From contig MU004238.1 of NCBI GenBank assembly GCA_010405405.1, forward strand, positions 197,530-261,529: DNA of 64,000 nucleotides. The letters are read 5' to 3'. The first letter of the stretch is position 1. The number at the start of each line of letters is the position of its first letter. Shown here piece by piece: positions 1-64,000 of this stretch. The position numbers and the translations under genes are program-made. The stretch is from Microthyrium microscopicum. Its lineage: Eukaryota. The notes under the pieces are model-generated. The model was not told the DNA's origin. It saw nothing but the letters and a program-made list of their open reading frames with translations, and ran no database searches.

Positions 1-567
1 ACGATCCATGTTGGAACTTGAAAACCAGAGATAAGTTTTCGGAAATGTTCTATGGTCATCAGTATTTCAATGATTTGTCCAGTTGGTAAGCTCAAAGAAA
101 TCTCTACTCAACCAGCAGGCCATTCAATATCAGCTTCTTAAATCCCATCATTCAACCGGAGTATGATATATAAAAAGGCCCCTGCTCCAGAATTCGAAGC
201 ATTTCCGTCGCTCTATTTGCTCTGCCGCTGATCAACACGGGCTGACGGGTAACTCAATCTCATGCCCTGCAGCACCGTGTCCAACCACAATATATCCAAA
301 AAAGACCACATTTACAAAAGTTTGCTTAATATTTCTATCACAGCTTAAAGGGCTGCGAAGTATCCACATTCCCAGACTGGAATCTATATCAACTGCGTAT
401 TATGATAACCACCAAACGCCACCTTCTGATACGTATCACGGCTATGAATCCCATGCAGTTTTCCCAGAATGGATACAGATATATGTACAATTAACACCTC
501 AGCATGCCCATGAACGAAGCATCGCCATGAACAAATTCTCCCTCACATTCGCTAGTCCATAGTAGCT

Positions 568-1368
568 CTACTCCTTTGCGCGCTGTTTACCACGCATAAC
601 CCGACGTCGTTGAGCCATCATATGTGTATATAGAACATAAGAACCTATCTGTCATTAGCCAGTTTCCCTGAGATCGTGCTCCTTCGTCGAAGTGAACATA
701 CCAGGAACATAAATCCCCATAATCGCCATAAGCGCATATCCCAACAACGGATTCTGCTTCGATGCCGCCGGAATACTTTTGAACACAAGCCAGACTTCAC
801 TACCAATGCCCAATGGATACAGCACAAAGAAGAGATTATACCTGTAAACACCATATCATCAGCCTAAATCCCTTACATCCTCCATCAGTAGTATGGATAT
901 CACTTACCGCAACCAAACCAACCCATCCGGCACACTCCCCGTCAAACTCAACACAAAATAACTATACCTCACCACCTCCGTAACACTCCACGCAAACAAC
1001 ATCGTACTATACGCAACCTCCCTCTCCACCGGAAAATTCTCCACAATGCCCCATATCAACACTACCCGACTCAACACCTGAAGACCCGTCGTGAACAGTG
1101 GCGCCCTCACGATCCCGAATAGAGAATGTCCGACTTCTAGTAAAGCAACTGTTTGGACCCAGCGCGCATATGTGCCTGTGATGTCGTATAATTGGTGCGG
1201 ATGGCCTTTGAGGAGGGATTCAGAGATCACGCGGTGTAGGAGGGCGATCCAGAGACCGGCGGAGATGAGGTTGTAGCTGATGAGATATTTGGTTTTGGGG
1301 GTGAGGGGGGCTGGTTCGCGGGTTGCGGTTGCGGCGAGTTTTTCGGAGGTTGTTTGGTGGGCTGACAT
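568..1368 (-). CDS. PHS1: Very-long-chain 3-hydroxyacyl-CoA dehydratase (PTPLA/HACD family), 3 exons (1368-908, 841-702, 644-568)
   Basis: Motifs QTVALLEVGHSLFGIVRAP and AWSVTEVVRYSY. Splicing at GTAAGT/CAG and GTATGT/TAG restores WLRYNLFFVLYPLGIGSE and YVPGSYVLYTHMMAQRRR. Confidence 0.92.
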
Positions 1369-2040
1369 ATTGAGGGGATGAGAGGTTATGAGGAAATGGG
1401 AGAATGGGAGAGAAAGGAAGGTGGTGATGTCAAGACAAGGAAGCTCGGCAAAGTCAATGGGATGATGGGGCTTTCTTTTTGGTGGAGAGCTTTGGAGCTC
1501 GACTAGCGCGCGCTTGATGGCGGATGTGCATTTTTATATGAAGAGAGTCGAGATTTTTCCTGGGACCTGAGAATGGTATCATTGCCTATATTGTTGAGGG
1601 TACTAGCAGATACAATGAAAATAGTTGATCAAGTATCTCAAAAACATATATCAATTTCTGACAGTTGGTGAGCCGAGCTATTTTGCAAAGCACATGCGAG
1701 TTGAAATCACAGCAATCAGTATAAATAGCAGTATTCACATTTGACGACTCCAATTAGATATATCTACGTCTAATAATGGAAGCTTTTCCATTTACCTTTA
1801 CATGATTACACATGTAGTGTACAAGTAAAAAGAGCAATCAATGCTCAACAGAATATGAGCCAGGACTCAGTCTTAATGCAAATGGGTATCAAGTAATGCA
1901 ATATGGGCTGAAAACAGAGGGAGGGATTGGAGTCCAGAATTTTGGTTCGGGTTGTGTTTATCGAGTTGTGAATGGCATCGAGTGTTTCGGGGATTTGGAG
2001 TGAAGTTGTTTATCGCATGCTTGACAAAGCAATGATAGTG

Positions 2041-3526
2041 TTAGATGAAGAGTTGGATCATTTTGGTCTTAGTAAGAACTGATACACCACAGTCTTCGAC
2101 GACGCATTTGCTGAAAGGGCTGATTTTTGCCTGTATTCCATCCTTCTTGTTTCTCGTGACGGATCGATGGGTTGCGCATTCGCCGCAATAGACGTGGCCG
2201 CAAGATTTGATGACCCAGACTTGTTGTTTGAGCTCATCTTCGCTGGTGCAAAGTTCCTGGTCGCAGTTTGGACAAACATATGTCTCGTCCTCTCGTGGAT
2301 TTCTAGTGAATCCGCGCGGCGGCGGAGGAAGCTCTGGGTGATCTGGGACAGGTTCTGGCGGAGAGGATTGGTGGGATTCATGGAGACCCAGAGAAAATCC
2401 TTGCAAGGTATAGTCCTGGAATTCGTTAGTATCAAACTTTGAAGCCCATTACGGCCATCGCATTGAATGGCATCCATAGCAGTGTATTGAAGAACGCGGT
2501 CTATGGGAGCCATCGCATTCGATTAATCGTTTTTGGTTTCATCGAATGTCGTCAAGAATGGGGATGCTTACCAAGTCTCCAGGAGTAATGAAATTGCTCC
2601 GTCGTCCATCACTAAGAGACACGCCACTACGCCGGGGAAACAAAGAATTCCTGACTGAGACTTGCAGATGGTCAAGAAGGCCTTCGATCCCGCCATTGGG
2701 AAACCCAAATGATTGTGCTATCATGTTGTTAACATTAGGCATGTATTCGAATGGACCGGCAAGGTTTGCGGGATGAGGTGCTGAAGGGCGCGGAAGGGTT
2801 CTCTGCCCCACGAATTCTATGTCTGCAGCGGGAATCGAGCCGTGTTGTGCATTAGCCAGCGTGGATCGTAGGTTGGAACGAGGGGGGTTTGGCGCTTCTG
2901 CCAATCGTCTGCTAGAGATGAAGCGTATTTCCCCCTCTTGGTCAAGCTCGCCTTCGAAATCATCCAAGTCGATAATATCGTTGGGAAAGCGAGGCCCTCT
3001 AGCCGCAGTTCCAAGATTCCCGCTTGCTCTCGCATGTTGTATTTGTGCTGTTTCTTGAGCTGTTGGACCCCCTCGTCGTAGAGGCGGTAATTCTCGAGTC
3101 GATCGTTGCGGATTCCTAGACGACATCTCCGGAGAATCGCTGGTCAAGTCAACAACATCCACAGGATTCCCCGTTTGATGCAGTTCTCCATACGATGCAG
3201 GTGTTGCCCGCCGCCGCCTAACGGCTCTGGATCCTTCCATATCTGCTTCCCGACGTCGACTAGACCTGAACATGTTAGTGCGAGTTTATAGAAACGTAAT
3301 GGAAAACCCATGTGCTCTTGCGCGCGATGTCCTATTGCTTCATGATTGCCATAGAGTGTTATGGAGGCCATAACACGCTATGGTAACAACACAGGATGTT
3401 TTCCAAACCTTAAACTTACCCTTGCGGTGCTTCGTGAGAGGTTCGTCGTATGCGATAAGCTGGTGGAGAAGGCGAATCTTCGTCGTCGAGGCCGAAAGCC
3501 ATATGCCGCGTCCGTCTTGGGGCCAT
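2041..3526 (-). CDS. SIM-containing RING-like protein, probable SUMO-targeted ubiquitin ligase subunit (Rfp1/Slx5/RNF4-like), 3 exons
   Basis: SIM-like motifs VDVVDLTSD, IIDLDD and IEFVG. C-terminal CPNC...CGHVYCGEC...CVVEDC RING-like domain. Introns ~3419-3266 and ~2571-2416 have consistent phase. ATG at 3526 is inferred. Confidence 0.7.
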
Positions 3527-4398
3527 TTTCTTAATCTTTTGTGTGTGCGATGTGAATGGAAAGTTATGGAAACGATGGAAGGATGTCGTAAGAGTACCAA
3601 ACAGCTGTTCGCAAAGTAGGTTGTAGAGTTGGCTTATTGGCGAAGTGTAGAGACGATGGAAGAGTTAGGAAGGTACTTTCAGCGGGTGTATAGGCTTGAA
3701 TGGCAGTGGTGATGGCGAAGTCAAGAAGGTGAAATTCGTAGTAACTTGTCCGGAGTTACTGGAGGGAGGATCCAGACTCGGTAATCTCTTTGCGGCCCAA
3801 GGTGTCGTTAGGCAGTAGTTGTGGAGCCTTGAAGGCCGGGAACTGTTTGAGAATGCTGGCTTATGGAGTTCATGAGGCGAAGAAGGCGGCGAGGAGGAGG
3901 AGTGGTTGAGTGTTGGCGAGATGGAGACGTGAAGTTGTCTTTGAGTTGCTGAGGTGGCGAGTCGCTCTACTTGGTTCCCCCACCTGGCGGTGTCCCTGAA
4001 AAGTGAAGTAGCACCCAGCGAGGGAGGAATAGAGCTTCAGAATTTAAAGAGTATTTTTAAGAGTAAGAGAGGCGAGATCAAGGCTGTCCAAAAACAGCGC
4101 CGTGTTGGATCTGTGGTGCTGTATAGGTACTTTGTCATGCTTTCACAGCGATATGGCTGATCACGGGCTCAAATGCAGCTGAGTCGATGATACACCTGAG
4201 ATATTGTCACCATGTTGCCTTCATTCTCCATTTGTGCTCATACGGTTTATTCACTATGTCTACAATGATCAGGCCGAAACGTCCCAGGCCGAATATTGGT
4301 ATCGTTCTATTCAATACAGCTCCTATTCAACTTTTCCTCAGCGGCATCGAACGCCATGAATCATTGTTCCTTTCACGTGCTGGTAATTCCACCCTTAC

Positions 4399-5953
4399 TT
4401 ATTCTGGTTTTTGAAGCTGGACAACACCATCTCCATCAACAAGGAGATATTGACCTTGTGGATCCCAGGAAACCTGTCGTGCATTCAGCGCCTTTTTCAT
4501 AACCTCTGACCACTTCTTGGACGATTTTTGATACGTCTCAATTGCCACCGACCCACCACCAACGATGGCCAGGTACTGTGCTGAATGGTCCCAGGACAAA
4601 CTGCTGATGATGGAACCAAACTCGATGACCTTGGCGATAGCCTGTTCAGTTCCGGTTTTGCGGAGATCCCAGATAGTGGCGTTGGTGCTTCCAGTAGACG
4701 CAGAAGCCAGCCAGAATCCATTCTCAGCGAAACTAAGAGCCTGAACTGGGCCTTCTGTAGTAAGAGAGGTCACGATCGAGCCAGTCTTGATGTCAAACAC
4801 TTGAATGTCCCCGTTTTTGGCTCCAGCTGCAAGGAGAGCACCGTCGGGATGAAATTGACAGCATGTCAACTCCGAGTCCGTGAATACGCGAGCAAGAGGT
4901 TTTAGGGTTGAAGATGTTAGATCGTACAGAACGTAGCTCTTATCCAGGCCCACTGACGCCAGTATAGTCCCTGTGGGGTGCAAGGCAATTCCAGTTGCTG
5001 GGCCAGCGTGTATGGTTTGTGTAGCAATCCAGTCACCGCTCTCGAATATCTTAATGTGACCGTTGGCGAGCGAAAAGATTGCCTTTGATTCCCAGAATAA
5101 TCCGTCTGTAACGCGGCTCCCACAGTCCATTAAATGTGCCGCGCTTGAATCATCCGTGCTGTAGATATAAGCTAGACCAGATTCGCTACCGTAGAGGACG
5201 AGAGGGGATTCGGAATCGGCAGAAGTTTCGGCGAGGGCAGCGCATGTATCGAGCGGCTTGTCAGGCTTGAAACCAGCTGACGCTGTAGGCTCGAACTGTT
5301 GAATGTCGTCGACCGAGGACCAACCTTTGGGAACAGGTCGCTTGCGACGGGACTTTCCAAGTCTACAAATGTTAGTCTTGTACGGAACACGGGTTGGAGA
5401 GACATGCTGTTTTGCTGCTTCTTCGACGCGCTCAATGACCTCGTCTGAAAGGCCGGCGCCATCGACTTCCATGAGATCACCAGCATTTACCGCGCCGCCA
5501 ACCTGCACCTTTGCCAACGCAGCTCTAGCGTCATCCCGCTCTTGAGTGACCCGCGCAAGCAATCGAATTGCGCCTTCATAATCGTATAGAGCAGTGCTAA
5601 GTTCTTGCCGAGTTTGAGCAAGTTGTTTCTTGAGCTGATATGACTCTACTGCCAAGGCATCCCATTCATTTTGGAAGGTGGATAGAAGCGCGGGGATTGA
5701 GGTTTGAGTTGGAGGACGTGGGTTAACGATTCGGCTGGATTTTAAATCGATGAGGTCTTCGACAGTCAATTCCTCGCCAGTGACTGGGTCTGTCCCATTG
5801 TCGGTGATATATGCCTCGATAAGACGCTTCTCGAAGATGTTTCCGTTTTTGCGCGACGCGACTGGCACCTGTGGTGGCTCTCCTGAGACTGCGAGAGAGT
5901 TAGCATCGACTTCCACATCACGGCAGGAGATATAACTGACTTGCGCAAAGCAT
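4399..5953 (-). CDS. PRP19: Pre-mRNA splicing factor Prp19/Cwf8 (U-box, coiled-coil, WD40)
   Basis: MLCA|ISGE after removing intron 5940-5889. U-box FEKRLIEAYI..GTDPVTGEEL, SIPALLSTFQNEWDA coiled-coil and WD40 repeats. Probable second intron 5407-5363. Confidence 0.95.
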
Positions 5954-6593
5954 TTTGCAGGAAAGAAGAGGGAGTTAATTGTGGTGTAGGGTGGGTTATG
6001 GGGATGGTCGCAAATATAACTGGAAGAGCTTTGCTTTGATGGAGACTCAAAAAGTTTCGAAGGCAGGCACGCTTGGTCCGAGCTTCACGTGCCAACCAAC
6101 CTCAAATTTGATCTTTAACTTCATCCAATCTGCCTCACTCCACTGCCAAACTCTATGTCGGTTTTTCCTGCAATAAGTCTCGTCAATGCTTTCATTGAAC
6201 CCTGCGCATGATACAGCCTGAGTCAAGAATGATTAGAGGATGAAGAAATGCGGACGGACAGGCGATATATGTGCGCTCCCGTCGAGACTCGAGTGCCGTC
6301 CGCTACCAAAGGAAACATCATAGTCGACCATTCTTCTGTCAGGCAGGTATTGGCAGCAAGGCGACATATTGCATGCTGTACTGTTTTAACAGGTAGACGG
6401 AAGACTTGGCAGCTATCTGAAGTAGCCATCGCCCTTGCTAGGAGCATACAGTTCATTGTGTCTCCTGTCTCAATCATTCATTGCCTGCAATAATGACAGG
6501 ATAAACAAGAGTATACTAATGGCGAAGAAGAAGAAAATTGGACATCTGGTCATACGATAACATAACTTTCGATGGCAAATTGCTAATGGCTAT

Positions 6594-8705
6594 TTAGACA
6601 ATTCTAATATCTTCAACTGTAACACTAGTCTTCCAAGAACTAATGCCCAACATATTACGCGTTAAGAACGGCTCTGCAGCCATAACGCCATGCAAATAAC
6701 AATCTCCAACAAATCGGAATTCCATCCCACCAATGTTGCTCTCACCTTCAGCCTCTTCTGAATTCGTGTGTCTCAAAACATAAGGATGGAATCCTCCAAC
6801 AGTAGCAACAATCACGTCCCCAGCCTTCACTCCTCTAGCCTTCTCTTTCCGTTCCGTAAGAGAATCCAGGACGGAGGCAGCCTGTGGGTCTTGCTGCCTC
6901 AGGAACTGCTGAAAGCTAGCCATCATCATGCCGCCAAGTCCATCTGTAGGCAGTCCATCCATTGCCCCAATCATTCTCTCGTCCGCCTCGCCTGCCTCTC
7001 CTTCAGCTCGTGGCACTTCTTCAAACGCGGTCATGCCCGATCTACCGCTCTCTGTGGTGAAGAATCTACGGCCGATTGAATTTTTACGGAGAAGAATTTC
7101 GAAGGCTTCGGACTTTCCAGTCTGTGGGCCTAGTAGTTGGCATTGCGGATCGGCTTTGATTCGTTCGACCAGAGCAGGATCAATTGTGATATCTTCGGCT
7201 TTGCAGTTCATCAGTTCGAGGATGCGCTCTTCGGCGAGGATACTTTGAAAGGAGAGCCACATGTCTTTGTGGGGAGGCTTTTGCTGTCTCAGTGCTTGTG
7301 TTTCTCCGCCCGTGTTCATGACGATGGTTCGCCAGAACTTGTCAACTTTCTCTGCGAGTGGTTGGTTTGGGATGTTTGGAAGCCTTTGCCATTCTTGGAG
7401 GAGTAGTTTCCGGCAATTCTCCTGTGTAAACATTGGAGATACTGTTTTGACTTGATCCAATTTGTGGGCTTGGAGATGGAGAACATTTTCGATAACTTTG
7501 AGAGATTTCTGAGGTTGGACGGAGTCTGACCATGTGCGAAGGGATGGTTTAGCCTCATTGTTCATCTTAATGGTATGCAATGGTAAAGGAGCTGTCCAGT
7601 CTGGCACCCAGGATGGAAGACCTTCCATTTTGCGACCGTTCGGCGGCCGTTCAGCCCACCACAGAATGAGATCTTGTCGTTCTTCAATGATGAACTTTGC
7701 AGCCTCTGTAAAGACCTCTTGTGGCGTTTTGCTATAGTCCACCACCGGCTTGGGGACTTTTCTGCCCGTCTCCTGGGCACGCTTTGAAGGACGTGTTATT
7801 GGTAGCATGGCGAAGACGTACTCTCTGGGATCCGCGGACTTTGCCTCCTTCGCAGTCTGGATCATTGGCAGAAGCTCCAGACCATTATCTTCACGATATC
7901 GGCGGACTGCAATGTCTATTCCACTCACACGCTGAAAGGCTTCTTGTAGTGACTCTGATGGTATTTCTCCAAGCATTTGCGGCATAGCTACTACGAGAGC
8001 ACGAAAGGCTACTTTGAAGTCTATCCATGGAATTGACGACGAACGCGAGGTAATGAGGACGTCTTGGGATAACACGAGATCAGAAATGGTCTGTACCGAC
8101 TCAAAGTACGGGGACTCAAAAATCGCCAGCACAGAGCTCCACAGCTCTTTGTCGTTGAAGTGTAGTTTGGTCGCATCTTGGGCTCGGAAGTATGAAATGA
8201 TACTGCTCATATGGACTGCTGTAGCCTGTGCAAAGTTTGCAGGAAAGTCGCAGCGAACAGCGGCTTGATGCCACCATTGTGCTAGCGTTTTGACGATCTT
8301 GAATGCCTCTGAGGTTCTGTCGTTTCCAGATCCTAGGTAGGCAACAGTTTGCTGTGCGTTTTGTAGAGTTGCTCTAGCTAAATTGGCTTGCTCATTCTGC
8401 TCCTGGATAGTTCGCCCGAGGAGAACATCAGCCCAGAGTAGTAGGGATTCATCTGGTTTTCGGAGTGCTTGAAGCGCTTGTACTAATGGTCCTGATATTT
8501 CAGTTTCTTCATCATTCAGAAATATTTTCAGTGATTCGAATGTTTTCGAGCGATCGTATGAGATGCATTCGTAAGATAAATCTGTAGTGTGAAGATTGCT
8601 GAGGGAAACCTTGATGGGATCTGATGGTGAAGAACTTGGGTGTAGAACAGCAAGGCTCAGGTTGTAGTGAGAAAATAGAGAAGCAAATGGATTTTGAGAT
8701 TGCAT
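6594..8705 (-). CDS. HET (heterokaryon incompatibility, HET-6-like) domain protein with degenerate motifs
   Basis: 703 aa single ORF. HET-like YECISY and LLLWAD, then SADPREYVFAML, VDYSKTPQEVF, LPSWVPDW, RRFFTTESGRSG and FRFVGDCYLHGVM, typical of HET-6-like proteins. Confidence 0.78.
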   Translation of the reverse strand: MQSQNPFASLFSHYNLSLAVLHPSSSPSDPIKVSLSNLHTTDLSYECISYDRSKTFESLKIFLNDEETEISGPLVQALQALRKPDESLLLWADVLLGRTIQEQNEQANLARATLQNAQQTVAYLGSGNDRTSEAFKIVKTLAQWWHQAAVRCDFPANFAQATAVHMSSIISYFRAQDATKLHFNDKELWSSVLAIFESPYFESVQTISDLVLSQDVLITSRSSSIPWIDFKVAFRALVVAMPQMLGEIPSESLQEAFQRVSGIDIAVRRYREDNGLELLPMIQTAKEAKSADPREYVFAMLPITRPSKRAQETGRKVPKPVVDYSKTPQEVFTEAAKFIIEERQDLILWWAERPPNGRKMEGLPSWVPDWTAPLPLHTIKMNNEAKPSLRTWSDSVQPQKSLKVIENVLHLQAHKLDQVKTVSPMFTQENCRKLLLQEWQRLPNIPNQPLAEKVDKFWRTIVMNTGGETQALRQQKPPHKDMWLSFQSILAEERILELMNCKAEDITIDPALVERIKADPQCQLLGPQTGKSEAFEILLRKNSIGRRFFTTESGRSGMTAFEEVPRAEGEAGEADERMIGAMDGLPTDGLGGMMMASFQQFLRQQDPQAASVLDSLTERKEKARGVKAGDVIVATVGGFHPYVLRHTNSEEAEGESNIGGMEFRFVGDCYLHGVMAAEPFLTRNMLGISSWKTSVTVEDIRIV

Positions 8706-9877
8706 CTTGATTGAACTTGAGAAGTGGTAAACAGTTCAGGCGGACTGGCGGAAAATCTGAAGGGGCAAATGGCTCTTCTATCCTTTGCTTTGAGACCAGT
8801 ATGAGGCTAACTCTAATTTGTGGAGAGGGCCGATCTTGAAGCACAAGTTCGCGTCTCAACAACTATTTCATAAAGGAAGGTAGGAAGCAGGCTGCTGGTG
8901 TTTTGAAGGTAAAATGAAGAATAAATCCTTCTCTGCACTACTGATTCATTCCGAGACTCCAGGCTCCATCGCGACGAGACTTGAAAGGAACAGAGGATCG
9001 CCAGGCCCCAGAGGCCAGAGCACCCTGCCAAAATGGCGTTCGTATCTTGAAGTTTGAATCGTAATATTATTGGCTCACGAATAGGGGCAAACACTAACGA
9101 AAAATGTCAGTGTCTATAAATAGACATTTACTGTAATCCTCTTTCGTGAGAGAGCTTCGAGCAAGTCTTTCAGAGAAATGATATTGTCGAAGGTGAGGAA
9201 TCAAGGTGAAGTAATCCAAGTCTCGATGATATCTGAGCAAGAAAGTCTTGTACAGGCCCACCTTCTTCGAGTCATTCGCTCATTATTTAGACAAGTCCAG
9301 GTGTTCTTCTTGCGTCCAATGCTCCTTGGCTTTCGATGTTTTTGTCATTTAATCTTCAGTACTTAAACCTATACCCATGAGGCTCTGTTGACTTTCAAGC
9401 ATAAAATACTGTGAGCACCACGGGCGGTCCGGATGGCTGCGAAGTCGCTATATCAAAATCACGTAGTCCTTAGCATCCTTGGTATGTTATTATAGCTAAC
9501 ACTTTTTCGAGGGATAGGAAAGCAGACATCGCAAGACTTGTTGGAAGTCAACCTTCAGTATGCAACCCTTTAAATAGTTGCGTAGGAACCCAAAAGCACA
9601 GTCGACACAAGTATTCTCATATTCTATGTGAATAACATGCATTCTGTATGCTCCAATAGTTTGAAAATGCATCATCGAAACCGCTACCGGAGTCGCTCGA
9701 AAGATGCATTAATGCCATGCACTGATGCAAGGCTGAAGAACAACCACAAGGCTGAAAACCCCCCTGTCTTTGATCCGTGCAACTGCCCCAACAAATCGTC
9801 ATCGCGAACACCAACACAAGCAACACCACACCACAACCAAACTCTCCATAAGCACACAGCTAATGTAAACCATCAGC

Positions 9878-11096
9878 ATGCCTCCTCGCCCCCGCTTCGC
9901 TCCCGACTCCTTTCCTCCTCCCCGCCAGTATACTTTCCCCGGCTACCACACCAACACCCGCCACAAACCCCGTCGATGGCCCCTCGTTCTTCGCGTAACA
10001 AAGGGCTCCGTACACTCCTCCATTCTCCTGCCCGTCATATTCCACTCCCTCTTCACATCCCTCGTCGTCTACGCCGACTTATACTGGCGTAATGTCGGAC
10101 TCGCTGGCAGTGTTGTCCCATCTCTCAGCATAGTTGTTGGGTTGATGCTCGTCTTCAGGAATGGCACATCCTATGATAGATTCTGGGCGGGAAGAAATCA
10201 CCTTGCAGCTATAGTGGCTGGTGTGAGGAACCTGAGCAGGACGTTTCTTGTGTCTTCTCGTGGGCTTAAGAGTAATGAGGCTAGTGAGGATGAATTGAGA
10301 GATACGGAGACGATGGTGCGGTTGTTGGTCGCGATGCTTTACAGCGTCAAACACCACTTAAGAGCTGAATTTGCGCCAGCTATGGTTACGCCTACTACGC
10401 CAGGCGCGCCATATTCGAACGTTCATTCGCGTGCGCATAGTCCTAATGGGGCGGAGGCAGGGGACTACATGTCTGCATCGACACCACTGCTCCGCGCTCG
10501 ACCTGGCTCTAAAAGTCTGGGGAGCAGCACGTTGGTAGCGACGCCGAATCCGATATACATGAATCTTCTGCGGCACACCATGATCCCATCACTCGAGGCT
10601 CGAGGTGTCGCGCTGCCGGTGCAGTTGGCGCTGAGCGTGGAAGCCTATATCCGCCGTGGTTTGCAAAGAGATTGGTGGATTGCACCACAGGCTGCAATGC
10701 TCGAAAGCACACTTAATCAACTTTTACAAGATTTTGCGAAGATGGACACGATTCGGAGCAGTAAGTTTGCCCCCATCCTTGCTGTCCCTCTGTGCTAACG
10801 GCATTCATGTAGCGCCGATTCCAATAGCCCATCTGATTCACACGCGCCAAGTGCTCTCACTATATCTAATGGCGTTACCATTTGCATTGGTCGACGAGAT
10901 GGCTTGGTGGGCAGTGGCAGTGATTGCGCTAGTTGCCTTTACGCTGTACGGAATTGAGGGGATTGGACGGCAGTTGGAGGACCCCTTTGGATACGACAAG
11001 AATGATATAAAGATGGATGCTATTATTTTGGATGCGCAGCTGGAAGTTGAGGCACTGTTGGAAGAATGGAGAGATGGGGGCGGAGCCTTTAATTGA
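9878..11096 (+). CDS. Bestrophin-like (UPF0187/YneE) anion channel, 2 exons (intron 10761-10812)
   Basis: LVFRNGTSYDRFWAGR, spliced IRS-TPIPIAH, and GIEGIGRQLEDPFGYDKNDI signature. Confidence 0.9.
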
Positions 11097-11604
11097 TCGA
11101 TATGGGGTTTGTATTGGCGTTGTACGGTATACCCTTAGAATTTAGCATAAAGCATTGACGATTGTATTGAGTTTTAGTTTTACTTCTTGGAGCTGATATG
11201 CTTCGACGTATCTTTTGTAAGATCTTTCTGGACTGGGCGAATAAGAGTAAAAAAGATATCACTCAAACAGAAGAAAAGAACTGCTGTCAGATACAAACTG
11301 TACGTTCTTCACTCAACGACAGGAGAAATCACATCACATCAAATCCACAGCTCTCAAAAAAAGGTAAAATCTTCTCATTTCCTTCAAAACCACACCATTT
11401 TTTTTAAATGCATCATCAATCCCACCAACAAGGCAGTCAAAAATGAGCGTTATAAAGTAAACCGAAAGTTAAAAACAAAAACAAGCTGCTATCATGAATG
11501 GCAAAAAACAAAAATAAACACTAGACAAACTTTCTACCACAAAACACCGATTTTCCACCAAGAACATTCGCCAATATTCGGCCGTTATGCATAGGCTAGG
11601 CTAT

Positions 11605-14101
11605 TTACCAGCCCCAGCCGGAGGACTTCTTCTCCTCAACTTTGGCATTCTAAAACCTGTGTTAGCTCGGTGAAGGAGAAATGGGGTCTGGTGATCTTAC
11701 CTTGAACCAGCGTCCATAACCATATCCAGTTGGTGTTGGAGGCTGTGGTGGGCCGTAGTACCAGCCAGTTGGATATCCGCGGTTCTCAGAGGTGGTGGAG
11801 CCGGGTGTTTCGGCGGAGGCAGAAGAGGAGACGGTTGAAGACACTTCAGCGGATGTAACGGAGGAGGTGATGAAGGTGCTTGGCACGGAGGAGGCGGGGA
11901 TGCTGGACTCGGAAAAGGTGGGCACTAGACCGCTGCTGCTGGGGGAGCTGGTGGCAGGAGAGCTGGTGGTGCTGATGCCGTTCTCGGTGTTGGTGGATGA
12001 GCTGATGGCGGTGGTGGAGTTGGCGGGTGCGGATGTCACGGGCGTGGAACTCGCTGGAGAGGAAGTCTCTGGCGTTGAGCTGGCTGGTGATGAAGACTCT
12101 GGAGTTGAGCTTGCTGGAGAAGATGACTCTGGAGTAGAGCTTGCTGGAGAAGATGACTCTGGAGTAGAGCTGGCTGGAGAGGATGTCACTGGAGTAGAGC
12201 TCGCTGGTGATGAAGTCTCAGGAGTGGAGCTAGCTGGTGAAGAAGTCTCAGGAGTGGAGCTGGCTGGTGATGAACTCTCAGGGGTAGAGCTTGCTGGAGA
12301 AGAGGACTCTGGAGTTGAGCTCGCTGGCGAAGACGACTCGGGAGTCGAGCTAGCCGGAGAAGACGATTCTGGAGTTGAGCTAGCTGGCGAAGAGGTCACT
12401 GGAGTAGAGCTGGCTGGAGAAGACGACTCAGGCGTGGCACTAACAGGAGCAGAAGAAACCTCAGTAGACGACGCAGGCACAATCGAGCTTAAATTCGCGG
12501 ACGAGTAGATAGAGGCCGAAGATACTGGAACAGATGACTCGACCGTCGAGCTTGCTGGCGCATAAGTAGATGGCGTCAAGGACGCAACAGAGCCAGAGCT
12601 AGTGGCCGTGGCATTGACGATGCTGCTGGGAATCTCTGAGCTGGAGACCGAGAAGATGGTTTCGCTGCTGCTTGGGCTTGATACTGCTGGAGGACCGCCA
12701 TAGTACCAGCTTGGGTATAGGGGAGTGCTGCTGACTGACTCGACGGACAAACTTCCAGTGCTCAATGGAATAGACGCTGAGGATGAGGATGGTCCGGTGG
12801 TCAATGGAGCGGTGACTGAACCAGTGCCAAGCTCAATGGAGGACGAGGAGCTAACTCCAAAGGCAGTTGAGCTGGAGATATCGGTCTCAGTACCAGTACG
12901 GGGCTTGTCGGTTGTGCTTGCGGACTCGGAGGAGCTAGCAGTTGGGCCGGCGATTTCAGTGCTGTTTGGGAAAGAAACAATGTCGCTGGGAGAGCTGCTT
13001 GGGACAGAGATACCAGTGGACAGAACAATGACAGTAGTACCAGTTGAAATGGTGACGGTGATTTCGCTGCTGGATGGGCTGCTGTCTGTACTCAGGGGGA
13101 TGCCAGTGCTCAGAGATCCAACAGATGCTGGAGTGCTGTAAGAGTACGATGGAGGCAACGGTGGAGCAGAGGAGCTTGAGTTCAGCGAGAATGTTGGTCC
13201 GGTCTCAACGCCCGAGGACGATGGCACACTGGTGGGGAGAATGGCCGAGCTTGGGTAACCAGTAGACAGGATGATTGAAGAGCTTTCACCGGTGCTCAGG
13301 ATCAACGAGCTAGACGAAGAGACAGGGGCAGTAGGATATCCGGATGCGGCAGTAGAGTTGAACCAAGCAGAAGAAATGGGGAACTCCGAGCTTGAGGGAG
13401 TTGGGTATCCCGAAACGGAAATGCCAGTGGACAGTGAGATGGAAGTATCGGCAGTGACGCTAGATGGTGATCCAGTGCTTAGGATCAGAGTGGACGACGT
13501 AGAGTTGTTGCCCAAGGTCTCATGAGTGCATGGAGGAGTCGTTCCAGCAGCGCTCACAGAGCTGCTTGTAGCAGTAGGTCCAACGACAACTGAGCTGTCA
13601 GTGCCAATGGACGAAGAAGACGCTGGAATACTGGACTCGGAAAAGGTGCCAGTGCGAGGTGAGCCAGTAGAGCTAGCCGAGTCGGATGATCCAGTCACAG
13701 TGACAACATTGGTGCTGGTCTCGATATAGGTTACAATGGTATCTGTACTTGCCGAGGAAGTCGGCGAGGCAGAGGCCAGAATTGAGCCGGAGCTGGCAGG
13801 TTTGGAGGGCCAGCCATAGAGTTTCCCTAGATATTGTGTCAGTTTCACGATCTCAAGTTCTGGAGTACTATATAGGACTGCGCAACGGGTGAGGAACGTA
13901 GTACCCTTCCAAGGTATAAATTGTGGTGTACAAAGCCGTTGAGTACGACAAAAGGGTAAGTTGACAATGTATGACAATCGCAAAGCCAATCTTGTGAAAA
14001 TGATAGGACTATTTTGTGCAGGTTCTTGACTTACATGGCAAAGGCTCAGCACCAACGACTGCGGCCATAGCCGCAACCGGAGCAATATCTGCGAGCTTCA
14101 T
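11605..14101 (-). CDS. Secreted Ser/Thr-rich mucin/adhesin-like protein with a 10-aa tandem repeat, 3 exons
   Basis: Signal peptide MKLADIAPVAAMAAVVGA. Intron 14034-13827. Long S/T/P-rich body. Intron 11700-11650 gives the C-terminus NAKVEEKKSSGWGW*. No GPI-type hydrophobic tail. Confidence 0.8.
12013..12455 (-). repeat. Coding minisatellite, 30-bp unit encoding SSPASSTP(E/V)(S/T), 13 full copies plus 2 degenerate flanking copies
   Basis: Recurring GGAGT(A/T/G)GAGCT.GCTGG.GA on the + strand with 30-nt period and many synonymous differences. Confidence 0.92.
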
Positions 14102-15518
14102 GATTCACAACGGTTGGTGTATGGACAAAAGCAAATCAAATTGAAGAGAAGGACTGAAGAAGAAGCAGCCAGAGACACACAAGCGAGAGAAGGTCAAACT
14201 GCCGTGTCGAATTGAAGGATGACAAGAAAAGCATGAAGCAACAGCGAGCATCACCTCCACTTTATACAACACTTAATCTTAACCTCTGCCGTTCTACGGT
14301 AGCTAGTGACTTATGCAACCTGCTGGTTTGAATCCTAGACAATTGTCCGGCTCTGCAATACGTCGGACACGGAAACAGTGCTTCTTGCAGTCAATATCGC
14401 AGCAAGGATGGCATTAAAAAAAGGCGGTGGATAGCAACGGCCTACTGCCTCGCGTTAGGCATTATCCCGCCATCTTTTCTGGCTTCATACAAAAAAGTTG
14501 GGCGGTGTATCGACCGTTTGCAAGGAGTCCCAAATTGGAAACAGATATGTCTCTGGTTTTGGTATACGATGCAGATTCGCCACGGCGTTGGCCCAGGAGA
14601 TGCGTGGCGCTGTGGAAGGCTGGCGGAAGATACTGTATGCTAGGGGAAGAAGCCTATGGAAATTCGCTGCGGGAAAGACTTTTTGCAGCTTCAACTGAAA
14701 CTCCTATGTGCTCCCGAAGGATATCCACATAGTATGCTATCAATGGCTCCTCTGTGACACCACGGAAGGCTGAGGCTGGCTTATGACGTTAGGGAGCGAC
14801 TTATTGGGGGTTGATGCTGGTTGTGAGAAAACTAGGACAATTAGAGGTGTTACTTTTAGAAATTGTCCGATGTCTGTTTCTGTGTAAGCAAAATGCGGTT
14901 GTTAAGATGAACTTGACTTACAGTGCGAGTCTAACATCTTGATACTTGGCTCTGTGTATTGCTCCATGGTTTGTTGTATCACTACTATCAGGGCATTTAT
15001 GGTTCAAGATCACGTCAATGGTATCAGTTTCCCAGCTTGTGAAGAGGAGAATCAATTCTGCACAACAGAATACTGTGGAGCAACGGCTCGTTGGACGACA
15101 TTGGCCTGTCGTTCAGGTGGGTTCACAAGACAAGGCTTGGTCTGTCAGGTACCCGAGCGCGTCTGGTGTAACAACAATAATAATTGCAAGATCGACGAGT
15201 CAAATGTGGCCTTGCATCTTTGAGTACTGAGCTTTGAGGGGTCAATGTTGCTTCGCATTTCTGACACTAATTCTTCTTTAGCTATCGAACAGGGTCTGAA
15301 GCAAATATGATATGCATGTGTTTTAACCCTCCCCTGCTTTCATTATTTCATTAATTGAGCCTCAAAGCTCTTTGAAAGCAGCATTAGTCAACTCCAGGGA
15401 CATCGCCATGTCGCATTGCGCAATAACGCCCGCGGATTTGCTCCGCATGTTGCTTGGTATCACGAACAAGTAAAGAAAAGGTTCGTGTATGGTTCTTAAA
15501 GTGTGGTGTGTTGGAAAC

Positions 15519-16486
15519 CTAGTCTTGTGTGTAGTAGTTGGACTGATAACCATAGTCCCAGTTTTGTCCAGAATTGCTGTCATTGAAATTGATATCTGCA
15601 AACAGGTCCAGAGGAGCTGGGTCTATTACCACGTCCCGCTCGGTTATTCGGAGTTCAGAATCAGTATCCTTTCCCGCATCCATTTCTTTATTTGTAGAAA
15701 ATTGCGTTGGTGTGAGAAAATGCGTGTTTGGTGTGGATGGAATAGGAGGTGACTGCATTGGATGTGTGGAAGGATACATGGGGCCGAAGTTGGCAGTAAA
15801 AGAGCCCGGACCCGGCGAAAGAGGCGAAGGCGATGTCGGAATGCCTGGTGAGGAAGCATTGTTCTGATTCATCCATGAGGGGTACATAAATGTCTGTTGT
15901 TGCTGTTGTTCAAACCCAGAGCCTTGGTAAGATTGCATATAGGGTGAACTTGGATTGGATTGGTTGTCTCCTCCGGCTCCGTTCGTGGAGAGTTGTCCCA
16001 TGTGGAACGGGTATGGTGAGTAGCCGACAAAATTTGGGTTCAACGCCATCCGTAGCCTATTGACGCGCTGCTCGTACTCTGGATCCTCCTCTTCGTACAT
16101 CTCTTCGTTGAGAACGGCTTCCTCTGTAACCCTTAGAGCTCGTCCAACTCGTCGTTTGTGGATCTCAGATGCTCGTCGAGCTGACTCTAATCTAGCCTCT
16201 ATACTTCGATCGCTGCGCCTTGACGCGGCAATGTATGCTCTGAAATAAAATATAAGCGGCTGAAATGGTAATCACGGGTGATATCAATAACTTACCGCTC
16301 TTGGTTTTCCTCATGGGTTCTGCCGCTCGCCGATACATCTTGGGAGTTCCGTCGTTTGCTTGTTTTCTCTGTTCTTATGGGTCCCCGCTTAGGGAGAGGT
16401 GTGCTTTGATCTTGTTTCTGAGCAGCTTTTACGGGTGCTACTTGTTGATTCGCTCTCGGCACGGCCGGGTCAATTCTGGACGACAT
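15519..16486 (-). CDS. Uncharacterised fungal protein with a basic helical domain and Q/P/S-rich low-complexity tail (regulator-like), 2 exons (intron 16295-16240)
   Basis: Splicing joins HEENQER|AYIAASRRSDRSIEARLESARRASEIHKRRVGRALRVTEEAVLNEEMYEEE, a block I recall as conserved in Pezizomycotina. Confidence 0.75.
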
Positions 16487-18775
16487 TGCGGCCAGATTGT
16501 GGTGCTTGGTGTAAGAGAAAATAGTAGGATCAATCGGTAGTAGCAATTACACCAAATGGTTGAACCGAAAAGTCGAAAAAGTTGAAAGTGGTTAGTCGGA
16601 TATTTTGTAAATGCCACAGATCGTCGGAGATGAATAATATTTGGGACTGATAGAGGTTGAGAGTATTGTGTATTGATAGAATGAACTAGGATCAGACAAT
16701 CGGAATTCTTTTGATCTTTTTGTACAACCAAAACACACAGGTGACAGAATTGAAGTCTAGAAAGTTGTGTCGTAGAGTGGTTTATGAAGAACAGGAAGAG
16801 TGCGATAAGAGGGCAAATTGTGGACGAAAAGAGTCAAGAGAAGCGTAGAGACTAGACAAGTAGAAGAATGGGTGGCGACAGAGAAGGAGTTTAAAGATCA
16901 ACGTTGATCGTTCCAGGAAGGTTGGTTGGTTGGAAGACTAAAGTCGTAAACTGACAGCGGGGAACGCCAGAGTTCAATCTAGGCCATGGTTGGTTTGGTT
17001 GGTTCGATCTGATCGAGCTTTTGTCTATCTCCTCTTTCCGCGTATTATATACTTCTCGATCGCCAAGATCTGTTTTGAATTGCTTTGTTCTTCATGTATG
17101 GTCGTGCTCCTAGACCTCGCGTATATTCAGGTCTGATTAGAGCTTAGCCTTGCTTACATCCAGCATTGTATACAATTACTTCTCATCATCTGATAGCGCG
17201 AAACTCAAATCCATCCTGGTGGCACCCTATCCGGCCCAATGTCAGCCCGTTCCCTCATTTTTCTGCAAGATTACGTCCGTTCACCCTCTTAAGCCCAGCC
17301 TTGACTGCATTTCATTGCAGATTGATATCGCCGTCGTGAATATTCCCAACCACTCCAAAAGTCTTCATTTCGCTGCAGCTAACATGACTGCGATTCTGCG
17401 ACAAACCACTGTTTCAAAACCATCACGGCTTCATGTGGGAGTAGCGGATGAGGTTGGTATACCGTAGAGTAGTTCTTATCCTACTGCAAGTCTAAATCGC
17501 CAAGCACACAAACCTCGGCGCGACGACGGCGGTACAAAAGCGCGACCAAAAACCAACGGTTTTCCTAGCGCAAGGTAAAGTATTTGGAAAAGAATAAAAC
17601 GTGCTCCCTTAAGCCTCGAGTCCGTTCATACGCAGGAACCAAAGAAACGTACCTAATTGTTGCGCTGAACAACAGGACTTTGAATGAATTTCTGTTCCTT
17701 GCGACAGATCACCACTCTATAAAGGAATTCCCAAGCACTGAGCAGGATATGTATCGAAATCCCCAAAATTCCCAATAGGCATGTGCAAGGAAATGATCAC
17801 CCATATGGCATTTTGTCAAAAGTAGCATCTGCATGGCAAATGCCAGGTACTGATTCAAACCCCCATTCTTTTGCCTTGTTCCTTGCGAAGAAGATTCGTA
17901 TCCCGTATAAATTCGGGATGTTGGCGATTGGACAATTGCCAATTAACGCTAGTCATTCTGCTAGCTTCAACTGCATGCTTCGGGTCTGCTAGACTGTAGT
18001 GATCGCCGATCAACGTCACAGCACCGTTCTTCTTAAACCTTTGGCCATGACCTTTTTACACTTTTCCATACGATACTACTACGATTGCCTTATTTTTACC
18101 TGACTGGTGGTCTGAGGCCCAAAAAGGCCCTGCTAATTTTCACAAGTCATCCTTACCAAGGTGCGAATTATGCCTGCAATAACGGCTTGTTCCGCATTGG
18201 CATTGGTCTTAATGGTCAGCAGAATTGACTCTCGTAGCGTGGGACTTTGACCTGCTTGGGGATTGACGGTTTCTTCAACGGTACGTACCAAAGAGCGTGG
18301 GGATTCTAGAAAAGTTCCATTGAGTCTCCCTGGCAACATGTAACGTCATTTGTCGTCATTTTGCTTCTGTAGCGTCATCTTGTTAATATCAATAACCGCG
18401 ATCTGAACTTTAAGAGGCCGCAGGGTCCTCTTGCGGTCTGGATCTGGCAACGTGGTTTGAATCTGATGTGCATAACACTATTTGAAATCGCACGAATCTT
18501 GTCTACGCTTCTCGGCCGATATGAAGTCCAGTCTTGGCTTGTGCCATTTCTTTGCACATAACTATGTGGAAGAAAGGACCCTGTTGTGGTAGTGATATGA
18601 CAATGCAATGAATTCATATCGATCTAATGCTATTCATGATTAACGCCGTTCTGAATGCCTTTTGTTCCTCTCGAGCCCCTCTTCAGTCATTCACGATCGT
18701 ACTATAACAGGAGCCAGCCCTATGGCATCAACCAGCATTTTTGCCTCTCTTCGCTTTCTGCGGCGCAGTTCTATC

Positions 18776-20117
18776 CTATTTGGCCACCGCCGCAGACAGC
18801 ACTTGAGTACGGAAGAAACCACCTTTCGTCCTCTCGATAACTTGTTGGTAGACTGATTGTGGTGGGTGATTCATATCCACTGTGCCGGCTTGATAGTCAA
18901 TCTTGGCATCTACACGGGTATCGCGAATGAGGTTGACGATCCATTTCTCCCCTTCGTCTTCCGACAGACCGAGGCGGGCGGAGAGATCCCTAGAGTGAAT
19001 TAGTTTGTGTTCTTGGAATTGATAGTGAGGATGCTTACTTGATGTCGATGCGTTGATGGATTTTGCAATAGCTTTCTGAGATAAGATGGCGAGCAGAGTC
19101 AACGAATGCATCTGTCGATGATGTGAGGAAGAAGTCTTCTCTCAGAAGTTGCTCAGCCTCGCTCAATTTCTTTTGAGCTTCTTCAAAATCGAAATCCAGG
19201 TATAGTGCGCGAACAAAATCAGTTAGAGGATCCGAGTATTCGTATCCTTCTTGTCTCACAACACGGATCAGATCCTTGAGCTGTTTCTGGTATGTGTTGC
19301 TATGCCGATTACGGCTTCGGTTGGTGATGACTGCAGCTGTGAGGTATCTCAGGATCCAAGGGCAGAGTGTTTGGATGGTGTTGATGAAGGCGGGTTGAAA
19401 GAACATGTCTGTCAATGTATCTCGCGCGGCATCGAAGTTGAAGAAGGGGAATAGCGACCAGTGTATTAGCCATGTCCGGCTTTGTAGTTGAGCGAATGAG
19501 TTGGAGTATAGGCGGGATTCGATGCTCTCTTTGACCTTTGTGATTTCCTCCAACGCAGGCTCCCATTCAGTAGAGAGTATTTCTGATGCCAGTTTGCCCC
19601 ACGTTGCGGCGTTGACCTTGTCGTTGTCCGTGGACAACACGCGGAACTGGTAAAGCAACTCAGCGGACTCAGCATAAGCACCACAGCTATACTGGAATTG
19701 TCCATAGTTGTAGAGCGCCTCAACCATCTCTTCCGTCACGCCGTGTGTTTCTTTAAGATAGTTCAAATTGGCAACTTTGTCGCTGCGCAAATTTTGAATG
19801 ACCTCCGAATCTCCGAGCAGGTCCCGAATCTTGCTTGTGCTATCCTCCAGTTGTGCTCTCTTCTTCAAGACATCCTCTCGCTTTTTGTCGTAATCTTTGG
19901 ATGGTTCTGAAAGCCCTCGAATTTCCTGGTCCAAGCCACCAACGAAATCGGTCATGTTGGTCTCTTTGAGCAGCTCAAACTTGAACTTTGTGAGTTCGTC
20001 CGAGGGTTCGAAATCGGCGACGATAGGGTATATGAGATGGCGATCGAGAAAGGGAATCATCTTGGGCAGAACATCGTATTGAGATTCGAGCTCAAGCCCG
20101 TCCGGTTTGGCTGCCAT
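18776..20117 (-). CDS. INT6: Translation initiation factor eIF3 subunit e, 2 exons (intron 19038-18990)
   Basis: [31 protein letters not shown] and PCI domain ending [17 protein letters not shown]. Confidence 0.96.
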
Positions 20118-20463
20118 ATTTGCGGCTTGCGCGATTTGTCTTGTCGAATGTACGGAGCGCAGTACAAGACGAAAGAAATGTACAGGTCCAGGAACAGGTT
20201 ATGTAGAGGGCGCGAGAGAGGGGAGAGTGTTTGTGGTGGTGCCAGGTGAGCAAGCGAAGCGGGACATCAAAGTTGCGATTTTGGTGTGCGGGAGGTGCTA
20301 CTCTCTAATTGGCCATCGCGTACAACCCCTGTCAGGTCTTGGCATCAACTTTTTGGACGACAACTTCAATTCACAGATTCATCATTTCTCGTCCACTCAG
20401 ATCAACTTTGCAAAGCATTCATTCACGTTTTTTCAAGTTCATTCTTGACACTGAAATATCACA

Positions 20464-21090
20464 ATGGAGTCACTACGATTGATCCGGCTGAATCGAATCC
20501 TTACTCGGGCACGAATACTGGATGGTGAGCTCAATGGACTTTCTCCCGCAACCTTAAGTTAACATTCTTCTCTAGTCAATCTCAGAACTTCCCTGTTAAA
20601 CAACTCTTCCTTTTCTCGGGCGTCGGCTGCACAGATAAGAAAGATACAAACATCTCACGAGACATCGATACCTTCGGAAGACATCTCCGAGACCATCGCT
20701 CGCAAAGTTAGCAAAGCTGAAAACAGAGGCTCTTCACCCGCCAAGATCGTATCAGAAGGAGATAGCAGCACATCCGCGGAGACAACACCAGCATCGGATT
20801 CTCCATTAGCCTCACAACCCACTACCGAGCAACCACTTCTTCCTTACCACGTATCCCGCAGCCATCGCAACGGGTTCCCCATATACTATGATTACAAAGG
20901 CAACCGGACATTACATCAGACAATAGTGCGGAAGATAACAGGCGATGCGGTGGCACTCAAGAACGACCTGATTGAGCATTTGCAGATTGATAAGAAACTG
21001 GCACATGTCAAGCAACCCACGAATCAGGTGGTGATAAAAGGACAATATAAGACGCAGATTACAGAGTTCTTGCAATTAAAGCGATTTTAA
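20464..21090 (+). CDS. IMG2: Mitochondrial large-subunit ribosomal protein mL49 (Img2), 2 exons (intron 20525-20575), not in the ORF track
   Basis: 191 aa spliced ORF with an Arg-rich presequence and C-terminal LPYHVSRS..GFPIYYDYKGNRTLHQTIVRKITGD..LKNDL...VVIKG....ITEFLQLKRF. Confidence 0.88.
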
Positions 21091-21596
21091 AGCCTCCTAC
21101 TGCGATTTATATATACCAATACAAAGATTACGATATTGCTTCAATTCCTGGTCTGCACATGTGAGCAGAACCGCATTTTTAGTACTACTGATCGGGGCTC
21201 GGCTGCTCTATGAGCAAAAGTTCGGTGTCTAGAAAGGCCCAAGTCACTTAAGGGAATCGCTTTGCTGACCTCAACAAGGAGGACACGAACATTGACGAGC
21301 TTGCCATCACATCAAAACTTTGGAAAAAAAGGGGTAAACTTATGTACTTGAGGTGGTATTTTGATCCGTCCTTTAGCGCCTTCCCAAATGGATGATTCCG
21401 TGTCGTACCTGCCTTTAGACCCAGTCGCGACTTCCTCCTCGAACCTCCCAAGGTCAGGCAGCTTTCGATGGCAAATGTGGATGCCTAATCGGAGTGGCTT
21501 CACCACGCGCACATTTAAAAACCAAACTTCATCCTACATTCTCTCATCAATTGCTGGTCAGACAACCACAACCACGCAGCTCAGGGCGAAGTCAGC

Positions 21597-23089
21597 ATGG
21601 ATAACGAAAATTCATTGCCCAATGACTGGGCAATCGTTCCCCACCCAACTTCCAAATACTCGTACCTCGATAAGGACTATTATCGCAGCTGGGGATCGGC
21701 ACCACGATATGATTCAGTCCGAGACATCCTCATCACGAGCCTTCCATCACTTAAGAGAGAAAACCCAGCACCAGCTCGCCAGCAGATGGGTCAACCCCAT
21801 CTACTCAGTCTTCCGACAGAACTTCTTGACGAGATAGTCGACTACGCCTGTTTCGCAACCTCTCACTCGGGACTTAGATATGCAAATCTCGCAGTTGTCC
21901 GGCAACTGGTACAAGTGTGTCGCCATTTTCGCAAGTCTTCTCGCCGGCTGCTCTTTTATCATCTTGAGCTCATCTATCATTCCAAAAATTCAGATCGCTC
22001 ACTTGACCTCGTGGATCGAAGCAAAACCCGTCATCACCTCGGCCACCTACCAGCTGATGCCTGGGGTTTTTGTGCATCTGTCAGTTTGAAGATACGAGGC
22101 GTGGCCAAAGATCGTCGAGATGTTGACCTCTCCCGACATTGCCACTACTTCAAGACCCGTTTAGGTCGTGTGAAGTATCTGCAAATTGAATCAAACATGA
22201 GCTTGATTCATCCCGGTCACTCAGAAATGTTGAATAGTATGCTCTTGATCATGCCGCAGGTCGACCACCTTTATTGGACATGTTACGAGGAAGTCATGTC
22301 ACTAGATCCGGACATGCTGGCACAGTCCCTTGTGTTCCTCAAAAAGCTCAAGCATGTTCACTTTGGGCATGACGTTCTCTATGATTGGCAGACAGTCGTC
22401 AATGTTACAGCTCTGCTAAGTTCGACTCTCGAGAAGCTCCGCGTTGGCCTACCAGCATATATCATAGAGGGGTCCAGCCATGGCGAGCATGAGGCTGTGG
22501 GCATTCTACTTCCCGACCCCATTGTTGACTCTCGACTGCAAGAGTTGCACATAGACGAGGATTTCTTTTGGGCTATAGTTCATGTAGATGCCATCGCCGC
22601 CTTCATGATTGGCTCTGCGACTCATACCTTGGTTATCGACCATCGTTCACCACTTACAGATTTCGATGTGCGAAGTGGCTTCGACGTTTCTATGTAAGAA
22701 CTCTCATCCAGCACACGTGGAGCTTCAGAACAAGGAACTCACTGCAGCTTTCTTTGGCCAACTTTGTACTAATAGCAAACAGGTGGATCGACTCATTGTC
22801 CGAGCTGACCCAGCCAAGCTTACAACATATTGAAATTTGTCCGCCAAATATCAGTGTCGCAGCTCTGGACCGCTTATGCGCAGAGGATAAATGGTCCCCA
22901 GAGGAGATACTAAACATTCAATACCCGTGGGATCAAATTGATCAGATTGCATCCCATTTTGCGCCTCTTGGCCGGTTTAGAGTCAGAGGCTCAGAAGTCA
23001 CAATCACGAGGGAAGACTTCCATAAGGCCAAAGATAGGTTACACAAACAAGCCCTCTTTGAGCTGCAGCATTTGGAGCTCGAGAGTTAG
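21597..23089 (+). CDS. F-box-like protein with an LRR-like C-terminal region, 2 exons (intron 22694-22782)
   Basis: LLSLPTELLDEIVDY...LVQVCRHFR F-box-like motif and LxxLxL-type repeats (VKYLQI, LKHVHF, LQELHI, LQHIEI). Confidence 0.7.
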
Positions 23090-23653
23090 GGACCTCAAGG
23101 CCTATTAGGCTACGAGAGACTGGAGGTTCTAGCTAGTGATTAGGCGGAAAAGGTCACAGGCTTCTAGCGAGTGCTTTCATCGTTGTGTATCGAATTAGTC
23201 CCTTGGTTTTCAATGTCCAACAATGTAAATTTATCCTCATTCTGCGAATATGCTTTGAGACCCAGACTCGATATTCTCAATGGAATGCTGCCTCCAATAA
23301 TCATAGCCATTGCCTCGCCTGATTTGTCCAGTCGGAAACAGATTCAAAATTAGAGCGACGTGTCCCATCTTTGCTTTTAACGGGTAGTCAAGGTGAGATG
23401 GTCTTCTCGTCACTTACTGCTCAAGAGCATCAATACGTTCCAGCAAGCTCTACAAATAATTATACCAGACACGCATTGGTCACAGAAGATGCTTCAAAGG
23501 TCAAAAATGTGGGAAAAAATATCAATTGACAAGTATATTAAGATAAGTCTATTCAAGCAAATATGCCCGGAATCGTTACATAAGAGATGACCTGGTCAGA
23601 CAAGCCTAACCGCTCAACTCCAACCACCACCGCCATCCTCGCTTCTTCAGCCA

Positions 23654-23959
23654 TCACCAGCCCTCACGGCGAAGCCGTTCAGACACCTCCTTCAACTTCT
23701 GGTTCCGGAGCTCAGCCCTCTCCTTCAAGGTGACCTCGTCGTTAGCCTTCTTTTCTTTGTGGGCTGCGTACTTGGTCTCACATTTGGCAAGGAGCTTGTC
23801 AGCAGCGGCGGCAGCCTTCGCATTTAGATAGCGAAGGTTAGCTAGTCGCCGCTCGGTAGTTGTTGGCTCTGGGTGAAGAGCCTCTTCGCCTGCGATCACT
23901 GACTTGTCGTCCGCGAATAGCTGGTCGAAGGTCTCATCGGTGTTTGCTCGGTGAGGCAT
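23654..23959 (-). CDS. Small hypothetical helical/coiled-coil protein (~101 aa)
   Basis: ATG after an AATCATATCA context, coding-like codon use, Ala/Lys/Glu-rich helix. No family recognised. Confidence 0.5.
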   Translation of the reverse strand: MPHRANTDETFDQLFADDKSVIAGEEALHPEPTTTERRLANLRYLNAKAAAAADKLLAKCETKYAAHKEKKANDEVTLKERAELRNQKLKEVSERLRREGW

Positions 23960-24775
23960 TGATATGATTGTGAAGCTGCTTTGATGAGAGTGAGCTTTGG
24001 GAACCTGGTTTAAGGCTTGGAGTTTGCAAAGCAGGATATGGTTCTCGAAGCTGATGATGAGTTGGAGATATTGACCCTTCCACATTGGGGTATATGTATA
24101 ACTCATAGGTTGATACGATTTTTCATTACAATTACTTGGTTGGACAATCAAGTCGTTGTTCTTGATAATCTACATATCTTTCATCTGTTGGTTTTGATAC
24201 CAAGTACAAACACTTTGTGCTGAAGTCATGTTCTTTGTTCCTAGAGCGACAATATCTTTCATCTCTTCGAAGCCATAGATGAAACTCTTAGGGACTTATG
24301 TATGTTTACCTACCCCTTACGGGTACTGCCTACGGGTACTCCTTACGGGAGGGGTCCCTACACAAGCTAAATGCTCAAGCGCAATGTCCTTGTCGTTGTA
24401 ATATACCTCGAGAATATATACAAAGCCATTATCATCAGCCATACAAAGGGATCTCTATCATCGATATCTTGTCAAGATTTCGGGCATCATCACATCGACT
24501 ACCAGCTGTAGACACCATTTGGAATGCCCTGAACAGGTCTCAGAGAGAGACTTCAAACAGGGCCGGAAGCCCGAAAGTGTTTAATGACGATTGTGCAAGG
24601 ACACAAAGAAACTACCACAGTAGTGCCATCGCTATGATATACGAACACTCTGTAGAATGAAATGACTAACAAGAAAGATATGGACAGAAGATTTCAAGGT
24701 ACACTATTGGTTTGGTAAGAATGTTATTGGTAATGATACTAGTGTTGAGTTTATTGTTAGCAAGTATACCGAGAA

Positions 24776-25114
24776 TTAGTTGCGGCGTCTACCAAGCAGG
24801 TTTCGGCGTCTACGAGCAGGCAAGGCAGGAATAGGATTGGGATCAATCTCACTGTAAGGAGGAGGCTGATTATATTCTTTCCACTTTCGTACTCGTTCCT
24901 GGCGAGCAGCGCGCAGTTCATTCCATGGTAGGTACCAATCGATCAGTTCGGCACCGGGATACCAGTACTTACGCTCCCAATCGATCATGTGCTGGGCCAC
25001 ATGGTCGAAGCCCCAGTATCTCGCCATGCGGAGACGGGGCTGCTTTGTCTTTTTGGCAATGTACTTGCCAGTTCTGGCGACTCCTTCACCGACGTAATAA
25101 AGCAAATGAGGCAT
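24776..25114 (-). CDS. Small hypothetical basic protein (112 aa) with a PPPY motif
   Basis: ATG preceded by a CAACAACCGCA leader. Contains QPPPYSEIDPNP and an Arg-rich C-terminus. Confidence 0.5.
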   Translation of the reverse strand: MPHLLYYVGEGVARTGKYIAKKTKQPRLRMARYWGFDHVAQHMIDWERKYWYPGAELIDWYLPWNELRAARQERVRKWKEYNQPPPYSEIDPNPIPALPARRRRNLLGRRRN

Positions 25115-26976
25115 TGCGGTTGTTGCTTGTTTCGAGGGCTGGGTTTGGTGTAGCTTTCGAACTGTGAGTGTGGCTGTTTCGCTTTCTTTGATATTGGAAG
25201 TAGGAAAGCGAAGTTGATGTCTATGATGATAAGAAGACGTTATGAATATTATCTTAGTGCTGTATATGTATATTCAGCGGATTGAGCTGGTATATGCCAG
25301 TTCAGAGCATAAAGCGTATGTTCGAATATAATGTTGGTATCATTGCACTGTTCTGGAAGGATGTCAATATTATAATATTGTATATAATCACATCAACTAT
25401 GGGTTTGTTGACATCCATTATACTCTACTCAAGTATCACTAGGAGCTGAAAACAAAGAGCTGCCCCAAGAGATATTGTGCTGGCGTTTGTTATCTGGGTC
25501 TCAGACCTATCAAATTAGCTCATTGACGAAGACTAGTATTCCAGTAGTAGCTAATGCTCGTATTACCCGGTAGAATAAATATGAAGAATTCAGTGGTTGA
25601 TCTTCCATATAATGGGTGCTTGAGGACGTCCAAAAGAGACTATCTCATATCTGGTACGAATCCTTGGAGTTATAGGGCTCCGTGCTGAGTCTGTGTTGTT
25701 ATCGTAGCTCTGCGGTGATTCGAAATGTGGGTGTCGACCAATGTGGACTATCGTTTTGGCAGTCCTCATGTGGCTATTTTGATATTGCGATTAATTGTAG
25801 CCAGTGAATATAACTAGAAGATCTCGGGGACTCGGCATCAGAGCAAACAAGGACTTTCGTACAATCTAGCTCTTCGATTTTGAGATCTAGGTCAGTGCTT
25901 ACTCACTTGAATATATACAATCGCTTACGTTTGCTGATTCGGTGATTCCCGTTCTTGACGTTCCATGGGTAATGTGAAGATAGGCATTTTGTAAGAGATA
26001 AATGCTTACACTATTATCATGCTATAATATAGTTCTTGCATTCCGCTATCTCTCATCGTAACTAGAGGAGAATACATGGATCAAAATTTCCTGACAGATA
26101 ATCTATCAGTAGTGAAATCTGTAGATACAATTTTTGATGCGCGAAAGGGACCACTGTGGTAGTGATGTGAGAATTTGTAGGGTTCTGAGCTGGGGACTCA
26201 GAGACGATCGAGAAATTCTGTTCACAAAGTCCTAGCAAAAGTGATACTCTATAGAGATCTTCATATTGTCCGGGGTGATAAGTGGACGTCCAAATTCCTA
26301 GGTGAGATCGATTTTCAGATCCAGATCAAATCCTTCAAACCAACGAAGTGGAAACACAACTCCAAGGATACAATCTTAAGACCTCTCGCTTTCCAAACCA
26401 AGCTTTCACCATAAGACGGTCAGCAGCTTTTTGAGAACGTATGGATGCCGTGGACTGCTAGTACTGACGTGGCAATGTACCAAAGAAGGATGCATATCAA
26501 TCGGGCCGACTCACCGAACTCTGGCAAACTGGACACCAATCGGGGAATTTTTGAGAACTCCCTTACTGACTTCGAGAAATTTGTTGATTTCTGCAACCAA
26601 TAAGCCCTTACTATCTCCACAATCCTAGCTCGTATTGTACGATCCACGGCTGTTGTGTAGAGCAGATTGGCCTTTTTACACCTCTAGAAAGCTCGTAAGA
26701 TTGAAATAAGCTTTGAAATATGTCTATCAGAAGCTGATTAGCAGGAAATCATGCTGTGCAATAGAGTATCTCACCATTGTTGGTGTGATATATATATGTT
26801 AGAAGTCGTCTGTTGAACCTTCAATGGATGAGAAAACTCCAGCTAGTGAGAGTCAGATGTGAAGTTTCCTCCATTCAAGTTCCATTCAAGTGGGATGTAA
26901 TTGGCCTGATATACAGGCCTTCTCTCTAGCATGATCGACACCTGGTTACTAACTTTTCGCCAACCGACATGACAAG

Positions 26977-28843
26977 ATGACAAGCCAGATAACTTCCGAT
27001 AGCCATGAAGCCCCTGGTACCATTCTTCTGTATGATAAGAGAAATGGGACGGATCAAGTGATTCTGGTTCCTCAGCCATCATCTAACGATTCCAATGATC
27101 CCTTACGATGGTCCAAAAGGAAGAAATGGACAGTGCTGTTGATTGGAGCGTTCTACGCTTTCATGGGCTCCGTGACTGGACCGATTATGGCTGCTGGTGA
27201 GGTTCTGCGATCAGGATGACAATGGGTTTCTTCGCAAACGCTTACTTTGCTGTCAGGTATGATTCCATTGACGAAATCGTTGAATACTTCGCTTCAACGT
27301 ATCACATACGCAAATGGCGCAACATTGATCTGTCAAGGCGTAGCAACCACTCTCTGGATGTGAGTAGTCCCTGCGCTGAAAGCGTACACATAATAATGTT
27401 TCCGTAGGCCTTTTGCGATCAAGTACGGCAGACGACCTGTATATCTGCTGTCTAATCTCTTAATGGGAATTGCCTGTTTCTGGTGTGGCCTCGGAGATAC
27501 CAACTATGGTGTTCTCGTAAGCGGAAGAGCATTCCTAGGCATCTTCGAAGCACCTATCGAATCCATTGTGCCTTCAACCATCACTGATATATTCTTCCTG
27601 CACGAAAGAGGAGAGAAGGTTTCAGTGTACGGCATGGCTGTACTTGGCGGCAACGAATTGGGTCCTATGTTCTCGGCGTTTATCATTCAAAATCTGAACA
27701 TGAGGTGGGCATTCTTTATTGTGGGAATCATAATTCTGGCTGCGGAAATTCCGATGTTCTTCTTCATGCCTGAGACGAAGTATGGAGGAGTCCGGCCTGA
27801 AGTTCCTGGTGTAGCTGGAAGAGATGGGAAGGTCGTTGAAATAGAGCTATCAGATGTCAGCAAAAACAGAGAAAAGATGGTAATTCCGGTGGTTAAAGAA
27901 GGCGAAAAGGAAAGCATGTCAGCGGACAGCATACCCAAAAAAGGCTATACAGCAAGTCTCCAAGTCTTCGGTCATGGCGATCCATCAGTGAGTCTGGGCA
28001 AGGCGTTTCTACGGCCTTTGATCCTTCTGACATATCCAACTATTCTCTGGTCATGTTTGATCTATGGTTTGTCGCTGAGCTGGAACGTTATTATCGGAGC
28101 CTCCTTAGCACAGATCTTCTCACCGCCGTAAGCATATTACGCTCTGTTGCTGATGTTGAATGCTGACACGACGCAGACCGTACGAATTCGACTCGCAAGC
28201 TCAAGGCTTGATATTCTTGTCTCCCTTCATCGGGTATAAATCTCCGTCCAGCTTTGTATAGTTTCCTTAACAATGAATTGCAGGTCAATCATCGGAACAT
28301 ACCTCTGCGGCCCATTATCAGACGCTATAGCCAACTTCTACACCAAGCGAAATCGCGGAATCAGAGAACCTGAAATGCGACTGCCAGCCTGTGCAATAGC
28401 AGCGTTATTCACTGCCGTCGGCGCGATAATCGTTGCAGTGACATTGAACAACAGATCGCACTGGTCTGGGCCAGCGATAGGTCTAGGAGTGCTGTCAATC
28501 GGCGCGCAAATGGGAGCTACGCTTGCGATGGCGTATAGTCTTGACAGCCACAAAGAGGTAGGCGATATTCCTGATATTTGGAAATCTCCGAGAAGCTAAC
28601 AATCTATAGCTTTCAGCCGAATTGATGGTCGCTGTCGCTTCTATGAAATCAGCAATTGCTTGGATTTGGACATGGGTTATCAACGACTTCATCGCTGCTC
28701 GGGGTCCACTTACGGTCTTCCTGACTATTATGGCTATCAATATCGCGGTGTATGCCACAACGCTGTTGCTGTATGTTAAGGGGAAGGCTGCTCGGATATG
28801 GATCCACGAAAAGAACTTGCTTGGGTTCATGGGATTAAATTAG
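26977..28843 (+). CDS. MFS transporter, multi-exon
   Basis: LVPQPSSNDSNDPLRWS, PFAIKYGRRPVY, ITDIFFLHERG and GIREPEMRLP motifs, with several canonical introns. Confidence 0.9.
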
Positions 28844-29121
28844 CAAAATTGCGACTCAAAAGTTGTTTAGAGTTCTGATAAATGCAGTACCATAATGACC
28901 CTTCTGATCGTCCCTAGAGCTTTTGATCAGAAAAAAATATCAAAAACCAAAGGAAGCACTTACCAGCCCGCCCCGAGTTCTCAGTTCAATGTGATTTCGC
29001 TGCGAATACACGACGCAATTGCATAGCTTGACAAAGTCCAGGTTTCGAAAGCAGATGGCATAGTCTACACATTTCTAGCTTGCTCGCTCCTATGAAGGAC
29101 CCATCCCTAATCATACATCCA

Positions 29122-29966
29122 TTACCGACCCCTACTAACCCAACCTTCCAAGTTTTCTCTTGCACCTCCAATTTTATCCTCTAGCATAACCTTGCCCATC
29201 TTGCTATGCTCAATGCCCGTTCTTACAAAGTTCTCCACCCGCTCCTGTGTCTTCTTATGTCCCTCCGCAAGCACCGGCCACTTTTGTTCCCAGCGCCAGA
29301 CTAGTCCGCCGACGTTCTTCATTGTCGCTGGCAAGAGATAATTCGCTGCCGCAAGTCCTACAGCCAGTGGTGCCGTCGCGCGCAGGAGAATATTTCGGTT
29401 GCGTACTAGCACTGAAGCGCCCATACCAGACACGAGGACGTAGATCGCATTAGGCATAATGACCTCGCCGGACTGGCGTGAAGGTGCTAGCCCAGCCAGG
29501 GTGGATGTGAAGTTATGCTCCAGATGGAAAGCGCGGGATGCGAGGGCGTTGGCGCGGTCTTCTAAACTCGCGGCATGTTGATGGATGAAGAGACGAGAGC
29601 GGGCGATTTGTACGGTCAAGCGGTCGGTGGGCGTGGGGAGCTGTGAGGGTTTGGGTCGTGTTGGGATGGACTCGTGGTTGTCGCTTTCGGCTGGATCATC
29701 GTAGATTGGCTTGCGGGACTGTAATCTGAGTGTCAGTAGTGCTTTCTTGAAAAGTTTCTCGAGGATTACGGACTGTTTTGAGAACATCTTCGTCCCATCT
29801 TGGGGCTGTATCGGCGTGGAGAGCGGATCGGGGAGTGAGAACAATAGCTACTGCCATGCCGGCGATGGTAGGCGCTACGGCGCGCTGAGGGGGAATTCAG
29901 TAAGTCAATTGGGAGGTGTATGAGCTGGTATGTACTTACGTGCCGTAATATTGACCTTGAAGCCAT
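29122..29966 (-). CDS. MICOS complex subunit Mic26/Mic27 (apolipoprotein O family), 3 exons
   Basis: Spliced N-terminus MASRSILRH|RAVAP...LHAD, then RKPIYDD, PTPTDRL..QIARSRLF and GMGASVLVRNRNILLRATAPL. Confidence 0.85.
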
Positions 29967-30275
29967 GTTTATGGCTTTGTTTGAGCTACAAAACAGACGT
30001 CTTTTGGTGAGGAATGGCAGCGAAGTCATATCAAGATTCAAATCTGATGTCTTGGCACGCTTAAATAGAGAGCCCCCTGGTTCATCCATCGTTACCCCTT
30101 ATGCCTTTTCGATGTCAAATTTACTCCAAATCTCCAACTTCTGGATTCAAGCTACTTTACAATTCACATGTCATGGAAAGTATCAAGAACACGAAAATTG
30201 GTTGAAATCGTCAATCTCATTATTGTCATTACATTACGGGGTATAACTATGTCATTGAAATTTCCTCCAATCCTT

Positions 30276-31117
30276 TCATATCGCTTTATGGATAGGATCC
30301 CATGTAGGTCTCGTGCGTGGGTCTATGGTCCACGTCGGTGTGGCTTGAGACGCTGCTGATGGTGATTCTTCTTGCAGTGGGAGCCAAGACGTCTCGTCTG
30401 TTGACATAGAGTTGAGCTTTGGTAGCTCCGCCAGACTGTACGCTGTTCCGTTGACGTTGGCGCATTGTGGAGTATCATCCATTGCAGGAGAATCGGGCGC
30501 AACAACTAACAGCGAGAATCGTTGTCCACCCGGCCGGTTTACCCAGATGTAGCCTCCTTTTGTTTTGCCTGCTTTCACGCAGGTTGAATCTTGTGCTATC
30601 ATGCTGGATGTTATGCCAGCTAAAGCATAAGACACCAGTGTTGTGTTATGTGTCTTCAACGTCGTTAGCAATTAGGATATTGCTAGGAAGTTGGATTGAT
30701 TGCTTACCTTATTGCAGAGCTTGATGGCCGATTTTGAAGATACAGTGACTGCACAACAGCCACAGTTGTCAAGCTGAATTTTGGAAGTTAGACTTCGCTG
30801 TGACCACATCTGGCCCATTGCTAGTATCTCTTTTGTGCTTGCTGCTTTCTCATGGTCCACAAGATCATCACATAGCGGCTGGTAGAAAAGTTAGTAATGA
30901 TATCTTCCCAACCCGGTTGATATTTGGCACTTACAGCCATCATGACATCTCTAGTCACTTCGCATTGTTGAAAGTCTCGTAACCTTGAAGGAAGCATCTC
31001 TCTTGGTGACTATATCATGTTAGCCAAGAGTTCTCTCATCAATGTACACTGTATACATACTGAGTCGGCTGGCAGGGCCGTCACAAGCGCTGGAAGAATA
31101 ATATAGACTGGCTTCAT
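30276..31117 (-). CDS. Small secreted cysteine-rich protein (~226 aa, 8 Cys), 4 exons; effector-like
   Basis: Signal peptide MKPVYIILPALVTALP. Three phase-0 introns (GTATGT, GTAAGT, GTAAGC with CTAAC branch sites) join the ORF fragments without stops. Confidence 0.7.
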
Positions 31118-32442
31118 GTTGTATGATTTCGATGTAATTGAGATCTGATTGCTGAATAGATTCGAAAGTGTGCGATGCTGCTTCCTTATAAACTTCAACG
31201 GATTTGCAAAAGCACGCCGCTACCAAGTCGCAACTTTGAGGCTGTCAGTAGGCAAGATTTAAACCTTATCAAGATCACTTGATTACCATTGACCACTTGC
31301 CCGCGAGATCAACAACTAGGGCCCCAACACTTAATATAAACTTTCAAGATCCTCCCAGGCCAGAAAAGACATTGACTAATAGATGGAACACATGCAGAAT
31401 GTCGATTATCTTTGATTTGATGGGATTGCTGGATACCATGAAATGACTACAGGTGACCAGCAAGAAGGAACAACGGGCTAAGTTTATCTACCTTCTTTAT
31501 TGTTCGTGCCTGGCGGACCATTCTTGCTCAGATCTGGGGCCAAACCTCGTCAATATCCCATGTTCGAAACATCAGAGCTTCGTAGGGCAATCAACGGGTG
31601 ACGCGCACGAGCGTCGCTTGGGTGGAAGGCCTGCTAACAGGTGGAATAGTTGGCGGATCACACGCGCGAGCCTTCGTCATTTGCGGTTTTACTTAGGACA
31701 ATTCGATTATTTGTTGTGATTAAAATGGTTCTAGACGCCATTGAATACGTGACGGCTAGACCACTGAGGTCTTGAACAGAGTAATTACGCTCTAGATGCT
31801 CGGATATTGTAGAGTACCGCTCTGCTACCAAGTTGTGGACAGAACTCTGAAATGTGTGGGGTTCGTAGAGGTGTGTTCGTGACAAGGCTTAGAGCAAGTA
31901 TTTAATTAAAATCCGCTCGTCAATGGAGATCAGCCTTGTGTAAAAGAGAAGTATTCAGCCATGTGGTGCTTCCAGATTAGGGAGGAGGTTAAGATGAGAG
32001 ATGAGATCTCATGGGATGATGGGATGAGATGATCTCGCTTCCGCCCGCATTCGCTTGGAAGATCTTGCACGTGTATTTTCATTATTGACTGGATGCCAGG
32101 TCTAGATAATGGACTCCAGGATTGGTAACATTAATATCAAAATGGTTGATGGCTGGGCTGTTTGCTGGAGGTTCAATTGTACTGGAGTTGTCGTGGTCTT
32201 GGGATCCACGCAGTAAAGTGCCATGCCCGTCGGCCCGCGAATTAAATCAAACTCCACGAACAGCTCCCCCGGTGCCACATCATTCTCTTCTACCATCCAC
32301 GCCATTACTTTTCTCTCGTGGGAAGATCCTGATCCTCAATGAGTGAACATCAATTTATATCCGCAAATCCATCCAACTGCGCCGCCCTATTTCGGAAGCT
32401 AGCACCGCATACCCGCGCATACGATAGCGAGCCCATTACCTC

Positions 32443-34972
32443 ATGGCCCAAGTCACAGACGCTCGTGTTGGCGACTATCTCGATGACAAGCTTCAAAGTC
32501 TAGCAGACCTTGAATCCTTGGATAGCCTGCTGCTCAGTGTTCGCAATCAGCAGAGTCTGCTCAAGTCGCAGCTAGAAAGCGCGCAGAAAGAGCTCAAAGA
32601 AGCAAAACAGGAATCTGTTCGCCATGGCACTACGCTCAATGCGAGCGTTAAAGCTTTCAACAAGGAGCAGGCCGACATCGATCGCCAGTTGATGCTCATC
32701 ACACAATCTGATACTAGCGATGAGGCGGCTCAAAAGTTCGAGGCGAGCATGGACAAGCTCAATAAGCTAAGTGTCGCCAAAGAATATGTTCGTTTGCTGC
32801 AAGATGTTGACACTTTGAGGTAAGAAGTTGTGACTTTCATTCTCTAGCTCTTCGCTGACATTCGTTAGTGATGACTGCATTTCACACCTTGGATCATCTG
32901 ATGCAGATGCTTTAGAGTCCTATTCTCGTATCCGTAAACTGCTGTCTGAACTAGAAGACCTACAAGTCACTGCTGAAGGCGCCGCGCCTCATCTCGTCGA
33001 CCATACCAAGAGCAAGACCTTATACCTAAGAGAACAGCTCGAAAAAGCGTATTCACGGCAGTTTGAAGATATACTGAAGGAGATATCATGGCCGAATCCT
33101 GATGGTGCTGTTTCTGAATCACAGCACGAACGGTTTGCAAGAGCAGTTTCCAAGCTCCTCGAGCTGCAATTACCAGAACTTGAAAAACAGGAGAAGCTGA
33201 ACGATGGAAGTCGAGCAGTGGAACCGCTGGTACTGTTTCCATTCAAAGTTATGATCAAACCGCTAGAATTGGGCTTTCGATATCACTTTGAAGGGGATCG
33301 GCCTACAAATCGTCTGGAACGTCCTGAATTCTTCCTTTCGCATGTTACGGAAAGAATACTTGCCAAATACATTGACTTTGTGGAGCACTATGTTCAGCCT
33401 GTTCTCCTTGAAAAGTTTCGAGGAACTGATCTTGCTCTGAACTATGCATACATAGACTCTTGCTCTGCCTTTATCACGTCGCTCCTTCCAATGGTTCGCA
33501 ACAAGATCTACTCGGTACTTCCACAAGTACTGAAGCAGCCACCTCTTCTGTCCCATCTTATCCACGAAGTTACCAAGTTCGATACCGAACTTCGTAACGA
33601 GTGGCAATATGACGGAGGATCACGCGGTCTTGTCTGGCATGGCTTGGCTTACGAAGTATTGTCCAAGGACGACGTTTTTGTTCAGTGGCTCAAAGTCGAG
33701 AAAGACTTTGCCCTCTCCCGCTATCAGGAAATCGTCGATGCATCTGATAGTTTTGATCTAGACTTCGATAGTTTGGGTGCTGGCAAGACCAAGCCGTCAA
33801 AAGCTGCTATCAGAGTCAATGATCTTCTGGAAGCTACAACGGACAACTACAAAGAGCTTGTGTCTTTTTCACAGAAACTACGGTTTTTGATTGATATACA
33901 AATAGCCATATTCGACCTCTTCCATGAGAGGCTTACTGAAGCACTGGGTGCCTATATTTCTCGTACATCTACCATCGGAAGAACTAGTCGAGAGGAACAA
34001 GCCAAACTACAAGGCATCGAGGGACTGGAACGCCTTGGACGCGTGTTCGGTAGCGCAGACTATCTGGAGCGAGCAATGAGAGATTGGAATGATGATGTGG
34101 TAAGTCAGATACTCGATATTCCCATGCCCGCGTACTAATTCACTTAGTTTTTCCTAGAAATGTGGTCCGAACTTCAGCATCGTGCCTCACTAGGAGCCTC
34201 AAACGCTATAGTCGCCGGCAACCTGACGATAGCGCAAGTAGCAGCCCGCACATCCAGCACAATCAACAACGACGAAGGCGACCAAGCTCAGTATGAAGAG
34301 GGCGCTTTATTTGATGAGACTGCTGCAGCATACATGCGTCTTCGCACCAGAACGGAGAGCATTATGACTGACCTCCTCACAAATAATGTGCGCCAGGCTC
34401 TTGGCCCATATTCTCGAATCAACCCTTGGGCTTCATTGTCGCCGGCTTCTACGCAAGCAAACGATGGCCCATTACCTCCTAATGCGGAGCTTGATGGTTT
34501 AATGCAAAGTCTGCGAAGTCTGCTATCTTATCTTGTGAGGGCAGTTGGTACTGCTCCACTAAGGAGACTTGCAAAACAAACATTACAAGCTATGGAGACT
34601 GTGATTTTTGATCAGGTTATTCTTGGTCATTCATTCTCCGGCGCTGGTACTGCGCAGTTGGCTGCAGACAATTCCGCGCTGCTGGGCCTGGTGTCGAAAT
34701 ATCTTGATGCTGGGACTATTGATATTGGGCTGGGTAGACTGAGCCAGGCAATAAGATTGCTTAGTATTCCAATCAAGGCAAGCAAAGCCCCAGAAGAGTC
34801 GGAAGATGATGCGGAGAACCCTGCCGACGTTGGACTCTTCGAGGTTGGAAAACGACTGTTCGAAGGTAGTGGAGAAGATGCCAAAAAGCTACTGGACGAT
34901 CTTGGTTTGGACCGCTTGAGCGTCGGAGAAGCAAGAAAGATCCTCGCCAAGCGCGTTGAACTGGGTAGTTAG
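32443..34972 (+). CDS. TIP20: Dsl1/NRZ tethering complex subunit Tip20/RINT-1, 3 exons
   Basis: DYLDDKLQS, FRYHFEGDRPTNRLERPEFF, QKLRFLIDIQI and WNDDV|FFLEMW motifs. Introns ~32820-32868 and ~34100-34148. Confidence 0.92.
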
Positions 34973-34988
34973 AGGTCAATAGAAAGGC

Positions 34989-35696
34989 TCATCCGCCCTG
35001 CGTACTAGACCCAGCGTTCGCCATCCTCTTCAAATTCTCTTTCCTACCCGCCTTCCAAGTTTGATGCAATTCTTCAATCTTTCCACCCGCCACCGTGACA
35101 GACTTTGGTTCCAGCAGAATGACCCCACGAGCAACTGACACATCTCGCAGAACCAATTTACATCCTATGTGGATATTCATATTGATTCCCGTTACAGTAG
35201 ATAGTTCAAAGCCATAGACCCTCAACCCCTTTGCATCCTGCAAAAGCAGTTTATGTGGTCCAGATGACGGACTGGAAGTCTGCGTAGCCGATTGATCACG
35301 CTCAGCATCCTCCTCATCCCTCACCACCCTAACAATCTCCTGCCCCCTCGTCGTCTCTCCTCTCTCATCCGCTTCAATGGCTTCCAACTGGCTCCATCTA
35401 CTCTTGCCAATATCTTCAATGTCCATGACCTGTACTGGTATCGGTCCTTTCAAGAGACGTGATGTAATGTTGCCATTGAGAATATCCTGTGGGAAGATTG
35501 AAGATGGTGTAATCTGGATGGTGGATTGGAGGGAGGTGTTTAGGAGACGGATGTAGATTAGTTGTTTAGCGCCTTGGAGATGGATGTCGGGTTTGAGGGT
35601 TGCGAGGTTGGTGGTTAACCAGGTTGTGTTTGGGGTGAGGGATTTTGTGGCGAGGAAGGTTGTTATTTCTTGAATCAGTCTGGCATTGTTCGCCAT
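34989..35696 (-). CDS. RMI1: RecQ-mediated genome instability protein 1 (N-terminal OB-fold)
   Basis: GPIPVQVMDIEDIGKSRWSQLE, GPHKLLLQDAKG..VYGFE and IGCKLVL..V.VARGVILLEP..V...GGKI. Confidence 0.88.
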   Translation of the reverse strand: MANNARLIQEITTFLATKSLTPNTTWLTTNLATLKPDIHLQGAKQLIYIRLLNTSLQSTIQITPSSIFPQDILNGNITSRLLKGPIPVQVMDIEDIGKSRWSQLEAIEADERGETTRGQEIVRVVRDEEDAERDQSATQTSSPSSGPHKLLLQDAKGLRVYGFELSTVTGINMNIHIGCKLVLRDVSVARGVILLEPKSVTVAGGKIEELHQTWKAGRKENLKRMANAGSSTQGG

Positions 35697-35799
35697 TGGT
35701 AGCGCCGCTCTTTAGAGTTTTGGACTTGAATGTAATGTTGTCTAAACTGTAGCTTGGTTGTTGAAAGAACATTTGAAGATTATGAGTTAGGTCACGGGA

Positions 35800-35834
35800 A
35801 CGCGTGTTGACGCGTTGAGGTTGACGACGCGAAA
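35800..35834. promoter_or_regulatory. MCB-box cluster (ACGCGT x2 plus ACGCGAAA) in the RMI1/ligase divergent promoter
   Basis: ACGCGT at 35800-35805 and 35810-35815, and ACGCGAAA at 35827-35834, within a 264-bp intergenic gap. Confidence 0.7.
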
Positions 35835-35960
35835 CGCCACTTTAGCTCGATGACGATGAATTGACACCCCATAATTAAGCAACCGTGAGCATCAACAACT
35901 AATTTGATATGAGAGAGGATTGTCGTTGCTCATTTCTGTCATTAGCTTATACGCAGTACC

Positions 35961-38501
35961 ATGAGTAGCCCTGCGAAACGACGGAAGACGAACAAAGGTT
36001 CCAGCCAACCTGTCAAGAGCTTGGATTTCTTCTTCGCGAAACAAACTGCAAATGCTTCAGCTCAACATGTCCCGAAAATCGAGGCTGGAAAAACGGAACA
36101 GATATCGGATGAGCCCGTAGAGTTGACCGATGAGCAGCTAGCTCGAAAATTGCAAGCAGAGTGGGACCAGGAATCATCAGGACAGCAAGAGCAAGAACCG
36201 GAGACATTACCTTCAGAAGCTGCGGCATCCGTCAAAGAAGAACTCGAACCAGAAGCAACGATATCTGAAGCAGCCGATACGTTTTCTTTACGACCACCAC
36301 CAGCGAAATCGCACAATTTCCTAGCCCTTCAATCTTCGGCAACTGATGAAGATGCAATCACGTCGAATCTACCATTTGACGAGAGCCCTTTGACTTTTGA
36401 TCCTCAAAAATATATACCAGATCTTCAGCAACATTGGGCGGCGGACAAAGGACAAGCGACGTATGCTCTCTTAACGCGATGCTTCGTTTTGGTCAATGCG
36501 ACGACCAGTCGTATCAAGATTGTCGATACGCTAGTCAACATGCTCCGGATAATCATCGAAGCCGATCCAGACTCGTTACTAGCGGCAGTCTGGCTCGCAA
36601 CAAATTCGATATCGCCGCCATACATCGACCTAGAACTCGGTTTGGGAGGCTCCGCGATATCAAAGGCACTCAAGAAAACTTGCGGTCTCAATAATGAATC
36701 CCTTAGAACGCTTTCTAACAAATATGGAGATGCTGGAGATGTTGCATTCGAAGCAAAGAAGAGGCAATTGTTTACGTTGAAAAAACCAAAGCCACTGACA
36801 ATTCAAGCTGTATTTGATTCACTTGTCAAGATCGCGAAGAGCAAGGGCCAAGGAAGCCAGGAGGCAAAACAACGCATTGTGGAACGCCTCGTTTTGGATA
36901 CGAGAGGTGCCGAAGAAAGTCGGTATATAGTTCGAACCCTTGTGCAGCATCTGCGAATAGGAGCGGTAAAGACGACTATGCTGATCGCTCTTTCACGAGC
37001 ATTCCTACTCTCGAGACCAAAAGATGCGGAATTTCTGATCCGGCCCCAAAAGGAACTGTCAGCATTGAAGAAGGAGGAATTGACAGAAGTCTATCAAAAA
37101 GGAGAAGAGATCGTGAAGGCTAGCTTTGCAAGACACCCCAATTATGCTGATCTCATACCGGCACTTCTCGAAGTTGGGGTGTGTGATGAACTTTTACTTC
37201 GTTGTGGGTTGACTCTACATATCCCCATGCGACCTATGCTGGGAAGCATTACGCGAGATCTCAGTGATATGCTAGAGCGACTCAAAGGTAGAGATTTCTC
37301 ATGCGAGTACAAGTATGATGGCCAACGGGCCCAAGTTCACTGCGACGAAAAGGGCAAAGTTACCATTTTCTCTCGACATCTTGAACTTATGACCGACAAG
37401 TATCCCGATCTCGTGGACATAGTGCCCAAGATTCGCGGAGAAGGTGTCAGTAGCTTCATTCTGGAAGGTGAGGTCGTAGCAGTGGATAGCAATACGGGCG
37501 AACTCAAAACGTTTCAGGCATTGTCCAATCGAGCAAGAAAGGATGTTGAGTTACATGCCGTCACGGTCAATGTCTGTCTATTCTCATTCGATTTGATGTA
37601 TCTAAACGGTGAAGAGCTCATGGATCGACCATTTCGAGAACGCAGAAGCCTATTGAAGAGTCTATTCATCGAGGTCCCCAACCGCTTCACCTGGGTCAAG
37701 AATCTAGATGCCATCTCCACCGATTCAGACGCCGTACTCGATTTCTTCAAGTCAGCCACAGAAGCGAAATGCGAAGGCATAATGGTCAAAGTCCTCGACA
37801 ACCAACCCGACGAAGAAGTCATCGAAGAACCCACTGCACCACAAACTCCAACTAAATCCAAAACTAAGAAGAACGCCTCGAAGAAACTGACCACGACCAC
37901 CTCCGAACCAACGAAGAAAGGCAGCCGCCGTAAAGCCCTCCTGTCTACGTACACTCCAGACAAACGTCTAGAATCCTGGCTCAAAGTCAAGAAAGACTAC
38001 GCCACGTCCGCCGACACCATCGACCTTATACCAATCGGCGCCTGGCACGGCTCAGGCCGCAAAGCTGCTTGGTGGTCGCCCATCTTGCTCGCAGCACGCA
38101 ACCCAGACACTGGCGCTCTTGTAGCCGTGACGAAATGTATGAGTGGGTTCACTGATGCTTTCTACAAGGCGAATCGAGCAAAGTATGATCCTGGTGGAGA
38201 CAATGTCATATCGCGGCCGGCGTATATTGATTATGCGGGTGAGCCAACCGTGTGGTTTGCGCCGCAGGAGGTTTGGGAGGTGGCTTTTGCAGATATAACG
38301 ATGAGTCCGACGTATAATGCAGCTCTTGGTTTGGTGAGCGATGAGCGTGGGCTTAGTCTGCGGTTCCCTCGATTCTTGAGGACTAGGGAGGACAAGAGTA
38401 TTGAGGAGGCAAGTACGGAAAGCTTCTTGGCTGATCTATGGTTCAAGCAAGCCGAGAAAGCACCTGCTAAAGAAGTTGAAGCTGAAGACGATGAGGAGTA
38501 G
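35961..38501 (+). CDS. ATP-dependent DNA ligase, ligase I family paralog (S. pombe Adl1-like rather than Cdc9-type)
   Basis: Adenylation motif EYKYDGQRAQ, FILEGE, EGIMVK, WLKVKKDY and SLRFPRF, with the DNA-binding domain present. Confidence 0.9.
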   Translation: MSSPAKRRKTNKGSSQPVKSLDFFFAKQTANASAQHVPKIEAGKTEQISDEPVELTDEQLARKLQAEWDQESSGQQEQEPETLPSEAAASVKEELEPEATISEAADTFSLRPPPAKSHNFLALQSSATDEDAITSNLPFDESPLTFDPQKYIPDLQQHWAADKGQATYALLTRCFVLVNATTSRIKIVDTLVNMLRIIIEADPDSLLAAVWLATNSISPPYIDLELGLGGSAISKALKKTCGLNNESLRTLSNKYGDAGDVAFEAKKRQLFTLKKPKPLTIQAVFDSLVKIAKSKGQGSQEAKQRIVERLVLDTRGAEESRYIVRTLVQHLRIGAVKTTMLIALSRAFLLSRPKDAEFLIRPQKELSALKKEELTEVYQKGEEIVKASFARHPNYADLIPALLEVGVCDELLLRCGLTLHIPMRPMLGSITRDLSDMLERLKGRDFSCEYKYDGQRAQVHCDEKGKVTIFSRHLELMTDKYPDLVDIVPKIRGEGVSSFILEGEVVAVDSNTGELKTFQALSNRARKDVELHAVTVNVCLFSFDLMYLNGEELMDRPFRERRSLLKSLFIEVPNRFTWVKNLDAISTDSDAVLDFFKSATEAKCEGIMVKVLDNQPDEEVIEEPTAPQTPTKSKTKKNASKKLTTTTSEPTKKGSRRKALLSTYTPDKRLESWLKVKKDYATSADTIDLIPIGAWHGSGRKAAWWSPILLAARNPDTGALVAVTKCMSGFTDAFYKANRAKYDPGGDNVISRPAYIDYAGEPTVWFAPQEVWEVAFADITMSPTYNAALGLVSDERGLSLRFPRFLRTREDKSIEEASTESFLADLWFKQAEKAPAKEVEAEDDEE

Positions 38502-38620
38502 CTCCGGAGCTCAGAAATTCACACTTTTGAGATGATTGGGCTGCTTGATTACAATGACACTTGCTACATCAACTCGGACTGAACACATCATGTCCAAGTG
38601 TTTGTTGTCCACCCTCGCAG

Positions 38621-39945
38621 CTAGTCCAGGCAAGTCGTGTTGAAAAGACGATGGCCGGTGTCTGTGGTTCCCTTTCTAGTGTACTTGGTCTTAGAAAATC
38701 ATAGTGTCACCAGACTCAAATTTGGATCATCCATGAGCAACTTGGCCAACTTGCCTTCCTTGCTTGCCCGTTTCCGGACGACGCCAGCAACCACTACCAT
38801 TCGAATCTTAGCATCCATACTACCAACGTGGTGCACGAACTTGACCACAGACTTGCCCGTGTTTAACCCGGAGTCCGCGAGCAATACAGTACTCTGAGAC
38901 TTGACTTATTGGGGCGTAAGAACCTCAACGTTCTTCGCGTCGACAAACTGTCCAGAAGGAAATGCATCACTGACGCCAAAAGCCAGAGGTTCCACGCGTA
39001 CCAGGGGCACGATCAGAGCTGAAGTATCACATCGAAGTTGGTAACCATCTGCTGACTTACCTTGTACGTGTGGAATGGCATAATATTCAAATCCAATGAG
39101 CTCAGTCAGGAATTGTGTTGTCAGGTAGCGTCTTGTCCGCATCGGAAACACAAATCCTTTGAATAGTACCTTCACGCCACAAAGAAAACGCAAAGTGACT
39201 AAGCTTGAACTCGGTATGTCCCATGAATAGCTGCTTAGCGCTCGGCTATTCCAGTCTCGAGAGGTATACTTGGAGTTGGTGAAAGTACAAAAAGTGGTAT
39301 ACCATGATTGTCGCACTCACGTTGCAGTTCTTCTTTCTCACAGTCGTTCCATGTGCGTAACTGATCCACAGACAACGAGCCTCGTCGTCGATGCGAATCA
39401 TTTCTGCGCTGAGCATGAATCACTTCGGCCGGAATGTCAAGAAAAAACATATGCGTATATGTCTCCCAGTCACTGTCCGTCAGTACCGTCTTTGTAGTAC
39501 CTGAATCCTCGTCCCAGGCCATGTATTGCCCTGCGACATAGCCCATCTTTTTACTCTCGGCGCATTCAGATTGTACTTTTTGGATGGCTGCTTTGCGATA
39601 GAACGATTTGGATGCTTCATCAAGCTCTTCGAACCTTTTCAACCCACCAGGAACGATTCCATCAAGCACCTCGGAACCTTCATAGAAGTTGCAGCGACAC
39701 ATGTCACGCTCCTTCAGTTTACCAAGAATGTATGATTTGCCTGACCCTGGAACGCCGAATATGCCAAGCACTGAAGGCTTGTCTCCGGAAGACTTTGACA
39801 AAGGGAAGTAGGATCCCATTGGACCAGACTCGTGTTTCGATTCTGCCGGCGATTCGGCTGACATGAGGTTAATTGGCTTGAAAACGGCAGAAATGGTTCG
39901 ACGCGTTGTTTCTCGATTCTGGAAGTAGAACTCAACAATGTTCAT
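38621..39945 (-). pseudogene. Disrupted P-loop kinase / HAD / uracil-phosphoribosyltransferase fusion gene
   Basis: Walker A GVPGSGKS in ORF 39945-39235. HAD motif-I remnant DADKTL at 39143-39126 in another frame. UPRTase-like remnant (IPHVQG, EPLAFGVSDAFP, VLLADSGLNTGKS, TDTGHRLFNTT) broken by stops at 38908-38906 and 38701-38699. Confidence 0.8.
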
Positions 39946-40706
39946 GGTTATACACTATGGTCTGGCACAACAGGAAACCAGGAGACGTCCAGCTTGGCTT
40001 TATAGCACCATAAAGAAGATTCTTGTCATAGCCAGCCACAACGATAGGTTTGATTCCTCAAATGACCCGAGCTATCTCAGCTGGCAATGTGGAGCTGACT
40101 GCTGCAAGTTCCTTTTACGTGAGAAGAAGTCTACATTCTCGACATCATGTCGTCTTAATCAGACCCGTGATAACTACAAGTTCAATGAAATTGACACTTG
40201 ATCGCGAATGGTATGCTATGGCCATGACCATTGGTCTACACATGATGAAAATGGAAAAACTAGTCGCTCTTAATTTCTAATTCAAGCTTCACGTGGAAAC
40301 GGCGTACGGAAACCAAAGTCATATGATCAGATAGCTGTACCGGACCTCGAAAATTGTCAAAATCGCGAGGCCGCGAGCAATATCAGTCCGATAGTGACCA
40401 GACTGTTGTGCTTGTGGTGATTATTCAGAAGCAAGAGCAGTGTTTATGAGACGATACGGAATATCATAGGAAGTCTTTTAATCCAAAAATGCCACAAGGT
40501 TGCATAATGAAGATTCTAGAATACGATGATCCGACGCGGGAAGTACATGGTTCACCTCAAAGACATCCACCTCGAACAAAGTGAAGTCTGTTACTATGGA
40601 AGTAGGTACTTGTAGAAATCTATGCCCAGGGGAGCTCCAAAAAGAACACCTACTCATTTCCCTCGACTTGCTTACGCGAACAAAAATCTGGATCTACCCC
40701 CAAAAA

Positions 40707-41168
40707 ATGAGTTCCAAAATGAACACCCTCCTACGTCCTTTCCATCGCGCCCTCGGTCTTCCAAGCCAGTCATCTACGTCCTGGTATCGAGCTCGACTTC
40801 GCGAAGAGCTTGAGGAACGCCGACAAGCTACAACCTTCTGGCACAAAATTAGCGAGACTTCAGACGTTCTATACACTATAAGCCGCGCCGAGTACGATGG
40901 CCACCACGTGCGCAATCTACCGCCATTCTCTGTTTCTCGCCACACGCTTCCTTACGCTTATATGGTTGGAAAATTTACATCGCGGCGGATCTTCTATCGA
41001 ACCTCAGCTATGCTATGTGGCGCGCCGAAGCCTCATCTGGTACGCGAGGTTGTGAATCCCATCAGAGACATCAAACTCGAGCAGGTGGCTTCTCGCCATG
41101 GAATCAATCCAGATAAATTCAAACATGTTGGACACCAGTTACTCAAGGTTTGGCCACTTCTTCCATGA
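40707..41168 (+). CDS. Uncharacterised 153-aa fungal protein with a MazG-like all-alpha NTP-pyrophosphatase motif
   Basis: Intact ORF with LREELEERRQA...KISETSDVLY (EExxE..ExxD spacing) and C-terminal VREVVNP..D.KL..VA.RH.I.P...WPLLP. Confidence 0.7.
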   Translation: MSSKMNTLLRPFHRALGLPSQSSTSWYRARLREELEERRQATTFWHKISETSDVLYTISRAEYDGHHVRNLPPFSVSRHTLPYAYMVGKFTSRRIFYRTSAMLCGAPKPHLVREVVNPIRDIKLEQVASRHGINPDKFKHVGHQLLKVWPLLP

Positions 41169-42639
41169 AGCATTTGCTTCAACCCCCGGCGGGACCCTTT
41201 CAACGCGAAGCAAGATACTGGACTTCCTATTTTTCCAATGCAAGCCAATCGCCAGCACAGGAGCCATGAAGACAAAGAATACCAGTCATCCCGAATGAAG
41301 GACGACGAAGCGCAAGTAGAGTTCTCTCTGACCTAAAGTTAGCCTCCAGAGCAATACTGCCTCGGAGCTAGTAGAATCCGCAGATTCTTTACTTACTGCA
41401 ATTTCGGTTCTCACAGCGAACTGGATTGCCAAATTTATATTTGAGTTTAACGCTCTAGCAGAACCAATTAAATACCAGGACACTTTATGGATGGGCCAAG
41501 ACCCGAAGGGCGAAGGACATGACAAGCTATCAGCCTTGCTACGGATTGGCGTGTGGTTTTCACTCTCAAAATAGCAAATATGAAGTCACACTTTGCATTA
41601 ATCGTCTTTCGCAGGAACGTTTCTAACAACACTGCCTTGCATAGCGCTTAGGGGACTAGTGTCGTTGCTCGCCGTCCCTGGTATCTCTTAATTGCCCTAA
41701 ATATAACCTTCTTGGCCATCGTGTTGCTCATTGTAAGTTGCAACTGCTCAGATTGACAGACATGGCTTTGTCTTGGGGCTAATTTATGGCAATTCGCGCA
41801 AGACATCATTTCTTGGGTGATCTAGACCACTAAATTTTGACAACGACTTTCGGCTCGTAGGTAGAGTGCTTTGGTCGATCAAGGATATCAACTCAATCTT
41901 GAAAGACTTAGTAGTTTGAACAAAGATATTTTCATATTGAAGAGAATTTCGGCCTAGGTGGTCGTATCAGCATTGGACCCAACCTGTACAAATCCAGTTT
42001 GTCTGTAGCTGTTGTCACTAGGAGTCTGCAAAGCTGCTAGATAATAGATTGCACTGTGTGCTAGTTGATACCCTACAGAGCCGCAAAGTGCCTCGATCTA
42101 GAGTTGAACTATCATGCCACCACATCTCCAAGAGCCGCACTCCATTAGGTCTGTTGCCTGCAAACCCGGTTGTCCGGTACTTGGCGTTGGCCTAGATCAT
42201 ATCTGCCAGCTTTGCCAAGTGAGCATCACCATTTCTATCGGTCTGGGATCTTGTCACTAGTGTCAGCTGTCCCATGATATATCGCTATTGGGGGTCAACA
42301 GTTCTGTGTCGACTCCATTCATCCATTCTGCTTCCGGTGCGGAGAGCGAAATTCGTAAATATGTCTGGTTCTAATTCTAGATATAACGAGATCTAGGGTC
42401 ATCTCTGGGAATCAATGACCCCAGTTGGTCGATCAAGTCGCAAACTCGGCCAGAATGAAGTATGCGCTACAGGAAGATCCTTATATACCGGATGTTGCTT
42501 GTCGCGAATGCTTGGCGATGTGGCTTCTCTGATGTATAAAAGAGTTGAGCGCGTCGTGAACATTGAGCAGAATTTGTTTCAACAAACACAAACACAAATC
42601 TATCTTCATATCATTCATTTTCAAACCTATCCTGTCGCC

Positions 42640-43257
42640 ATGAAGAACCTTATTTTTGCCTTGCTCTCTGCCATCGTCCTAGCAGCACCGCTCGATACCC
42701 CAAATCAGGTCACCATTGAGCAAAGCAGTCATTCCGGAAATGGTTGTCCTCAGGGCAGTGTCAGCAGCATAATTTCCGGCGACAAAACATACATCACATT
42801 TGGCTTCGATCGGTTCAACGCAGCAATTGGCCCTCGAGCGAACCCAAACGACAAACAGAAGAGCTGCCAGCTCCATCTCAGCCTCCGCTATCCGCAAGGG
42901 TTTCAGGTCGCGCTTATGACGGCCACCTATCATGGCTGGGTCCGTCTAGATTCAGGTGTCACTGCTAATTTCATCTCGTCCTACTACTTCTCTCACGCGG
43001 CATCAAACACAGCTAGTTCCCGCACTACGCTAAGCGGCGGCGAGTTTAAGAACGGGAAGTCATACACAAAAGAAGACAAGATTGAGAACGCCGCGACGGT
43101 CTGGTCACCTTGTGGAGCTAATGGTATATTGAACATCAATAACCGGATTGCCTTGAACTCCAACAACCAGCAAGCGCAGGGAGAGATCTCCAATGATGAT
43201 GCGACCATCAAATTTGAGCACAAGCTGCTCCTTCAGTGGCGACGTTGTAATCAGTAG
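42640..43257 (+). CDS. Secreted DUF4360 family protein
   Basis: Signal peptide MKNLIFALLSAIVLA, then SGNGCPQGS, KSCQLHLSLRYPQGFQ, VWSPCG and LQWRRC. Confidence 0.88.
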   Translation: MKNLIFALLSAIVLAAPLDTPNQVTIEQSSHSGNGCPQGSVSSIISGDKTYITFGFDRFNAAIGPRANPNDKQKSCQLHLSLRYPQGFQVALMTATYHGWVRLDSGVTANFISSYYFSHAASNTASSRTTLSGGEFKNGKSYTKEDKIENAATVWSPCGANGILNINNRIALNSNNQQAQGEISNDDATIKFEHKLLLQWRRCNQ

Positions 43258-43416
43258 GTAAGTTCCTTGTAAGTACAACTATGGTCACATCTAACGAAGT
43301 ATAAAGAGCGAAGAAAGATTACGTGGCCCACAGTGACACTTTTGAGAACGCCGAGCTCAGAAGCGTTATGGATTCTATGTAGAAACTAGCTGTCTATTGA
43401 GAACATGATTTACCTA

Positions 43417-43638
43417 CCATAGCGTGGAGGGGGGAGTTATAGAAATCATTATATGATGATTTGGTACACAAATCTACAATTTCTTACCCTTTGCCGATTA
43501 AAGTTATGTAGACATTGTCGTTACGATGATGAAAGCATAATTAAGAAGAATAAAAACGATTATAACATGCTAAAGTAATTCGTTCTTACCTAAGATTCCC
43601 CTATAATCATTTACAAAACTTCCCCTCACGCACTATGG
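43417..43638. mobile_element. Degenerate 222-bp MITE-like foldback element
   Basis: TA|CCATAG...CTATGG|TA ends with ~40-bp imperfect inverted arms (CCATAGCGTGGAGGGGGGAGTTATAGAAATCATTATA vs reverse complement CCATAGTGCGTGAGGGGAAGTTTTGTAAATGATTATA). Confidence 0.55.
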
Positions 43639-43880
43639 TACTTACGATTGAGATCATATGGAGTACCTCTCGAAGCACATAATGTCAACATCTTATAGCC
43701 TGCTAATTGTTTCATATAATAAGACCATCCAGTATCAATAGCAAGCTATTTTCCGACGTAATCAAGGCTTATTCCTACTCCTGTTTGTCGGTGAGGTCAA
43801 GTGAGGTCAATCAGGCTGAAATACAAGATGACAAGGCTGAAGTTACATAATGTGGTGATCTTTCGAGCTTCTTAAGCTTA

Positions 43881-44100
43881 CCGTAGCTAATCCTGCAACT
43901 GCAACATTAGTTAGCCTGTTTGGGCTTAGCTTAGCTTCCAAATTTAGCGATTTCCCTCATTAATTAGGGGACCCTACCTAACACTATCTGAGTTCTGGAG
44001 TGAAGGGTCCCCTAAAATTAGTGGGGGCAATCACTAAATTTGGAAGCTAAGCTAAGCCCAAACAGGCTAGCTAATGTTGCAGCTGCAGGATTAGCTACGG
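43881..44100. mobile_element. 220-bp MITE (Tc1/mariner-type ends) forming a near-perfect foldback
   Basis: TA|CCGTAGCTAATCCTGCA...TGCAGGATTAGCTACGG|TA. Arms of ~95 bp differ by a few substitutions and one small indel. Spacer is under 30 bp. Confidence 0.85.
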
Positions 44101-44208
44101 TAATGCTCGAAAATAATTTTTACTCGCGATTTTAACATCGATATCTTTCCTGCTGAAAATGCGGCGGTTTCCATGCTGAACAAGAGATATAATACCAACC
44201 AATGCATC

Positions 44209-45510
44209 ATGTTTGAGAACCTCTGCACCCTTCCGCTGACATCGGAGCTTTTTACGCAAGCAGTTCATCCAAATGAGCCTATCCTAGCAGTCGGACTCTC
44301 CTCCGGACATGTACAGTGCTTCCGCCTTCCATCTACAGAAGTCGACGACAGCAGCGATGGCACCAACGACTCGAGTCGTGGTCTGGGCCAAGTTGAGACA
44401 CAATGGCGGACTCGAAGACATAAAGTCAGTTGTCGCACGCTCACATTTGCTGGGGATGGCACAACTCTATACTCTGCCGGCGCAGACGGATTGGTAAAAG
44501 CTGCAAGTACGGAAACTGGCCAAGTGAGCGCGAAAATATCAATTCCCCTCCCAGAAGACCAGTAAGTTAGCATGAATAGCGATTGCGCCTCTTAGACTGA
44601 CAAAATTGTTAGACCGGACATGGACATTGATGCCGCCAGCCTCTTACACGTTCTATCCCCTCAAACACTTCTTCTTGCTACCGATTCCTCAGCCTTACAC
44701 ATATACGATCTACGGGCGCCCTCGAACATGTTCGCCTCTAACAAACCCGTATCAACATATTTTCCCCATGAAGATTACATATCGTCTCTTACACCACTAC
44801 CTCCGAGCGCAGCAAGCACTAGTGGCTTTCCGAAACAATGGGTGACTACAGGTGGTACATCGCTTTCAGTCACAGACATACGCAAGGGCGTGCTGGCTCG
44901 CAGTTCAGACCAAGACGATGAACTTAGCAGCTGTCTCTACGTTGGAGGCTTCAGCAAGCGTGGTAACAACGTCGGCGAGAAAATTGTGGTTGGTGATAGC
45001 AGTGGCGTGCTTACATTATGGGAGCGTGGTGTATGGGATGACCAGGATGAGCGAATCGTTCTAGATCGCGGTATAGATGGCCAAGGCGGTGAAAATGTTG
45101 AATGTCTGTCTGTTATACCAGCCGATATTACTGGCAGTAACAAAATGATTGCAGCAGGCATGGGCGGCGGACTCATTGCTTGTGTTCAGCTGGGAGCTAA
45201 TCAAGTCGTCGATGTATTTCGACATGACGAGATTGAAGCTGTTGTTGGCGTAGACTTTGATGTGTCCAACAGAATGATCAGTGGTGGCGGCCAAGTCGTC
45301 AAAATCTGGCAAGAAAAGTTGCCGGAAGACAACGACGACGCAGAAGAAGAGGCGGAGGTTACCAACGGTGCAAAACGCGACCTAAGTGAAGACGATAGCT
45401 CCGACGAGTCGAGCAGTGAATCAGAGAAAGAGAACAAGCAGAAGAAACGTCGGAAAATTCCTACCAAGAATGGAAATGGACATCTTGGCCTTTTCTCGGG
45501 ACTTGATTGA
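44209..45510 (+). CDS. JIP5: WD40 nucleolar ribosome-biogenesis protein Jip5/WDR55, 2 exons (intron 44562-44612)
   Basis: [53 protein letters not shown] and an acidic/basic tail ending FSGLD. Confidence 0.9.
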
Positions 45511-45810
45511 GTCGAAGTGCTGAATGATAGGATTGGTTTGCGAGCGATTTATTGACGGTATACCCCAAATCAAGGCGTTTCTCTTCTCGTCCCTATTCAT
45601 GAGGACCTTATGCTGTCCATCCGTAACCTTGGTTGGAACCTTGTCTTGTAGATGCACCGCCACAGGCTAGGATTAACCAAACACGAGATGCTCACCTGCA
45701 TTGCCTAGTGCCCTCAATTTGCATCTTGGCCAGGAATCTGACCGACTCTCATTATTCCCTACACTGACGATGATTTACAAGTGGATGAAAGAGACGGACT
45801 TACATCAACA

Positions 45811-46760
45811 ATGGAACCATACACCCAAATTGGACATGCAAGCGACCATATATCCCCATTCTTTAGCCTTCCAAGAGGTTTGTTAACTACTCACTCTTCT
45901 ATTGCTGAACTGACCAACAAGCAGAACTTCGAGATCGAATATACACACTGGTATTCCAGCAAGCTGAACGAGCTTCCAGTGCATTCCCTTACGTGCCCAA
46001 ATCATCCACACACAGCAAAAAGAGAAACAAAATTCACCTTGTGCCAATACCGCCAGTCAACGTCCCTGGAATACTTCTATGTAATCGACGCCTCTTCTCA
46101 GAGTGCTATCACGTTCTAGTCCTGACCAACTTTTTCGTTCTGGAGTACGATTGTCAACCTGTACAACTCTCACCTCAGATCGGCAGGGAGACTCTAGCCA
46201 TTGAGTACAAATTGCCGACAGGAACCATAGATGGAGATGTATTTCCTAAGCATTGTCTCGGATATGCTCTCAGGCTCTGTCCCAATCTGAACAAGCTTAT
46301 AATCAATTTCAAAGTCTTCCGGGCCATTTTACTTGAATTGGAGGAATCCTTTAGAGATCTGACGCCGCCGTTCAGCTGGCCCAAGTTTCTGACCATTCTA
46401 TTCTGTAATCAACAATGTCGTCTCATGGTGCGTGATGTATTCTTCGTAGGAGCCGGACTGCGAAATCTTACAATACCCGCAAACTTGGACTCCAGTCCCG
46501 ATGAATTTGGGATGGATACCGGCGAAGGCGACTGTATAATAACAAGAGACTTTCGCTCAGAGCTTCGCCTTTCCGAGACTGAAATGTTACAATGGATGCG
46601 GCAAGTGTGGATTGAATGTGTTCGAATGTTCAACAGTCATGAGAATCGCGGTGGCTTTCGAAGGTCCATTCAACTCAAAGGCGCCGAGATTGCAATTATG
46701 CACAGTGTGAATCATAACTTTTGGCGGCAGCCACGACGAACACTGACTGTTACATTCTGA
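45811..46760 (+). CDS. Hypothetical protein with an N-terminal F-box-like motif, 2 exons (intron 45878-45924)
   Basis: Splicing creates SPFFSLPR|ELRDRIYTLV, followed by PGILLCNRRLFSECYHVL...NFF. 300 aa in frame. Confidence 0.65.
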
Positions 46761-47213
46761 TCTCTTACTACACGAGCCTCCTTCATACACGGATTTCACG
46801 CCTCGAGAGGAAAAAAAGAGAACTGCGTTTTAACTCTTTTGTTCTCAGGACTCTTCTCTCTTTTGAAAGCTTTGAAACAGTGGAGTTCTTTAGGCGGCTA
46901 GTCTAGTCCTGTTTGCTAGCCTCCAATGAGACCAAAAGTAATTGCCGTGTTTTCCGTTGGTGGGTTAGCATTCCCGAGTTCGCTTTGATTCTAACTGAAA
47001 GAGTCATGAAATACATCCTCATAATCGGCATCATGCATACTTTCGGGGCGTATATAAGAGGTTAGTTACTTCGGGAATAATCATTACCGTGCCTTCGATG
47101 CCCATCCCAAAGGATCTGAGAAGTTTAGATAATTCCAACAACTCTTGCCACTCACTCCGTTATGCATTATCTGGAAGTTCCTCTTCGTTAAAATTATTGG
47201 CCATCATATAGAC

Positions 47214-49081
47214 ATGTCTTCACATACTAGCATCGAGGATGAGAAATATTCTAAGGGGGACTTGGGAAAATCACCACAGGATTTGACTGAAGACGTACCG
47301 AATATAGGCCACCCAATTGTCAATACAGCGACTACACCTCCAGCTCTGATCACAGAAATAGACAAAGGACTTATAGCTTGGGAATCTCAAGATGACCCCG
47401 AAAATCCATTGTAAGCGAGTTTGTGTAGTTCGTTCTCATGTATGCTAACATTGGCTAGAAAATGGCCAGCTCGCAAAAGACGGATCAACTTGACACTTAT
47501 AAGTCTAATCACATTCATCAGGTACGTCTTGGACTTACATCTTGAAAACATTCAGGGCTAACTTGCCGTTTCAAATAGTCCTCTTGGATCATCCATATTT
47601 GCGCCTGGAATTGGATATACCTTGGCAGACCTCCATGAGTCCTCTCAAGCAGTTGGCTCTCTTATGATCACGATCTTTTTGCTAGGCTATAGTATTGGGC
47701 CACTATTTCTAGCACCTCTAAGTGAAATGTATGGTCGATGGCCAGTCATTGTAGGGGCGTGCTGGTTCTTCAATGCCTTTCTGCTAGGGTGTAGTTTTGC
47801 TCAAAATATGCCTGGTTTGATCATCATGAGGTTTTTGGCTGGCACTGGAGGATCCGCTGTCATGGCAATTGCTCCCGCGATTGTTGCAGATATGTATCCC
47901 GTTGAGCGAAGGTCCTTCGCCATGGCCATCGTCCTTGTATGTTGTCCAAGAACGCCTAGCGATAGATCTTTTTGTGCTGACTGTTCATAGGTCGTCCAGT
48001 CTGTCAGCCCTGCTGGTAGGTTTGACTGATCTATTGATCTAGATGTGTAGCACTGATATTCTCATAGCTGGTCCAATTGCTGGTGGTTTTATTGCTCAAC
48101 AACTCAGCTGGAGATGGACATATTGGATCTTGCTCATTTTCAGCGCATTCATCACCACCCTCATAACCTTTTTTATGCACGAATGTTATGGCCCAGCGAT
48201 CTTAGAGCGTAAAACCCGCCGTCTGCGTAAAGAACTCAATCGCCCAGAGTTGAGATCCAAAATGGCCTTGCCCGTCACCAAATGGGGACTCTTGAAGCGC
48301 AGCTTATATCGACCTATGAAGCTGCTGACCCATTCGCCTGTTGTTATCCTCTTCAGCTTGTATGTGGCTTGCATTTATGGCATGCTATATCTTTGCTTAA
48401 CGACTGTATCCTTGATCTTCACAGACCAGTACGGATTTTCGATCGAGATAACAGGTCTCATCTACATCAGCTTCGCAGTCGGCATGGTCATATCACTTGG
48501 CTTTCTTATGAACACGCAAGACAAATCGGTCGCCAAACAACGGGTTCTCAACAATGGCGTCTTCGAACCAGAAATGCGACTGAAGAACCTGATTTATATC
48601 GTGGCATGGGTTGGACCGGCTCTCATAGTCTACGGCTGGACTGCTCAATACCACGTCCACTGGATTGTTCCTACCATTGCTCTGACATTCTTCGGGTTTG
48701 GTATGGTGGGAATATTCATGGGAACACAGACCTATGTGGTGGACTCATTTTCAGCGTATGCTGCCAGCGCTGTCGCAGCTGTGACCTGTGTGAGAAGCGG
48801 AGTTGGTACATTCTTGGTATGTTCTGCACTCACTGACGCAATATTTGGTAAAATTTGACTGACGTTAATCCACATCAAGCCTTTCGCTGGCCCACCTTTA
48901 TTTACAAAGCTTGGTGTCGGTTGGGGCAACACGGTTTTGGGTCTTATTGCCATTATGTTGACCCCGATGGTCTTAATATTCCGAAGGTATATTTCCACCT
49001 GCTTGTATGTGCGATGATTACTAACATCCTTATCTCAGATATGGAAAGACTATTCGCACCAGGTATCCAGTAGATTTATGA
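47214..49081 (+). CDS. MFS drug:H+ antiporter (DHA1 family), multi-exon
   Basis: WESQDDPENPLKW, GPLFLAPLSEMYGRWP, ADMYPVERR, FEPEMRL, YVVDSFSAYAASAVAA and LGVGWGNTVLG. Confidence 0.92.
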
Positions 49082-49679
49082 GCGGGGAAGACTGCTCATA
49101 GACAATCCAAGCTTAGTCCAACCTTGAGCTGGTCAGCGCATCCCATATCAGAATGCTGCGATCCATGGCTAGGATCAGGATCCGGCGGTTCCAGCGCAAC
49201 TCACATTTGGCCCATAAGATTGCAAGCTTATGGTGGGCATACTCTGCTTCCTGGATGTTGCAATGGCATGCTGGAACATCACAAAAGTGCTCTCGTGGCA
49301 TTATATGCCTTGGTTATGAACAACATAGGGACCTACTGATCGAATCCTGAGAATGGGCACCCGATCATTGGTGTATCAAACATTCACCAAGGAATAGAGC
49401 ATACTCTGAAAGTGGACTACTGACTATAGATAAAGTCGAGCATAGAGGAATAGGTCAAAATGAAGGTTCTGCAAAACAGCACGTCGCGTCAAGGTTAACA
49501 TATCAAAGAGCAACCAAATACAATTTAAACCTAAGAAAATGACGTTGCAGGTGAAAGTGAAGAAATCTGTCAAAGAAAGCCACCCTATTGATACCCTGTT
49601 ATTTTACGACTGTTGGCGAAACACTCTGTAGACTCATATTGGTAATGGAAAAAGGAACTGTCAGTCCGAACTGGTCAAC

Positions 49680-51064
49680 TTAGTCTCTATTGACTGGAGG
49701 ACCAACTGGTCGGTCTATGTCCAATTCATATAGAGGCGGCGAGCCTGGCTGGGAACTTGGGGTTGGAGAAAACCTGTGATCTGCTGAGATCTCCGACTGT
49801 CTTGACTGGTCTGAAAACATGTTTATAGGCTGGTAATCTGATGTTTGATTATACCCTCCCGGAGAATGTTGAGCTAGTGTAGGTGATGTATGTTGGGAAC
49901 CTATCTCTACTTTTTCGGGCGGTACAGAAATAGCTTCTGCTGCATACATGTAATTTCCCGGGTGAGCTAAAGTGGAGAAAGTCAGGCTATAGTATTGATC
50001 TAGGTTTCAAGGACTTACCTGCAGTTGCTGGGCTTTGATGATACTCGCTGATCTCGGCTGTTCTGCGTTTATGTCTTCTTCTCAAAACGAGAAAGACGGC
50101 AGTGACTAATAGTGCAAGAAATAGCAGAGGCCCAATTATCACGCCAGCCAAAGCTCCTGACGATAAATGGTGACCGGAGGGATTTGGACTAGGAGAAATT
50201 ATCGAGGCATTCTTTGGAGGGTTGTTCTGTGAGCTTATCCAGTCTAGCACAATTTTATCTGTTGACTGCCAGTGTATTACGATGGCATTCGCCCCTATAG
50301 ACGCTCCTTTGGTTACAAGCACAACATCGGTAGAAATTTGCGCAGCAAATCCGGCTGTGACAGAGCCGGCTATGGTTTGTGTAGTTCTCGGGACATAACG
50401 GTATTGTACAACAGTTGTCTGATATGCTTTCGTAGATGCAGGAACAGTTGTACCAGGTTGAGTCAGGGCGGTGGAAGGGCCGTCAATGAACGAAGAACAG
50501 CTTCCGGCGCCAAACAGATATCCACTAGAACAGCATCAGTTATGTACTCGTAGGGACTGTAAGATATTCATACGACGGACAGCAATTGCCCTGTGTAACT
50601 GTCACAACAGATCCCGTGCTCCCTGTTGTGCTTGATGTGGAACTTGCTAGATGGTAACCAAGTGGGCAGATTCCTGGCGAGTACTGAACCAAATCTCCCA
50701 AGTCGAAAAAGCGAGTAGGGAAACAATCTGTTCTGTCGGCATTGGGAAGATAAAACGTAGGAAAGTCCGTGGCTGTCTTGCTCAGTTGAACCCAGCTATA
50801 TGCATGCCAGGCTGAGAAACAATCAGAGGCTGGAGTAAAAGTAGTAGTCAGTGGTTGTGTTGACCAATATGTCGAAGTGAAGATCAGTGGTGTACTCGTA
50901 TATGTCGTAGAGCCGGTAGTCACCGTCGTGGGAGCGTAGTATGAACCGTATACAGTCAAGACAACGTCGGAACGAGCTATGAAGGGGTAATCATTGCCTA
51001 GCGGAACGGTCTCGGTAGTTTGGGTTGAGAACGTCCCATAATTTTGGAGCGTGTTGCTTGACAT
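49680..51064 (-). CDS. Single-pass membrane protein with a Thr-rich Cys-containing ectodomain (Mid2/Wsc-like topology), 3 exons
   Basis: PLTTTFTPASDC, CFP..YSPGICPLGY..CCPS|GY, HWQSTD, and TM GALAGVIIGPLLFLALLVTAVFLVL followed by RRRHKRR. Confidence 0.75.
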
Positions 51065-52109
51065 GCTTGGCTAGCTCCTGAAGGATATTCCCCGTTTTAT
51101 ACAAAATTGAAAATCTAATCCGAGGCGATCATGTCCATGAAGGGTTCTTGTGTGAGTTGAGATGAGGAAGTAGAATGGAAAACGATCTTGCCGTTTGAGC
51201 GGGGAAGAAGAAGTAGAAGGATTATTCGTAAATCTAGATCATTCAGCCTGATGAACTATCTTTGCCTCCGCTTCTAAGCCTCTTTCTTACTCGTCGTGCT
51301 TCCAAGCTACATGCATGCGAGGGACAAACAAGGTGCCATGCAGATGCGCGACAAAGAGATGGTGCATTTCCGACTTTTGAGCCAATAACCGAATATAATC
51401 AATCTTTTGTGCTGGCAGTTTTGATAGCAGATTACGGGCCTGAGATAGTGTCTCTGCCATTCAGCCTGATGCCAAGATCTTTGCTAAGTACTAAGCAAAG
51501 AGGACAAGAAGTCAAGCCGGCCTTCGGAGTTCAAGAGAGAAATATTTAATCGCTTCTTCACTCCATACAGCCTGTTAAGGTCGCATAATGCAGAGAACCA
51601 TTTCAGCCGCAGTTTTGGTTGTTGATTCGAGTCGAGCAATCTAATGGACTGTAGGGGCTTTCGGTTCCTGAATGATATTCAAGTAGGGAAACTGGTCAAG
51701 AGAGCAGCTGCATCATTTGATATTGTCGAAGCCAATCTCGAGGCGTGAAGCAACGAAATGGCGCAGGATCGGGACCGCAATCCTGCTCAGCCTAGCTCTT
51801 GCTTTTACATATCTCGCTGATCAGTTTTCAGTCCAGATATTAACTTTGCATGCGGGTAGATTATCACTTGTATGTTTTCTTCTTGATCTCCCATTGGTAT
51901 ATATTGTGTGTGAGGGAAGTTCGAGCTGTTGTAAGATTATCTCCATGTCGAGGAGCAGAATGTCGTTAAGAAGCATCGACCAATCACATTACAAGAGATA
52001 GGCTTTTTCTTCCTTGCAAAAACATAATACCTCTGGTGTGCATTCTATCCCCTAGACCCTAGTTTTTGACGCAGATTTTTACCTGCTTTAGCTCCACATC
52101 TAATTGGAT

Positions 52110-55100
52110 CGAGATCTAGAACTAAAGAGCACGTTAGTATATAAATTTGTATATAATTAAACTATTAGATCCTCTAGTTTTATAGTCCTACTATTAGTCT
52201 CTAATCCTAAACCTTAAATATTAACGTTTTAGTATTATAATAAATAGTATATAAAATAATAAATCCTAATAATTTAGCTACTATTTTAAAGCCTAAAGAG
52301 AGCTTATTTTCTCTATCTTATAGTAATTACTATATAATTATTAGTATTAAATCTTATCTTTATTATCTTTAGTACCTATTATAATATCTAGAAAACGCTT
52401 AGTATTAGTAGATCTTAACTCTAACGTATCTCTATAATAAGAACTTTAACCTATAAAGAAGCTTACTATACTTATAGAATTAGCTTTAAGAATACCTATA
52501 GGCGTACCTATATAGATATTGCTAAAATTATACTAAAATAGGCCTAATCTTCTCTTCTAAGCTCTATCTAATTTACTACCTAAATCTCTACAAAATATAT
52601 TAATCTTAAAGTTGTTTTATACCTAAAATTCCTTATAGAGCACTTTATAAATAATAGTTCCTTACTCTTTAGTACTAAGTTAAGTAGTAGAGACGTAAGG
52701 GCCGTTATTTTAACTAATAGATAGTTCTTCTAATAATTCTATTAATTTAATTAGCTTATACCCTACTTTTTAAGTAAAGCTTTATTTAACAAAGTAGATA
52801 CTAACTAGTAAGAATAAATCTATACTAAACTGCTATAATTTTAAAGCCTTTAGTAGTATTAAAAATACGTAGAGACGTATAATTAAATAGTAAGATTAGA
52901 GAGCTAAAGAATAGTTCTATTTTATTAGTTCTAGCTTCTTAATTTAAATATTATTAAAGCTTTTTATTAAGAACACTATAAGAGATTCTAAGATAGTATA
53001 GGCTATTTAATCTAATCCTATATCTAAAGAATTATAAAATAAGCTTCTTAAAGTTTAATAAAAGGTATTAGAATATATAAAGAGAATTCGTATAGAGAAG
53101 CTAAAAATTAAGCCTATTTAGGATATATCTTAGTTAGTTAATAAAGTTAAATTAGGTCCTATAGCTTTAGGAATAGTAGAAGATCTTAAGAAGTTAAAGG
53201 AAGCTAAAGAAGCTACTTAAGACTTATAGGATACTGTTGCTAGCGCTTTAATTAAATTAAATAAGCTAAAGAACTTATATAAATAGTAGCTTAAGTTATT
53301 AGATAAATATACCTACTATAAGAAAAAATATCTAATAGCCTATAATAAGGGATACTACTTAATTCTAATATTAAATAATAAGTATATTCCTATTTTACTA
53401 GTAGTACTAATAGATTAAGTAGTAATAATAGCGAATAAACCTACTATCGTTATAAAATATTAACTACTACTAGAGATACTAACGCGTATTTTAAAGCTAA
53501 CGTTAAGTAATTAATTTAAGAAGAATATACACTTTTAACGATTAAATAAGAGTAGTAGTAGTAGTAATTTTAATAGTAATAACGTATATTTTGGCTTTAA
53601 ACTAAAGGAGATTTAGGCCGTTCTAGTAAAGAGTAGTACTATGGCGTTAGGACCTTTAGATATTAAAAATATTAATATTTTATCTACTATCTACGTTTTG
53701 CTACTACTACTATTAAAACTAATTAAATTTAATCCTAATAAAGAGATTAAGGACTTTAAGGACTAGATATTCCTACGTATTAGTATAAAGACGTTATAGA
53801 ATATTTAAATTGTACTACTATTAAAAGTATATTAAAGTAAGTATATAAGATTAGGTTAGGTAGTAGTAGTAGAAGATAATATCTTTATACGCGCGTTAAA
53901 ATACGTTAAGATAAACGCTATAGATTACTTTAAGCTATAGATTAGGAAATAGTATACTTAATATCTAGAATTAGAAAAAGAGAGAGGACGATAAGAAGCT
54001 TAGATTAAGATAGATTAATTAAATATTATATATTAAAGTTATATAGATTTATTTTACTCTTTTTAAAGTATATTTTTGCTCTCTATACTATATTTAATTC
54101 CTAAAGACCTAAATTAAGATATTACTTAAAGAGCTATTTATACTCTTTTACGTCGTTCTAGATATAATTATTTAATTAAATCTATTTCTTTAAATTACTA
54201 AATAGTTACTTAATTAGATTTAGATTAGGGCTATAAGGTAGTAGAAACAATAAGATTATACCTATAGCTTTAAAAAAAGGCTTTAGCTCTCTAGCCTTAT
54301 AAAAGAAAGCGTTATCTATAATTATAACGCTATTAGGCTAAGAGAATAGTAATATTTTCTTAATTAACTACTCTTTGTACTAAAAGGTAAATCTAGAACT
54401 ATTAGTATTATATTAATATAGATCTTAGTATAAAATACTATATATATTATATATAAGTAGTATATTTTATTACTTAGAGCTCTAAAGATATAAGAAGTTA
54501 ATATATTTAACTCTCTTTAAGCTCTAGCCTATTCTATATACTAGTAATCCTATTCTATAGCTAGATTTATTAATATAGATAAGTTAATTAAGATAGTATT
54601 TTAGGATTTCTTCTTAATATTTTTTATATTCGTATAAAGACTATTAAAGAGCTATTTTATAATACTATTTTTATTAGAAAAGATTAAATATTAATAAAAT
54701 AAAGGTATAGTAACGATACCCTCTTTTTAGTTTATTTTATACACTTTAGCGTGCGTCCTATCTTATAATAGCTAATAGAAACGTTAAAGATATCTTCTAG
54801 ATATTCTAATATTTTAAATTATATAGAATTAGGCTTTATCGTAAAATATTTAAGTAGTACTACTATTTTAGTATAATCTAATATAGGTACTTATTAAATA
54901 ACTCTAGGAATATTAAATAAAGTAGTAATTTTAAGCTTCCTATACTAATATAATACTATATTAGGATAGCATTTAGCTACTTTAGCAATCTAAGAAATAG
55001 AATACTTCTTAATAATTATATCTTAAACCTATTAGTATTATAATTAACTAATATATTTGTCTATATTTAACGATATATTAATTAGTAGTAAGCACGCTTC

Positions 55101-55230
55101 AAAAGAGTAAGAACTAATAAAGTTACAACACTATAAAGATATTAAAGTTAGATATCTTAAAAATACGCCCCTAGTAAGAAGCTAGGACTAATAAGGCGCC
55201 CTATACCAAAATCTACATACTAACGTCCTC
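52110..55230. repeat. AT-rich island heavily mutated by repeat-induced point mutation (RIP); relic repeat or mobile element
   Basis: Abrupt GC drop, TpA extremely frequent, CpA/TpG almost absent, no ORF in the track, graded edges. Confidence 0.9.
52381..53994 (+). pseudogene. RIP-destroyed ORF (~540 codons) of unknown family inside the island
   Basis: One frame stays protein-like throughout. All in-frame stops are TAA/TAG (hand count ~45), as expected from Gln/Trp codon conversion. Coiled-coil-like segment EDLKKLKEAKEAT*DL*DTVASALIKLNKLKNLY. Limits are approximate. Confidence 0.55.
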
Positions 55231-55580
55231 CACTATTCCAAGATCTATCCAATCAGCTACGGAGCTGAAACAGCAAAAATTTGCGTTCGATTCCATGCCT
55301 CTAGGGGACAGAATGCACACCAGAGGTACGGAATTTCCGCAGCTGGGGGGCATTCTAAACCACTGTGTGGGTCTTACCAGGGCTATTGTGGGACATCCGT
55401 AAGTGTGATGTGGGCGCATCAATGTCACAACATATTACTATCCTCGGCTGGGATACCACAAATCTTCCACGTCATGAATCACCGATAGAACATTGAATCA
55501 GAAAACATATTTCTTTCAGTAATCTCTGGATTAGATTTAATCTACCCGAACTACCTTCGTTTGTTCATAATTGCGCAGTG

Positions 55581-56905
55581 ATGGCGGCGACTTCTTTTAA
55601 GAAGGTGTCAGCAGAGTATCGCAAGCACCTACCAGATCTGAGTATTCCACGGTTTACAATATCAAAACAACAAGACGCCTACGAGTATTCGAAAGCCTTC
55701 CAGACGGAAAAGATTCCTCCATGGCTTTACAAGTTGACGCAAGCTTGGGAAACTCTGTACCAGGAGCCATTCAAAGGGGTCACCGTTGATGGTAAAATCG
55801 CTAGCTTTTGTCCTATTGTAGAATGCTAATTGCTAAATCAGGTAACATTATTCCGAATTTGTTCAAGAAGCAAGATGAGGGAGTCGATATCAAATCCATC
55901 GTCGGGGCAGCAGAAAATGTTTTGACCAAGCTTTCGTCAGAGCAAAAGCAGCAGCTCTCATATCCGGTGGACGCCAGAGAATGGCGAGCATGGTCTAACC
56001 CAGAGTTTCTGCTCCGTCCATTTGGCCTACGGCTGGAGGAAGTGAGCGAAGATATTGCGCAGTCCATTCTGAACGTACTGAAGGCCACGTTTTCACCTCA
56101 AGGCTATGAGAAGGCAATTGCGGCGATGAGAATAAACCACTTCTTGGGTGAGCTCTGCGAGGTCCCAAAAATCATGAACAAATACTCCTACAACTTTCTG
56201 CTCTTTGGAACGCCTTCTCCAACGGAGCCTTGGGGATGGTCTTTGTATGGTCATCATCTATGCCTCAATGTATTCCTTGTAGGGCCCCAGATCGTTATCT
56301 CTCCAACCTTCACGGGCGCCGAACCAAACATTATCGATGAAGGCGAGTTTTCTGGCACCCAAATCCTTCATACAGAGGGCAACCTTGGTCTCCGACTCAT
56401 GCAAAGCCTTTCCGACACGCAGAAGCAAAAGGCAACGATTTTCAAAGGCATGTACGACCCCGCCATGAATCCCACCGGCGATTTGACCAAAGATCGATGG
56501 AACAAAGATGATCAACGCCATCTATGTGGTGCATTCCGGGACAATAGGGTCGTTCCATATGAAGGAGTCGTTGTCGATAAGTTTACACCAGAACAAAAGC
56601 AGCTTGTTCTCGATATTGCTGAGCAGTTCCTGCTCTACCTCCCAGATTCGGCTCGAGGGTTGCGTAAGGACCTCATTCGCAGCCACTTCGACGATACTCA
56701 TTTCTGCTGGATCGGTGGACACACGGATAACGATGCGTATTACTTCCGCATTCAAAGTCCTGTAATCATTCTGGAGTTCGACCATCACTCTGGAGTATTC
56801 TTGACGAATACAGAGCCGGCCAAGTTCCATACGCATACTCTTGTTAGAACTCCCAATGGTGGTGATTATGGGTCTGTGTTTCGGAAAACTCGGGAGAAAC
56901 TTTGA
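55581..56905 (+). CDS. DUF3500 family protein, 2 exons (intron 55792-55841)
   Basis: WRAWSNPE, FGTPS.TEPWGWSLYGHHLCLN, SPTFTGAEP, GAFRDNRVVPYEG, YYFRIQSPVIILEFDHHSG and HTHTLVRTPNGGDYG. Confidence 0.88.
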
Positions 56906-57242
56906 GGTCTTTTGCGGTAGTGGAAATCATAATCATTTCGATGGCACACAACCATATCTTTTGAACTGTACCATCCGTGATCGTAGTGCTAATCGTTCGA
57001 CTGATGATGAAGAATGACAGGTGTGCGAATCAATCGTCTACCATGTGACCGGAAAAGAGGTTGATAACTCAAGGGTCATGATCTGGGCTCTGGGCAGTCA
57101 AGCAGCACTTCCAATAGGCTGCAACGGTCGTTCTTTATCGCGTCTTTATGCACCTGCGTGCTTGTCTATTCTCCCTATCGTACAGCTCATCAATTCATAC
57201 GAGACAATCAGGTTCTTACTCTCTCGTACTTCCCCATTATCT

Positions 57243-58729
57243 CTACCTGCCCAGCCCCAATCCTCTCCACACTCTCCTACTCCGAATTGCCCACCATGCC
57301 ACTGTCCCGAGCACTCCGCCGCCGAACGCGAACACCACATTCCGCAAAACCCTCGCCTGTTGACCCGCGCTCTCTTGCACAACCGAATATCGCTCATTTC
57401 CAAAGCTCACCCTCGAATACTGCGTCGCCCAACCAAGCCAAGGAATATTTGTACTCAGCCATTCCTCCACACGCTTCCGCGCCAAATATACAGTGCTCTT
57501 CACGTCCGCACTCATTTCTTTGTAGTTAGCTTGTGCCATGGCGCTGATGGCTGCGGCATCGGGAGTTCGCTCAGTAGTGTATGCCTCTAATGCGACTGCT
57601 CTGTCCTTGTGTGCGTCAAGATGGCTGTAGAGTACGCGGACGTCCTCAAGACCAGCGTTCATACCTTGGCCGTAGAATGGGACCATGGCGTGCGCTGCGT
57701 CGCCGAGAATGACGGCGGCGTCGGTGTAGTGGTACGGTGTACATGTTATGGATATTAGGGGGAGGTGTGGGTTGCTTTTATACTGTGAGATGAGGTCGGC
57801 TGGTGTGATGAGGTTTGGCGTTACGCCTGGGAAATTGGCGCGGAAGAACTCCTCGATGGTCTCGGGCTTCTCATCGAGTTCAGCAAATTTCGAAGATTGC
57901 AGAAATAACGTGCAAGTAAAGCTCTTATCGGTAGACGGAATCGCAATGAACATGAATGTATTCCCCGGCCAGATGTGTAGATGGTGCGGACTCAACCGAA
58001 ACTCCGGATCAGTGAATGTCGTGAGTGGCGGAATATGGAATTCGCACCACAGCGTATCGATGTAACTCTGCTTATAATCCATGCGTGTATACTTCATCAA
58101 GTGATACCGCACACTGCTATGCGCGCCATCAGCGCCTACAAGGAAGTCAAATTTCACCTCAATCTCCCTCATCGTTTCACGGGTTTCCGCGTTACTAGCG
58201 CTTTTGTGTTCAAACCAAGCTCGTTTACGCTTAAAGTCTGCGCCAGCAAGTTTATGATGGAAGAAGAACTTTACGTTTGGCATAGTTTCCAACTCATCGA
58301 GCAATCTCGCATTCAGTGCACCACGGTCTGCGGCACGGATGAAGCGGCCGTGGGCGTCGTATGCTTGACTCTCCTCAGTGGGTTGACCGGAGGAGGAGGC
58401 GGAGTGAATCATGCGGCCGTGCATGGGGATTGTGTCGCGAAGGATAGAGTCCAGGAGTCCAGGGCGGTTGGCATGGCGCATTGCGTTGATGCCGCGTTCG
58501 GAGAGGGCGAGGTTGATGGATTTTGTAAAGTTAAGCGGTGTCACTGAAGGATCTCGTAGGTCTGTATGATGTTAGATCCATACGATTTAAGAGAATATTC
58601 GGGTTATAGACCGCCACGCAGTTCGTATATCTCGACATCTTCGCCGCGAGTGGCGGCGTAGAGAGCGGCTAGGCAGCCTACAGGGCCAGCTCCTACTACG
58701 ATAGTCTTTTGAGTTGGCGAAGGAGCCAT
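57243..58729 (-). CDS. BNA4: Kynurenine 3-monooxygenase, 2 exons
   Basis: [60 protein letters not shown] and a C-terminal TM helix. Confidence 0.95.
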
Positions 58730-59375
58730 TGCTTCTGGTCAAGAGAAGGGAAGTTGTGGTGATACTGTTGTCAAGTCATGTTGGATGTACCGTATTGCGA
58801 TTGAAGTTACGAAGTTTATTCCGATGGAAGCCGCTAAGTGACTTCGATAACGTCATTTGATTGGTCAGGGAGGCACTTAATGACGAATCTAGAGTTGTCG
58901 CTCTATGTTTACATCAGTTTTTCTACAGAAGAAGCTGTAGTCGTGAAAGAGATAACAAATAAGAAGCTATCATCTTTACATTTCTCGTACTTCAACACTG
59001 GCCGATCGCTCCTGCTCAAAGTTTCGATATATGTTTTGAACCTGTACTCTGATTGGCCAGACGCCCCACAAAACATGATCCTTGTACGTGGCGGTCCCAC
59101 ATAGATGTCCCACATAAGCCCCTCATACCACCAAGCGGTCCGCTGCCGAACTCTCCTTCGGTAGTTACAACAGGGAAATATTCAGAATGTCTCAAGGAAC
59201 GAGATAGCTCCGAACTTAACCGACCAAAGCGCAAGCGGAGGGTGGATACCGGAGAGTTCGAAAATGCTCATATACAGTTAATATCACTAACTTCATGCTT
59301 CGTCACTGGAATTGTCTACCCGCTGTTTGGCTCATTTTTGCATTTTATCTCTTATTACTATATCTACTTGTAAAT

Positions 59376-59833
59376 ATGGGAGAACCAAAAGGACCATACC
59401 GTCTTGTTACGGTCAATACTTCACCGGAGCGGGCGAAGAAGCTTATTGGACGAATGATCGAGGATTTGAAAGATCAATATAATATTGAGCATATTGCCAA
59501 TGTCGAAAGTATGCATTATCTGTGCCGCAGGAATTCCACTTCTAACAATGATTAGAGATAGAAGATGTCAAGCCAACCGTCGAAAAGTTGAAGCCCAATG
59601 TTCTCGTAAGCATAAATTTACTCTGTTTTGGAGCCCAGATTTCGGTATTAACTTTGCGATAGTTTTGCGCGTCCATGTGGTCGCCAGAAGAAAGCGCTGA
59701 AATCCAACGAATTGCCAAAGAGATTATCCCTGATATCAAAACTCATGCCATTCCGCAAGGTCTGCAAGTGCAAAGAGGGCCGGATGCCATCGTCGAATAT
59801 TTGGATGAACAAGTTCCAAAGCTGTTGGGGTGA
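59376..59833 (+). CDS. Conserved small fungal alpha/beta protein (~117 aa) of unknown function, 3 exons
   Basis: Spliced product MGEPKGPYRLVTVNTSPERAKKLIGRMIEDLKDQYNIEHIANVE|KIEDVKPTVEKLKPNVL|FCASMWSPEES...HAIPQGLQVQRGPDAIVEYL, with canonical introns. Confidence 0.8.
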
Positions 59834-59889
59834 TATGCTGATCTTGCCGTACTGTATTGCGACGAGAGCACTTTGTAAAACTTCTAGAA

Positions 59890-60840
59890 TCAAGGTGAAT
59901 CCAAGAAGCATAAACCGTGCAGTCGTAATAACAGTGCCTCTTGCGATTCTCTCTCAAGCTTTTTCAACGTCTTATCTGCTCGTTTTTGTGCTTGTTTTTC
60001 GGGACTCATATTCTTTTCTCTCTCGATTTTTCTTTCCCGACGATTTGCCTCTAGTCTTATCCTATTTCTTTCTGCCAACCCGCCAGGAGATATTGAAAAG
60101 GGTACTGGGGCATGTGCAATACTCTCTAGCATGTGCAGAATTTCTTCCCCTTGTTGGTGATTCACATCTTTCCTTTCCTTGCAGTCTCTGACGGCCAATA
60201 GTAATAGTGCTCGTAAAGTGAAATGTGCGTCGTTGCCAGCACTGTGCATTCTACCATGAGGACAGTTGAGATTGCGAAGAATATGTCGAAGAGTATGGCG
60301 CGAACCAGGGAGAACTTCCTGGCTGATCTGTCTGGTATCAAGTATAGCCACATATGGTTCGTCGCATTCGGCACCAAGACCTCGAAGACAACGAAGATCA
60401 TTCTGCAGTTCATGGCCAACAAGAACAATGTTACGCGATGGTGGGATGAGCGATCTGATCCTTTCAAGCATGTCTTTCTGGGTCGTTGTGATGGCCTCTC
60501 CGAACTTGAATTTTCTTGCAGCGTTTGCGCAGTATCGAGATGATCCAGTGGCAATGTTGTAGGTTGTAATGACTCCTTTTGTAATATCTCCTTGCGAATT
60601 GCGAAAGCTTCGTGTGTCAAGTATTGCAAGACCAGCCTGGCACTCCAGATTAAGAGACAAATCTTCTGTAATGTTTTGTAGATGCTCGAAATCGATAGCG
60701 ACGAACACCACATCCTCCATATTTGGTGTAGTCGACTCGGTCGTAAGTCTAAGAACCTTTCGTAGTATCTGAAGGCCGTTATGTGTGATGTAAGGGGTTG
60801 CCAGCTTTGGTCGCGTCGTTTTTGATGCTCGGCTCCACAT
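59890..60840 (-). CDS. DEDDh 3'-5' exonuclease of the QIP (QDE-2-interacting)/Gfd2-YDR514C family
   Basis: VFVAIDFE (Exo I), VLVGHELQNDL (Exo II), ILDT and HSAGNDAHFTLRAL (Exo III). Start codon uncertain (60840 or 60720). Confidence 0.82.
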   Translation of the reverse strand: MWSRASKTTRPKLATPYITHNGLQILRKVLRLTTESTTPNMEDVVFVAIDFEHLQNITEDLSLNLECQAGLAILDTRSFRNSQGDITKGVITTYNIATGSSRYCANAARKFKFGEAITTTQKDMLERIRSLIPPSRNIVLVGHELQNDLRCLRGLGAECDEPYVAILDTRQISQEVLPGSRHTLRHILRNLNCPHGRMHSAGNDAHFTLRALLLLAVRDCKERKDVNHQQGEEILHMLESIAHAPVPFSISPGGLAERNRIRLEANRRERKIEREKNMSPEKQAQKRADKTLKKLERESQEALLLRLHGLCFLDSP

Positions 60841-62606
60841 TTTGGCGGTTGAGATTATGTTGTTGAACAAGCTCGCAGAGATACTGGTAGATGCGAATTG
60901 GGACCTTCTTTATTTGTACTGATTTTCTAGCCCACTTAAGAGAGGGATGTCGAAGCCTATGTAAGAGGAACTTTGTTGAAGACATTGGGCCCGTTTGACG
61001 ATAGTCACCCATGGTTCTCGTCACTGGTCAGTACCGAAAACAGACTCTTAGAGAAACCAGATCAGTACGTATCGTGAACTCTCTCTTAGTAATAAATCTC
61101 AGCTCGTTCTTCCTGCCTCGCTCTAAATAACCTTCTCTATGACTTGTGAGATAAGTTGTGATTTCTTTACTCTGAAATTTACTTCAATGCCCTTGACTTT
61201 TGTAGCGTTTTATTTGATGTTCAGAAGCACTTAGGCAATTTTATCCAATCAAGGCGACGTACCTAGTAGTTAAGCAAAAATTCTGTGACTGCTGGTTCAA
61301 GCTCAAAAAATGATCTATCAAGTCGTCCACTAGACATACTATTGTGCTCGCATAGTTAATGGCTTTCCGTAAGATTCTTCCGCAGCTTCAGACCAAATGC
61401 TGAGCTTAGGAGACTAGTACGAACTGTAGGATATTATGACCATCAAGCAGAGTGGAAGGTACGCTAATGAAAATAATTCGGCGTGCAAGTTTTATCATTA
61501 ATTCAACCAGGGAATAGGACAGGGCTACAACCAGAGTCGGTTGGCTCACTGAAATAAGCCTTCGTGAGGAATACTCCATTCAAGTCCCAGCAGCATTCAA
61601 GCACTAGGACTATTCTCAACTCTGACCTGATTTGTAGGCTGTTACATCTGGTGGTTTCACTTGACCGTAGACTTGTTGACTAAGCGCCTATATTCTTAAG
61701 CATGTATCAATTACCAAGATCTGCGTAGTGGCACTATATTAGAGCAATACGCTAACTATATGCTTCGCTTTCGCTAAGGAAGTCGGTTGGTAGAGCCATA
61801 GGTAAAAATGGCTATACCAGGAACGCCCTAATGTTATTAAATGCTCAATATATCATTTCTACTTTTAGCCCGCAAGATCTGCTGCATGCTCATGGTCCAT
61901 GTCCCACATGTTGAACCTGAATTCTGAGAAATTTCTGGCATACTGAAGTGACAAGTTCCTGCGCATGTAAGTGAGTGAGTGGAGGTTTTGGCAACAAATT
62001 CTACAAGGTACATAAAGTAAGTACTTCCAAGGAATGCAACTTAGATCTCCCATGGATGCTCTCGGCCGACCAAAGTGAAGTGGATAACTTTTTATGCCGA
62101 AGATGCCATGAAAATTGAAGAAGTCTGGATGATCTGGGTCAATAAGCTTTTGGTCGTGGATCTTTCCGGCTGGGAAGTCCCGAGAGCTTTTGAATTCCTG
62201 AATGCTATCCCAAGATGAGGCTTTGCACTTAATCTAGAGTTAGCGCCTAAAGGGGCAGGTACCAATAAGTAGACAAAGTTCTGCCAGGAACCGCGTCTCA
62301 CCTTCTACAGTTGCTCGCTCGTTGTGCTGATGGGGTTACCATCTGAGCCGCAGCATGTGCTTTTGAATTTTAACTTTCTTGGGAGGCAGAGGCTCATGTA
62401 TAAACTATGAACCTTTGTCCTAAAAGGTCTATGCTCCAAGACCAACAGACGTCATTGTTTTCCAATTTATATTGTTCACAGACTGGCGTTGAATCAGTCG
62501 AAGCATGTGATAGAGTTCACGATAGCAGTATATACTACGGCTTTGGCATAACCTGAAGTATGGAATTCTCACACCTAATCTCCTCTGTGTTGGCGTTATC
62601 GACGAC

Positions 62607-64000
62607 ATGTCGTTCCTATTCCGCTCGTTTCTTGCTGTTTCAGTGGTATCTTCATTCGTGACTGCGATTCCCCTCAATCGTTCCACGTCGGACGCAAGCT
62701 CCAAGATCTTTACTCCAGTCCCCGAGTATCTTCAGCAATACTTGGATCAACTTCATGATTCGGAACAGCCAGTACTTGCTAGAAATGCCTTGCCGCAGGC
62801 TGACCTGCCAGTTGTCGACCTTCCATATGGACGATATCGAGCAAACAGATATGTGAAAGAGAATGATGTATGTATTTACTGGGTCTCTAACCCGTGCGAT
62901 AAACGTAGAATGCTTGCTGACAAAATTGTTTCCTAGGTCTACGTCTTCAAGAATATTCGCTTCGCAGCTCCACCAGTAGGGCCACTACGATTTGTGAAGC
63001 CCCAACGACCTGGCCTCAATCGGGTAATACTTGCCCTTAACAGTCGCTTTGTAGCCTAAAAATCAAGATGAAAGGATCAAGTGGTTCTCTATGTACAGAA
63101 GAATGCCGAGGACAATAGTCACTTCTCCTTTTGTTTGGTTGAAGAGCTCAAAAATCCGACATGAGATTATTCACACTTTTACTAACGAAAAACAGACCGT
63201 TTCCGATGGAAGCTATGGGCCTCAATGTATGCAGTCGTTTCAGGTACAGCAGATACCAGCCATTGACCTGGCGGGTCTATTGAATCTTGGCGACTCATTC
63301 AGTATTCTGCTTCCAATTCTCAACGCCATTGCGCCGTATATTCCAGACCTTGGAAAAACTGGTTCAGTTGATAGCTTGGTCGACACTCTTCGTCCTTATC
63401 TTGCGCCAGGTGGTCCATTATCCGGATATCATGGCACTATTGGAGATCTGATAGAAGCCCTAGCAGGTGTTTTAGGTGCTGGCCAAGCTGAAGACTGTAT
63501 GTGACTGCTGTGTATCCCTGCGATGTTTAGTATTATTCATGATTTTTGGATGGAGCCGAATGCTAACTCTCGCCCCTACAGGTCTCTTCTTAGATGTTTA
63601 CGTTCCAGGAAGGGTCATTCGAAGGGAGAACCAACGTCCTGTGCCCGTCATGCACTGGATATATGGGTAAATATATTTTCTCAGTTCAGTAAAGGATTTC
63701 ACTAAATTTTCAACAGCGGTGCTTACATTCTCGGCTCTAAAGATGGTCTTTACGATGGGTATGGCATGATCGAAGCCAGTAAAGGCGAACTCATTTTTGT
63801 AGCAGGAAACTACAGGGTAAGTTCAACATTCCACGAGACGAATTTGTGTCTAAAATTTTCTAGATGGGAGCATATGGCTTTCTTGCCGGACGCTCGGCTG
63901 AGAAAGAAAAGGCTACGAACCTGGCGTTCTACGATCAGCGGGCTTCCCTCGAGTGGACACAAGCTTTCATCGGGAAATTTGGCGGCGATCCAGGCCAAGT
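62607..64000 (+). CDS. Secreted type-B carboxylesterase/lipase, 5' part (continues past the window)
   Basis: Signal peptide, VDLPYGRYRA, FKNIRFAAPPVGPLRF, EDC|LFLDVYVP, WIYG|GAY, NYR|MGAYGFL and YDQRASLEW...FGGDP. Confidence 0.9.

Follow-up and report, generated by a model that had tools for sequence, protein, structure and literature searches.

Uridine kinase-UPRTase fusions are known from eukaryotes, as in yeast Urk1, plant UKL, and human UCKL1. The all-alpha NTP pyrophosphatase superfamily is defined by an EXXE-(12 to 28)-EXXD metal-binding motif on adjacent helices. In the 64,000-nucleotide stretch of Microthyrium microscopicum DNA analysed here (the window), a decayed three-domain gene and an intact ORF of 153 amino acids lie in divergent orientation, 842 bp apart by their ORF coordinates (Table 1). 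A first-pass annotation had described a decayed minus-strand kinase-HAD-UPRTase locus with a Walker A motif, DADKTL, and a UPRTase-like C-terminus, next to a divergent intact ORF containing EELEE and ETSD; every one of these elements was recovered at the same positions. A working gene pair is absent from this locus, the large partner being dead. What remains here is probably a copy, now half dead, of a nucleotide module that consists of two genes and is conserved in fungi, a reading that we weigh jointly with the assignment of the small protein and the reactions proposed below.

Table 1. Features of the two-gene locus in window coordinates
Feature	Position	Strand	State	Basis
Kinase-domain remnant	39238..39864	(-)	Open frame, likely start ATG at 39864	Pfam AAA_17, tblastn
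Premature TAA	39235..39237	(-)	Ends kinase frame; opposite Trp of intact relative	tblastn
HAD motif-I remnant IQRICVSDADKTL	39126..39164	(-)	Frame differs from kinase part	tblastn HSP
Deletion junction	39126..39127	(-)	About 273 codons missing, P0023 residues 263-535	Adjacent HSP ends, three-frame translations
UPRTase-domain remnant	38624..39127	(-)	Natural stop at 38623-38621	tblastn, Pfam UPRTase
Intergenic region	39865..40706	no strand	842 bp, divergent, between pseudogene and small gene	ORF coordinates
Gene of putative MazG-like all-alpha protein	40707..41168	(+)	Intact, 153 aa, stop included	ORF and family evidence

The minus-strand sequence from 39864 to 38624 is a pseudogene of a fungal protein that combines a P-loop kinase (AAA_17), a HAD, and a UPRTase domain. 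The gene is normally intronless and its product has about 690 residues; an intact relative of 704 residues (P0023) served as the reference for the alignment. Compared with P0023, P0025, and P0028, the window copy has accumulated three premature stops, frame changes, and a deletion of the HAD core. The kinase part passes the Pfam AAA_17 model (E 4.4e-12, 46.9 bits, cut-off 27) and is 49% identical to P0023 residues 22-220 (tblastn, E 1e-51), and the Walker A motif GVPGSGKS (39756-39733, minus strand) lies within the matching ORF. It reads GQYMAW where the family has GHFMFW, with substitution of the family-invariant H110 and F113. Its AlphaFold model (pLDDT 83) resembles the archaeal adenylate kinases 7owe, 1nks, and 6pk5 (Foldseek E about 1e-9, TM 0.6-0.78), in agreement with the NMP-kinase fold that had been named among the domains. 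By its Walker A motif and this fold, the domain looks like an NMP kinase.

A frame change precedes the HAD remnant. Here, IQRICVSDADKTL (39164-39126) pairs with P0023 residues 250-262 (LERILVFDADKTL) at 69% identity; this HSP alone reaches only E 4.9, but it stands in the correct order between the kinase and UPRTase parts. The DADKTL motif occupies 39143-39126 on the minus strand, and at the junction (39127/39126) its last codon overlaps the codon that opens YLTTQFLTELIG, each being read in its own frame. The deleted stretch corresponds to HAD motifs II-IV and the linker. Among the four motifs by which the HAD family is recognized (PF12710: DxDxT, S/T, K, and GDxxxD), motif I alone, as DADKT, is left in the window. 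The UPRTase remnant is 60% identical to P0023 residues 536-704 (tblastn, E 4e-53), and its piece at 38702-38905 passes Pfam UPRTase (PF14681; 33.5 bits, cut-off 27), but the frame is broken by two in-frame stops (TAA at 38908-38906 and TGA at 38701-38699) and the invariant RGG loop is short by one codon.

Intact relatives show what has been lost. The architecture of UPRTase, HAD, and AAA_17 domains was found by Pfam in 9 of 11 matches; the remaining two, with 385 and 557 aa, are without a UPRTase match. An alignment of 20 intact sequences shows little or no variation in the Walker A residues, in the HAD residues D242/D244/T246, K379, and G398-D399-S400..D403, and in the PRTase motifs. The relatives pass Pfam HAD with all HAD motifs invariant, and from the presence of DxDxT, Lys, and GDSxxD the domain appears to be catalytically equipped. 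The UPRTase domain of the intact relatives scores 132-134 bits with Pfam UPRTase and aligns over its full length with the Thermotoga maritima enzyme (1o5o, E 8e-9). As in bacterial UPRTase (upp), it has an RxG loop, a PRPP motif, and a C-terminal GxxDxGxRLF; unlike bacterial upp, it reads DSVVNSGK in place of DPMLATGV and GNR in place of GDR. It is also far under the TIGR01091 equivalog cut-off (36.8 vs 208 bits). Uracil as the base is therefore a guess, given this score and the replacement of the canonical GDR by GNR.

The large protein shares with Urk1, UKL, and UCKL1 the fusion of a P-loop kinase to a UPRTase-type domain in one polypeptide reminiscent of pyrimidine salvage. It differs from them in three respects: its kinase is of the AAA_17 type with the archaeal adenylate-kinase (NMP kinase) fold instead of a PRK-type nucleoside kinase, a complete HAD phosphatase domain is inserted between kinase and UPRTase in the intact relatives, and its UPRTase domain has diverged far from the canonical upp type.

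The small ORF is a real gene, intronless like the large one, and not a chance ORF, as indicated by 22 relatives in a database clustered at 90% identity (E 7e-37 to 6e-97, the window's own protein included) and by 220 representatives that matched at E <= 0.001 in a set of 1.84 billion. Translation may alternatively start at M5 (40719), which gives a form of 149 amino acids. EELEE corresponds to residues 33-37 (40803-40817) and ETSD to residues 50-53 (40854-40865). The acidic residues noted in the first-pass annotation are conserved: E33, E34, E37, E50, and D53 are invariant in the 22 fungal sequences, and a 20-sequence alignment with 12 Patescibacteria-type members at about 30% identity shows no change at E34, E37, E50, D53, K89, R93, E114, and N117. 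The spacing is E34-x-x-E37, 12 residues, and E50-x-x-D53. None of the 22 members matched any Pfam model, MazG (PF03819) and PRA-PH (PF01503) included, even at E <= 10; thus, these two families, as now defined, do not include the small protein. NCBIfam, PHROGs, and PADLOC likewise hold no model that matches it. In literature listings and the opening parts of abstracts, no description of the small-protein family or of the two-gene pairing was found.

The predicted structure of the small protein is all-alpha with six helices (pLDDT 90.2), and the acidic residues sit on two consecutive helices (24-40 and 44-63). The acidic motif of the all-alpha NTP pyrophosphatase superfamily is therefore present, with E34/E37 and E50/D53 separated by 12 residues on adjacent helices of the model. 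When the model was compared with 48,161 chains using VIA-align, MazG, PRA-PH, and all-alpha dUTPase or pyrophosphatase entries made up 15 of the 25 top rows, at Z scores of only 5.0-7.3. According to the documentation of the tool, chance alone often brings helical bundles to such values, which are lower than what it rates as safe for helical proteins. The superpositions cover 49-117 residues, and the best structural neighbours are 5myd (a dimeric/trimeric dUTPase entry), 1vmg, 3c90, 1yvw, 2yxh, 2gta, 2yay, 3cra, 7ody, and similar entries. A weak likeness to HAD cap domains was seen for residues 90-153 (Z 4.6-5.2). Foldseek searches of PDB and BFVD returned no match for the model at E <= 0.001. 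Several NTP-PPase, MazG, and dUTPase entries occur among the weak named BFVD rows (E > 0.001).

An HMM profile of the small protein matched PDB sequences at chance level only (E about 1). Alignment by hhalign with 24 Patescibacteria MazG sequences scored 25.8 (E 0.0017), but with a probability of only 15.5%. This score was reached by none of 100 column shuffles and by 2 of 100 seven-column block shuffles, and the reversed alignment scored 14.1. The register places EELxE on MazG EExGE, SExSDV on EELGDVL, and K..R on K..R. In the ESM Atlas, the first named clusters are PRA-PH and dATP/dGTP pyrophosphohydrolase (0.80-0.83), which we take as a lead only. The MazG-like fold claimed earlier remains a candidate at modest scores: the all-alpha model, the mostly MazG, PRA-PH, and dUTPase neighbours, and the motifs in register speak for it, whereas Z scores no higher than 7.3, the empty Foldseek result at E <= 0.001, and the missing Pfam MazG match do not. 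The small protein resembles MazG, PRA-PH, and dimeric dUTPase in its all-alpha model, in EExxE and ExxD on consecutive helices, and in the Lys and Arg of a later helix. It departs from them by about 60 additional C-terminal residues with an invariant EVxNP motif of their own, and the HMMs of those families miss it. On balance, we place it, as a strongly diverged representative, in the superfamily of MazG, PRA-PH, and all-alpha dUTPase, with a predicted activity as a metal-dependent nucleoside-triphosphate pyrophosphohydrolase.

The two families are recurrently linked, and none of the three checks by which the first-pass annotation could have been refuted (fold, acidic residues, and linkage) turned out against it. 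Of 48 fungal-type metagenome loci, 38 have the large gene at a distance of 39-1341 bp from the small one; all loci were gathered via the small gene, and the figure counts small genes with a large neighbour. At 90% identity the 48 loci collapse to 22 clusters, and the pairing is present in 14 of these. Among the pairs, 22 are in tandem with the small gene before the large one, 10 are convergent, four are in tandem with the large gene before the small one, and two are divergent. The term co-transcribed, which had been applied to the pair, does not suit divergent genes, and all four orientations occur across loci. There is no third conserved gene, as no other ORF cluster is common to more than four locus groups. 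Because the genes are adjacent in many other fungi, both probably act on the same nucleotide. Four database proteins (P0054, P0075, P0106, and P0133) unite both families in one model. In P0054, the last residues of the small protein are dropped and the Met-led N-terminus of the large protein follows; P0075 additionally bears a SUR7 domain, and P0106 and P0133 are fragmentary. Decayed copies or the merging of two gene models would explain the appearance of these proteins; we rejected them as evidence of physical coupling and counted them as adjacency only.

At no fewer than four loci besides the window, the large gene has decayed while its small neighbour is intact. The large gene is heavily truncated in L012, L020, L040, and L043/L044; the small gene is of full length in L040, and its match covers only residues 1-142 in L043/L044. 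Single stops or a frameshift in the large gene accompany a full-length small gene in L016, L019, L024, and L034, and in L012 both genes contain a stop. The partnership of the two genes is not obligatory: L001, L002, and L027 have the small gene by itself, although their flanks extend for 6 kb on one side or both, it lacks the large partner in all bacterial loci, and the large protein had no match in the genomes of five Patescibacteria with the small gene, although an empty answer of such a search shows little.

The bacterial small-gene loci number 79, most of them with titles that name Patescibacteria lineages. Judged by the names shown with the matches, the family was found, in the searches made, in Pezizomycotina-type fungi, in these mostly Patescibacteria-titled loci, and in one 461-bp Streptomyces contig. 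Recurrent bacterial neighbours are NUDIX clusters (7 and 5 loci, plus two clusters of 3 loci each), Ham1 (6 loci), and NTPase_I-T (4 loci). In a quick-method tree of 22 fungal and 86 bacterial small proteins, a single long branch (SH-aLRT 100) divides the sequences into two groups, with neither nested in the other. In the window itself, the flanking ORFs of at least 200 aa encode RINT1/TIP1, RMI1, DNA ligase I, DUF4360, MFS, and eIF3 proteins, and no mobile-element-type gene is among them. Nothing among these flanking ORFs supports an accessory or Starship-like region; neighbours such as RINT1, RMI1, and DNA ligase I are housekeeping genes.

The anatomy of the pseudogene, the conservation of the families, the linkage of the genes, and the folds of the domains are observed; every catalytic activity, the substrate, and any contact between the proteins are inferred. 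The product of the large gene joins an NMP-kinase-like P-loop domain, a HAD phosphatase, and a divergent UPRTase-type phosphoribosyltransferase. The last of these would convert a uracil-like base and PRPP to an NMP, the kinase domain would raise the NMP to NDP and then NTP, and the HAD domain would convert the NMP to a nucleoside. The small partner would hydrolyze the corresponding (d)NTP to NMP and PPi, which would prevent its build-up or its entry into nucleic acids. The order of these steps is speculative, since a futile cycle could arise when one chain carries both kinase and phosphatase domains. Taken as a complete set, with these steps and a MazG-like partner, this is the account that we consider likely to be right, and it implies with the same measure of confidence that the fungal module is real and undescribed, its MazG-like partner being divergent, and that in the present genome only the small enzyme can still work, in its predicted activity. 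Its survival after the loss of the large gene, both in this genome and in further lineages, together with its stand-alone life beside NUDIX and Ham1 in Patescibacteria, suggests that the small protein is also a general house-cleaning enzyme.

Other readings share part of this evidence. The pair may be a small cassette for the biosynthesis of a natural product, either a modified nucleoside or a modified nucleotide, in which the PRTase would ribosylate an unusual base, the HAD domain would remove the 5'-phosphate, and the kinase and the MazG-like enzyme would trim or protect intermediates. A divergent UPRTase domain that falls under the equivalog cut-off and has GNR for GDR would fit such a role, as would named matches from scattered Pezizomycotina, a mere 220 representatives in the whole search, and the frequent loss of copies; fungal cordycepin and pentostatin genes likewise pair a nucleotide kinase with a PRTase-type domain. 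We nevertheless hold a cassette to be unlikely, as the pair is not accompanied by a further conserved gene such as a transporter, a tailoring enzyme, or a regulator, the window is flanked by housekeeping genes, and the bacterial members adjoin house-cleaning enzymes and not biosynthetic genes. The repeated finding of a dead large gene with a live small gene, in the window, L020, L040, and L043/L044 (where the match to the small gene covers only residues 1-142), would be explained if the small protein were an antidote that outlives its enzyme. The large enzyme would then make or deplete a nucleotide harmfully, in defence or self/non-self conflict, and the small pyrophosphatase would be the safeguard. 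In that case, the three-domain enzyme might turn a base or an environmental analogue into a non-canonical, potentially lethal nucleotide, with the MazG-like partner, whose family is otherwise almost confined to the ultra-small Patescibacteria, as its dedicated antidote, and lineages including this one would repeatedly lose the enzyme and keep the antidote. The retention of the pair in all four orientations agrees with this idea, and the PRTase domain gave a marginal match to PADLOC PRTase_III-A (P0023, E 4e-5). Against it, PADLOC returned nothing for four small proteins, and its matches for the large one (PRTase_III-A and mad8, best E 4e-5) are marginal and of a generic PRTase-motif kind. The defence or antimetabolite role proposed in the first-pass annotation has gained no direct support; moreover, no linked gene is of the sensor, NLR, or mobile-element type, loci with the large gene only go uncounted in a set gathered via the small gene, and the small gene also occurs alone in bacteria. 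We regard this conflict, and the lethal-nucleotide version of it, as quite unlikely.

It is improbable that the small protein is no enzyme at all but a helical regulator, a chaperone, or a subunit of the large enzyme, its EExxE..ExxD serving another purpose. Such a role would account for the lack of a significant MazG match by HMM or Foldseek, and the likeness of residues 90-153 to HAD cap domains could hint at contact with the HAD domain. However, even where identity falls to about 30%, in organisms without the large protein, four acidic residues and a Lys, an Arg, a Glu, and an Asn never vary, the motif register fits MazG, and the bacterial neighbours are NUDIX, Ham1, and YjjX-type NTPases. 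Finally, the adjacency could be inherited synteny without functional meaning. Many of the metagenome contigs come from related samples, as seen in the collapse of the loci at 90% identity, but the pair is kept in four orientations and over widely varying gaps while no flanking ORF cluster recurs in more than four locus groups, which leaves this explanation with hardly any probability.

Taken alone, the window offers a modest finding, namely one pseudogene and one intact gene with a putative function. If the nucleotide-module reading is confirmed, the small protein would found a new family among the MazG-type house-cleaning enzymes, one missed by current protein-family models and common, in the searches made, only to Pezizomycotina and Patescibacteria. 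It would also define a tightly linked fungal pair of an NMP kinase-HAD-UPRTase protein and a predicted NTP pyrophosphatase. Such a pair could be relevant to the fate of base analogues in fungi, pyrimidine antimetabolites among them, or to the synthesis of unusual nucleosides.

The large gene of the pair is dead in the window. Its remains align with P0023, an intact 704-aa relative, and they retain the Walker A motif, the HAD motif-I remnant and the UPRTase-like C-terminus that the first-pass annotation had read on the minus strand. The decay that it described is likewise borne out by three stops, a reading frame that shifts ahead of the HAD remnant, the absence of a long internal segment and the loss of one codon from the RGG loop, which is invariant in relatives. 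Two kinase residues invariant in relatives, H110 and F113, are also substituted. A model of the window kinase domain (pLDDT 82.8) matches archaeal adenylate kinases (Foldseek E ~1e-9, TM up to 0.78), which points to a domain of the NMP-kinase type.

Features at and around the locus (residue numbers are those of P0023)
Feature	Position	Strand	Remark
RINT1/TIP1	32834-34969	+	housekeeping neighbour
RMI1	34992-35711		housekeeping neighbour
DNA ligase I	35946-38498		housekeeping neighbour; end ~120 bp from pseudogene 3' end
Three-domain gene remains	39864-38624	-	tblastn, Pfam
Kinase part, N-terminal 209 codons still open		-	Pfam AAA_17, E 4.4e-12
Residues 22-220	39804-39226	-	tblastn, 49% identity
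Walker A GVPGSGKS	39756-39733	-	within AAA_17 part
Premature TAA	39237-39235	-	
HAD motif-I remnant	39164-39126	-	short HSP, residues 250-262 (LERILVFDADKTL)
Deletion of residues 263-535	exactly 39127/39126	-	DADKTL and YLTTQFLTELIG share overlapping bases in two frames
Residues 536-704	39127-38624	-	tblastn, 60% identity
In-frame TAA	38908-38906	-	
In-frame TGA	38701-38699	-	
Small gene	40707-41168	+	intact, 153 aa
DUF4360 ORF	42397-43254	+	full domain, E 4.9e-62; 1.2 kb downstream of small gene

The GC content around the locus (0.45-0.51) is that of an ordinary fungal chromosome. RINT1/TIP1 lies in two adjacent ORFs, 32834-34135 and 34148-34969 (profile positions 1-280 and 280-514), most likely split by a short intron, and the DUF4360 ORF has a signal-peptide-like start, MKNLIFALLSAIVLAAPL. 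Farther away, positions 52001-55000 have a very low GC content (0.21-0.25 vs ~0.46 elsewhere), as is typical of repeat islands degraded by RIP in filamentous fungi.

Named relatives of the large protein occur in Tothia, Neonectria, Scedosporium, Letrouitia and a Xylariaceae species. UPRTase, HAD and AAA_17 domains stand together in nine of the 11 longer relatives (615-707 aa), and the remaining two (385 and 557 aa) are without a UPRTase match. The metagenome copies are uninterrupted ORFs, 625-723 codons long. Across 20 aligned sequences, the Walker A residues, HAD D242-x-D244-x-T246, K379 and G398-D399-S400-x-x-D403, and the UPRTase RGG loop, DSVxNxG PRPP motif and C-terminal TDTGxRLFNTT are invariant or nearly so, so that all three domains appear equipped for catalysis. 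Over its whole length the C-terminal domain aligns with the T. maritima UPRT (1o5o, E 8e-9), but it falls far under the upp equivalog cut-off and has GNR in place of the UPRT GDR.

The two families are linked well beyond this genome, a recurrence that the first-pass annotation had named as a check of its idea. A relative of the small protein is encoded in 68 metagenome loci, 48 of them fungal-type (41-64% identity), and the large gene adjoins it in 38 of these 48, all gathered via the small gene, with gaps of 39-1341 bp. The arrangement is tandem with the small gene leading (22 loci), convergent (10), tandem with the large gene leading (4) or divergent as in the window (2). Since many contigs come from related samples, the independent lineages number closer to 14 than to 38: single-linkage clustering of the small proteins at 90% identity gives 22 clusters, and 14 contain the pair. 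In six of the ten loci without a large gene, both flanks are shorter than 1.5 kb (L006, L007, L009, L037, L046 and L048); the other four keep at least one flank of 6 kb (L001, L002, L027 and L047), and the small gene of L047, with three stops, is a pseudogene too. Beyond these two, no ORF family is common to more than four locus groups, so the conserved unit is exactly two genes. Within each of two pairs of database proteins, P0002 with P0023 and P0016 with P0028, the longest contigs are equal in length, consistent with each pair sharing a contig. Four database proteins join the two families, but these look like merged gene models. Loci L001 and L002, with an intact small gene 63% identical to that of the window and no large gene, are natural 'small gene only' genomes.

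Loss of the large gene beside a live small gene is a repeated outcome. Nine metagenome loci carry a truncated or broken large gene: it has four stops and ends near residue 250 in L012, is reduced to residues 1-100 in L020, 1-146 in L040 and 1-108 in L043 and L044, and carries one stop each in L016, L019 and L034 and a frameshift in L024. Assembly errors may account for single stops in metagenome contigs but not for the truncations. The neighbouring small gene contains a stop only in L012 and is full length except in L043 and L044, where only residues 1-142 are matched.

The small family is rare: an exhaustive profile search through 1.84 billion representatives returned just 220 at E <= 0.001. 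The 153-aa ORF has 22 relatives (E 7e-37 to 6e-97), one being the window's own protein; the named ones, from Tothia, Tuber, Trizodia, Sodiomyces, Metarhizium and Penicillium, are annotated as hypothetical proteins. A second group, at ~30-35% identity, comes from metagenomes and 79 loci of prokaryotic genomes, whose record titles are mostly Patescibacteria lineages (Nomurabacteria, Paceibacterota, Saccharibacteria, Uhrbacteria), with a few other binning labels. The sole prokaryotic match clearly outside such records, a 461-bp contig titled Streptomyces actuosus (L147; residues 6-113 at 31% identity), could be a contaminant or a stray family member. Invariant residues of the fungal set include W26, R30, R32, E33, E34, E37, E50, D53, R60, K89, R93, E114 and N117, of which E34, E37, E50, D53, K89, R93, E114 and N117 persist across both groups. 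The conserved acidic residues, on which the first-pass reading depended, follow the EXXE-12-EXXD pattern of MazG-type enzymes.

That reading, a MazG-like protein, is partly supported, at the level of the superfamily and not of any known family. The AlphaFold model (pLDDT 90.2) has six helices, with the acidic residues on helices 24-40 and 44-63. Foldseek returned no significant match for it, and the protein is unmatched by any model in Pfam, NCBIfam, PHROGs or PADLOC. With VIA-align, which is independent of Foldseek, 15 of the top 25 rows among 48,161 chains are entries for MazG, PRA-PH, all-alpha dUTPases or related pyrophosphatases. The weight of this search lies in the enrichment and in no single row, as chance can give such Z scores for helical proteins (5myd, 7.3 over 95 residues; 1vmg, 6.5; 3c90 and 1yvw, 5.8; 2yay, 5.6 over 117 residues). 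Two further top rows, 6j22 and 2p06, presumably belong to the same superfamily. When compared by hhalign with 24 canonical MazG sequences from Patescibacteria genomes, the family scored 25.8 (E 0.0017, probability 15.5%) with the motifs in register: EELxE on EExGE, SExSDV on EELGDVL and KYTxR on K..R. The reversed alignment scored 14.1, and the score was reached by 0 of 100 column shuffles (maximum 16.6) and 2 of 100 shuffles in blocks of seven. In the ESM Atlas, the first named entries beyond the family's own clusters are PRA-PH and dATP/dGTP pyrophosphohydrolase (0.80-0.83), a lead only. We are fairly confident, from sequence and model, that the small protein belongs to the all-alpha NTP pyrophosphatase superfamily as a highly diverged member, outside every existing family model. 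Residues 90-153 of the model (product of 40707-41165) weakly resemble the helical cap domains of HAD phosphatases (2hi0, 4ex7, 2hsz, 2ah5, 3qu2, 3d6j and 3kbb; VIA-align Z 4.6-5.2), which is curious given the HAD domain of the partner and may reflect a generic helical arrangement.

In Patescibacteria no gene is consistently found next to the small gene, and the large protein had no match in five of their genomes that carry it. The commonest neighbours of the small gene within three genes are NUDIX proteins (clusters in 7 and 5 loci and two 3-locus clusters), followed by Ham1/ITPase (6 loci), EamA (6) and YjjX-type NTPase_I-T (4); dihydroorotate dehydrogenase lies directly upstream in one locus. 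On the Patescibacteria-type contig L061, two copies (6004-6429 and 8324-8758) stand ~2 kb apart with a YjjX-type NTPase between them. In a quick tree, one long branch separates 22 fungal from 86 bacterial proteins and neither set nests within the other, a topology that favours no direction of transfer.

The superfamily and the individual domains are already known. Full-text searches of non-subscription literature found no paper on the small family or the pairing. Within that coverage the gene pair appears undescribed, as the first-pass annotation had noted for fungi, and so do the small family and its range across fungi and Patescibacteria.

Adjacency as meaningless synteny is the least likely of the rival readings, because the genes occur in four orientations and their flanks are not shared. 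It is improbable that the pair forms a mini-cassette for a nucleoside natural product, slightly more so that it is a toxin-safeguard or defence pair, and a little more again that the small protein is a non-enzymatic subunit. In the scheme that we favour, the large enzyme would convert a uracil-like base and PRPP to an NMP and would phosphorylate or dephosphorylate it, and the small enzyme would hydrolyse the corresponding (d)NTP to NMP and PPi. A non-canonical or excess nucleotide would thus be kept out of nucleic acids. The small enzyme may also act alone as a house-cleaning enzyme, which would explain both the company that it keeps in bacteria and its persistence where the partner has been lost.
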